64,000 nucleotides of DNA, taken from the NCBI GenBank assembly GCA_900088475.1, contig FLMG01000787.1:98871-162870 (forward strand), written 5' to 3'. The notes under the pieces were generated by a model. The model made no database searches and was not told the DNA's origin. It was given only the letters and a program-made list of their open reading frames with translations. The translations under genes and the position numbers were made by a program. This document shows, piece after piece, positions 1 through 64,000 of the stretch. This DNA comes from Hyphochytrium catenoides (taxonomy: Eukaryota > Protista > Hyphochytriomycota). Position 1 is the first letter of the stretch. Each line of letters opens with the position of its first letter.

Positions 1-3000
1 GGTCTTGAGATCTGGTGAGAGGGCGAGGCTGCGAAGGCGAGTCTCATGCATGCCGCCTTGAGAGCAAAATCTATTAGGAAACGCTGTAGCTAATCACATG
101 CCTACTTGTCTTGCTCTCGTCAGTTTTCCCTCGCTCCTCTTTGTTCTTTACAGATGTACTGTCTTCTTGTTGCTTTCTTGGCCCTTGCTCCGCCATCCCT
201 TCGTCTACTAGGATCTCTGCACTTACTGATTTTAAGGGTCTCGATCTCGTGCAGGCACTGAAGAGAGCGATTCCAAAGCTTTAGCATACCATCCCTTCCG
301 CCGGTCGCGAAGCCATCTCTGAACGGCGCCAAGAGAGAGATCGCAGAAGTGTGCGCTTTGATGGAGGAGGAGAGAGAAGAGCCGTCGAACTGACAGATGT
401 ATCCGTCGCTTGTGGAGGCAATTGGCTGGCATTGCTTGCCGTTCTCAAGGTAGAGACAATCAATGAATATCTGCGCATAGGCATATGGAGGACGGAAAAG
501 AGAGCAGTCAAAACGAGGGCAGGACTCAGACTTTAAAAGAGGAGGAGGATAAAGGAAGAGAGTGCAGAAAAGCTTTCTCCAGCTTTGCTATCAGGCTCCC
601 TTACGCGTGCCTCAGTGCTCTTCCTGTCAGTGCCTTCATTTGCATCTCTCACCTTAGGGTTGTCGTTCTTCACTCCTGTTATGGAGGCTGGTGTGTGCTT
701 GCAGAAGGGAGACGTTTCCCAGAAAGATACATGTTGAATGCCGCAGGTCATGATTAAGGGGAGACGAGGGTGAAAGCACGCGCCTAGCACTTTGTTGGGA
801 GAGAGAGTGGACCTGAAGGAATGATATGTCGAAACGAGGGATGAGAGACACATAAGAAGATGAAGCCGGAGAAGAGAGGAGAGAGATACATGGTGTCAGG
901 CTGACAGAGCGAACCGATCATTGAGGTCCAGCCTGGACAAACTGATAGAAGCAAATAGCCACTTCTCCAAAGTACAAGCAGCCAAGCACAAAGAGACAAT
1001 CTTTAAAAAGCCCTGAGAGTCGAATGAGCAGAAAGAGGGCCTGATTACCTGTGGAGGACGTGGCCATCTTCCCAGTGATAGAGGATCAGAGTGTTAAGAG
1101 GATCCAAGCCGACAGAAAGTAGGAGCTCTCCTGTTCCTTCAGAGAATCGCAAGAGAGAGACACCACCCTCATGTTCGCCTCTCAAGATCTGCCGCACCTC
1201 TCCCTTCATTGTGCTCCAGATGACAATGCTGGGGCAGGTCCCTGCCTCCCCGGTGGCCACAAGGTCTTTCATCGGATGCATAGCAAATGAGAGAATCTCG
1301 TCCTTATGTGCCTGTGGTGCAAGGACAGAGAAGACGCAGAAAATTTGAACTCGACGTCAGAGAAGCCTTCCTTCTTCAAACCCTGGCTCGCCGACGCCTC
1401 AATCTTCACTGGCTCTGCCCGTACCACCAGTAGTTTGGCCTGCCCCCATATAAAGTCCTCTTAACAATCTTTTTACCTAGTGTCGCTGTGCTAGGTGAAA
1501 AGATCCGTACCTAATCCTGTTTCCCCTTCTCCTACACCCCCTTGCTGCCTCTCAAGGCTAGTCTTATTAGGCCTGCAGCGCCTTACCAGATTGAATCGCT
1601 GTGACCTACTACTTTGATCAAGAGAGACAACCACAGCACCAGCCGTGTAGACCAGCCTGCCAGCAACGTCATACTCAAGGTTCCGCCTCAGCTTCTCCGC
1701 AGAGTAGCCGCTGACCCATCGTAGCGTCAGGCGGTCAGTCGGAGGCGTTAGGTTGGGTTCAGTAACGGTAGATGAGGATGGCGCAACCACACTCTTCAGC
1801 CACATTCGTAAAGGATTCCCTTGTTCAGATGGCTGGATAACTATAAAAATTTTAAAGGTATAGAGAGAGCTTGAGTGAGATGGCTTCCTTCGAGAGCACA
1901 CATTGTGACATGGCCGCGTCCCTTTGCCTCTGATCGCCGAATAACGTCCTTCTCCTTGTCTCTCTTCTTTCCGCGAATCCTTTCCATTTCATCCTATCTC
2001 TTGTCGCTCCCACTATGCACTTCGTCATTCTCTATTGTGTCCTGCCCTTTACATCCGTCATCTCACGCTCTTTCTTCTCCTGTCTTAACATACCATTCGC
2101 TGTGCTATTGAGAGCTCCGCTATCCAGCGTCCGGTGAACAGTCTCTAGTCCTACGTCCCGGACGAAGGCACTGCCAGGGAGCAGTTCCTTTGCCCCAGCC
2201 TCCACCTCTTCCTGTACGAGGAAGCCACTCGCCTCTGCAGCTTGTGAAGAGGAGACAGAAGGGGAAAGCTTTATTCTCTCCCATTGAAGGATGCAGGCGT
2301 CTTCGCTGCACGACAGTAGATAATCTTCCTCCTTTGTGCTAACGATATGGTTGATGGTGGCACCGTGAGCAGGGTAATATAGATGCGGACTTCCCATTTT
2401 AGTGGCTGGATAGTGAACGACAGAGAGTCCACCAGAGCTATCACCTGCCACAACAGTCTACACAGCACGATAATGGACAGAAAGGATAGAGGGAACACAA
2501 GCACAAAGTCAGTGGCTCGGTAGCAAAGATATTCTAGAGCTACTAGCGGCATTTCTATGGGAGATGCGCGTCTGCAGCCACCGAAGCGGTGAAAAATAGA
2601 GTGAACGGAAGGATGTAAGAGTGGGAGAATTATTAGGAAGCCTTCGAAGGTATTGGGCGGCAGCGACTGAGAAGATGATAGCACTTGCAAGTAGGCTAAA
2701 CTGCTAATGACGGGAGAGGAAGTAGAGCACTCTTAAAGCTCTGAGAGGAGGACGCTATGGACGTGCACCCACCGGGGAGGTAGATAACCTGCAGGTGACT
2801 TTGAACATTCTACCGTCATCTTGCTTTGGCCAGATTCCTATGGAGACAGAATGCCACCGTCAGCTATATTCCGAAGAGGAGAAGGAGAGAGGAGTGCAAG
2901 CAGAGCCGGACATAACGCAATCGATGATGGAGAAGTAGCACGAGGCTGCGAGGGGCCTGAGGAGAGCCCACGCAGAGCAACAGCACAGAACAGAAGGAGC

Positions 3001-6000
3001 AACAACAGAGAACAGCTGAAATTTTCCGAGAGAAGAAGATACGCTACAGTGGAAGCAGGGGTACCGAACCTTGCGTGCGATAGTTGAAAGGGACGGTAAG
3101 TGTTCCCCAAGTAATATCCTTCACGCTGNNNNNNNNNNNNNNNNNNNNNNNNNNNNNNNNNNNNNNNNNNNNNNNNNNNCCACTCTGAGTCCTCACTAAA
3201 ATCCAGCCGAAGAAGGCCTTGGCCTTTCTTCACGTTAGAAGATCGGCTTAGACTTCCATAATCAGAGGCACGGTAAAAGTAGACACCGCCGTCCCCGCTC
3301 GTCATTCCCATCACGGCTCCATTGGGGGAGAACTTGATGTCCGTTATAGACTGCGAAAGGCCGTGAAGGAAAAGGAAGATAAGCCCCACAGGCCTTTCTA
3401 AGGTGGCAGTAAGAGAGTGAAGAATGGGAGAAGCGGATTTGAGAAGGTGTCAGCGGGAGACTGAGCTCCTTTACCTCACTAGCATCTCGAGCTTCGTGTA
3501 CAGGCTGGAAGTCCTTTTCCCGCAAAACCATAAAGGCGCCATTATTTCTATGTTGATGCTCCAGAGATCCGATACCTAGGACAATGTGCTGGCCATTTGC
3601 TGAATATCTTACGGCGTAGGCTGGCGGTCCTTCCAGCGTCATCATCCTTAGCAGGCGCTTGGTGCGGAGATCCCAAATGCGCAAGGTTCTGTCCGGGCCC
3701 ACAGAGCAGATCTCTGGCCTCTCGGGATGAACATCCATGCCAGAAACACCTCCTGCTTGGACCAAGAGAAAGAAAGAACAAGAGGAAGAGAGTGCAAAAC
3801 GGCTGAGACAGACTCGAACTGGCGTGATCACATCTTAAGGACTCTTTAAGAACTACTGAGATCTTTCAAAGAAACCCAGGAAAGAGAGAGATGTGGGGGG
3901 AGAGAGAGAAAAGAGACAGAGAGAGAGTGCACGAGAGTAAAAGAGTTGAGATGAAAAGATTTTGCAATCTCAGAGAAAAAGACATAAAGAGAGAGGTAGT
4001 ATGGGCAAGGAAAGGATATGGACGAGTTGAGAGATGGCGCACCTCTAAAATGACCCGTGACCAGTGGCCAAGGATGGATGTTGGATCCGTCCATCGCGCT
4101 AAGCTCCAAGACCTCAGACGACAGCAAACCCACGAGTATCTTGGTCCTGTCGGCTGCAATCTGTACGCTCTGCACTACTGGAAGGACCCCGAACGAGGAG
4201 ACGTCGAAGACTGTCCGTGGCTCTAAAGCCTTAGTATATAGACGAATCTTATGGTCCTTTCCGCCGGTGATCACTCCGCTTGTAAAACTGCAAAGGCAAG
4301 TGATGGCATTCTGAGGGAGGACCATAGGGAGGAAGAGCAGAGACCATCACAAGGCGACAGGGTACGCAGCAGGGAGGAGAATGGTAGTCCCGGCAATTTG
4401 CGTGAGTCCTTCACCATGTCTACTAGCTCTCTTCCTCTCCCTCGCTTCCCCCTGTGTGTATATATTTGCTGCCTCTGCCTTCAACCCGCTGCGCCGACCC
4501 TTCTCTTTACTATGGACTATGGACATCGTCTCATTCGATGAGTTGCCCCTCCTCCTTCCATGGCTTGCCTGGTAGAGACCTCCTTGTCCATCTACACTTC
4601 AAGCGCTTCTTAAGGTCTTCATGGTCATGACGTCGACACATTCTTTCTGTCTCTCCTTTCCTTCCCTCACATACACTCTAGATCCATAACTCTTGGTCGT
4701 CTCTTCTGATCCTTTTGACTTACATTGTGTGCCTTGATAACCTTTACGCAGTTCCTAGCGTACCAGAGGTAGAGATGCCCGCTAACAGTCCCGGTTAAGA
4801 GATAGTCTTCCAATGATCCCATACAAGTGATAGTCTGTCTCTTTGCCTGTTGGCCGAAGATTCCCTTCTTCTTTGAGTATATTTCCTGTCCCTCTCTCCC
4901 CCAGAAAAAGATGTGATCTACGCCAGCGCAAGCAAAAGTGTCTTCCGTTGACGCGAAAGAGCATGCCAGGACTGGGAGCTAGACGGAACAGCCACGAGAA
5001 AGGTTTTGTTACTCAGAGCAGCGCAACAAACGCTATTCATAGGATGACAGATAAACGGTCAATGATAGCAGAGAAGCGAAAGAGAAGAGCGAGAGATGGC
5101 GAGTGAGCGAGAGCGAGAGAAAGCGAGAGAGAGGAACGGCGGTGAGGACGCAGATGCGAGGACATAAAGCCAAGTAGAAGAAGAGCTCTGAGTTAGACAG
5201 AGCCACTGTTGGCTTATGTCGCCTTGGATGCGGTTCTATCAAGAGCGAAAGAGCTTACATGTGTCGCCACGGAAGTGTATAGAAGCTCTTTGCTGCGCCA
5301 ACGATAGAGGCCGACCAAGTAATCTTTGTCCTTAGAGACCGACAGTAACAAGCTTGTATCCTTTGAGAAGGCGAGGAGGCATATCGTTCCAGCTTGATAA
5401 CCTCTGCATACACAAATGAAGCCTTGTCAGTTACGGAGGATGCTCATTGTTGGAGATGAAGAGGGAGAAAGATTGGTTCCGATGTCTCTCCTTCTTACTT
5501 CAGGATAACTAGCGTCTTCAGCGAGTCTGGCTCCCACACCACAAGGCTCGAATCCGCTCCTCCATAACCTGTGGCCACCAGAGCTCCATTCTAGTTTAAT
5601 AGGTCAGACGGAAGCAGGCGATATCGACGCTTAGTAAGAAGACAGGACGTGAAGGAACGGTCTGATGGATAAATAGAAAGGCTGTCAAATGCGAGGGGCA
5701 CTCGGTTTAAGGTTTGGGGTTCTCCTTAAAATGCGTGAATGCTTTAGCAGTGATAGCCAGAAGCTAGGGAGGCCCTATGAGCACGCGGGATACCTCTGAG
5801 ATTGCCATGCACTGCACCGCTCCACCCCGTGCAGAGTAATAGCGCTGGGTCATGGCTTGTGGATTTAGGACAACAGAGATGGCGCCTGCCACATAAACAA
5901 TGTCTCCAGTGCTGCTATACGCCACGCCTTTGCGGAGAGAGCCCTTAGCACCGTGAACCCATCGCAGTTCCAGACAATCTTGAGGCAGCCTACGGAACGC

Positions 6001-7196
6001 AGAGAGCCTTAATGTATCGAGCGGAGCAGGAATGAAGCCGCGCACCTCTGGCCGAATGGCGCTGTCGGTGATCTTAGCCCTAAGACGAAAGACTACCTAG
6101 TGTCTTCCCTTGGTGGTTGAGATGGAACAGCCTCCAATAGCATCCCATTGAAAGGTCTCTCTCCCCCTTCCGGCGCTGTCACGACTGCCTTGCTCTGATA
6201 GGGTAACTGACAGCGAGGTGTTAGCATTGCCAGCGGATGTCTCTATTTTGAGGACTTTCAAATCCCATTGATTAGAAGCTTACCAGCTCTTCTAAGTTGT
6301 CTGGCGTCTGATTGGCGTTGTTCCTGGTACCTAAGGACCTGATGCGATCGTTATCATCAAAGTGTTCCATCCAGGACCTTGTCTCTGGATGCGTCAGGCA
6401 GAAGTGCAGGAAGTCGCTAAGGGAAATTCTATCGTCCCCATTTTTTCCAGCTTGCCGAAATGCCTAGTAGCACTAGGGCTTAATACTGGAGCCAGAGACC
6501 TATCATAGAGGCTATCAGCCTACCTGGGCGGAGATAGACTCCAGTTCGATGTCTGTGGGGGATGTTTGGTTGGTCAATTTGCACAGTCCTGTCGCTGCGG
6601 ATCTGAGAGCGAGAGTCATCTCATCGATAGTAATTGCTTTGACCTCATTAAAGTCATAGCAATTGAAGATGACTGCGCGGACATTGATGCGGGTTACAGT
6701 CAGACACAGTCTCCAGACAAAGATGTAGTTCAGACTAACATTTGACGGTGTCAGGAGTCCACATTCCTGACGCAACTGATAGCGTTGCCAGCGTCTCCAA
6801 TGCATCGATGAGCCCATTCTATTAGGAAAAAAAGAATGCTTTTAGAGGAAGAAATAAGAACTCAAGATGGAGGAGCCAAAACGCTCTTACTTTGTCAGTG
6901 TCTAGAGCTCTAAATAGCTCCTCAGAAAGAGAGTCCATGCGCTCATTCGTGACATCAAGCTCCGTGCCCAGTTCTCTCATAATGTCTTTGAACTCCAACA
7001 GGCTGATGCCAAACCCGTCCGCAACGCTATTGAACGTCTCCCACAATCCAACAACGGCTGGCCACGACACTAGAGAGGCTGTGAGCTCGAAGACCAATGG
7101 TAGCCCGCAATGAAGCATTTGCCACGGGGTGGACTTACGGTTTGTGAATGGGAGAGCCGCCTCGATATAATCAGCTTTTCCCAGTTTCTGTCCCAT
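1..7196 (-). CDS. EF-hand + EML (echinoderm microtubule-associated protein-like, EML5/6-type) multi-WD40 protein; multi-exon, 3' part continues beyond the window start
   Basis: ATG at 7196 (MGQKLGK). Spliced GT-AG exons give EF-hand DTDK|NGLIDALE and HELP-like motifs LELRWVHG (~5960) and LTLRWVSGY (~1715). Many EML-type WD repeats follow (ITGGKDHKIRLY, CSVGPDRTLRIWD, VATGEAGTCPSIVIW, FATGGRDGMLKLW). Intron 1 is 7138-7070. Confidence 0.85.
3129..3179. other. Assembly gap (51 N) inside the EML-like gene
   Basis: Run of N. The coding frame left of the gap (SVKDITWGTLTVPFNYRTQ) differs from the one the ORF track reads through, so the true gap length is unknown. Confidence 0.95.
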
Positions 7197-7651
7197 CTTG
7201 ACAATACCTCGAGGAGAGGGGATTACTGGTCCTCTGCTATGATAAAGCGAGATCTCGTCACGTTATCCTCTTCTGTATAGGGGGTGCAGACTACTGCCCC
7301 AATCAAGTACCAATCTTAGCTGGTGGTGACAACGCTTCCCTCTCCTCAGTCTACGTTTCCTGTGTGTAACAGTCACATCAGAACCATCCTCGAACCGTAG
7401 AGCCAGTGCGCCGCAGGCAGCTGCCCCATGATGGTGACTTCCGCTATTAACCTCCAAGAGCCTGGACTCTAGATAGAGATCCAGGACGGACCAAGAAGAC
7501 GATGAGGGCAGGGGAAGCCTTAGAAGGCTCACTGTCCCTGGCTTCTTATAAAGGAAAGCTTGGCGTCTGAGAGATGATGGCGCGGGCGCCAAAGGACACA
7601 CCTCCTTCGCCTTGCCGCTTGACCCCTCCCACGGTCCAGCCTCTCATGGTC

Positions 7652-7750
7652 TATAAAACAGTACTGTACGGAGGAGATCCAGTACTGTACTGTAGGGATA
7701 ACGTCGTACATGTAGTACCGCGTACACTTCCTTCGACGACTACAGTAAAT
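7652..7750. promoter_or_regulatory. GTAC/TACAGTA-rich motif cluster in the divergent EML-like / ATAD5 intergenic region
   Basis: TATAAAA at 7652, CAGTACTGTAC at 7659 and 7680, TACATGTA at 7707, and seven GTAC tetramers within 7661-7725. Confidence 0.4.
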
Positions 7751-8482
7751 CTACGAAGTTTGTTTCCCTGCTGGTTGTATCCTCCATGCTTGTGTGCGTT
7801 GTTACTGTTATCCCGTGTACACCATACTTCCACACGTAAACAACAGCGTGTATGTGCCTTGTGACTTGTGACTCTTCGATTTCGTGGTAACTAAATGAAC
7901 CTTGTCTCTGATAATCATCAGAGTGATCTATGCCTATCACAAGCTCCAATGTACCGGTCATACTGTAGAAGCGAAGAATGCCGCGAAAACGCATTCAAAG
8001 TGGCGCGGGAAGCGATGAAGTGCTCTCCCTACAACTTGGCAGGCAAGTGAAGAGAGAACACCGCATTGACAAAGGACTGAAACAGCTCGTCCTGTTGAAG
8101 CCTGAAGATCCTTCCCCTTTGTCCGCTCTTGGAATGGTGCTTCCTCTCCTATGGTCACTTGGAAGTCTATAACGGTGCACTTGTCTCTCTCCTTTCTCTC
8201 ACCAAGTCCTATTTGAAGGCTGCCTGGTCGAGATTCTTAATATCAAGTCGAGCAAATTGACCAGAGCACGAGGCGGACAGTGAAGCAGGATAAGCGGAAA
8301 GCGTGCTGAGTCCACTGGACTGCGGGCTTCCACAAACAGTGGGCGCCCGTAGCCTTCAAGGTCTCCCTACTCCCATTGTGCCGTACAGCAGGAGAAAGGA
8401 ACCCCTTTGACGTGGGGCGGAGGTGTTCTTCTCGGGTATCATTAAGGTGCTTGCAGCTCGTTAATCACAGGTAACCTTCCGG

Positions 8483-11400
8483 ATGACGGTGTCCGCTGGA
8501 CCTAAAAGGAGAAGGAATACTTCCTCGCCGGTCTTACAAGGGAAAGCTCTCACCGGTTTTTTCAATCAGCCAAGCATTGATATTAGCGACGGCACCTCTG
8601 AGGAGTCGGAAAACAATCCTGCCGTGCAGAATCAATACTGCGATGCTCTAAACTCAGCCTCAACAAAGGCTTTTCCTCCTAGTCCCAGGGCCCTTAGCTC
8701 CATGGAAGCAAGAAAAGCGGACAGCGAGCCGGCTGACGGAAGGGAAGCAAAAAGAGTTCAAAGTGACAAGAAACCACGCAGGAAGAAGTCCGAAGGAAGG
8801 AAGACGGAGACAGCCGGAATGCATTCCCTTCAGGCACTGTGGGGTAGCCCTAAGCCTAGCAAAGATTCTTCCAGCACGCCCATCGACTGGCTCGTTGCTT
8901 CTTCTATCCCAGCTGAGGAACAATCGCCGCAAAAGGGGCAAGTAGCCACGCACACCTCCACCTCCATCACTCCTCCTCCTATGCAACAGCCAGAACACCC
9001 CTTCTTTTCAGTGAGAAAGCCGCAACCCGCGACCCCATCGCCGGGAGGAGACTCGTCCGAGAAAAAAAAAGATGTAAGGGATGGAAAGACAAAAGACGTT
9101 AAGAATGAGCTCAAAACCAAAAGAAAGGTGATAAAGTCAAAGCCATCACAGCCTGAACCTCAAGGTGTAAATGAAGAGGATCAAAGCGAACTTGGGGAGC
9201 ACAATGTAAAGAAAGCCGATGGAGGTCAAGGTTCAGCGAGGACTTTGGATTCCGAGGGTGACGCACAGCCGGTGAAGAGGACAAGGTTGCAAAGGAAAGC
9301 TAAGCAGGATGTAAAGTACACTGAAGAAAAGAAAGATACAGATAAAGACGAGGACCTCGAAGCTGAAGTAGAGGCCTCAAAGCCCGCGAGGAAGATTAAG
9401 ACAAGCGGTAAAAGAGACAAGAGTGGAAAGAAGAAGTCAAAGAGTTTGGAACCGGACTCTGCATCCTCGGAGGAGCCAACAGCTGCGGAAATTTCAATTC
9501 TCGATCTATCAGAGGGATCCGAGGTGGAAGTAATTGAGCATAAATCAGGGAAAAGGCGAAAAGCAGACAAAAAGATGGCAGTAGAACAAGGAAGCGCTTC
9601 CAGCGACTTTTTCTTGACCCAAGAGGAGAAGAGAATTAAGGTGGCGCTGGAAGCTGCTGAAAAGCTTAGGCAACAGGTAGGATTAAACCCGTGGCTCCTT
9701 TTTACGGGCGGGCCTCATCGTCACTGGGGATGACCCTCAAAGAACTAGCAGAAGCGTTTATAAATTTTTCTCATAACTTGCCACCCTCCTTTCAACTTCC
9801 GGTATCTCTGCTGACGTTGCTGGCCATTGCTGACTCTATCGTCGCAGATTGAAGCCGCCAAGCAATTGAATGAAGCGTTCAACGCAGGGCGGTCCATCAA
9901 CCCTTTTTTTGCTCCGAAGAGGCCGTCCATACAGCAGCAAGCAAGCAAACGAAGTGATGGGGAGATGGAAATGGAAGGAAGTCTGGCCATGAACAATGCC
10001 AGGCAAATTCAACCAGAATCCTTGGAGGGAGAAAGTGACATTTCGGCTAGGAGGAGCTTGACCTGGCAATTGCCTGACTTTCCTTCGGCAGACTTTGTTG
10101 GACAGAAAGAGAAAGACTACGAGCAAGGATACATCTCCTATGGCTCGCTTTTGGCTGTAGCATGGCCATTGGAATGTGGAAAAGGTCATCTAGCAATACA
10201 TAGCGTCTGCACCGAAGACCAGACGCCAATAAGCATCGACTTAACGCAATCTGCAAGCCCCACCAGTCTTTTGACCAGCATCTCAGGTACACTTCGCTTC
10301 CCAGGTTTTCCTCGCGCTCTATACTTACCCGTACTGGGCTGTATGGGCTTAGGGTGGGCAGGTCTATTTTGCCATCTACACTAACGTTGGTCATGCTAGG
10401 CTTGCTTCATCCTCTTTGCTTAGCTAGCAACGAACCGAAAGCCCGAAGAGAGGATTCCGGCATCAAGGCGGTGATAGACCTGGATGCGCCCATAGATGTC
10501 GAGGCTTTTGTAACCTCACAGGATCTCCAAGACCAGTGGCAGCAGTGGTTGCTCAACAACTTGGAGGAGTTGAAAACTAGACTATCGACCCGCTGGAATG
10601 TCGCCGGAAAAGAAGCAGAGCGAGAATTGAGACGGGTCATCCAGGTATCGCCCATCTCTACCTCTGGGTGCTGGGGTTCTGGTGCGACGGCTTCACTTGT
10701 CTTATCCCGACAATCCAAGATTCTGGCTCTAGGACATCTCCACTTCTTAATTCCTTATATGATGTGCTTCGCCTATTTCACACACGACCTCGCTTTCATT
10801 TGTTTCTTTCAGCGGAACAAGGGAGAGGCTGTGCACCTGCCATGGACAGACAAGTACCGCCCTTTGAGTCACTTGGAAACAGCAGGAAGTCCAGACACAA
10901 GTAAAGGTCAGATGGCACTATCAGTGCTATTACCGCTCTTTTTTCCAGGGGTCTGGTTGTGGCCGTGGTGGTGGTGATGGGTAGGGGCGCTGTGGTTGTT
11001 CCCTGTGTACACAGCTGTGGTCATCTCGTGTTTTGACCACAATGATCACAGAGTTCAAGGAGTGGCTGCAGCAATGGAAGGACTTGAGGGAGGGTGAGCG
11101 CAACGAGACCGAGAAGGATAGTGGCTTTCTATCAGATGAAGATTTTAGCGGATATAGTGACGTAGAGGAAGCTGACTTCCAGTCGTCGGTGTTCTTGCTG
11201 ACAGGAAAGGTAGATATCTTGCCCTTGTCCTCGCTCCGGTGGTGCCAACAATAGCCCCGGCTGCCTTCACATATTCACCCTCTTCGCAACGGCAATTCTC
11301 CTTAATCTAACCACTCTCGAATCTTGCTTCTGCCCTTACGTTTAGACTTCGAGTGGAAAGACATCAACAGTCTATGCCTGCGCCACTGAGTTAGGTTTTG

Positions 11401-14400
11401 AGGTGATTGAGATAAACAGCAGCCACAAACGAACCGGTAGGGTTATGCCCGCTGTTACAAGCAGCTGCGATTGGCCACCGTTAGCTGTTTGGCTGCGTAG
11501 TCAAGCTAAATATGTTTCTGACCTCCGCCTTTGGTCACCGCTAAAAAGGGAAGTACATCAAGACCCTCATCGGAGAGGCCACCCAGAGTCAGCGACTAGA
11601 TGAGAGAAATACCCCCGTTAACTCAAGGTGGGTGAATAGAGTCTTCCTACTGCAACTATGCAGCTGAGCTGTTCTCAACAGTCCGCAGCTGGAGGAAGAC
11701 GATAACCCCGAAACGAAGAAGAGAAGAGAGAGGAAGAGGAAACTGACGAATGGGAAAAAGAAGAAAGCGGAAAAAGGCCAGAAGCAAGGCAAACATGTGA
11801 AGCAGTCTCGGAAGTTAACCCTCCTCCTGTTCGAAGATGTTGATCAACTTTTTGAAGATGAAAAGGGCTTCATAAGCACCATAGTAGACCTGCTATCTAC
11901 TTCCAAATGTCCCATAGTGATGACTGCAGCAGGTAAGAGTCGAATCCTGGAGATAACATTTAGCTAAAATATATGGGCGTCCAGAGAGCAGTGGGGAGCA
12001 GAGGAGTGGTGAAAGTGCTCTTTGCGCATGCCTATTTCCTAAAGTAGTTGTTGCAACTTGATGTAGATTATCACTGGAGTTTAGGAAGCGTCCCTCATAC
12101 ACTACGACACTGCCATGGCCCTGGCGATCATCAACTTTCCTTTCTATTGGACTGCATGCTGTTAGCTGAGGGGGCAGACTGCACGAGGGAGGACATATCC
12201 TTCCTTGTCTACTATGCGCAGCACGACCTAAGAAAGGCAGTTCTAACTGCTCAGTTCTGGTTCCAAAAACACTCCTGCCCAACTTTGGGCCCTTCAAGTC
12301 AAGCTCCTTCTCGTTCGTCGCTTCTACCTTTTCTTAGTGCGAGAATACTGGGCGTGCATAGCTGGGTAAAGAGTGCCCGGGCAGTGCAGCACCTCATGGA
12401 TCAGGTTGACTCTGGCCTCCTACGTAAGGTGAGTATCTAGTTTCTCTAGTGGCTGACATTAAGTTCGTCCTGCATATTCTTCTTCAGGAGACTTCGAAGG
12501 GCGTGCTTTGCATCTGCTCTCTGGCTGAACTGTAGTCACTTTCACTCAGTCGTCCTTTCCAGATGCTATCTCTAGGCAATGAAAGCTATCTTCGGCGTGA
12601 GCTGGAATCGTTGCCCGTATTGGACCTGGACCTTGTGAATGGGGAACGGTCATTGGCCTACCCTCAAACTAGGTAGGGGACCTGCGCTATATTCTGCTCT
12701 AGTTCACGGACCAGCTGGGTCGTATAAGAATATAATTCTGCTTCTAGTCTCCGTCCGAACTTCCTTGATGATCTCTACCGCCTGCTTTCCAGAGATGCGA
12801 TTTCTGCTTTAATCCAACCTTCAATGTAACTTCATAGCCCCAATCTATCTCTTGCCAGACTTTAACATTTCCTCCTCGCCTTCAGCGATAGGCATTCTGA
12901 CCAAGCCTCAGCGGACCCATGGATAAAAGCACCAGAAATTCACTCACTCAGTCCAGACAAGTTTGTAGTCCATACCCCGGTCAGGGTCCAAGTATCGACA
13001 GTGGCGGAAGAAATGCTTCAAGTCATTATACGAGGAGCTTTTTTCGCCCAGAAAGTCAGGGGAAAAGAAGAGCTTCTTCCCGTCTCGGTTCAGATCGGAA
13101 ATATCTTTTGTCCGCAGGTGCAAGTAGTGTCAGGATCAGAGCTGAGGGCGGCACTTCCAATGGGTTCATTAGAGCTTCCGAAGGAGAAAGAAGAGGATAC
13201 CTTTGCCCAGCGAGGTATCAGAAAGAAGAAAAGGGGAAGATCCCTCTCTGCCGTTGAAGGGCTACGACTCTTTCGAAAAGTCAAGGTGACCATAGGAGGC
13301 TGCGATAGTGATTCTGATCCGCTGTCTCGACACTCAATAGAATCCCTTCTGGAGCTCCAGCTTTCTACGACGGAAAGGAAGCAAGCAGAAACAGAAGAAC
13401 GGGAGGAGCAAGCCGACCAGAACGAGAGGCCGATCTCTACAAATTTGAAAGATGTACCAAAAGCAACCAAGAGAAGGAGGTTAATAAGGCTCTCAGATAA
13501 ACTGGGCGGGGATTCTTCGGACGATGACCAACTCTGGGAAGACGAAGGATCCAAAGTGAAGCCGCTAATCAATGATGGAGGTGATGAGGACAAAGAAAGC
13601 GAAGAACTTTCAGTATCGTCCGAAAGTCCTTCCGCGCATGGAGGAGACGAGAACAAGCCAGAGAGCGACGAGAACATAGCTTCTCGCAGCAGCAAGAGCT
13701 CCATGGTCAACAGAGTTGTGGAGGAAGACGATTCAAAGATAGCAACGATTGCAGCCACGGACACTGCTGTCAGTCCACCGTCGCTGTCTAACCAATCAGG
13801 GCTAGCCATGGAACCTGAGGCCGGCAGATCAGACTCCACAGCTACCAGGAGAGAATCAACGGATGCCTGTCACGATGAATACGACATAAACTCAGGCTCT
13901 GACCCTAAGATAGAAGACACCCCTGAATCACAAGACATGCAAGATTCAGACAACGAACAGGCAAGCTCCTTTTTCCTACCCCCAGAGAGTGTTAAGTTGA
14001 GCGGGACCAGAGAGATCCCTAACGTCGAGCTAAAGAGTCTAGCGGATGAACAAACGGAGCGAGGTATATTGGAGGCACTGGAAAGAATGGTTACCAGTAC
14101 TGAAGCCTTCTCTGCATCTGACTTGATGGAGAAGACCTACTTTCAAAGTTGCACGGTAAGAACAAACATACTGACGAGATAGGCGTGCGATGGCTGGGTG
14201 TTTGTGACTACCCGGCAATAGCTGATGCATTATTTTCTATTCTAGGTGCCCTTTAGCATACACAAGGAAGAACTGCTCTCGTCTGCCACGATTAGTGTGC
14301 TTGAGGCAGAGTTCCAGAGTGTTCCATATAACACCCATGACCTATCCGATGGACATGCTTCATTTCTCCGAACACTTACTGTCACCATGGAGGGTACCGG

Positions 14401-15208
14401 ATATGGTCAATGCCTCTTGTCAGATCATGCGTGCCTAGAGGATGCCAAGAAGCACTCACACCTCAACCAGTTTCTCCTCGAGGGTCTTGAGAAAGCGGAG
14501 GCTCGGATGCGCTGGTAGGGGATCCGCGACTAAATGGCCTAAATGGAATAAAGGCTCACTCATTAACCCAAACCTACCCTGATCCTCCTTTTCCTCTGAT
14601 TCCTTCTTCTCCGGTACCGTGGCGGAGCAGTCGCGAAGGGTCAGATGACCTGACGCATATCTGGGCTCAGGATACAACGTAAGACGGCTAGACTTTTTGC
14701 GATCTTTCTCGGTTTTAGTGTCTACCTTGGTGTTCAGAAGCTCTCTGCGTCTCATACTTCCAGCTATTCCGCTTCGCTCTGCTTACTGTTGCCCAGACCT
14801 TTTGAGTCAATGATGTCTGTCCTCTTTGTAGCTTTGTCCATGGCGTGCATCTAACAGGCGTGAGTTATCCCAGGTTCGGCACCAGGCGACAATTCTATGA
14901 GGAGTTCGCTCCAGTTCTTGGACTGATAAACAAAGCAGAGGCCACCAGAAGGGAAGACCAAAGAAGGAGAAGGTAAGACTTCCACTCTACACCTCTCTGG
15001 CTGCACCGCATGCATTCGCCATCAGAATTAGTCGCCCGACCGCATTCTTTTCTGTGTAGCTGACATGTGGGCAGCACTCTTTATGTAGAGCTGACATCTA
15101 TGATGACCCGTTTTCTCTAGGTTCGACCACTACCTACTCTCAAAGCGCATTTTACACTCCGACGAAGATATTTATTGCTGTGCTGCTGCTTCTGTCTATT
15201 CCTCATGA
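8483..15208 (+). CDS. ATAD5: ATAD5/ELG1-like RFC large subunit (PCNA unloader), multi-exon
   Basis: Long charged N-terminus, then PWTDKYRP and FKEWLQQWK. Walker A LLTGK|TSSGKTSTVYACATELGFEVIEINSS is split by an intron. Also EATQSQRL, Walker B LLLFEDVD, SKCPIVMT and HDLRKAVLTAQFW. Last exon FDHYLLSK...SS* ends at TGA 15206-15208. Some internal 3' exon boundaries are uncertain. Confidence 0.85.
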
Positions 15209-15459
15209 CGGTATATGTGTTGAGTGGGCTAAAGTAGTCAGAACAGAGATTGATACTAGTATGCTGGCCGCATCTGCCTTGCATGGGGTCGTATGACGGT
15301 AATAATATACATATCATCCATCGCTGTACGGCAGGTTCTCCTCCTCAAAAACTCTCCTCCTTCTCCGCTTGCGTCATAAGTCATTGACTAAATTTGGGTT
15401 ACCTAGGCGCGGCGAGTGTGCGCCGAGCGGCCACTCTCTCTTGATCGGCCCTCTTACTG

Positions 15460-16874
15460 CTACCTCGTTGCTTCCGAAGGTTGCTTTCTTTGGTAAAGCT
15501 GAAGGTTAGACTCAGAGTCTCTGACATCCGGTTCCCAATGTGGGAAGTGGTAAACAAGGGTCACTACTGCCATTCCTCGCTGTTCATGAAGCTGCTTGAC
15601 CAGGGGCTCTAAGACCTGATACAATGAGAGATGCGGAGTAGCATGGCAAAAGTAGGGGTAACGTTCAGCGAGGCGGCATTAGAGGAGGAGGTGGATGGGA
15701 GGCCAACGAGCAAATCGGCCAACTGTGCATACTAAGAGAGAGCAAAAACAGTCAAAGAAGTAGCTGCGGAATGAGCCATCGTTGTCACGAAAGGAGATGT
15801 ACCGAGGGAGCAGATCATTTATACGCAGATGAGAGAGTAGAGATCGCTGGCAAGAGAGTAGAGGCTCTCAAATGATAAGTTTTACGGTTAAACTAAGGAA
15901 AGTCAAGCAGAAAGTGTAGGACACTTAGAGAAAAGGACAACTTTGGAAGGACAAAACAGGCAGCTTGGAAGGGTAAACCCAGGTCAGAGGAGATATTCAC
16001 CTGAAGAAAGGTCGGGTAGACATAAAGAAAGATAACGGTGCAACGTTCCAGAGGAAGCTTTTGAACCTCACTCCTCTGGGAGAAATCTGCCACCTGGAAG
16101 GTCAACAGATGTTCCACTTGATGGAGATGGCTGAGCCTTTGGGCCTGCGGGGTGGTCCGGACATGCTCGTCAGCGCAACGTTCATGTCAAATCTCTCTAC
16201 TCTCACGGCTCAGTTTGCTGTTCTAGGTCATGACGCTTTGCGCTCTTTGCCGTTCGTCGTCTCTCGGTCCTTTTGTTCCTAGTCCCTCTCCACTCCTAGC
16301 TCTCTCTATCTCCTCTATCTATTTATCTGTACCTTTCTTTCTTCTCCTCTCTCCCTTCTCTCCTCTCCCTCTCATGGAGCTCCACCTCTCTCTCTCTCTT
16401 CTGCCATCAGAACCTTTCAATCGATCTACGTTGTAATACAACTAGGCCCAACTTCAAGCTCCCACTCGGCTTCTTTGTGGACGTAGCCTTGGCCTAAACC
16501 GACAGAATAACTAGGATTGCGGTCCTGGTGTTACTCGTTAACATACATTGCTAATGCAATCCGCAGAAATGTCATAGCCCAGCCCTTGACAACCAGTCTT
16601 TAAAGCTGCCAGGATCAGGACCCGGCCGTCCCCGCAACCAATATCAAGAACGCAATCGTCGGCTTTTACTTCTGCTAGGGAAAGGAACCTAAACACTCGC
16701 TCTGTCAAGGTCAGCAGCAGGAATGGGCCCCGTTTGGCTATGGTTCGTACCTTTCGAGGAAGAGAGGAAGGGTGAGAGCCAGGTGCCACGGTTCTCATCG
16801 TCTAGGAACGCGTCAAAGTGCTTCTGCTCTAGCTCTTGAGCAGATTCTTCTAGCTCTGCTTCATGGATCTCCAT
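15460..16874 (-). CDS. Class I SAM-dependent methyltransferase, FAM173/ATPSCKMT-like (probable protein-lysine methyltransferase), multi-exon
   Basis: Spliced product: MEIHEAELE...WLSPFLSSSK|ERVFRFLSLAEVKADDCVLDIGCGDGRVLI...GLGYDIS...FQVADF...TVIFLYVYPTFLQ|VLEPLVKQL...VVTLVYHFPHWEPD...R*. Contains motif I GxGxG. Confidence 0.75.
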
Positions 16875-17148
16875 CACGAATGCCTTTTTGGCCTAGGGCA
16901 TCTCCCTACAGTCCCTGTCAACCTCCTTTGTCGCGTGTGTCTCAAAGCGCCGGAGCCGCGCCAGTTAAAGTCCATCATCCTGACAGGCCGCCACGAAGTA
17001 GCTACCAGGACGCTGAAAAGTGGAGGAAACTCTCATTGCACCTCACTTCTGATCCTCATTCCAAATAAAAAAGCGCTCTCTAAGGAATAGGAACTACAAT
17101 CATTGTTTCTATTTCTAATAAGGCATTGATGAAGCGGTAATTAGGATA

Positions 17149-19545
17149 CTAGGGAAGCTCCATCGAGTCTTCAGATTCTGTCCTGCCGGTCCCATCATGA
17201 TGAACACACTTGCATAACAGAGAGAGAGAGTACATGTCATCCTCAGAGGCGATCAGTCGCTCGGGAGGGATGCAGCTGTCTTCATAGAGGAAGAGATTCA
17301 TAGAGGTTTGGCCAAGGAAGTCTAACCTCTGATGCTCTCCTTTGCGCGTGCACTGGAAGAGTCTCATGCTATCCGAGTGCTCGATCCGGATCTCAGACTC
17401 CCGAGCAGCAGCGTTTACCAGACAGAAGTCCACCATGAACTCGTCAGGCTCATAGGTAGAGCAGAGTCCAGCGAGACTGCTGTCATGCCTTGTTCGCTGG
17501 TGTATCTCGGAGTTTATCTCGTCAGTACATGACTGCAACAGCTTGGCCACGGTCGCCTCGTCACACACCCGAAGTTCACAAGGGCAGTAACCTGATGGCA
17601 CGCCCGCGCTTGCACAGCTACGATTGAGGGGCAGTGGTTCTAGAAGTGACTGACCCAGCTGTGTTATATGTTGATCGGGAGCTGCGTTTGTCGTTGAGTC
17701 TTCACCATGGGGAGCTTGAGAAGTAGGAACACCTCTAAGGTGGTTGTCCTCTTGAACAGCTTCTAGTCTTTCACCCCTATTCCCCAGCAGGAGGTGCATG
17801 ATGGTTTGATAGAGGTCATGGTGCGTGGTAATAGATACCTGGTTCTTTTTCAGGGCTTTCTGCAGCTCGGGCTGCTTCGCCAAAAGCTCCCGAGGAAGCG
17901 CCGCAAGCAGAGGAGGATTTTTATGGTGGACAAAGCCCGCTGCATCTTCATACTCCAAACCGTGATGGCGCCCGTGATCGGAGGCTATGAAGACAGCACT
18001 TCTGGGAGGTAAGACACCATCCGCGGGGTTCAGCAACTGCCTCAAGGAAGCCACAAAGGCCTTATCCACACTGCTATAGACCGCATCTTCAACATGGGCA
18101 TCGTGAAACAGGACTGTTGAGAACGTCCTTCTTGTGCGGTGATGCTTGAGAAAGGAAGAAAGGTACTCGAAGCCATAGCTGAAGGTTGGCTTTTGGCCGA
18201 CACAGAGTTCATAGTCACTGACGTACGTCGGGGTAGTGAACGTTACATCGTCTACCATTCTGACGTGGGCCTGGGAGATGCCTTTAGGGTACCGACAATT
18301 AGGCTTGGCCCAATCCGATGGGGCAAAGACAGCTTGAGGGAAACAATGCTGAGCCGGCAACTGGCCCCTAGAGAGTCCGTAGTCAGTCACTAGTCCTAAA
18401 TGGTAAGAGCTCCACGAGGTCTTACTAGGATAGCCTCCGGGCAAGTTATCGAAGAGCATTGTGTTGAAGTCCAGCTTCTCCGCGACATCAAAGAGCCAGT
18501 TGGCTCTCACCTGTTCCGAGGGCGGAATTCCTTCCTCGCCCATATGCTCGAACACTTCTGGTTCTAAGCCTGAGAACATCGCGCCATAATTTGGGGCACT
18601 GCTCTCGCCTTGTACTGTGTGCCTCCGGAAGTCAAACACTTGATAATCTGCTGCGTCGTTGCTAGTCTGCAGGCTCTGTAGATACTTCGCGGTCTCAGGG
18701 AGGAGGGCAGCAAACTTTTCTCTTGAGATGCCATCAAGCATAAAGACAACTATGTTTTCCACCATAGGCTTGGCACTCTTTAGTCTCTCTCTCAGGTCTT
18801 CTGTCAGCTCTGGTGCTATAGGTTTCCGCTCAAGCCGCTCCGCTTCAGCAAGATACCGAGGGGGCAAGACTGCCACCTCTTGTCTCCCTTCACACTCCAC
18901 GGTAATAAACTCAACATCTTTATCGAAAGGTAGCATGGGGCCACTTTCCAGGGTCCACGCAGAGTCACCATTGCCTCTGTATCTGTAAGGGAGAGTACCG
19001 CACTTGACGCGAACCTTATCCCACTCTGCAGCCAAAAAGCTTGGCTGGTCCGAAGGCTCAATCATCAACTCCGGAAGAAGGGTCAGGTAGGCATTTATGT
19101 CTTCATGATGGGGGAGAGGGCATGTCCTCGTCTGCGCTATCATCTCCGCTGTCTCCCAGTTGATTTCATTACTCTCAATATAAGCTTCCAGCATTGCATG
19201 ATCTCCAAACTCTAAGATGGAAGTAAGGGAGCTCGGGTCAACTCGCGCACCTTTGTCCGCTCTCATGCGCTGAGAAAGATCCTGGAGCAATGCGATGCCT
19301 TTTTGCGCTGCTGAAGGATCGAAGAGGGTAAGAGTACCAAGAATCGCGAAGGAGCCCAGCAAGAAAATCGCAAACTGAATTCTTCTTGTTCGGGCCTGAT
19401 GACCCGAAAGCTGAGATTTCCTCTTGTCTGGCTTGGGAGTCGGATAAACGCTATCCTCTTCGAGAGGTCCCGCAAGAAGGTTCTCAGCCTCTTGTTGGTC
19501 AGGCTTCGGCTCAGCTTCTCGCTGAGAGGCTCTGCGCGAGGACAT
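17149..19545 (-). CDS. DUF229-family alkaline phosphatase/sulfatase-superfamily type II membrane protein, intronless, 798 aa
   Basis: Single ORF with an N-terminal TM segment (IQFAIFLLGSFAILGTLTLF). Motifs NIVVFMLDGISR...LPET, VQGESSAPNY, FHDAH, FIASDHG, NQVSITTHHDLYQT and LPLNRSCASAGVPSGYCPC match the DUF229 pattern. Confidence 0.8.
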   Translation of the reverse strand: MSSRRASQREAEPKPDQQEAENLLAGPLEEDSVYPTPKPDKRKSQLSGHQARTRRIQFAIFLLGSFAILGTLTLFDPSAAQKGIALLQDLSQRMRADKGARVDPSSLTSILEFGDHAMLEAYIESNEINWETAEMIAQTRTCPLPHHEDINAYLTLLPELMIEPSDQPSFLAAEWDKVRVKCGTLPYRYRGNGDSAWTLESGPMLPFDKDVEFITVECEGRQEVAVLPPRYLAEAERLERKPIAPELTEDLRERLKSAKPMVENIVVFMLDGISREKFAALLPETAKYLQSLQTSNDAADYQVFDFRRHTVQGESSAPNYGAMFSGLEPEVFEHMGEEGIPPSEQVRANWLFDVAEKLDFNTMLFDNLPGGYPSKTSWSSYHLGLVTDYGLSRGQLPAQHCFPQAVFAPSDWAKPNCRYPKGISQAHVRMVDDVTFTTPTYVSDYELCVGQKPTFSYGFEYLSSFLKHHRTRRTFSTVLFHDAHVEDAVYSSVDKAFVASLRQLLNPADGVLPPRSAVFIASDHGRHHGLEYEDAAGFVHHKNPPLLAALPRELLAKQPELQKALKKNQVSITTHHDLYQTIMHLLLGNRGERLEAVQEDNHLRGVPTSQAPHGEDSTTNAAPDQHITQLGQSLLEPLPLNRSCASAGVPSGYCPCELRVCDEATVAKLLQSCTDEINSEIHQRTRHDSSLAGLCSTYEPDEFMVDFCLVNAAARESEIRIEHSDSMRLFQCTRKGEHQRLDFLGQTSMNLFLYEDSCIPPERLIASEDDMYSLSLLCKCVHHDGTGRTESEDSMELP

Positions 19546-21303
19546 TGTCCAGGGCTCGATAGCACCGCAGGAGGGTTGTCTACCAATAGATTTTCCCTGC
19601 GTTCCTTACCACGCTGCTTGATGTTGGGGCTAGCTGGAGATAGACGTCACTTCACTAAGCCACCGTGAGGCAACCCGAGAGCATGCGAAGAGAAAGCCCA
19701 CTGATGGAGGTCTAACCTCTCACCGTGCGAGATAGCCACGGCTTGCACGGTAGCCGGCAGCTCGGAGAGGCATGAACAGGTTCGCCTCCGTCCAGGGCTG
19801 GCAATGAGTGCAGATGGTAAGGTGTGGAAGGTAGGCCTGGTCTCCAATGACGATGACGATCCTCTCCTCATCGTCTGAGGTTGAAGATGAAAGGACATGG
19901 ACGAAGGGAACGCCACCAGGATTCAAACCGTACATTCAACTTCAATCTTACAGATTCGAAATACGTCTTTGTAGACTCTCCATAGTAAGTGGCTAGTTCT
20001 AACAGTCGTACAGTTTTCACGTAGTGGCAGAAAATACACTCTCGATCCAGATGTTCTTGGAAGAAAGTTGGGAGAAATGAAATGTGATGATTATCACTAT
20101 CCGATTATCAATAGGATGCGAGCTGAAGAAGCGGTTCTCAAAGAGCTTTTGAGAGATTGAAGACGCAATGGCCTCTCAGATAACCAAGTAATCGGCCGCA
20201 CACTGTACAACTGTACAAGCAGGAGGCTCAGGGCTCAGACGCTCCAAGCTGCTGCTGCTGCCTCTCCCCACCCTCGTGGTGACTTCGTTGGAATGGAGGA
20301 TAATGTCCCAAAAACTGACTGTGTCCGCCGGTTGGACTGAACTTTCTCCCGCACACTCCAAATCAGCGCGAAAGAAGGAGGATACCCGTATGAAAAGAGT
20401 TGGGATAGGCTCTTATCATTCAGCGCTTAAAGGAGCGGGGTGCCTGTAGGAAGAAAGCCAGGATAGGCTTTCTTCACCCAGAGCTCAAACGAGGAAATTG
20501 CCCGTAGGAACAGGGCTGCTAAAGGCTTCCATTACCCAGAGCTTGACGAAGAATCGGGAAGCCGGTAGGACTAGAGCTGATATAGGCCTCGATCACCCTA
20601 TAGTGTATCAAATCATTGACCTGTGGCCCCGGGTGAAGAAATGAAGTCAGTATTATTTGAGATCTCGGAGAGAACTGTAGCTTACCAGCTGTGCACAAAG
20701 GCTACAGGTGCTGGCATGGCATCCGTAAGCAGTTTATCCTCGGCATTCGTGGCCATTTTTGTTATATCTTATAAAGAGTCCTCCCTACCAACAGTGGTTG
20801 ATGTCATTGCTTGATCCCAACTACAAGGATCAATATTCATGTGACAATCTACTAGTCCAAACCTTGTTTGGGCATGAGCGAGCAGTTTCTTAAGAGGGGC
20901 AAGGAGCTAAAGGGGCAGGCAACTGTCTATGGTGCTTTTTAAGAGGACAGTAAGCTATGTATCGAATCAGGTTGTCCACCCCGTCACAACTCTTGAAAGC
21001 GCATTCCTGTCATAAACGCTATAGCAGAGAACAAGGTCAACGGTTGTGACCAGGCCTTCCTCTTACTTCACTGGCCGGAGCTCACTGGTCTTGACTGGGC
21101 ATGCGGTAGGAAGGAATTTTGACCGATACCGAGCCGGAGTGTGTGCTCATGGGACAGGATGCGAAAACAAACCCAAGCTCCTTGTCACTCCAACCCTGTC
21201 ACTCCAAGATCTCTTGCTAGTTGTCAAAACACTAAGTAGAACTCTAGATAAGAGTGACCGTGGCGTACATTAATGGCAGGACTTACATTCAATCAAACAT
21301 CTA

Positions 21304-24300
21304 TCACAGAAGGAGCTCCTCTTCACTACCTTGAAGAAAATCTAACTCCTTGTCAATAATCTCCTTCAGAAACACGACCCTCTCTACAGGTGGCCTGACT
21401 TCCAAAGCCAGCCGCTCCTCATCTATGGCCTCGTACCCGATCAGGTACAGAATGTGCTCAAGGATGATATCAGCACCCTCAAGCTTCTTGAACAGGCGAT
21501 CAGATCTTGATATCGAGAGATATCTTTGAGACTCCGCCTCATCCATGAGCGATGACAACACCGTAGCTGCCGCCTTTAGTACGCGGATCACTGCCCCTGA
21601 GCTTTCGTAGAGCTCGACCTCTCTTAGCATGCGTGTTAGCTTTGTCCTCGTGGCGGTAGCCCAGCTATCCATACTGCCGTGTTCCGTGAAGCTTGAGAGC
21701 TGTGATGATGCCCTTAATCTACTCTCAGAAGACGCAGACCTAGGTTCAAAGGCTCCAGACGGTGTCCGCGACCCTCTAGGCCTTACCTCGATTGGTTCAT
21801 ACCTTGGGGACGGATCTGGAAACATCTCTAGCTGACCGAGACCAAGAAAAGACCCTCTGTTGCTCTGTCTTCGGGTGTCTCTCATAGCTGTCGCAGCCTC
21901 TAACGACGACAGAGGACTTTGTAGAGGTGCGGCAGAAGCCAAAGGCTCCTCGGGCTGGTCTGAGATTCCCATGAGCTCATGAAGCTCACTAACCATCTGT
22001 CTATGAGAATGCTTTTTCGCAAGAAGAACCGGATCGTCAGCCGGTATGCCCACCCGGCGGTGCCAAGTGTAGACTTTCTCTTCGACTGCTTTCCGTGCCT
22101 CATCTCGAGGTCGCTCAGAGACCTGCGGACCTTCTTTAAAATGCTGAAGCTGTGATTCAGCTTCCTCCGCTCGTCTTCTGAGACGCGCAACTTCTTCCTT
22201 CAGCCCCTCCACCGATATATCTTCTCCACCTCCCGTTGCTGATTCATGCTCAGGCTTGCTCTGAGATATCATTTTAGCACTTGCCTTGTCAGGACTCAGA
22301 GGTGGGGGACTCGTTGCTGCCACAGTCGGCTTGAAGTAGAGCTTTTCTTCCTCTTGATTGTCAACTGAACGAGGGCTTTCCTCCAGGTATTTGTCAACAC
22401 TGACGGATCTAATGCGTGGGTCATCGAGATTCTCTATCTGATTGCCATGGGGACTATAAGATCGCTTTCGAGGGCTCTCCCATTGCTCCTCGTCCTCCGT
22501 CATTCTGCTTGATCGACGCTTTTGTGACACTTCTACGCTTTCGACACTCCCTCTCCAGCTTCTTGAGTCTCTGTCGCTTTCCACATTTTTCTCAAGATAT
22601 GAGAAAGCCCTCTTTGTCGAAGGAAAAGGGTAGGATGTCGGAATGCCGACGGCTTTGGCCAAGCGAGCCGCCTCTGCTGTGGCTTCAGCGGCAGCGGAGG
22701 TGTTAAGAGAGACTGCATGTAGCGCTGCCTCCAGCTCAGTCATTGGCCGTTCTGGTGACTCTTCTTTAGCTTCCTTAACGAGTTCTTTGCCGGAATCTAC
22801 CGTAGAAAAGCTCTCCTTGCTTTTTAACGACATCTTTCTGAGAGGTGGCATAGGGCCCCGTTCGGGTGGCGGAGCTGTCTTGAATAAGGTGGCTGAACTC
22901 GGGATTATCTTGTCGCCTCTTGTGCCCGTAAAGCTCTTTACGGAGTACTCGGAAGGAGGCGCTTTGGCCTGTCGCTAAGATAAAGAACCTAAGATTCTTT
23001 GTCTTTTACACTCCGTCTAATTTGCTACTCGTCTCCAATCTCTCGCTATCCCCGACGTTAGGCTCGATTTCGGCTTTTCTCTCTCTCTCTGTCTCTCTCT
23101 CTCTTGTGATGCAAACCGACATTTCTCTCTTCCCGAAGACACCAGACCAGCCATAGGATTCCCTCCCTTATTGCCAACAACTCTTCGTCTCCCTCCGTCC
23201 ATAAACCCCACCTAATTTTATCTGTCTTTAGATTGCCCCGCGCGTCTACCGAGGGTCTGCACACGCTAACACCTACCATGAGCGATCGAGCGTCTTGCTC
23301 CGAGTCTACGGTTGGAGCCTTAGAAAACCTACTTAAGGTATCCTCCTCCGCGGGGTTTGAGGATGTTCGCCGTATTCTTTCTCCCATGAACTTGTCCTTG
23401 GTATGGGCTCTAATCTCTAGGATACAGGCAGTACACACGCGAACCTTGGTAATCCCAATGGCATGGATCTCCACTTCTCTTTCTGGAGCGCACCCTGCGC
23501 ATACGACCTCTCCACAACTTCTGCAATGGTGCCGTGACCTGAGAAGCTTGTTGAAAGGCTTTCGGCATAAGTTGCAGTTAGATCGGCGGTCGTCTGGAAC
23601 CCAATGCTCTTGGCTCACAAAGGTACATGCGCTCAAGCGCTTCCTTTCGATGACAGCTGTGAGCTCAGACAAACTCAAAATCCTTTGCTTGAGCTCTGTT
23701 TCAGTTGCCGAGATGGACACCAAGCCACCTAAACAGAAGGGGAGGCACGCAGGAAGTGCATCAGAAGAGGTCGATGGGAGTTTCGTTGTAAGTTCTGAGG
23801 AGCTTTACCTATAAAGCGCTCCTGGCATATATAGGTCACAAGCGTTGTGTCCTTCTTCCTTCCTTCTTGCAGGATAAACCCTGTGCGGTGAATCTGGCCC
23901 CGAATGAACCCTCCCCTTGGCACTAAGGCATTGAATTCGGTTTTGGGGCTAGACTCCATGACAATGATCCCAACACAGTTCTTGTCCCGAGTCTCATACA
24001 AGTTGCAGAACTATATAACGGAGATGTTATTAGGACTTCTTGGCCTCTAAACCCTTTTCAGGTTCATCTAGACCATACATGACAACATACAAACGCACCT
24101 CCAAATACACGAAGTCTCGGTTGTGCCGCTGATTGCCACTCTTGCACTCATACGCGGCCCATTTCAGGCTCAACGATCTGTAGGGGTGTCCAGATGTAGG
24201 CACATCCAGGGTCTGGGGAATGAAAAGAAGCCAGTAGAGCTGTCAGTCAAAGTAGCGATAACGCATTAACTGTCAACCTGAGTCACCTGTAGGCATTGTC

Positions 24301-24732
24301 CATCGATAAAGTCGGGGAAGATGCTCTTATAGTTGCGCTTGAATGACTCCGTGGTATGCGGAGAGAGCAAGTCCAGCAACTCCAGCAGATCAGCCTGCAC
24401 CTCTGTCACTCCACGCATAAGGAAATACGTTGACCGCTCACCGGAGCTTGATGTGCGAGTCAGTATCGCCTTGGAGATAGTTACGGATTTCTTGTCCTGT
24501 ATATGCAAGCAGTCACTGGGTTAATATCTATTCCCCTCGACTATTTGGGAGGGATACCGGTCTATAGGACTACCTCGACAAAGAGCCATTGTATGGACGG
24601 ATCATTGCTATTCAGGCGGACAAACTGTTGAGCCTTCGTTCTCATATGGCTTCTGTACTTAGAGTGCTCCTCGGGCGAGATCCCGGCCTTGGGCGGCACA
24701 GCCAAACTGGAGCTCGACTCTGCTCTACGCAT
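21304..24732 (-). CDS. START/SRPBCC-like + FYVE zinc finger + low-complexity/coiled-coil + C-terminal PUB-like domain protein, multi-exon
   Basis: Exons with MRGVTEVQADL, SLKWAAY...RDFVYLE and GFIRGQIHRTGFIL resemble oomycete-type START-like domains. FYVE motifs WVPD, RHHCRSCG and RVCTAC are present. A phase-0 intron at 23276-22975 joins this part to the long final exon ending at 21304. Confidence 0.8.
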
Positions 24733-25809
24733 CGCTTTAACAGTCCAGTGCGTAGGTCTTCTCTGATCAGTTGTAGGCAACAGTCGTAGGCTACGTCATA
24801 ATAATTATCTATGCCAGCCAGCAGAAAGTGAACGATAATCGATCTAATTGCACCCACGATGGCCGAAGTTTCACGGCTTGTTGTTGGAGTTGCGCTACGA
24901 AGGATGGGAGCTCTGCAAAGGAAGACAACGAAGAGCCTAACCGTCCACCCACTGTGGAAGCGAGGGTGGTACTATGTGTGCGGAGCTGAGCTGGCGCCCG
25001 GCTACTCTCGTCTGGCGCAAGTTATATCGCTTGAATCAACAGATCATCTCGTCTTCCTCTTGTCGCCTTGCCTGTCTCGCCTCCTCTTTTCTTCCCCCCA
25101 TCTTCCCAGGAGACTAGATTCTTAGCCTTCCTCGTCTTCTCTCTCCCTCCTCGTTCTTCTCTCTTCCTTGCATCTGCCTGGCGTCTTCGCGTCGCTCGAA
25201 AGTGAAGGTTCAACGCCGGCAGCAGCAGCAGCGGATGAGAGAGAGGAGAGAGGAAGGACTTCATGCTCCAGAGCCACAGAAACGATTGAAGCGGGACGTG
25301 TGGTTTTGTCCATTAGTCTGAGGTTATGCGCTATAATATGTGTGAGGCTGTTTGCAGTATGGAGGATTAGTAGAGTGAGTGAGAGAGAAAAGGACATGAG
25401 TTTGGAGGCTGCATTGTACTTTCGACATTGTCCTGTTTCGTAGCCGCATCCACAGAACTGTACTAATTTCGAATAAGATGACTTTTGTGCAGGATGGGAA
25501 CGCATGGCGGGTGTAACGGCCGAAGTGCACTTGTGGTGTGATCGGGACGAGCCAACCGACATACACCTCCTTTCCTTTGTCACTTGGACCTGGTCTCAGA
25601 GAGCCCAGCTTATCTCCAAACATCAACTTGTACTTGTAGTAACAATGAGCCACCAGAAAGAAGCGCAGTTGCAATGTTGATCGAGGTCGCAGAAAGGTCA
25701 AGAATCGTATTGCTGCTAAGCCCACAACGAACGACGCTGGTAAGCCGTGTAAGCGTTCTCCTCTCCCCTGACTGCTTGAAGAGATTGTGCTGGTACTCGC
25801 TTCCCCTCT

Positions 25810-26005
25810 TCTGGCGTCACCACTACTACCATCATTGCATTGCCGCTCCGCCGCCTCCTAGCGCCTTTTTGCGGCGGCAACCTCTGGCGTCATCACCACA
25901 CCATTGCCCCACCTCTCATCATCTACCTCTTCTTGCGTCAGGGTCATCTGGCGTCACAACCATTGCCGCGACGGCCACCCATCTAGCTCCTTTCTTGCGT
26001 CGACC
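25810..26005. repeat. Degenerate tandem repeat, 3 units of ~65-73 bp
   Basis: TCTGGCGTCA at 25810, 25883 and 25947, each followed by CATTGCC and a CTA(G)C..TT(C)TTGCG-like block. Confidence 0.6.
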
Positions 26006-28731
26006 ATCTCCATCGGAGAACGACAGTAGTGTTGTCGCTACTGAACCTGGTTATCGGATAGAGTTCATAAGTACTCAGTCCACCCTTAAAGTCATAACCT
26101 TACTGTTATGCTAATGCTCTACGAACGTATTGTCAAGGACGAGATCACTTAAGGTACTGCTCTATGGCATGAGACTCGGATGATTAGGAGACCAAGAGCT
26201 AAGCTGTAGAACCTAAATAAAGAGACAAGAAAGAACACAGACTCCTCCTGGCGCTAAGTCTACGAAGCGTAGTCCTGAGCTAATTCGTGTCTTTCATCTC
26301 TTCGTTTGTTTCTCTTCTCTTCTTCGTCGATTATCTCTCTTTTTCGATAACCATAGAGTCTCTCTCTCGCTTTAACACTCCCTGCGAGCTTTCTTCTTGT
26401 CTTCTCTCTCTCTGTCCCTTCTCTCTGTCGCTCTTTCCTCTTCTTTCCCAGTAGCTTCCCTTTTTCCCTCCTGTTGCTGAAGAGATAAAGTCAGAAAAGA
26501 ACTGAGTGAAGATATTCTCTGCAACCTTTGTATCAAAGGAGGCGCGACCAACTAACATGATGAAGTAGTAAAGTCTATTGACTCTGTAACAAGCACGTGG
26601 ATCTTGCACAACGGTATAACGAACATTTAGTTGGCCGAAAGACGGAAGATGGGAAACTGGTGACGGTCGACTGTTAACCTTGTTGAAAGAAAAGGGTGGA
26701 TGTACCATCTTTGATTGAGAATGGCTATCTGGTCTGCATGTAGTAACGCACTGTCCACGGCCTTCCAGGAACACTGACGCAGTTGTGCTTGCTCGCAACA
26801 GACCCGCCGGCAGGGACATAACTGTTCCACTGGAGTTGCGATGAGCAACACCTGTTTATGCCTGGCATAAGAGTGGGCCCTCTTGTGGCTGCTTCAACTA
26901 AGGTGACTGTAGTCAACAGCTTCGGGATATCATCAGGCCTCTACTTCAATATCGCCCAAGGCGTTCTCAAGCAGGAAGATGCAGCACCTTTGGTCATCTG
27001 AAGCTTATCTATCAAAGAGTAATGGCCGGCACGAATGAAGTCGCGAAAGAAAGAGCAGGGTTTACTTATTCCCGTAGCTCTAGTGAGTCCGTTGGCTAAT
27101 CGAGGATAGTCTCGGGGGCGAATTAGTATGGGGACACACTTATCGTCTGCCAAGATGGGAAGTGAACTATTCTTCAATTGAAAAGATTACGCAGCACAAA
27201 CACAGCAGGCAACAGTTGGCCAGGACTATTTTTCCCTTAATGTTCATAAACCACCTGTCTACAGCGCCGCAAAGTGCTGCTAGATATGAACAGGCCCTTG
27301 ATCTGTACTGGGACCAATAACTGCCCAAGCTTTCGGCCTGCAATGGCTGGGTATGGGCATCAGCATCCATGGAAATAGCACATCGGAACAAGTGTGTTGT
27401 TGCCGACCACTCCCTTCCATCACGCATATTCATATCGAGCTTGGCAGCAGCAACACCCATAGATGAGGATAGTACTGAGAAGCATTCGCCACTGCCTCCT
27501 TCTAGTTTCTTAATAGTTTCTTAATGAGTGTCCCAGAGCATTGTGTTGACAAGCCGATAAGGCGGAAGTTTAGTAGTAGAGACCCTACCGGTCAGCAGAA
27601 CAATATTATCCACTCTCAACCAACAAGTGATCTCATCCAGTGCTGAATAGAGCAGCGTAGAAGGAGTTCAGATGCGCCGCGGAGCCGCGGAGCTTGAAGC
27701 GCGAGCATGATTAGTAGTCCAGGCACGAAGGAGCTGTGAGTGCAAAGAGGAGGATGGTGAACTCTTCTTATTTGAGTCCGTTCGAGGAAGGAATGGGGAG
27801 GGAGTTACAAAACCGGAAGTGAGGATCAACAATAATTGATAATCATTAACACGCTGGAAATGTTTCAAGGTAAGCTTCAGCTGCAATATTGATGTACTAG
27901 CGCTATCATGTGCCATGAAAAATCCCTGCATTCGTGGAAAATAACTCGAGGGAGAAAGAGACGTTGGAAAAGTTCATGAAATGACCAAGATTCACAAGGT
28001 AGAAAGACAGAGCAGCCTGAGCTAATGCCCTATCTAATAAGAATCCCTACGTTGGGGAGACAGAGTGAGGATGAGATATGAGGTGCAAGAGAACCAAGAA
28101 GGAAGGAAGCCTTGCAAAGCAAAAATAAGGGTTTCAGCAGAGAACTCGAGAGCAGGGAGGACGAGGGAGAGGTGGGTTTGCTGATTACCTGATAAGTCCT
28201 AACATCGCGATACACCCACATCTTTCGGGATGCGATGAGACGGCTACTGTCAATCTCTATGGGTCGCACGCAGCACGGATCTGCAATGTGCAGCCAAACT
28301 CTATCGCCATCTCCATGAGCTTCAGCAGTCACTGCTGCATCTTATCTACGTTGACCCGGGCCGCTCGATATAAATAGAGCACGGTTGACTCGGAGGCGTA
28401 AGGTACTTCTGTCATCAGCACTGGAAAGGTTGTGAGAGCTTCTGTCCAAGGGAAGTCGTGTCGTCTTCCCAAGCGCTAAGGTATAGGCAATCAAGAATTT
28501 TCTTCCCTAAAGTGTGTTGGCTGAGGTACATTGGCAGCAGCCAGTAGGTCTCTGACCCAATAAGACACAGAGAGGCAGGTAAAGAGGAGATGCTCTCTAA
28601 CCTTACCCTCTCTATTCAAGTTTCCAGTCAATGGTCTGACTTCCTGATCCCGTATTATAGCACCTAGCTCCAGGCCGCGATCCATTAAAACCACTCCCCA
28701 TAAGAACAACGCGCCTCTATCCAGCACAGCT

Positions 28732-29702
<971 letters not shown>

Positions 29703-29995
29703 AACCCTGTATCATTTTGGCTCTTTTCAGATCATATGTTAATAATAGCTAATAACGATCCAGCTATACCACATCTGCCCTTCTATCAAACCTATGCTGT
29801 CATCGGTTAGCGACTGACGGCCGGTTTGACGTGTCATCCTTTCCTCCTTTGTAAAGCTCCATCGGTTAGTGATTGTACTCTGCGGAGTCTTACTTTTGAT
29901 GTACATTACTGAGGGATGTCTGCTTTCATCTCTTAGACAGGTCGCCTAATCAACGCAATTCTCCTGCTCTGGCACATTACTTCGCAAGGCTTCTA

Positions 29996-32526
29996 CTAGT
30001 TTAGCATGCCAGCTTCATTGACAGCGACGTCAGACAAGTAACACCTACTATTCGCAGCGCATATCATCGCCGAGTCAATGCCGAGTCTTCTGGGGTTTGA
30101 ATACCAGCCTTCCATATCCTAACGGAGTTATCTTTGGCTGCCGTCATTAGCCTATCCCCAGCATAGTTGAACGTGCTTTGAAAGACCTCGTCTTTATGGC
30201 CTTCCAATACCTAGATGGCAGATATAGAGTCAGGCCATTAAAAGGCCATAAGGAAGCTGAGTTTAGGTGAAGAAGCAGTATAGCTGATGGTAAGAAAGCC
30301 CAAGCAACAAACTTTAAGTCCAACATGCCCAGTCATTCACTCTAACGACCTCCTTCTCAAACTACCTCCTCATAAACACCTTAATAACTTCTTGAGTAGG
30401 GTACTTCGCGTCAAGCACAAGGTTCACTATGTCCTGACCTGGGAGCATTGTCCTGAGCCTAGATCCCAAAGTCGAGCGGTTGCGTCCATTGAAGAACTAA
30501 CCAGGCGCGTGCCCTGAGAGTTGAAGGCTACATGACTCACAGACGCCTCATGTCCTTCGAGAGAGAAAGCCTTTCTGCCCGTGAGAGTGTCATAAATGAA
30601 GACATGACCATCCGCTCCCCCAGACGCGAGCCGAGAACCACTAACGTTGAAACAGGCAAAATTGACCTCGTCTGCATGATCCGAGAAGCAGAGAAGCTCT
30701 TCACCTCTCCTAAGGTCCCATAGTCTAACGCTTTGGTCAGCACTGCTGCTGAGAAGAAGTGTGCCTTCATAGTTGAACTCTATATTCGAAATCTCATCCG
30801 TATGGCCAAATAGGGCCTTCGTCATGGCACCTAGGCAGCGATTGGGCCGTAGATAGAAGAAAGAACGAGAAGGGCAAGGCAAACTTCATCAGACAAAGGC
30901 CGAAGACAAACTCGTGAAAGTGTTAGGTAACAGGAAGATCCTGAGGAGCCTGAGAAGGAGCATAAGTTCGGTCAGAAACCTAAACACCTTCCAAATGCTC
31001 CGATAAGGAGCCAAACCGCTCTGATACTAGCTCAAAGTGTACACTAGGGAGATATAGGCCTGCGTTGGGCCGCTAGAAGTTAGTCTTCTTACCAGTGCGC
31101 AAATCCCAGAGCCTCACAGTCTCGTCACAGCTGCCGGTACCTACAAGTTTGCTTTGCCTGTCATACGCTCCGCAGGAGACCTCTCCCCCATGTTCTCCCA
31201 GCTGATAGAGGGCCTCTCCAGTGTCTACATCCCAAATAATGGCGGACTCATCGGTTGAGCAAGAGAGAAGACTCCGTCCTTCTTGGGGCTCGAAGGACAG
31301 TGCGACAACTTCTCCTTCGTGGCCGTGGAGAGTGTGCAAGTGCTTCCCATCTTTCGCACTCCATAGTCGACACGTCTTGTCGAAAGATCCCGAAGCCAAG
31401 AGCGATCCGAAGGGGTTGTTAAACGCAACTGCAAATACGGCGTTTCCATGCCCAGAGAGCGTGAAGAGTTCATCTTGTCTGGCTCAGATATATGACACAA
31501 GAGAGAATAGGTGAACACTTGTCGACGAATCTTTATTAGGAAAAAGAGTAGGGAGAATGTGAAGAAGAGAAATGAAGACAAAGGATTTTTGAGAAGGGGT
31601 GGAAATCGCGTCGGTGGAAAGACCACAGTCACTATGTCACCCTTCCCATGGTACTCTCTATCAAAGTCCTCCTTACCTACCTTTCCTTTGCTACGCAGTC
31701 GTAAAGCTTACAAGTGCGGTCATAGCTGGCGGTCGCCAGTAGAGTTCCCGCCTTGTTGATAGCGAAGTTAGTCATAGGCAGATTATGGTTCTGGACTTTC
31801 TTGGCGAAGATAAATTCTGTCCTTAGAGCAGGAGTCTGTCTACGAAGTAGATAGAGGCAGACAGGAGAATAATGCAGGAACGAAGGTCAGAGAACTATTC
31901 CGAGAGATGTTGTCTCTGAGCGGACCGAGCTATTGGTGCTTCTTGTTGCTGATCTCTCTTCTCTCACCTTCAACTCGTTGTTCATACCCTTATTCTAGTC
32001 TCAGTTCATTTGGAAAGACTAGTAGCTCCGAGCCCCTGCCCTTCTTGACTATCCAGCCTTCTTCCCTTATATATCCTTCTAACTACATCGCGCGTCCCAC
32101 TTTAAACATCCCACTCTTGTCCATTGCCAGTGTCAAATAACGCTCTCCAGCTGAGTTGAACCTAGCCCACTAAGAGAGCCAGATGACCCTATTCGTCTGC
32201 GCTGGTCTCTTGTTGACTCGTCTTACTAAATGTTTGCTACCACCACCACTCCTCTCTAAAAAGCACTTCACTTCTATCTTCATCTTGTTCCCCGTTCAAA
32301 GTTACCTCATCTTCAGCTTCGTGACAATCGACTCAAGCTTGTGCCTCTTGGTCTGACTAAGCAGCGGTTCGTCGTTCATGATCTTAGTCACAAGCATCGG
32401 AACATTCGTCTCTGGTCCTAGGTTTAGCAGGTCAACCCACTTGCGCTGTTCCTCTCCTGAGCGGAGGCGGTACTCAAGGCATATGCCAGGAGGATAGTAC
32501 CGAATATAGTACTTTGTGAGCCTCAT
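29996..32526 (-). CDS. DAW1: Dynein assembly factor with WD repeats 1 (DAW1/WDR69/ODA16), multi-exon
   Basis: Diagnostic N-terminus [19 protein letters not shown]...[10 protein letters not shown]...EPLL, then 8 WD repeats ([67 protein letters not shown]...KDNSVRIW). The stop is tentative because the C-terminal extension may be spliced differently. Confidence 0.88.
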
Positions 32527-33349
32527 CCTTCAAGAGAATCAGTTAGGACATTCTTCCACGCTTCTGCATTTGCCTTGGAACCTTAAGCTGGCGACATACG
32601 GCTTCAGTCCCTCTCACGGCCACTACCACATCTCAGTCCATTGCCCTCTGAGTCGGAAAGCGTTTGATAGAGTTATCGCCGCGGAAACGCTCCTCCTATC
32701 GTCCCGAGCTCTGCTCATCACATGCTCTGGACCTTATTATGAAGACGGAGTCCGTTAGATGGGCCGCTCTTCATGTAATACTAGTGAACCTCAAGACTGC
32801 CAGGCATTAAAGAACCTGAATGCTTATCCAGGACTTGATCGCCCTAGAGCACCTACTCTCCCACATTCGCAGCTCACCCGATGCGTGGGCTTGCAAGTGG
32901 CAAGGCAAACGTTCACAGCAGAGGGGTGAGGTCTAGCGTGAGGCTACACAGGGTTCGGAGAGTCCGGTCAAGCCCTAAGACGCGAGGTCAGGAGAGAAGC
33001 GGAAGTGCAGCAGTCGGAGGGAGCACTCTGTGTAACCTTTCGACCTCAATTATCAAGACTGTTTGGTAATCCCGGGATCACCGAGAATAAGATGAAGTGA
33101 AAATAATTAGAACAACCGAAAGTACATATTTGTTATCTTCGGTCGCTGGTGCTGTTGAGGAGGAAGAACCTTCTCTTTCTGATGAGGATCGCCTGTTCTA
33201 CTACTCCCAAGTTTCTTCTTTCTCACCCTGTGAAGCCGCTTGGCAGCGCTCTTATGCAACTTAGCAGAGTGACAAGGTAAAGATGTCACTACTTCCTCTG
33301 CGCCGCCCTTTCAGACAGATCTGAAGCACAGAGTAAGGAGCCTGAGTCC

Positions 33350-33856
33350 ATGAGCCATCCGGTAGACAGACAAGAAAGGACTAACCGAAGACTAGGAGGA
33401 CTACAAAGCTGGCTCTCAGAGACGGGCACCATGGATTCCCCTTCTCTTCTACTCGGCATGCAGCCAACGGCCTCAACCGCCACACAACAGACCAAGCGCA
33501 GTCCTATAACAACGCATATATTAGATACCAGTGCCGGCCGCCCAGCCGCCAACGTTCGTGTGAAGCTTGAACAGCGAAGCGGACCAGCGGAGAGAGAGAT
33601 CTGGGCATCCGTAGGCGAAGATATTACCAATGCTGACGGCCGCATTCAAGAGCTTTGTCCACCAAACTGGAAGCTACAGGCGGCGGTCTATCGTCTAACT
33701 TTCTATACTGAGCCTTATTTTGCGGCCCAACAAGTAACGTCCTTCTACCCCATCGTCCAGATATGCTTCGCGGTAGCTAGCCATCAAACCGCAGAGCACT
33801 TCCATGTCCCTCTCCTACTGAATCCTTTTGGCTACTCCACCTATCGAGGGAGCTAA
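33350..33856 (+). CDS. URAH: 5-hydroxyisourate hydrolase (transthyretin-like protein), intronless
   Basis: Motifs ITTHILDTSAGRPA, TNADGRI, SFYP and HFHVPLLLNPFGYSTYRGS (C-terminal YRGS signature). Confidence 0.93.
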   Translation: MSHPVDRQERTNRRLGGLQSWLSETGTMDSPSLLLGMQPTASTATQQTKRSPITTHILDTSAGRPAANVRVKLEQRSGPAEREIWASVGEDITNADGRIQELCPPNWKLQAAVYRLTFYTEPYFAAQQVTSFYPIVQICFAVASHQTAEHFHVPLLLNPFGYSTYRGS

Positions 33857-34191
33857 GAGCGCTATAGGCCACTTCTAAGGGCAAGGGACTCTTTTTGAAG
33901 ATGCTGAGGGGATGAGCTGGAGAGGAATCCCAATATAGGGCAGTCAATAGAAGCCAGTCCTGTATATGGCGAAGAAGAGACGGACCGCTCTGACAGAAAG
34001 AAAGAGCACTTCCAGAGTTACTGGGAGCAAGTCATGTCCGTGTAGAGTAGATGCGGGAGGAGAGATCATGCCGAGAAGATAAGACCAAGGCATTTATGAA
34101 TAAATATTTAGCGTTACCAGGTGCCTCCATGGCTGAGCACGTTAAGGCCCTAAGAAGTATGGCCCAGTGACTAGCATAATGGCGGTCGGCC

Positions 34192-37100
34192 TTAAAGAAG
34201 ACTCGCGGAGCTCTTCTGGCGAAGGACTCCTTTCTCGTCTATGAAGAGCGAAGACAAGAGCTCCATCCCCATCATCAGTCGCGTGGACAAAGAAGGAGCG
34301 GGATCGAATGAGGGATCTGTATGGAAGAAACTGCTGACATCTGACGCTGCAAGAGTGAGAGACAGTGGGCGGGAAGCGGCCCCTCGTGGTGCTTTCCTCG
34401 AAACAGGAAATGCCTGGTGGTGAACAGTGGCAAGCGCGTCATCGGTGTACTTAGTTCAAGAGAGACGGCATGGCAAGGTTAAGGACTAAATAACGTGACA
34501 GAAAGAGTAAAGGCTTTGGGGCTCAGCCAACAAAACCCTGTGAATGTGGAACTGCAAGGGAGGGAGCACTTTGACCGTACAAAGAAGTCGGAGAACGGAT
34601 CATACCTCAATGATCCAGTCATTCTGGTACGAAAGAGATCCTCTAACGCAGTAATAAGCGCCGCGAGACGGGAGAAGTGCGTCGCTTTTAGAGATATGAG
34701 GTATGCTGGCGACAGTCTCAAAAAGGAAAAGGCATTGTGTTCTTCCTCTAACGGTTAGGGTCAGTTCTCCCAGTTCCTGCCCTTGAGGAGAATAGCAAAG
34801 GTCTAGGTGCTTGACAACGGCTTCCTGGATATTCTTCCGTACAGTGTGCGCCAGAATGGCGTCAAGAGGATTTGAAGCTGAGCGAGGAGACGGAAGGCCC
34901 ATAGATGGCCCTTCTCTTAATGTTTGGTGCTTCCATTGCTCTATCAGTAGTCTATCAAAGACTAGCTGGAGGGTCTTCGTCTCCCCTTCGGTCAGCCGCT
35001 GATTGACTTTCTCAATAAAATTGACTAGAGATCCAGCAGCAGTGGATGTCGAATCGCTTGAAGACGGACGAGGGGAGGAAGGCGACGAGTCCGCCGCTTC
35101 AATCCTCAAGGGCGGGTGGATTTCCAGTAGATACTCAGAGATGCTAGACCTCTCTTTGACAACGACTCGTGCGCGTACTCTGCCTTCATCTTCTCTTCTT
35201 AAACCGTCCTCAGTACTTATGCACCGGAAGAGGAGGGAGATGTCTTCTTCAAGAACGAAGTCACCTCGAAGGAGGAAAATGGGCCAAGGTCCTTCTTGCC
35301 TACCATCTTGGCTGGGGATAAGGTTCTCACTCATCATCGCGAAGACGTCCTAAGGGGAAAGAAGGAAGACATCAGATGTAGAGTGAATAAGGCAACCTCT
35401 AAGGCCGACGGAGGCTATATTTGGAGAACTCCTATCGCATAAACGTCACCGAACTGAGAGTGAAGTCCTGTAACGGCAGTAAGACGGTAACAAGAAGAAT
35501 CAAGGACAAGCTACAAAGTCATGAAGCAGGGTCACGTCAGGAGCTCAAGCATAGTCTCACCTGAGGTGTGGATGGTTGGGGTCTCGGTGCTATAGCTCTA
35601 GAAAGTGAATGCTCGGAAGGCAGAAGCAGCTGCTCTAGAGAGGAATGGCATAGTAGGATTCTCCGGGACAGACCGTTGAGTGTCATTGCAGTCTTATCCT
35701 GCAGACAACATTGATTGACAGTCAATAACGAAGACGGAAAAGAGACAGCAAGAAGACATTTTAGCGGCCGAGGCCCATCAGAGCAACTACCAACCGCTAT
35801 TCGTAATGAGTCCATGTTGTTAGAGTTTGACGACCAAACACAATAGAGTAGCATTTCAGAAGCTAGCTTCAAGGGACCATAGAGTCGATCAATCGGGGGA
35901 GGATGACACCCGTTCGTGGCGACATTACCCGGTTTGGAGCAAAGAGTGCTCTCGATGGTCTTCGAGTCTTGTTCCCGCCTTTAGCGCTTTTGACGGGCCC
36001 GAAAGAGACGTGGATGGCGCCGCCCAATTGATGCAGGAGGACCGGAACGCGTCCTTCTTCAGTTTCTACCTTCGACTGAAAGACTCGAGATGACGCGTCC
36101 GAAAGCTTTTCAATAATCTTCGAGCAGAATACGTTCGATGGAGGCATAAGGGAGAGGAGACGAGTGAATAGTTAGAGGACGGCACTGAGGAATGTATCAG
36201 CAGGAAGCACTGTGATACATTATATGGAGAGACAGGAGTCAAGAAGCTGGCCCCTCAAATGCTAATTCAAGTCTTCATCAGGAGAGGATTCTGAGCTGAA
36301 GGAGCAATATGGTGCACTCTTTGGATCTCGTCTTACCCTCTCGACATAGAATGTCGTTCTATTGGTATTCGTCACTTCAAATGTGGAGAGGTAGATGCCC
36401 TCTCCTATTGATCCTTCTCTCTGCAAGAGCTCATCGCGCCTTATAACGTTCATGCCAGACGCGCGAATGAACCGCTGCATTGGCTCAAGTATCATCTTCA
36501 ACACCTATATCACAAAAGTAAACAAGAGGCAAGCGGTTAGCAGTGGTACTTTGCCTCTCACACCTCCCAGCGCGGCCCTTCCTTCCTTATTCCTCCGACT
36601 TTGTCTTCAATTTAATCCTTTTCGGTGATACTCTATGGACTGTCGGACTCAGCCTCTTACCTCTTCTACAGCCATCGCAAACGTATGACTGGGAATGTAT
36701 TCATCTCGCTCTACCATTTCGGCAACTCTCTTTTTTATGTCTCTCCTCATCCCTTGCGAGATATTGATCTCACTCTTAGCACCATCTTGGATGAACTCGG
36801 AGCAGAGAGCAACGGCAAGCTGAATTCTCCGCTTCTTATCTCGGCACTTGAAAAATTTTTCGAGTTCGGAGAGAAAGACAACGTTCTCTCCCGAAAACTC
36901 TTTGTCTAAGAACTAGAATAAAATGTTCTTAGTGAAACGATGACTGATAAGCCTTGGAAGAAAGCGCATAGAAGAAAGAGTAGAACGTGGAGGCGGGAAG
37001 AGCCTTCGCAACAAGACGAGAAGAAGCTTACTTCGACGACCTTACTACGCTTACCATTTTAAACTCTTCCCTGAAGAGTGCGTCCTTTGACCTAATAATA

Positions 37101-40100
37101 ATCCTTTCTGTGTCTGTCACGTTAGAAGGCATTATGACCCGCCGAGAGGAAAGGGAGGATGAAGAGGTTGAAGCACTGGAAGTGGGGCGGGAAAGGAGAG
37201 GGGCAAGGCTCTGAACCCAAGTAGCCAGAAGCTTGAACACAGGGTTGGTAAGCGCTTCAGGTTGTTTCCAGTCCGGGTGGCATAGATACTGTCTTAGAAC
37301 CTGTGACAGGAAGGGGACGAAGCAGTGAGGATCTTGGCAATTGGTGGCCTAATCACCGAGAGAGGAACAAGAACAAATGAACCCAGTAAGACCGTAGGGT
37401 TGGACCTTAGCGGTAGCCTCCCTAATATCTATCGTTGATAACTCTTCCATCTCCTGGGCTAGACTGTGAGGCTCAGCGCTCCAGCGAGCGGCTTCGCCCC
37501 AGCTGACCGCTGACACGTTAGAGCTGGGCGGCTGCGTGCCAAGGAAAGAATGCAAGGATGGCGTTAGTGGAGTATTAGCTGTCGTCTTATATTCGCGAAA
37601 CGATCTGTTGGCTGCCTTTTGTTAAAGAACTTTTGACCAACTCCTGGTGATTCACCCCGAAGCCACGTGCTCTATTAGCTTCGCCCAGCAGTTGCTTCCC
37701 TACTCCCTTACCTTTGGGGTTTTCTCTGGATTGAGCAGGATAAGGACAGACTCAACCAACAGGGCCTCTGAGACCATATAATCATCGATGGATAGTGCTG
37801 TTAGCTCCTCTTTCCTCAATTGTCGCAGTGACATAAGAACGTCCTCAAGCCTATCCCTCTGCTCTTTGTTCATGTCAACCCTATCTGACGTATCCTGAGA
37901 GGAAGTTGGTCTGCCCTCTACTTCAAGGTAAACAAATGGACTCGTCAATACTATCACGCGTGATGTCGTCTTCAGCTCCGTGCATAAGTCTATAAGAGAA
38001 GAAGTAAGATATTGTGGAAAGGCACGAAACGCATGAGATATGTAGTTGAGGGTAGGTAGGTAAGGGGCAAGCAAATGATTGGTAGAATTCTAAGCAAGAG
38101 AACCTCCGACGAGACAACGCTAGCATGACACCCCACGTGGTGAAGGAAACATGAATGCCAGAAAAGGTGACGCACTTTGGAGCATCTTCAGAAAGAGCTT
38201 TCTCCCTTTCTGGTCGAGTCCAAGATCCATGGAGATACAGTGATAGCCTCCGCCGCTATTCTGCAGACGACCTGCCAAGTTGACACTATCGCCTGTCTCA
38301 TCGCCTCGATGAAAGTGCACTGAAGGAATCGCTACAATGAGCTGCTGCTTTAAGCTGTGGCAGATATTAGTGAGAGATGGATAACATTCATCATACTGCG
38401 GAGGTGAGGCCGCTCCCAATTCGCTGAGTTTAGGCAACCATTCCTAGTGCAGTTTTGCTTTGTCAGGTCTCTCTCTCTCTCTTTTTTACCCCTGTTTGTC
38501 GCCCTAGCACGTCTCCTCGCTATTAACTGATGCTATCTCCCTACTTACTGGTTCAGAAATGTCGAAGGAAGCTTGGAGTCAAGGACTAAAAGGTGGAACT
38601 CCTTGACCTAGGAACGGGGGTTAGCTGGCTAGCGGGTATGGAAAATCTGAAAGGCCAGCACGCTGGCGCTATTCCTCCTCCTACCTCTCTTCGAAGAAGT
38701 TGCAGATTGAGGAAATCTCTCCTCCCTTTGGAGCTCTCCCTTTCAACGTCTCCTGTCCTGGCCTCTATTGTTGGCCTTTCTCGTCCAGCGCCAGCTAGTA
38801 TGAGCTCCACTGCTAACTTAGCTTTGACTGCTTGCTCCCTGTTGAGGAAGGGAACCTAGGATAGGAGAAGCATAAGGGTCCTGAAGAAAAAGGAACCATG
38901 GAAAAGGGACGTCGAGAACGCAAGCTTTACGCAAAGCAGTTTGGAAAGAGGCCTTGGGAGAAAAACAACGAACGCGTGACCGAATCTCTCAAGAATAGTA
39001 CTAAGGCAAGCAAGATACTTCCTACCTGCCACCGCAATAGAGTCTCATACTTGGTCTTATTGTGCAGCCAGCTGTCTTTTCCGGCGTCGATTAGCCGTTG
39101 GAAGTCCTGTCGATGGGAGTGCTCTGAAGGAGGTCGCCAAACAAGTAATGATGGCATGTTGCTGACTTGATCTGTCATCCCTGGGGCTGGGCAGATGTCT
39201 CTCTGTCTTTGCCATTGAAGCTTCTTTACGATATCCTTAGGATATATGCGGAAGGAAGCTCTCTGTCGACTTTGTAGGCTAAAACAGGAGACAGAGACCA
39301 AGGGCCAGTCCTCTCCAGGAGGGGCAGAAAGCGAAACCACCGAAGACCGGGGAGGAGGGCAAAAGACGCGTATGACAAAGAGACAGTAGGAGTTTGCTTC
39401 TCTGCGAGCAAAACGGAAGGTCGTGGCCCTCTTCTGATAGATTTGTAGAAGAGCGAACAGGACGGGCCCGAGGTGCTTCTGGAGCAAGACTCCTTTCCTT
39501 CCCTCTGGCCAGTTCCGCTCAAGGGCTTCTTCATTTTCCCGTTCCGTCTCCTCCATACCAGCCACACAGTCAACGATCTGCTGGACATTCATCCAGAGCC
39601 CCTGTCCTCCCTCCTCCTTTTCCAACCGACTTCTTTCTCCGTCAGTGATCGCCATGTTTCCGCTTCTATGGCTCTCATCTCCTGTGCTGGTGGAGGTGAG
39701 CCTTCGAATAATCTGGATCCGAGTACAGAGAGAGGAAACAATGGCTGTCCAGACTCGGGCCCTCTCTTCTTCATCTTTCAAATCTATGGAGCACAAAGAG
39801 CGAAGAGAAGAAGACAGGCTCTGCCGCCCGTACACGGCACCAGATGCTCGGCGCTGGTTCAACCTAGATCCGACAAGCACTGACACGCGCGGCTGAACAG
39901 AAAACAAGCAATCATATCAGAGATACAGGCTCATTAGAGAGGGTAACAGGGTCTCAATGCAATAGCAGCACAGAGTACATAAGACTAAGGATGTAAGAGG
40001 TGGAAAGATCATGTCACTCAAAAGGCAATGTGAAAGATGAAGAAAAAGCAACAACAGAGACTCTTGGCTGCTCGAAAGGAAGATCATGTGGGCCCAATGG

Positions 40101-43100
40101 GTTATTAGGACTAGGCTCCCCGAACGGTGATTATAGATCCTCTAATAGCGGGCGGCCAGACTGGCAGACAAGAAGCAAGCACTAGGATCTTACCGCTGAA
40201 TCTGGCTGAAGATTGAAAGCTCTCTCAGCTAATGGCCATCAACGAAAGGTGGCCCAATAGGGGAAAGCGACAGAAAGGAAATTGAAGAGTGAGACCTCGA
40301 CTCCGAGATCAGGGGTGCGGAGAAGAAGCGAATGTAAACCTGCATTGAAGACGCAATATAGGTACAAACGTAGGGGCCTAGGTGACTACTACACGAAGCT
40401 TAGGGAAGACGAGGGTGCAAGTACAAAGTTGGAGAAGAATAGCGACGCAAGAATATCTCTTACAGCCTCGGGATAAATGCCGGGAACGCCGTGGCCCTAA
40501 AGAATCTCTTTGCGAAGTCTCCGCTGTATCGAAGGGAAGCCAGACCGGAAGAAGTGTGAGCCGGTTTAACGGGAACTCTTAGCTAAGAGATTCCAAGGCA
40601 GCAAGCTAAAGCTGTCAACAACGAGACAGCTCTGTAATGAGACATAGGGCGAACTAAGATATATCTATAAAAGTGTTAGGAGAGTGAAAAAGGATAACCT
40701 AGAAAAAGACAGCTGTAAAAGGATATAGCCCCTCAATGATAGGCATCAGCACCACTACAGAGGCAAAGGAGATGGCTCTTTGTCTCTTACGGCTTGGCTT
40801 CCCAGTACTCTTACGCCCGGTTCGCTGAGATAAGGCTTCCGATCGCTTCTGACTGGACTTTCTTCGGTCTACGAAGGATATCAGAGAGAGGCAGCTTCAG
40901 TGTAAAAACGAGACTCGCCCTTGTGTGCTTTTCTAAAGTTTACTAGAGATGCTTGACTAGGCCATGAACTTCAGAGGCAACTCTCCAACGGTTCACTGTG
41001 ACAGACGCAGAATCTCTTGGATTAGCGAGTTATTACCACCTGGACTGAGACCTTGGATTGGAGGGACTGGGTGTGCACTTCCTGCCGGGAAGAGAGATTG
41101 CATTGATGTGAGACCCGCAAAGCATATTGATAGACTAGGAGGGCCGATGGAAGGAAAAAGTGAAAAGCAAGAGCCAACAAACCAAGGAAAGTGCTTTTCA
41201 GAGTATATACATTCGGTAAGTGACGAAGGAACGACAAAGGTGGCGTAAAGATAGGCCTTCCCGTCTCTGTAGGACATGGATTGACAGGAATGGTCCCAGG
41301 AGAGAGCTCTCCATTATACCTTGCTGCTGTTGCTGCTGCTGAAGAAGGACAAATCTCTCCAGGCTACTCATTTCCCTTGCATTTCTGGGATCAACGAGTG
41401 AGCCTCCGCCTACACAGCGCGACGAGTGGCGAAAGGAGTCTGTTCACTCGATCTCACGGGATGGGAAGCAGATAGAGGATAAGTCGTTGTGGAGATGTCA
41501 TACCGATTGAGCTCGTCTTCCTCCCGCTACCTTCATCATCTTCGATGTCTCGCTCTTCCTCTGCTCCTTCCATAATTGCTTCAATATTGGAGAAAGACGA
41601 AGAAAAGCCGGAAAAGTCCACTCCCTGTGCCATCCAGCCTTTAGAGGAGCTCTTTTCGGCAGTCCTTAGTTCTGGGACAACCTCTGCCGCTTGCTGCCGC
41701 TCTCTATGCCATGTTATTTCTGCTTTGACAGCGGAAGAGGATGAGGATGGAGAGAGAGAAACAGACAGGTGTTCCAGAAAGGTTTCCATAGACTCAGGAG
41801 AGAGGGTGAACCCAGCCTCCACAATTGAAGAGAGAAGAAGGATTAGCTCGCCCTTAGGCAACTCTCGTCGCTGTTGCCTTCCGAGAAAATACCCATGTAG
41901 CCCGAAGAGTCAACCGACACGAAGGGAACAGAGAGTATAATAGGTTAGACCATAAGCTTGGAAAGGAGCAAAACAAAAAAGTCATCATAGTCCAATGCAA
42001 CGGGGTCAGACAAAGACCAGGACATAGCAAACAAAATAATGGAGCGATGTACTAGTACAAAACTAAGAGAGGAAGAGGTAGAAAGACGAGGGGGCAATAG
42101 CGGATAAGAACAGCAAGGGCCCTTTGTTTGAGGATGCCTGGAGAACAGTCAACAAGCTGAAGAAGTAGCTGACCTTCTTCTACCCTTAGGAGCTGTGGGC
42201 AACGGCGCTCCGTGGACAGTTACAGATACGTTAAGAAAGCGAGAGAGAGTAGAGCCATAGATCTGTGCAATAACGGCGAGTGAGGGTCATATGATGGTCA
42301 TGACTGGAAGAGAGGGAGGTGAAGAGTCCAGACAGGAGCAATAGCTTCTATGAAGGCCAGACTTCGCGTAGATCCCCTGGCCAGGAGAAAGAAGAACGAA
42401 AGAGGAGAATAGATAGATTTATCTGCATGCTTGACGGAGAAAGAGAGACAAGGGGGCCCAATGGTAATGAAAGGTAGAAGCTATGACAGCAGGAGGAAGC
42501 TTGAAGGTTTCGAAGCTCTTCACCTCGTAAAGCAGAAACATTCTCTCGCTCTCGACATATCGGGAAAAGATGAGCATTTCCTTGCATTTCTCCGCCTGAG
42601 ACTTCCAAAACTGACGAAACTTTTCTTTCCTATGATGGGGCTGTCCGCCTGCTAGGTCCGCATCCTCCTCCTCCTCTTGGTGGATCTGGTGCTCAAGTTT
42701 GCTCTCTAGAGCACGGGTTTCTGAGACGCCTACGTGATATTGAAAGATTTACTTAGCTCCTCCAAAATGCCCCTTGCTCTGAGATCCGTTCTGATCCCAT
42801 TGCAACAGGGACGTCCTGCCTCCATCGCCGTCTGTCTAGCACTTCTACCACTTTTACCAGCGCTAATTTGTTGCATACTGCTACTTTCCTCGTTCCTATT
42901 ACCTGGCTGCCAGCTAGGCTCCGCATAGACATCGTAAGGGGAGTTGGACCCGAATTGCACTTCGCAGTCTCTCCACAGTTCGTCTATTTCAATGACTCTC
43001 CGGCTCCTCTTCCTTTCAGAGATTTCGAACGCCTCGACAGCGATAGAAGGGAGAAAAAACGATGGAGAAGGGGAGCTCTTGCAGGACAATGCGAGAGATA

Positions 43101-46100
43101 CTGTCCACAGGACATGCGTCTTCTTATCCCCCTCACAAATGCCGTTGGTGCCGTTGAAGTTACCTATAGCATCTTCAGCCCTAAGTTCTAAGGAGCCCGA
43201 ACCAGCAGACTGGACCAGAGGACAGGGGTAGCAAGCCCTGTAAACCTCGATGCACGAGGCTCTTGTTTTGTTGATGAAAAGACCGTGGTGCCGAGGTTTT
43301 GACCATCTCAACCCTTCCTTGTTGGACGCTAAAGATCCGGCAATACAAACAAAGGTCAGAAGAACGGAGAGACCATACATAGTAAACCGGACAGTGAAAA
43401 GCAGAAGTATAAGGGAGATATGATATGCTACGAGGAAGCGAACTCGTCCAACGACAAGTGGTTCTTTGGCAGAAATACCAGTGACATGCGAGGGAGCAGA
43501 AGGCAGCATTTATGATGACCGCTTGCGTCCGAGAGACCAGTAACAAGGACAGTAGTGCAAGCAGATACTCCGGAAGGAGTTTGAATTTGAGAGAGAAAGA
43601 TATACCGTCTCTTTCAATTGTCAAGCCCTCCGTCCAGAGCATTAGACCGCCAGGATTGCACTGGTATCCAGCTCTCCTGATCTCCCTCTCACTCCTCCTT
43701 AGCACCAGAACCTTTAACCCTAGCTCGCCATCCCGTCCGTCTGCTTCGTCTTCTCCAAGTTCCTTGCTCCCTAATCCTCCTCCTCTTCCCCCGTGGCATG
43801 TCCAGGCGTACACATCATATCCTTTAGGGTCGTATCCACGGGCAGGCCGACGAAGGATCGTAATCTGCCACTGCTGATCTTGCAGAGTCATCGCAGTGTC
43901 GACTAGTGGAATTTCATGCTATGATGGGAAAGGAAAAGAACATAAAGAGAGTGAGGAACTGTCAAAAGAGGATAGAGACATGGAGGATATAAAGGAAAGA
44001 AGTCAAGAATGGCCAGCTAAGGGATTGGAGCGAGAAGAGAGCCTTTCCTAGATGACCCGAAAATCAAGATGAGATGAAGTCAAGCGAGGATGCACGGAGA
44101 GACGAAAGTGCAGAGCTGGAAGTGAAAATCTCAGGATAGCACATGCGTGAGTCAGACCTCAACGACATAACTCCTCACGTCCTCCTGGCGCATAAGTTTA
44201 CGCTCTTCCGCCTCGGCAAGCTCCTCCGCCTTCAACCTCCTCTGTCTCTCATCTTCCTTTTGCTTTAGCCGTTGCTCCCGCTGAGCATTAAGCGCCTCTC
44301 TCTGATGTCTGTTTTGCTCTTCAATACTCTACGACAACGGTAAACGAGGCGCAAGAAAGCGTGAAGGGGGATAAGACATTAGAAGACTGCAGGAATCACG
44401 AAAGAAGACAGAGAGGAGCACTTGACATGAAGAGTTGCATCCACCTGGAGATCGTTAAAGATTGCTCCGCTATTTTTCCTTCTCCATTCCCTCTCTTCTC
44501 CCTTCCTCTCCATGGCTAGTCTCTTCTTCCTTTGCTCCAAGAATTGCGTGATCATTGTGTCCCGCCTTTGCTTTGCCTTTATTTTAGCTTCCTCACGCTC
44601 ACTAGAAAAAGAGAGAAGTTAGGCAGGGGGGACAGGGTAGGAACGATGCAGCATGAGGCCCAGCCAAAGTGATTGAGCTTTTCGCAGAAGGTGGACAGGA
44701 AAGACTACGAAACAGAGGCACCATGGGACGGTCTAGATAGGGGGGCAGTACTGAGCAATCAAGACGTTATCTTGGCACCGTCGTACCGCCTCAGGGCCTC
44801 TTTCCTAGCTGCCTCCTCCAACAACTTCTTCTTCAGGCCATTGCCGGTCTCTTCCTGCAGGAAAGTGCTATAAGGGACTCATATCTTGGTAACATTGACT
44901 GAGTGAGTAGTTCTTACCAGCATTAAGAAGAGGTTTCCTCTGTACCATTCGATGACACGAATCTCCTCCCGTTTATCTTCTAGCATTCTGCCTGCCTCTT
45001 CGCTCTCCTCCTCCATAAAGCCCTTCAAGGCTCGTATTCTCTGAAGCGAGAGATCTCGTCTTTGTTCACGGTAGGCCCTAGCATAACCCCAGTGGGTAAG
45101 GTCAGTATAGACCTGCGATGCCCGGTCCCTTTGTCCTTCCTCAGCGTCTTATAGACATTCTAGTCAATGATGTGGGCGCTACCTCGGCCACCATCGTGAG
45201 TTTCCCTCTTCCTGGTCCCGAAGTTGCATGCCTGCAACCTATAATGTCCCGTTAAGGACCCTCTTACCTCCACTTGGTAATGCTCTCTGAACTGACATTG
45301 GTGCTGTCAAGTGCCGATTGATGTTTGATCCAGGAAGCCTTTAAAAGTAAGAGAGAGAGAGAGTGCATCTCCGCGTCAGACTTTTAAAAGGAAGACCGGG
45401 ATAAGCGAACGGTTTAGAGGAGATGATATTAGGAATGCAGATGGACCATGCAACGAAGATTGGTAAGACCTCGACACTTAGGCTGCCATTGAGGGACTGA
45501 AAAGACTCGCATAGTCTTTCTGCTTCCTTCCTCTGTTCGTCTAGTAATCTGCTCCTCACACGTGAAGCAAGATCGATAGAGTGAGGACGGAGGTGGGTGC
45601 AAGGTTAACCTCCATGATTGCTTCATTACGAGAGGAAGTCAGGCACTATTGGCAGGCTAGGAGCTACAAGTAAGGTAACCAAAGGGAAAATTGCTGGATT
45701 TAAGGATGGGAATGGACAGTCCTTTGCCGAATCGGAAAGATTCTGCTCCGAGTACAAGGGCTTAAGACCTCAAAGGCAACATGTCAGTGATACAAATGGA
45801 AGAGAGAGTACCCCTCATTGATAAAGAACACAGCTCCAAACTGACTTCATTCTCTTCATAGCTGCCGATATCTCTGCCTTGATCAGCAGCGTCTTCAACT
45901 GAAGGTCACCCCTGCCTCCTCCCCGAAGTCGTGACAGAGGCTTCAGTTCGTGGTACTTCGAAAGAAACAAGCAGACGTTTTGTTCATCTCGGTCTTTTGC
46001 TTCTCTCGCTTCCGCCTCGTCGAGTAGTTCATCCTCAAAACAATCTCCGAAGGAAGGAAGCGGGGGTCTAACATATCTGTTGATCAATGCAAAGGGTAAA

Positions 46101-48812
46101 CAAGGCTCAGCTCGCTAATTTGCAAGATTCGGTCATCCTTCAGTGGACGGCCTTCTATGGTGACAAACATATAGCTATAGGCTCTCTTTCTCTCCTCTCT
46201 AGGGGTCCTGACCCTCACTGGCATGACCGGACGGCCACTATCTACCTAAAAAACTTGTCAGTCCCTCATTTTCCTTACTTGCCATATTCTCCACCTTCTC
46301 TTCTTTTACTGCTTCCTGCCTTCCTCGAATCATCTAAAACACGGCTTATCCCTACCTTTCGACCGCGTTCAGCAAAGCATTGATGGGTCCGGTAGCCCTG
46401 TATCGACCGTGAAGGCCTTCCTCAGTCAAGAGCACCTAGCAGATCATGGTAGGGTAGGAAGAGACGCTTAGCTATGCGAGCTATGCGAAAAACATAAACG
46501 TAATAAACTCTAATGGACTTGAGCAGAAGCACAAAGGCTTACGCTAGGTACGGATAATCTTGAGTCAGAATGAGGGAAGAGAGAGTATCCTTTCCGAGGG
46601 TGAAGTCGCGGCTAATGAGGAAGGCCAGAGGGCACAGTAATCAGCAAACATTATGAAACTTGTTTGATAAGAGGGTCGAGTTACTCCCAGTCAGAAAGGG
46701 CAAGCGTATGAGAAACATCAGCTTGATCAAGACCTTCATGACCTCACGACAACGGTCATAGAGCACATCTCCTGGCCGAAGACAGGCAAATCCTAGAAGA
46801 CTGCACTCAGAGTGATCGTCTGCATAAGGCAATGAGAGAACTGCCGGCCCATTGTAAAGCTCATAACCTCTCAACTTGGTCGTTCCTCTGACCTTGTGGC
46901 GCTGTGGGAGAACCTGAACTATTCTCTGCGCCAATCTGTAGCTCTAAGCTGATCAGATCATCCAAGCTCCTCTCCGTGTACAGTGGATTGCGCTGAAGGT
47001 TTATCGGCAAATACTTCTTCACGGCCTTTGCCTGACAGGAAGGAGCTCAGAATTAGACCACGAGATGGTGGAATGAGATAGGAGCAATCAAGGAAAAAAT
47101 AACGTTGCTACGACTCCACATCCCGAGAAGTGCGCTAGAAAGTCCATCAATAGCAAAAAGGAGAGAGTTCTCAGGAGCACCGGACATGGCATCACTAGAA
47201 GGTAAACAAAAGAAGATCCACGCTTACGTCGTCGAGCCAAGAGGTATCGTTAGATAGCTTCAGTAGGTAGTTCTCCCCTTCAAATATGAACGGTAGAGGC
47301 TTGGTTGGAAGAAAAAGGAATCGATGTAGTAAAGCGTTAGGACATGTTGGAGGTCGATTGTATCCCCAAAGAATAGGAAAGAATGGAAGCGCGCAGCCAT
47401 GTGGAACTGGATTATATTATAGGACGAACGGCGAATGTAGGGACAGGGTAAAGGCCTTTGAATATCAAGAGTAGTCCATCGCAGGACAGGAAGGAAAGCT
47501 CGTAATAATAGCGGAATGGGCCGACCGAGCAGAGAACGATACGAGCAGGATTAGCGAAGAGAGAAGAGTAGAGGATGAACGATTGTGATGGACGGACAGA
47601 AACAAGGAAGCACTGGATAAATGCAGAACGGAAGTGGGCTGAGCACGAGTGGCTCCACATTTCACCTTCTTCTCCTGCAAATCTCTCCATCGCACTACAG
47701 CTTCGATAACCTTCAGGGTGGCTTCTCTTATGAGCAGAAGTGCGTCTCCAATTTCACTCATGGAGCAAATATCTTCATCATCGTGGACCACTTGCCGCAG
47801 GCGCTGCTTGTATTCCTCTCTGAGGACCTGGAGAAAAGAGGTAGAGGTCAGGGCAAATGGAAAGGACCAGCTTGGGAGGGAAGCGGACAAGTGAGACGAA
47901 AGGAGAGGACAGGGAGCAGCTTGGCAAAGGAAGGGCTTTAGCGAGTAAGAGAACAGAAGAAGGACGAGTACCATTGGGCGTTGACTACCGCTGAAAAGAG
48001 TTAGACCCAATAAACTGGCGAGGAGACAGAGAATAATGAGAAATTGATGCGGGGGACACTTACGATGGTATCATGAACCACCTGATACGCTTTGTGGACA
48101 GAGCTATCGCCTGCTTTATAAGAGTGCAAACAGATGAAGATAAGCTCACTAGTTGAATAGATGACGGATTGAGGGAGAGGGAGTGGGAGAATGCTCACCA
48201 TTATCTTCCGCCGAGAGTGTTAAACCCTTTTCACGAAGCAGCTCCTCAATCGAGGCCGACCTATTGGGCTGATGAACAGGGTAGAGAGATGTGAGAACGG
48301 GGAGTGCGAAGGAGAGAACGACAAGGAAGGAAGACAGAGTTCAGAACCATTAACCAGTGAGTCGTTCTGTGTCCATAACCTGGCTTGTCCTCTGTTTGTG
48401 GGCGCGTTGCTTGGGTCTGTATGGCTTCTGGATGTCGACACCTCTTTCCTGAAAGTAGTCTCGGTAATATCGACGGGGCTTTGGAGGCTTAGGCGCTTCT
48501 TGGTTGTCGCTGAGGCTCTCGTGTTCATTCTCTTCAGGCTTTCGAGGAGAATACTCTAGGAGGAGGTCGAGGATAGGAACGTAGTGGTCCCTGACATAGG
48601 TGGAAGAGGTCCACTCGGGCTTAGAGTTGGCCCCTGAAGCTCGCATTATTGCCTTAACATCAAGGTTAAGTGTGCACCTCACGCGGCCCTTTGAGAGGCA
48701 TGTGCACGGTTGTTGAAGCGCTTAGACAGAAGTTGAGTGCTGACATAAAGCAAACCCGCTTACCCGTGGTCATGGGAGTGGTAGCAGGCAGCCATTGACG
48801 AGCTTTCATCTG
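34192..48812 (-). CDS. Very large multi-exon protein of unknown function with an N-terminal helical domain, charged coiled coil and dynein-MTBD-like segment; start uncertain (possibly up to ~49103)
   Basis: Chain of minus-strand exons flanked by pyrimidine-rich AG and GT sites, e.g. VLREEYKQRL...IREATLKVIEAVVRWR|PLPFIFEGENYLLKLSND, an E/R/K-rich coiled coil at 44170-44860, and long exons at 38927-39900 and 34600-35350. Last exon ends QKSSASLL* at 34192. It could be two genes, and several junctions are unresolved. Confidence 0.55.
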
Positions 48813-50037
48813 CCATTCCAGAGTGCACTGATTCATCCTCAGTGCCACCCCCATCATGGTTGAACCCTAAAAATGGAGCGCGGTGCTTGGCTCGAAGAAC
48901 TCCTGTTTGTAAGCGAAAGCCGGCGGACTGAGTTGGTGAAGGAAGGCAGAAGAGGCACGGCAATCCCAGCACGGGAGATCAGCAAGCGGATGAGGAGTGC
49001 CGGCCGGAGAAGGAGAGTAGCAAGCAGCAGAAACCGCGGAGGAGCATGGTGGAGCGAAGGGAGGAGAGAGATGATGAAGAGAATGAACGCTCTTCTTGTC
49101 CATCTCTGCGCCGCTTCGTAGAAATAATTACTGGAAAATCGATTACTGATTTCTGCATCACACTCAGATGTTCAGACTGATTCACTAACCACTTGACTTT
49201 ATAACACAGTCCATCATTGCCAATCTGCCAGATCTTCATCAAGGTTGTTACTCTATCGAGACTTCAGAGGCTCATGAGTCTACAAATAAGAAGGTTCCAG
49301 GTTCATCAAAGCTTGGAGTCCCACATGACATCTTTGTCTTGAGAAGATTGATTGTTCCTCAATAGCAGCTTGAGCATACTGCACGTTTTGGGTGGACGAA
49401 ACCGTGCTCGGAGCAGATAGGCGGTCAAACAGATCATTCGGTTTGCAGTTAACGAGGCGGAGGAACGCGCATTACAGACATCTTCAGAGATGATGGCAGG
49501 GACCTAGTCGTAAGAGGCATTTAAGCTATTATAGGATGTTGTACGCGCTGGGACCGAGCAGAGACGTAAGTAGGCAAGCGACCTTGGAAGAACGCTTCTC
49601 TCGTATCCCATGAAACATCTCTTCTGTCCATTCACCCAACGATAAGCTATGGGGAGGTCCTCGTTGCCGCAGCCTCTACCCATAGAGATTCAACGGACAG
49701 ATCGATCTTCAAAGTTGCACGTCATGATAGCATCGGCCTCACTGAAGCTGGATGCCGGCGCCTACTAACATGTCTTCGTAATGGAACAGCTGAGAGGAAC
49801 GTATGGCGCATTTGAGACCAAGGACGACATGAGCTGTGCAGTCTGAGCAGACCTGCAAATGAATGAGGGCTCAGGGAAGGGGTCGCGGCTCTTTATCGTA
49901 GCTCTGTGTACATAAGAGAGCTGATTTAGTCGACCTTCCTCTTCAGAGGTTGCAAATTTTATAGCTGAATAATCAAAAGGGTGTATATATATTGTAGTAT
50001 CAAAAGGTAGGAAGACGATTCTTCACGCTCAAAGCTC

Positions 50038-51903
50038 TCATCTCTTGCCCGTATGGAACTTGTACAATACGAATGCGAATAGCGCCTGGAATCCTACAAC
50101 GAAGGCACAGAGGATGAGCATATCCTGCCAAATCTCAACGTCGTCCATGTTGTAGCTCTTGAGCAGCTCCGGATCAGTGTCTTTGAACTCGTTGTACATG
50201 AACATGCGGAAGGAGTAGGTATGGAACCCTAGGTAATAGCCCCACACCCAGTAGTCAGGAATGTTTGGCTTCCGAATAAGGTATCCTTCGCACAGCATGA
50301 ACATGCCATAGAATCCGGCTCCAAGAGCCATGCCAATGATATAATGTGGCACCAATGCAGCCATCAGCTGCATGAACGATTCCGCAACTACAAGTGAGAG
50401 GAACAGATTGAGGAAGAATATGCCGAAACCATTGAGCCCTGCTAGCGGCACCACAAATGCTGTTGATATAATAGCAATCAGAGCGATGCCGGGCAGCGAC
50501 TGGAAGAACTTGGCAGCCACAAACGGAGTCACTCGGAACATGCCATTGGCCCTCTCTCGGACAAAGACGGCTCTCTCCTGGATAAAGAATGGAAGAACCG
50601 CGACTGACATGAAGACCAGAAAGGCGGCGACGTAGAAGAGGAGAGAAGTCTTCTCCATGTTGGTTATATCCGCAGATGCTGTGTCAAGATACATTGTTCC
50701 GCACATGAAGGCCAATATGGTGTACATCAGGAGCCGAACCCATAGTACTCCTGGGTTACGAAGGTTATCGAGGAAGGTCCGATGAGAGAGTACAAAGAAT
50801 TGAGTCAGTGGTGAAGTTAAATACTTCGATGAGAACCCAGTAGGATCCACTCCGTCCATCGTTGCGTCGCGCTCGACAATTTGCTTCTGCAAGGTTGAAT
50901 AGCGCTGGCTGCCTTCAAAGTCCTTGATAAGCTTGGGAACGTCCGCATGGTTGGGGAAATCGGTATTAATTAGTCCTAGAGCATAGTCCGCAGGGTTCGT
51001 GTACTGAGGACAAACATAGCCTAGGTCCGCTAGATAGCCAACCACTTCGTTGCCAGAGCCGTAGAAGATAGTTCTCCCCTTTGAGAGTAGGAGAACAGTG
51101 TCTGATAGAGACCAGATTTCAGAGGAAGGCTGATGAATCGTAGTGACGATTGTATGACCAAGTTGAGCTAAGGTTCTAAGGTGCTTCACAATCTCCAGAG
51201 CTGAAGCCGAGTCTAGACCAGACGTAGGCTCATCGAGAAAGAGCAAACTGGGCCTTTTGATAAGCTCCACCGCAATGCTGAGTCTGCGCTTCTGGCCCCC
51301 AGACAGTCCCTTGAAGAAGATATCACCGACGCGTGTATTCGTTGCGTCCTCCAGCCCCATGTCTTGAATAACAGTCTCTACGATCTTGCTTCTTTCGCAT
51401 GCCTTCGTAGACCCAATGTATAGTCTGGCAGCAAAGCAGAGCGTTTCTTTGACGGAGAAGACTCCCATTAGGGAGTCGTCCTGGGGTACGTAGCTTGATA
51501 TCCTTTGGAACCAGCGATCCCTCGGCTTTCCGTTGATCAGGACGTCTCCTACTAAGTTTCCGCTTTTAACTCGATCCGCCAGAATGTCTAGAAGAGTGGT
51601 CTTGCCGCAGCCGGATGGCCCCATCACCATTAAGACATGACCCGGAGGCGCTCTTCCTGAAACGTTGTCAAGGATGACCTTCCTCGCTTTCTTCTCTTTG
51701 CTCAACTTGTCTGCCACATCGTAACGCAGGCCGTTCCACGAAATAGTGATTGGCTTAAGGATCTCATGGCAGGTATTCAGGCCGTGATGGTCCTGCTCTA
51801 AGGATGCGCCTCCTCCAGCTTCTACATCTGCCTTGTACGCCTTATAGTCTGTAGCTGGTGGCAAGGCATCAACAGTTTCGGGCTCGTTCGCTCCTGCCGT
51901 CAT
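50038..51903 (-). CDS. ABCG (White-like) half-size ABC transporter, intronless, ~621 aa
   Basis: NBD-TMD order. Walker A GPSGCGKTT, signature LSGGQKRR, Walker B LLFLDEPTSGLDS, TIHQPS and NPADY, followed by about 6 TM helices. The first ATG is at 51903; the ORF-track start at 51972 is TTG. Confidence 0.93.
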   Translation of the reverse strand: MTAGANEPETVDALPPATDYKAYKADVEAGGGASLEQDHHGLNTCHEILKPITISWNGLRYDVADKLSKEKKARKVILDNVSGRAPPGHVLMVMGPSGCGKTTLLDILADRVKSGNLVGDVLINGKPRDRWFQRISSYVPQDDSLMGVFSVKETLCFAARLYIGSTKACERSKIVETVIQDMGLEDATNTRVGDIFFKGLSGGQKRRLSIAVELIKRPSLLFLDEPTSGLDSASALEIVKHLRTLAQLGHTIVTTIHQPSSEIWSLSDTVLLLSKGRTIFYGSGNEVVGYLADLGYVCPQYTNPADYALGLINTDFPNHADVPKLIKDFEGSQRYSTLQKQIVERDATMDGVDPTGFSSKYLTSPLTQFFVLSHRTFLDNLRNPGVLWVRLLMYTILAFMCGTMYLDTASADITNMEKTSLLFYVAAFLVFMSVAVLPFFIQERAVFVRERANGMFRVTPFVAAKFFQSLPGIALIAIISTAFVVPLAGLNGFGIFFLNLFLSLVVAESFMQLMAALVPHYIIGMALGAGFYGMFMLCEGYLIRKPNIPDYWVWGYYLGFHTYSFRMFMYNEFKDTDPELLKSYNMDDVEIWQDMLILCAFVVGFQALFAFVLYKFHTGKR

Positions 51904-52379
51904 CGCAGTTATGAAGCGGCACACCTCGGACAGTATGAGCGGGATCCAACGGCGACGGTTATGAGGTATCAAGTGGCTCCTACTACGCTAGTTGAGTGGC
52001 GTGTGTTCGAGCTTGCAAGTTGTACAATGATGAGGGGTGATGAAGAGCCCAGATTCTAAGCACAGCGAAGGGAAAAGAGGCCTAGTTCTAATACTTAGAC
52101 CACCTAACAAAAGCTACTTCGGTCTCTCCGAGGGGGAAGCTTATGGAAGAAATCTGCAGCTGGGAGTGCCGACCCTCAGGGTTATAAGCGCTTCACCCTT
52201 CGCCCAGGAAACAGATGGCGAAAGAGAACAGGGGCCACTGTCCTTCATGGGAAAAGTGATGATAGCTCTGGGGAGTTGCTTGAGGACGGATGACCAGGCG
52301 ACCAGGCACAGGAAACATCAACCTCATTCTATCTGCTTGTTACCCACCAAATAAATAAAGCAGCCCTGGCTACTATCTC

Positions 52380-52445
52380 TGTTCTTCTCTCTCTCTCTCT
52401 CTGTGTCTCTGTGTCTCTCTGTCTCTGTCTCTCTCTCCTGTCTCT
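52380..52445. repeat. (CT)n/(CTGT)n microsatellite
   Basis: Visible CT dinucleotide run upstream of the ABCG gene. Confidence 0.85.
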
Positions 52446-54145
52446 ATTTCTGTCCCACTCGACAACGCCCCCACAATTCTCATCACCCTCCTATCTCTGT
52501 CTGTCTCCGTTCTTTGCTCTGTCTGTCCTGTACCCGTCTACCACACAACTTTGATCCCGCATCTCCCATCCCTGTCTTTCTCCTTCTCTTCTTATCTCAG
52601 GAGAACGATCTGCAGCCCGTAGTTCCTATATCTCTTCCTTGACTCACTTCATGCCTCACAGGGTCTAGTTCCGCTCTCTGTCTCTCAGGTCAGTTTAGCA
52701 CTACATCTTGATGTCCAAACCTGCTCCTCCCTATACTCATACCTGTACCAGGCAGTAGTCCAGCTGGTGCCTCAGGTCCCAGACCCTCCCTGATCTCGCC
52801 CTTGTGGCCGCGCCATCACTCCTCTCTATCCATTCTCTATGAAGTGTCCACTCCATTATTATCACATTGTATTATTATCACTCACAATGATAATAAGAAG
52901 ACTAAGAGCTAATAATAACCTAGGAGAACAACTAAGGAAATGAACAGTGAGAATAACAGAAGAAGGGCGTTGTCCTAACCCTAAGCGCTAGATGGGGTTT
53001 GTGAAGCAACGAAGCAACGTCATTGGATAATAATCGCTCCGTTCTGGGTCAAGCAAGGATCTTAGTATCTCTCCTTGAATAGAACTATCTATGGGCTAGC
53101 ACTACTTTGTCTCTTGTTAGGCCTGTTGGGGATACCAGCTGGTGAGTCCAAAATCCTGTCTGTACAAGAATGTTTTCCTTTTTTACCTGCAGTCTTCCTA
53201 AAGAGCATCTCCAAGGGTTTTCAAACCAGCTATCGTACTCGTACTTGTACCAGCTGGAAACAATTTTTGGTTCTTCATATCAGGCCGTATTATTCAAAAG
53301 TAAGACCAAATCTGGCCACTTTATTCAGCATAACCGCCAAACCATCATCACGCATGGACACTCATCCAGCTGTTGGTCGTTGAAAGGTTGATTTGCCATT
53401 GATTTTCTCAGGCTTGTAATTGTGTGGAGTCAACCAATGACAAAAGCGGTACCAAGACCTGTTCTAGCCTGTCCCTGTGGGAGAGAGGCAAAAAAAGCAG
53501 AACCAAAGTTCTAAGAACCCCACAACGTTATCAACACAAAATACTAAGATTGAGTTTTAAAGCGATAACCTTTATCATTGATGAACAATTATTGTCGAAT
53601 CTGGACGATCGATTATTAGGAATCTGCCCTTTCCACATTTTGAAATTGGTCTCCCTCCTTTCCCTTGGAAAAAGTCCTTTCCATGGTCTTTCTTTTCCCT
53701 CTTCTTACGGATACTCTCGGTCACTGTGAAGCAGCGGCAAGGCGCCCACTGACAGCCGAGAGCAGCCGACGGGAAGGACCCTTCATACGTGCTGTCGGTG
53801 TGCCTTGCATTCTGATGACCATGGTACCACCTGCTGATGAGCAAGCAGCTCGTATGCAGATGCACAAGCACCACTTGAGGGCATTGCAAGGCTCAAGATC
53901 ATCCTGCTTGGTGCGCCTCTTTCGTTATCTTCTTGTAGGCCACAGTAGCTTCAAGGTGGCGGTTCTTCAGGAGTCGTTGCTCCAGCAGGCAGTAGTGGTC
54001 GTTAAGTCAAACAGTGAGACGATGCTTCTTTTTTCCAACAAAGCTCTGCGGTAACTAGAGGCATAGCCTTACATCGCTTCTGGTATATCAGAGAGGACGC
54101 ACTCAGTACCGCTGAAGAAAGAATGACACTGGCGCCCTGCTGCTA

Positions 54146-56275
54146 ATGGAGGAAGACCGGAAGAACTGCTCACCTCAAGCAGATCCCGCTGCCGAAAAGG
54201 AGCGGCTAGACTTCACCTTCACCCAGATTGCCTCGTGTCCTCTCTCAGCAGATATTAAGGAGAGGCTTCTTAGGTGTACAGTACAGAAGATAGCTGAATG
54301 TAAGACCCCCACAACCCTGCTGTTACGCAATAGCACTGTCCGCTGATGCCGGTACCCATCCTTCCCTGCCAGTGGCAAAGTTCCAGGACGAGATTCTAGA
54401 GCTAGGTGGTCATGAACGGGACGTGACCGTGTACTTAGAGACTCTTCTTACCTCAGAGGAGGCGAACACCTCAGGTGGGATGTCAGTACGTCGCTGCGGT
54501 CGTGTTCAGCAGGAAAAGACTAATTACCGACTGTCGCCCACAGATTTTGCCAAGAGGAAAATTCGAGCCTTTCAACGAGACTTCGATGGGCGTCTGCAGA
54601 CTGTTAAAGAGCAGGTCCTACTTCTCCGAAGCTTGGTTGACGGGATGCGCTCAAAGATTAAGCAGGTAGAGACACTTTGTGCTCTTGCTCCTGCGCGAGG
54701 AAGGACTAAAGGAGACGACTCTGTAGGGAGCATGGCCCGAGCAGAAGAAGGATATCGCGGTGGCAAGTCTCAAGAGACACATAAAGATGTTGAATAGGTG
54801 CAAGACTACCCCTTCCAGCGCCAAACTGCAGCTTGACCTTGGCCTTTCTAAGGTTTACTTTCTCTTTATACTTTGCCTCGTATTCCATTCACGGCTTACG
54901 TCTATCACCGACATTCCCATTAGTCTATCCAGACGCTGTCTATCCATATTAAGGAGTTACAGAAGTTCAATGCGGAGGTGGATGCACTTCACAGAAGTAA
55001 GAGAAGAACCTGATCCCTCCCAATTGCCATAGAGCTTACATCTCCCTTACATCTTCACTCTCGTTGCAGTGATGAACAAGATACGGGCAGAGTCAGCAAA
55101 ACTAGAGGAACTTCACCAGGTCTGTCTGTCAGACAAAAGGAAGTGAGTGAACCGGTGTCGATGCTCAATGAGGAACCTACAGAGAGTAGAGACACGCGTG
55201 TGAGGGATGTCTTCACAAGGTGTAGGAGTGTTCTCTGAACAGAATGAAGCAACAGACAGACAAGATGGTCTCGGATGAAGGATTTACTTACCATAGCGAC
55301 TAACGAACCCTTGATAAGATTGATCCCGAAGAGCTTGAGATTGCCTGGGAAGCCATGTTGCACCGTCTTGAGATTGACCCTCTCTCTGAGGTCATCACCT
55401 CCGCTCGCGAGGTGCTCAATGATGTCGAGGACAAAGCAAACAAAGCTATAGCCAAAACTAAGGAAGAAAAGCAGCGGGTCGAGATGGAGAACCGTCGGCT
55501 GAAGGCCCTTATTGATGGCGGTGCGGCAGGGTACGCTATGCTTACGCGACACGGGTCATAATGTCCGGTCGACTAACAGGTCCATGACCCGTTAGGAAGA
55601 ACTCTACGCGCAGCTCAAAGAGAGGCATTGACAAGGAGGTGTCCAATTCCGACACTCCTGCTAGGAGAGCCTCTAGACCGAGCTCTGGCCGTAGGAGCCT
55701 TCCAAATGGCGCTAGCAGGGGGATGAATACTCCAGAAAACAAGTCTTTTAGAAAGGCGGTGACATCCTCAATGAAAAAGAAGCCCGGCATATCTTCAGCA
55801 GGCCTTCCACCTACAAGATCCGCCACCACCGCACTAAAAGAAGATGCTGCTGCTAGCGAAAGGCATAGTTCCAGAACGCGCCGTTCCTCGTACATGCCTC
55901 CTACAAGGCGGTATGTTGTCTCTTCCCTCCCCTCTTTTTGATGCCCTATGTTTTGCCGCTTGAGCCTCTCTAATGATGTTAAATTCTAGGTATACAATCG
56001 GTGGAGAGAGTGCAGGTTTACCTCTGGAGGGCCAGCCGCCAGGACAGAGTTCAGGCCTGGCAAAGGTAGCAGAAAGCGCACGCAAGACAGCTCGTCGCCC
56101 TTCAGTTCCAACAAAGCCCAAACCGCTAGCTTTTGGATCCCGTCTAGATTCACGCCGCTCGGACCCTACGGAGTGGTTGCAGGACAAGATATCCGTGGAG
56201 TGCTCCACCGAGAAGCTTGACCCCATAGATATCCCTACGTCTGCGAAGGCTGGGCCGCTAGGTCGCGCAGCGTGA
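54146..56275 (+). CDS. Uncharacterised coiled-coil protein with a basic S/R/P-rich tail, ~8 exons
   Basis: Phase-compatible GT-AG joins give MEEDRKN...KIAE|LAKFQDEIL...|DFAKRKIRAFQ...KIKQ|TLSIHIKELQK...|...LEELHQ|IDPEELEIAWEAMLHRLEID...|...RRSSYMPPTRR|YTIGG...GRAA*. Confidence 0.6.
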
Positions 56276-56869
56276 CGGCAGATGACGTTCATTCTTCAAA
56301 GTACATTAATTATAGACTCTTCTATGACCGCGACTGGCACGTTGAAGAACCTTCCTCAAACCTATGTCACCTGCAGGACTAACCCTTAGGCTCTATTTAC
56401 TCCCGTGCTTCCTTGTTAACTCATCATCGTTAGTTTGCTCGGGGCCATCCTGGACCCGGACAGGCAAGCGTGAACCCTCCTGTTCCTGTTCATTTCTCTC
56501 AATATGCCGTTCATTAGCTCGTTTCAGTGCATTGGATAGGGGATTGTCAAGACAAACAGGTAGTGCAGAGAGCTGGATCGGCGCTAATGACTCATAATTT
56601 TTGGGACGTAGAAGAGATTGATGGCTATCTGTTTCCCGTTGCGCTCTTGGTCGAAGTGCAATGCACTTGAGCGAGCTTCCTTTGTTTTTCGTGAGTCTTA
56701 AACCTTGCTCCCTTCCCTTGTTCTATGTCGTTCCTCGGCGCACTTAGCTCGGCTCTACATCTTATACAACGCTTCTCCTGAATAAAGTATCTTCTCTACC
56801 TCCATTCGTCGTTTCTCTATGGCTCAGGGTGTCTTCCTTCTCTCTTCCTCTCCTCCTCTACGGAGTATC

Positions 56870-57008
56870 TCTTTTGTCTTTTTCTCCGCTCATCTTCTCT
56901 CTTCTCCTAATCTCTCTCTCTCTCTGTCTCTCTCTCTCTCGGTCTCTCTCTCCCTCAATCTCTCTCTCCCTCGGTCTCTCTCTTCTCTTTCTCTCTCCCC
57001 CTTCTCTC

Positions 57009-57041
<33 letters not shown>

Positions 57042-57048
57042 CTCTCTC

Positions 57049-57082
<34 letters not shown>

Positions 57083-57090
57083 CTCTCGCT
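56870..57090. repeat. Long imperfect (CT)n microsatellite / polypyrimidine tract
   Basis: About 200 bp almost entirely C/T on the + strand, upstream of the G-alpha gene. Confidence 0.9.
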
Positions 57091-57869
57091 AATCCCCTCC
57101 CATACACCACTTCCCTTCTGTTGGCTTCCCTCCTGTCATCCTTCCAAGGCCAACAGGATTCTCATCCTCCGTCCGTTACACTCCCATGACAGTAGTAATA
57201 TGATCTGTCTCACCTCTTTATATCGTGATCTGTCCTTTAGGAGAGGAACTTGTAGTAAGCGTATTATTAGGGCTCCTTGATCGGTTTTGGGCGTGAGAAA
57301 GAGCAGCGCACTGGGAGACGGGAGACGGCAGCGCTAGCGCTATAGCGCGACAGGCGCCCAGTGGTTCTTCATCAAAGAAGTTATAGAGCTCGATAACTCT
57401 TGGCTATCATCGTAGCTGTCCTTTGAGCAGCCGTCACGAGGATGATCGTCAGTCTCTGCTCTGCCGTCGTTCTTCGCGTTCAATATTAAAGGTCGCAGTC
57501 GTGTCTCAGCAGTCATCCTACCTCCCTGATCGTCTCGCCCATCGGACACAGGCTACCAGGGTTAGTCTCTCCTAAAGCTGCTAGTACGTGAGAGCAAACT
57601 GGTTCTCATCCGCTTAGGGTGCTAGTAGTTGGTCTTAATGAAGACAGCCCGTCTTAGCGCAACTATGCGGGCAATAGTTCCACCACCACCGCCTCAGTAA
57701 GGGGAGCACTGGGGTTATCTCCTCCTCTCCGGGGTCTGTTCTCACTAGAGTCCTTGGCACAGGTGCTAGCTGTGGTACCAGGACTGCCAAGCTACTGACT
57801 GACACACCCTCCGTGGTGGCGGTGGGTCTCTCTCTCTCAAAGGATAAGTTAGAAACCACAGAGGTCACC

Positions 57870-58937
57870 ATGGGGGCGTGCAGCTCTAAGGTTTCAGACG
57901 AGGAGGCGAAAGAGCGGGAGGTAAACGATGAATTGGACCAAAAGAATAGGCAAGACGCCATTGTAGAGTCACAGAAAGTAAAGCTTCTCCTACTGGGCGC
58001 CGGAGAGAGCGGGAAGTCCACTATATTTAAGCAGATGAAGCAGCTCTATGGCTCTCCTCTCACCATAGACGAGAAACGACAGATCACGAACGTCGTTTTC
58101 GCCAACATCTTCCAGACAATGAAAATTCTCTGCGATCAGGTGCAGAAGCTAGGTTATGCTGACAAGTTTACTCATCAGGAAGCTCGAGACTATATCTTAG
58201 GAATCAGGGATGAGACTCGCTTCGATCAGGAAGCAGGAAGGCGTCTGAAGGAGCTCTGGCATGATGAAGCCATTCAGCTGACGTGGAAGAAGAGATCCAA
58301 GTTCTTTGTGCTCGAATCCAGTGCTTACTTCTTTGACAAGGTAGACGAGCTATCGAAGCCAGGGTACATCGTCAGTGATAGAGACGTCCTCATGGCACGA
58401 GTTCGAACGACTGGGATTGTGGAAGAGTCGTACCTCATCAACGGAGTGCAGTTCTGCATCTTTGATGTGGGAGGGCAGCGGAATGAGAGAAAGAAGTGGA
58501 TTCACTGCTTTGAAGACGTCACTGCGGTGATCTTTGTGGCTGCGCTGAGCGAGTATGACCAGCATCTTTTTGAGGATGCGTCCATGAATCGCATGGTAGA
58601 GGCCATACAACTGTTTGATGAGGTGTGCAACAACAAGTACTTCACTGAGAGCTCTATGATTCTCTTCCTCAACAAGCGCGACCTCTTCGATATCAAGATC
58701 CGCATTGTCAACATCAACGAAGTGGAGTGCTTTAGGGACTATACCGGGACGCTAGGAGACTTCGAAAGAGGCTGTGAGTACTTCTTGCAGAAGTTCCTGA
58801 GCAAGAACAAGACGCCGTTTGCTAGGGAAATCTACTACCATGTGACCTGTGCTACGGACTTAGAGAATGTTAGAGTTGTCTTTGACGCATGTAGAGACAT
58901 TATCTTGCAAGCCAATGTGACTGACTCCGGGCTGTAG
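57870..58937 (+). CDS. Heterotrimeric G-protein alpha subunit, intronless, 355 aa
   Basis: Start in CACCATGG context; MGACSSK provides a myristoylation Gly and a palmitoylation Cys. G1 GAGESGKST, switch I RVRTTGI, G3 DVGGQ, G4 NKRD, G5 TCAT. Confidence 0.96.
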   Translation: MGACSSKVSDEEAKEREVNDELDQKNRQDAIVESQKVKLLLLGAGESGKSTIFKQMKQLYGSPLTIDEKRQITNVVFANIFQTMKILCDQVQKLGYADKFTHQEARDYILGIRDETRFDQEAGRRLKELWHDEAIQLTWKKRSKFFVLESSAYFFDKVDELSKPGYIVSDRDVLMARVRTTGIVEESYLINGVQFCIFDVGGQRNERKKWIHCFEDVTAVIFVAALSEYDQHLFEDASMNRMVEAIQLFDEVCNNKYFTESSMILFLNKRDLFDIKIRIVNINEVECFRDYTGTLGDFERGCEYFLQKFLSKNKTPFAREIYYHVTCATDLENVRVVFDACRDIILQANVTDSGL

Positions 58938-59462
58938 ATCTGGTGCCGAAGAGAGGTACGATGAGAGAAATCGGGGATTCTTATCTTCTTGTCTCTTGAT
59001 TGAAAGCTATAAGGTCACGAGGCTGATTATGCCGCAAACGTCGCAAGGAGAGAGACGCAAGCCTTCATGTCTACCGTCTCGCTCCTTTCCCAAAGGCAGG
59101 ATTTATAAGCCACTCCATACTAGAAAAAGGCACTAATATATTTTCGAGAGCTGCCGCATTGTCGTTCCGCAATCTTTTCTCTCACCATCGGTAGAGCTGC
59201 AGCCGTGAAACCTTGCGAACCGGTCCCTGCGGGTGCTCGAGAGGACGTAGAATCAGGTCCTGCTGGAAGAATAGACAGCCGTACGGTTCGACTACGTCCT
59301 TCTTCCTTGTCCATTGCTAAGAAACATGCTTCGTAGAGTGGAGCGCAAGAGGGAATGATGGACCTTACAGTGACAATGTAACGCTGGAAAGGGCGTCAAT
59401 AGGTCACTCAGAAGGTGATAGAGAAAACGAGATGGTCCTCCCTCCCCGGCTGTTCACAGACC

Positions 59463-60402
59463 CTAGCCCGCCTTTCGCTTTTGCCTTCCGAGTCTTTTTT
59501 TGTTGGAATCCAGCATGCGAGTCTGGGTAGAGTTAAGAATAGACACACTGACAGGAAGTAAGGTTCATAGATGCGTCGCTAGACAGGGATACGAATGACA
59601 GAGAGAACCACGCTTCGTCAGAGCTGTGGAACATTATGAGAGACACAGCTATAAAAGAATCATCTCTAATAAGCTGCACCGGAGTCTAAAGAGAAGAGAC
59701 AGCGACCATAGCGGAGGACCATAGGAGAGAAGACACCGAGACAGAGCAAGAAGAGATGAAGAAAAAGACAAAGAGCGAGAAGCCATGAGAGGCCTGCTTT
59801 AAGACAGATAGCCGGTTGGAGTTGGATACATATCGATTCAGCTGGTCCACCATATGGACCGAATCGGGTATGTGGACATAAAGGACTTTGGTCCCTGGCA
59901 CAAAGAGTGTCTCCAGATCTATAACAATGCCCTAGGATGCCAACAGTTAGCGAGAGCTAGACCTTTCTAGCTTATTATAAAGGCGAAGGCGGATGGATGG
60001 CATGGAAGAATGACGAAGATTTGCTCAGGAGAATAAGGAAAAGACCCACAGCTCTTGACCAGGAGACCTACCGTGCTGGGCTCCCTTGTCCGGACTGCTG
60101 TCATAGTCAGGCTGGCAGAAGGCGCCAAAGATAAGCATTTGTCGGGAAAGTGATGAATTTGGCGAGGAAGGGAAGTGGTCAACACGTCGCTTTATTTAGA
60201 AAGGGGAGCCAGTGGTAGGATAGGATACTTACTTCATGCCTCTATCTATAAACTCTAGCAGCCCTTCGACCTGAAGCTCGTTCTTCAGCTCCACCAAGAT
60301 CACCTTACCAAGCAAGCTCTTAAGAAGTATCAGAAGCGAACGCAGATGCTGAGGCAGCTTCCTTCTCGACCCAGGCTCGGGAGCAGCCAAAGATTTCTCC
60401 AT
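59463..60402 (-). CDS. LSM10: U7 snRNA-associated Sm-like protein LSm10 homologue, 4 exons, 123 aa
   Basis: Exons 60402-60233, 60111-60072, 59931-59830 and 59522-59463 (GT-AG, phases compatible) give MEKSLAAPEPGSRRKLPQHLRSLLILLKSLLGKVILVELKNELQVEGLLEFIDRGMNLTMTAVRTREPSTGIVIDLETLFVPGTKVLYVHIPDSVHMVDQLNRYTRMLDSNKKRLGRQKRKAG*. Sm1 and Sm2 motifs carry the LSm10-type SLxILL and LFV.G....YVHIPD segments. The last exon is the least certain. Confidence 0.75.
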
Positions 60403-60610
60403 TGTTGGCTAACAGCTCACCGGGACCTTCGCATGCCCCCCGGCGCACGAGAGCTTCTACTGTCCCATTCCCTTCTGGCGCGGCTCCTTCTCCGCTCTTC
60501 CCGCTGCTCGTCTCTGAAGTATGCAGAAGCGCCAGAATCTTCAAAAGAGCTTGCAATCCCTGTATTCCCATTCCTTACAAAGTTAACGAGCATCTTCAGC
60601 AGTGAACTTT

Positions 60611-60730
60611 GCAATTGACGCATAATTGACAAATTTTACATGACGGTCAGACGTGAGGTACCTGTGTCAAAAAAGATTCATAACACCCAAACTGTCAATA
60701 TTAATTGCCGACGTGACGATTTGACTCCCC
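60611..60730. promoter_or_regulatory. TGAC/GTCA motif cluster upstream of LSm10
   Basis: Eight TGAC/GTCA sites in ~110 AT-rich bp, 210-330 bp upstream of the LSm10 ATG. Confidence 0.35.
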
Positions 60731-61257
60731 ATTTCTGAAGCTCTGGCGGGCTGCTGCAGCTCCTGACGAGCTTCTGAGGTCGGTCTGCACGCTGAGGGAG
60801 GTCCGTCTGCTTCTTGCAGGTGACAATTCCCCATCATCTACTAACACTATCATCACCCCTTACAATTACAAGGTTTAACGGGGAGGCGGCGCTCTTCTCA
60901 GTCAGTGCTGCTGCCAGCGGTAGGCAGGAGAAGTGGCCTCAGTCAGACAAAGAAAGAATGATGCGGTGAAGATGGGCAGGGCAGGGTAGGGCAGCGTAAA
61001 GAGTGTTGATCGATTGAATGGCATCCTCTCCCCGCTGCGGAGATGTGTCTTCTTGAACACACAGTAGATGATGAACAGCGGTAGACTACTAACAGAGCTG
61101 ACTTATTGTGTTCCCTACTCTTCCTTTCCCAGTGTTGTCCTATCTGTTACTGCAGGCGATTGCTTCCCATGTCGAGCTCTCTTTTGGGGGATCCTTCTCA
61201 CATTTGATGGCCACAAACGGAGATACTCTGCTCTGTTGTCTCGTCCTTTGATGCCTG

Positions 61258-63317
61258 CTAACTGTCTCTCCTTTCTGCATTTCCATCTGCGCCAGCAGCA
61301 TCCGTCCTCGATCTATCTTTATCGTAGGTTCCATATGATGGGAAAGGGACAGTAGTCCCCCTAACGCCTTCAGTAGTGGTGGTGGAGGTGGACGCCCTGG
61401 TCACAGAGGGAGAAACAAGGAGTAAAATAGGGTGAGGACGATAACAGCGCTGTTCAAGTAGATGAGAAGAAGGGCTGAATATCCATGGCACTGGGCACGG
61501 AGAGGCTGAAGCAGGAGAAGACTGTAAGCCGCTTGGCGATGTTAGCAGCCTGAGGGCAGAACAGCACCACGTTGTGGGCAACAAGACTAAAAGGCGGAAC
61601 CGTAGATGAACTACGATAGAAACATCCAACTAAAGAAGATCAAACAGCCTAGGTTGACAAGCTTCAGCCTTATCTTCTCAAAGAAGAAATCGTTCACAGA
61701 GGAGAGGGGAGGAGACCATGACAGACGTCTCATTGTGACGGAAGAATACCAAGACGGAGCGAGAGCAAGAAGAGGGAAACAGAGAGGAGAGAGAGAGAGA
61801 GAGAGTAGTAGTAGCAAGCAGCCACAGGTGAAAGCAGTGTCGTCGCTCCGAGAAGGTGTACGTACACTATCATGGAGAACGTCTTGACAAAGGTCTGTCT
61901 AGAAGCCCGTGCGAGAGATTTTATGTAGAGGATTGCCAGGAAGGAAGAGAACCCTGCCGAGAGAAACAGGCAAGGATTGCCCAAGTACTGAAACGCATAG
62001 AAGCCCAGGATCCCGCCCAGGAAGAAGCTAAAGGGAAGAGGGAGGAGGAGCCGCAATTTCCAGAGCTCTGATGTGTCGCACCTGCGTGCACAGAAGAGAA
62101 GATTAGGCCGGAGCGAATGAAAAAGAGAATTCAGTTGTAGGTGCATCAACCCATCCACGGAGCACTCAAAGCCCATCTTCCAAGGCGTTCTTAGCGCCGG
62201 CGTCACGGCAACGAGTCCAGTTCAACTCACTGCGCTTGATCGCTCCACAGCCTAGGTAGGGCTTTTCCATTGTTCCCTCTCCCTTGTGTCTCTTCTGTCC
62301 TTTTGGTCTCACCGATTTCTAAAGTACTTGCCGAGGACCAGAGAGATATCTGTCGTTATCCCTGTCATGTGTGTCGTCCGTACCACAGCGCCGCTGTATC
62401 GCGTGGCCATACCGTTCTGCAAACCCGCAGCCACGCCTAAGAGATAGACAGCCACTGATGGGGAAGAGGAGAATGTTCCATCTCAATGTAGAGGAAGGCG
62501 CAAGATAAAGAGGCAGGAGCAAGGGCGGAGTCGGCGGGGGAAAGAGGAGAGAGTATTATTAGCGGAAAGCAGAATGACTGACCTCATCGGGAATGGAGAG
62601 CAAAACAAGGCAGCAAGCCGATGAAGAGGGCAACAAAGAACGAGGAAGAAGGGAATGCACTGTCTCTCATGCTTACCGAAAGCAGCTGCTGTTAGAACTC
62701 CGGACACCAGGAGCAACAGCTGGCCATTGCCTTTTGCAAGGGATGTCGAATCGCTGCCTATCACGACTGCACCACTAATGAAGGCTCCCAGCATGAACGA
62801 GAGAAGTAAAAGGGACAGAGAAAGGAAGGAAGGGACGCAGAGAGACGCAGCAGAGATCGCCACTTTTGTCACGTTTCCGGTCACATGCGTGATCGTCGTC
62901 TTGAGGAAGCTCTCAAGAGAGACAGAGTTGATATAACCGGCATTAACCGCTAGTAGCGCTGCGCCTAGAGAGATCGCACGGAGATCGGATCTCTGTTGAA
63001 GCTGGAACGGGGCTTCTTCCTGCTTGATGGAAGGAAGGAGGCAGAAGAGAAGAAGAGGAAGTTACGAAAAAGGCTAAGTGCTGCTGATAGAGAACAGCCT
63101 GGGGCGGCCTTCGTAAGGTAATGAACAAAGGACAGGTTACCTTTATCATTCTCAGCTGTTCAACTGTCCTCAAGACTCGGTCTTCTCTAGTAGTCTCGTC
63201 CTGCCTGCTTTTGAAGCCCTCCAGACAGCACAAGCAGCCGCCAAACCGTCGCGGGGAGGAGGAGTAAGAGCCGCGGCGCAGAAGGAGCTGCTGGTCGGCT
63301 TTTTCTCCCGCAGTCAT
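61258..63317 (-). CDS. DUF1275/YoaK-family multi-pass membrane protein, multi-exon (last exon and start tentative)
   Basis: Spliced motifs LLAVNAGYINSV...THVTGNVTKVAI, SFMLGAFISG, GLQNGMATRYSGAVVRTTHMTGITTD and WKLRLLLPLPFSFFLGG match the DUF1275 pattern. Confidence 0.8.
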
Positions 63318-63559
63318 GTTTTTGACGTTATGTCTTGCTCCTCCGTCCTCCTTTTCGTCCTCTTTCCTTACCGCCGCGCCTGACTCACTTTGCTTCTGTT
63401 ATTCTATCCTGAAGCCCTCGATGAGTCGGCTTGCGCGGTTTAGAAAAGAGAACGGCGATAGAAATGTGAACTTCGTAGGCAGCAGGTTAGGAAGTCAAAA
63501 GGTGTACTTCTCGTCGAAGAGGAAGGCAACAGTCCAAACTTGCTGATAAGGGATGAGGA

Positions 63560-64000
63560 GGCGGGAGAAGTTGAAGGATGAAGGGAGAAAAAGAAGGGAC
63601 AAAGAAAGAAGCAAGTCAGTTTAACGGAGGGGGAAGAGAAGTGAAAGAAAGAGACAAAGACAGACACAACGCGAAGAAGCAACAGCAGAGAGAGGAACAG
63701 GTGAGAGAGAGAGGGGGGAGGGAAGAGGAGGAGAAGGAGAGAGAGAGAAGGGGGGAGAGGGAGAGAGAGAGAGAGAACGAAGAGACAGAGCGACGGACTG
63801 GGTGGTCGGTTGGCCGGAGGGGAGAAGATGGAAAAATTGACCTTGGAGGCCCAGAAGAGATACGGAGAGACAGGAAGAAGGGCAGGAGAGGGAGACGGAG
63901 GAAGACACAGAGACGGGCGACAGAAGGAGAAGAAAGGGAAGAGACAACAGCAGAGAGAGAGAGAGACAGAGAAAGAGAAGAGAAGGAGAGAGAGAGAGAG
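63560..64000. repeat. GA-rich low-complexity / (GA)n microsatellite tract
   Basis: Polypurine on +, so CT-rich on -, upstream of the DUF1275 gene. Probably intronic or 5' leader sequence of a minus-strand transcript. Confidence 0.8.

Follow-up and report, generated by a model that had tools for sequence, protein, structure and literature searches.

Between positions 60402 and 59463 on the minus strand of the window (the whole 64-kb stretch of DNA analysed here), we identified what is probably an intact gene, split into four exons, that encodes the LSm10 orthologue of a stramenopile protist, a reading that rests on sequence comparison and to which we assign a probability of roughly 0.8. Textbooks present the U7 snRNP as an 'animal-only' machine for making non-polyadenylated histone mRNAs, and recent surveys indicate that its two U7-specific proteins are much older than animals. 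With the window gene, the pseudofungal side of the stramenopiles gains a well-supported LSm10.

A four-exon gene on the minus strand

Reading the letters of the minus strand and translating them piece by piece yielded four short exons that join in frame across GT..AG introns, with the following arrangement:

60233..60402, minus strand: exon 1, with the ATG at 60402-60400, 56 codons plus 2 nt, and the donor GTAAGT
60112..60232, minus strand: intron 1, 121 nt, GTAAGT...CAG, phase 2
60072..60111, minus strand: exon 2, 40 nt, with acceptor CAG and donor GTAGGT
59932..60071, minus strand: intron 2, 140 nt, GTAGGT...TAG, phase 0
59830..59931, minus strand: exon 3, 102 nt encoding 34 aa, with acceptor TAG and donor GTATCC
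59523..59829, minus strand: intron 3, 307 nt, GTATCC...CAG, phase 0, placed after the Tyr of ...NRY
59463..59522, minus strand: coding part of exon 4, with acceptor CAG and the stop codon TAG at 59465-59463

The joined exons amount to 372 nt, that is, 123 codons and a stop. The frame is unbroken, the start and stop are intact, and the splice sites follow the consensus or come near to it, with the GTATCC donor of intron 3 standing out as a non-consensus site. A first-pass annotation of this DNA had proposed four small exons spliced in frame to a 123-aa Sm-fold protein, and its exons, frame and length were all recovered on re-reading, as was each of the residue strings that it quoted, found in the piecewise exon translations. 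Its remark that only exon 3 appears in the open-reading-frame track needs correcting, because exon 1 is likewise listed there as an ORF of 57 aa.

Exon 1 translates to MEKSLAAPEPGSRRKLPQHLRSLLILLKSLLGKVILVELKNELQVEGLLEFIDRGM, which starts with a basic extension of 20 residues and then runs through helix alpha-1 and the opening half of the Sm1 motif (VILVELKNELQVEGLLEFIDRGM). Its Pfam LSM score of 17.9 bits falls short of the cut-off, since this exon supplies no more than half of the domain. Intron 1 falls within the codon for the Asn in the 'MN' of Sm1, between AA and C; exon 2, which reads (N)LTMTAVRTREPST with the N supplied by the split codon, completes the Sm1 motif and adds the variable loop. 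On full-length relatives, the matches of exons 1 and 3 are separated by a gap of 13-14 residues, into which exon 2 fits. Exon 3 translates to GIVIDLETLFVPGTKVLYVHIPDSVHMVDQLNRY and carries the Sm2 motif with an LSm10-like signature, FVPGTKVLYVHIPDSV. Exon 4 contributes TRMLDSNKKRLGRQKRKAG and the stop; this basic tail prolongs the C-terminal helix and is free of RG repeats.

Conservation of the gene in related loci

An exhaustive protein search with exon 1 retrieved three related exon 1 read-throughs, whose contigs we call L001, L002 and L003. The first of these, L001, is a contig from a related organism that is orthologous to, and syntenic with, the LSm10 locus. Exon 1 of the window is 66% identical to its counterpart there (P0001), and all four exons are matched, with the same phases and intron positions, including an exon 2 of 40 nt and an exon 3 of 102 nt; even the unusual GTATCC donor is identical and located at the same codon. 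These features are retained although the introns of the two loci are unalignable, measuring 68, 65 and 86 nt in L001 compared with 121, 140 and 307 nt in the window. Synonymous changes account for 14 of the 26 codons that differ in exon 3, and for 15 of 30 in exon 1. Exon 2 of L001 encodes (N)LTMTAVRSRNPFT, and TRMLETNRGRLGKQKRKAPSR is encoded where exon 4 of the window has its tail. The position and phase of intron 1 are common to L001 (68 nt) and L002 and absent in L003, and intron positions 2 and 3 are common to L001 and to the more distant L002 and L003. At the level of sequence, these comparisons demonstrate that the LSm10 gene is conserved under purifying selection.

In L003, a metagenomic relative, the LSm10-like gene (1003-1452, minus strand) has exons 1 and 2 fused, without intron 1, and adjoins a gene for an XPG_N-domain nuclease.

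The neighbour of the LSm10 gene in the window is an intronless gene for a G-protein alpha subunit (57870-58937, plus strand; E 6e-109 to Pfam G-alpha) whose product starts with MGxxxS, of the myristoylation type. The two genes are convergent, with 525 bp from stop to stop, and their pairing is kept in L001, where the G-alpha protein is 79% identical to that of the window. Upstream of the ATG, a 10-mer that loosely resembles an E2F site, GATTCTGGCG, occurs in both the window (60530-60540, at -137) and L001 (1068-1077, at -12); with about 0.15 such matches expected by chance, it is not significant.

Family membership and its spread

On a family HMM built from 84 members, exon 1 maps to positions 9-54, the split Asn to 55, exon 2 to 56-68 and exon 3 to 69-101, so that the exon pieces are collinear on the model, without gap or overlap. 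A profile of the exon 1 pieces retrieved full-length, intron-free relatives at E values of 1e-12 to 1e-14 among 5.8 billion proteins, and a search with a profile of seven relatives returned at least 120 family members, mostly unnamed sequences from metagenomes, Logan assemblies and MMETSP transcriptomes. Among the matches listed, those with named NCBI/UniRef entries were all either unnamed products of brown algae (Ectocarpus, Pylaiella, Ascophyllum and Laminaria) or insect proteins named 'U7 snRNA-associated Sm-like protein LSm10'. Two close relatives came from EukProt, one from Mallomonas annulata and one from Cladosiphon okamuranus. That Mallomonas and brown algae figure among the nearest full-length relatives is consistent with the stramenopile origin that the first-pass annotation had considered probable.

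Automatic names assigned by JGI to three members (P0035, P0040 and P0008) read 'U6 snRNA-associated Sm-like protein LSm2' in two cases and 'prophage tail gpP-like protein' in one; these names are evidently wrong for members of the LSm10 family.

A self-match was absent from every protein search that we ran, indicating that the proteome of this genome is not in the searched collections. A word search with the exon 3 ORF and an exact look-up of the window's G-alpha protein each returned no match.

Sequence and fold affinity to LSm10

Scoring queries were run against all PDB chains, with exons used singly and full-length database relatives serving as proxies. The bit scores were as follows:

Profile of 76 non-animal members: human LSm10 110.1 (E 7e-31), best LSm2 76.8, best SmD1 64.4
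Profile of 7 members: human LSm10 58.7, best LSm2 49.3, best SmD1 48.2
Single member P0013: human LSm10 43.1, best LSm2 24.5, best SmD1 29.8
Exon 3 alone (phmmer, PDB): human LSm10 (6v4x_C) 21.1 (E 0.002) as the sole match, with none to LSm2 or SmD1
Exon 3 profile (gene plus three relatives): LSm10 32.2, LSm2 12.7, SmD1 13.1
Exon 1 alone: LSm10 14.7, LSm2 19.3, SmD1 not listed
Exon 1 profile: LSm10 22.4, LSm2 32.0, SmD1 20.5

Under the 76-member profile, LSm10 outscores LSm2 by 33 bits and SmD1 by 46, and the alignment covers residues 4 to 107 of human LSm10. With the exon 3 profile, LSm10 leads the next match by 19 bits. The affinity is not uniform along the gene: exon 3 by itself matches nothing but LSm10, and exon 1 by itself is slightly closer to LSm2 than to LSm10. 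This lean towards LSm2 arises because the protist proteins keep VELKN(D/E), which has been lost in animal LSm10. LSm10 still comes first, with 54.6 bits, when the two exon profiles are added together; LSm2 totals about 45 and SmD1 34.

The exon 1 profile also matched polyubiquitin, a likeness of 18 residues summed over the ubiquitin repeats, with no significant single stretch, and these matches were set aside. In the exon 1 alignment (profile positions 30-47), LAIFVQSLQGTTIAVEL of relatives P0003-P0007 looks like the strand and turn with which ubiquitin begins, MQIFVKTLTGKTITLEV; we take the likeness for chance.

The AlphaFold model of a transcript-derived relative, P0027 (pLDDT 84.5), comprises a helix, five strands and a C-terminal helix: helix 19-25 is followed by the five strands, across which pLDDT exceeds 93, and a further helix, 92-109, follows the Sm fold. 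The Sm fold is thus seen in the model of this proxy relative, and the window exons are collinear with the family to which it belongs. In a Foldseek search with the P0027 model, the top four matches were LSm10 chains of the human U7 snRNP (9nh5_C, 6v4x_C, 9n96_C and 9nb1_C), at 29-33% identity over 88-102 columns, ranked above LSm4, SmD1 and SmD3. For another member, P0043, the ESM Atlas look-alikes were a pair of LSm10 clusters and a generic snRNP cluster with nearly equal scores, an outcome that agrees with LSm10 without discriminating. Taken from the profile scores and from the ranking of the predicted fold, the conclusion that the gene belongs with LSm10 and not with LSm2 or SmD1, as the first-pass annotation had proposed, is supported.

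Signature residues and an Arg-to-Leu change

The Arg of the Sm2 'RG', present in SmD1 and LSm2 alignments, is absent from human LSm10 (TG), from 74 of the 76 protist members and from this gene (PG). Both the core Sm residues and the His of YVHIP are kept in the window gene. Its N-terminal extension places 20 residues ahead of the helix, and its C-terminal tail ends without RG repeats; alignments of the family to human LSm10 begin at human residue 4-14.

One residue departs from the family pattern. All 84 family members examined, insects included, have Arg at the second position of I-R-Y-V-H-I-P; Leu takes its place in the window (VLYVHIP; 59872-59880, codons V-L-Y, exon 3) and in L001 (ILYVHVP; 1456-1464), while L002 and L003 retain the Arg of IRYVHIP. 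Given this change, the function of the ring position may have shifted.

Alternative readings of the locus

Could the locus be something other than a working LSm10 gene? The least credible of the alternatives, to which we attach almost no weight, is that the frame arose by chance or belongs to a decaying pseudogene, and the non-consensus GTATCC donor might speak for this. This is made very unlikely by the conservation in L001, where exons, phases and that same donor persist between unalignable introns and many codon changes are synonymous, by the intron positions common to L002 and L003, and by the end-to-end mapping on the family HMM; the frame, moreover, runs intact from start to stop with the core Sm residues in place. 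We also regard as improbable, although a little less so, a divergent paralogue of SmD1 or LSm2 that merely resembles LSm10. Such a paralogue would account for exon 1 alone being closest to LSm2, for the VELKN common to LSm2 and SmD1, and for the 'LSm2' names that JGI automatically gave to two family members. It is countered by the margins of 33 and 46 bits with which the family profile favours LSm10, by the 19-bit lead of LSm10 in exon 3, by the four LSm10 chains that top the fold search, and by the missing 'RG' Arg, the N-terminal extension and the lack of an RG tail.

A further alternative leaves the identity of the protein in place and changes its setting: an LSm10-type protein could sit in a different, lineage-specific Sm ring rather than on a histone-processing U7 RNA. 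Trypanosomes, which swap Sm subunits on particular snRNAs, offer a comparable precedent. The Leu found in the window gene and L001 at an otherwise invariant Arg would fit such a ring, and so would the LSM10 and LSM11 homologues of land plants, a group long believed for the most part to have no stem-loop histone processing (bioRxiv 10.64898/2026.10.14.759114). The family, however, stays conserved with animal LSm10 throughout the Sm fold and on into the C-terminal helix, which argues against such a ring, and we consider this setting unlikely, if less so than the two readings above.

A possible U7-type function

In the animal ring assembled on U7 snRNA, SmD1 and SmD2 give way to LSm10 and LSm11, the U7 RNA pairs with the histone downstream element, and LSm11 together with FLASH recruits CPSF73 (PMC7026596; bioRxiv 10.64898/2026.10.14.759114). 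A U7-type function of the window protein is something we infer only, by analogy with this system. On that analogy, LSm10 would take the SmD1 position in a heptameric Sm ring, with a neighbouring LSm11 replacing SmD2, and the ring would sit on a small RNA of the U7 type. This RNA would use its 5' end to pair with a purine-rich box located behind the stem-loop of histone pre-mRNAs; the CPSF73 endonuclease, brought in by LSm11 and a FLASH-like partner, would then cut the histone pre-mRNA just after the stem-loop.

Rfam searches of the 64-kb window, at the gathering threshold and at E values up to 5, returned no U7, histone stem-loop or snRNA. It is tempting to suppose, although we would put this somewhat below even odds, that a true U7-type snRNP acts on the histone pre-mRNAs of this stramenopile lineage, with a guide RNA that escapes all covariance models; the Arg-to-Leu change would then be the mark of a remodelled ring.

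The presence of LSm10 alone is not proof of a U7 pathway, because LSM10-like genes have been reported in land plants too. The first-pass annotation had allowed that LSm10-like sequences of protists might already be known, and this proved correct: LSM10 and LSM11 homologues are described in stramenopiles (Ectocarpus and others), dictyostelids and land plants (bioRxiv 10.64898/2026.10.14.759114), and PpLSm10 and PpLSm11 have been named in Physarum, where a U7 RNA was sought and not found (PMC8600027). An early origin of the machinery was argued in a 2008 survey by Davila Lopez and Samuelsson, according to a passage in PMC5054213. With LSm10 already reported in protists, the window gene is a correct but fairly ordinary find, its novelty lowered because LSM10 and LSM11 are on record from stramenopiles and other groups; by itself, it represents an annotation gain and no surprise. 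Its value lies in providing a handle for finding a non-animal guide RNA, via the RNA bound by the tagged protein, and such a guide RNA would show whether RNA-guided cleavage of histone 3' ends predates animals.

Comparison with known systems

LSm2, a subunit of the LSm1-7 and LSm2-8 rings, is the best PDB match of exon 1 alone and has KSL.GK.V.VELKN in common with the window protein. LSm2 is a protein of about 95 aa that starts at the helix and carries IRGSVVRYVQLP, and the window protein has none of these traits, being 123 aa long with an extension ahead of the helix; where LSm2 has YVQLP, the window protein has YVHIP.

SmD1, the protein whose ring position LSm10 takes over, has the VELKN and LETL motifs and the Sm fold in common with the window protein. 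Its Sm2 region, however, reads IRGNNIRYFILPD, with the RG Arg and a YFILP that lacks the His, whereas the window gene has PGTKVLYVHIPD. SmD1 starts at the helix and ends in a C-terminal RG-repeat tail, in contrast to the 20-residue extension and the absence of RG repeats here, so that the window protein differs from SmD1 in its type of Sm2 motif and at both of its ends.

The LSM10 homologues of protists, algae and plants, with Ectocarpus, Pylaiella, Ascophyllum, Laminaria, Cladosiphon and Mallomonas among the matches, belong to the same family as the window gene, and we know of no RNA partner for any of them. Compared with these homologues, the window gene comes from a different, non-photosynthetic stramenopile lineage, contains three introns and bears the Arg-to-Leu change, which it has in common only with L001.

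Human LSm10 (chain C of PDB 6v4x, 9nh5, 9n96 and 9nb1) differs from the window protein in having VDLR(D/N)E, as animal LSm10 does, where the N-terminal half of the protist proteins has VELKN(D/E) in the manner of SmD1 and LSm2, and in having the Arg of VRYVHIP where the window protein has Leu. Identity to human LSm10 is only about 30%, yet it is the best match in both sequence and fold. The two proteins are of equal length, at 123 aa, and in each an N-terminal extension precedes helix alpha-1, followed by the Sm fold and a C-terminal helix. Both lack an Arg before the Sm2 Gly as well as an RG-repeat tail, and both carry the signature ...F-V-x-G-x-x-V-x-Y-V-H-I-P-D-x-V.
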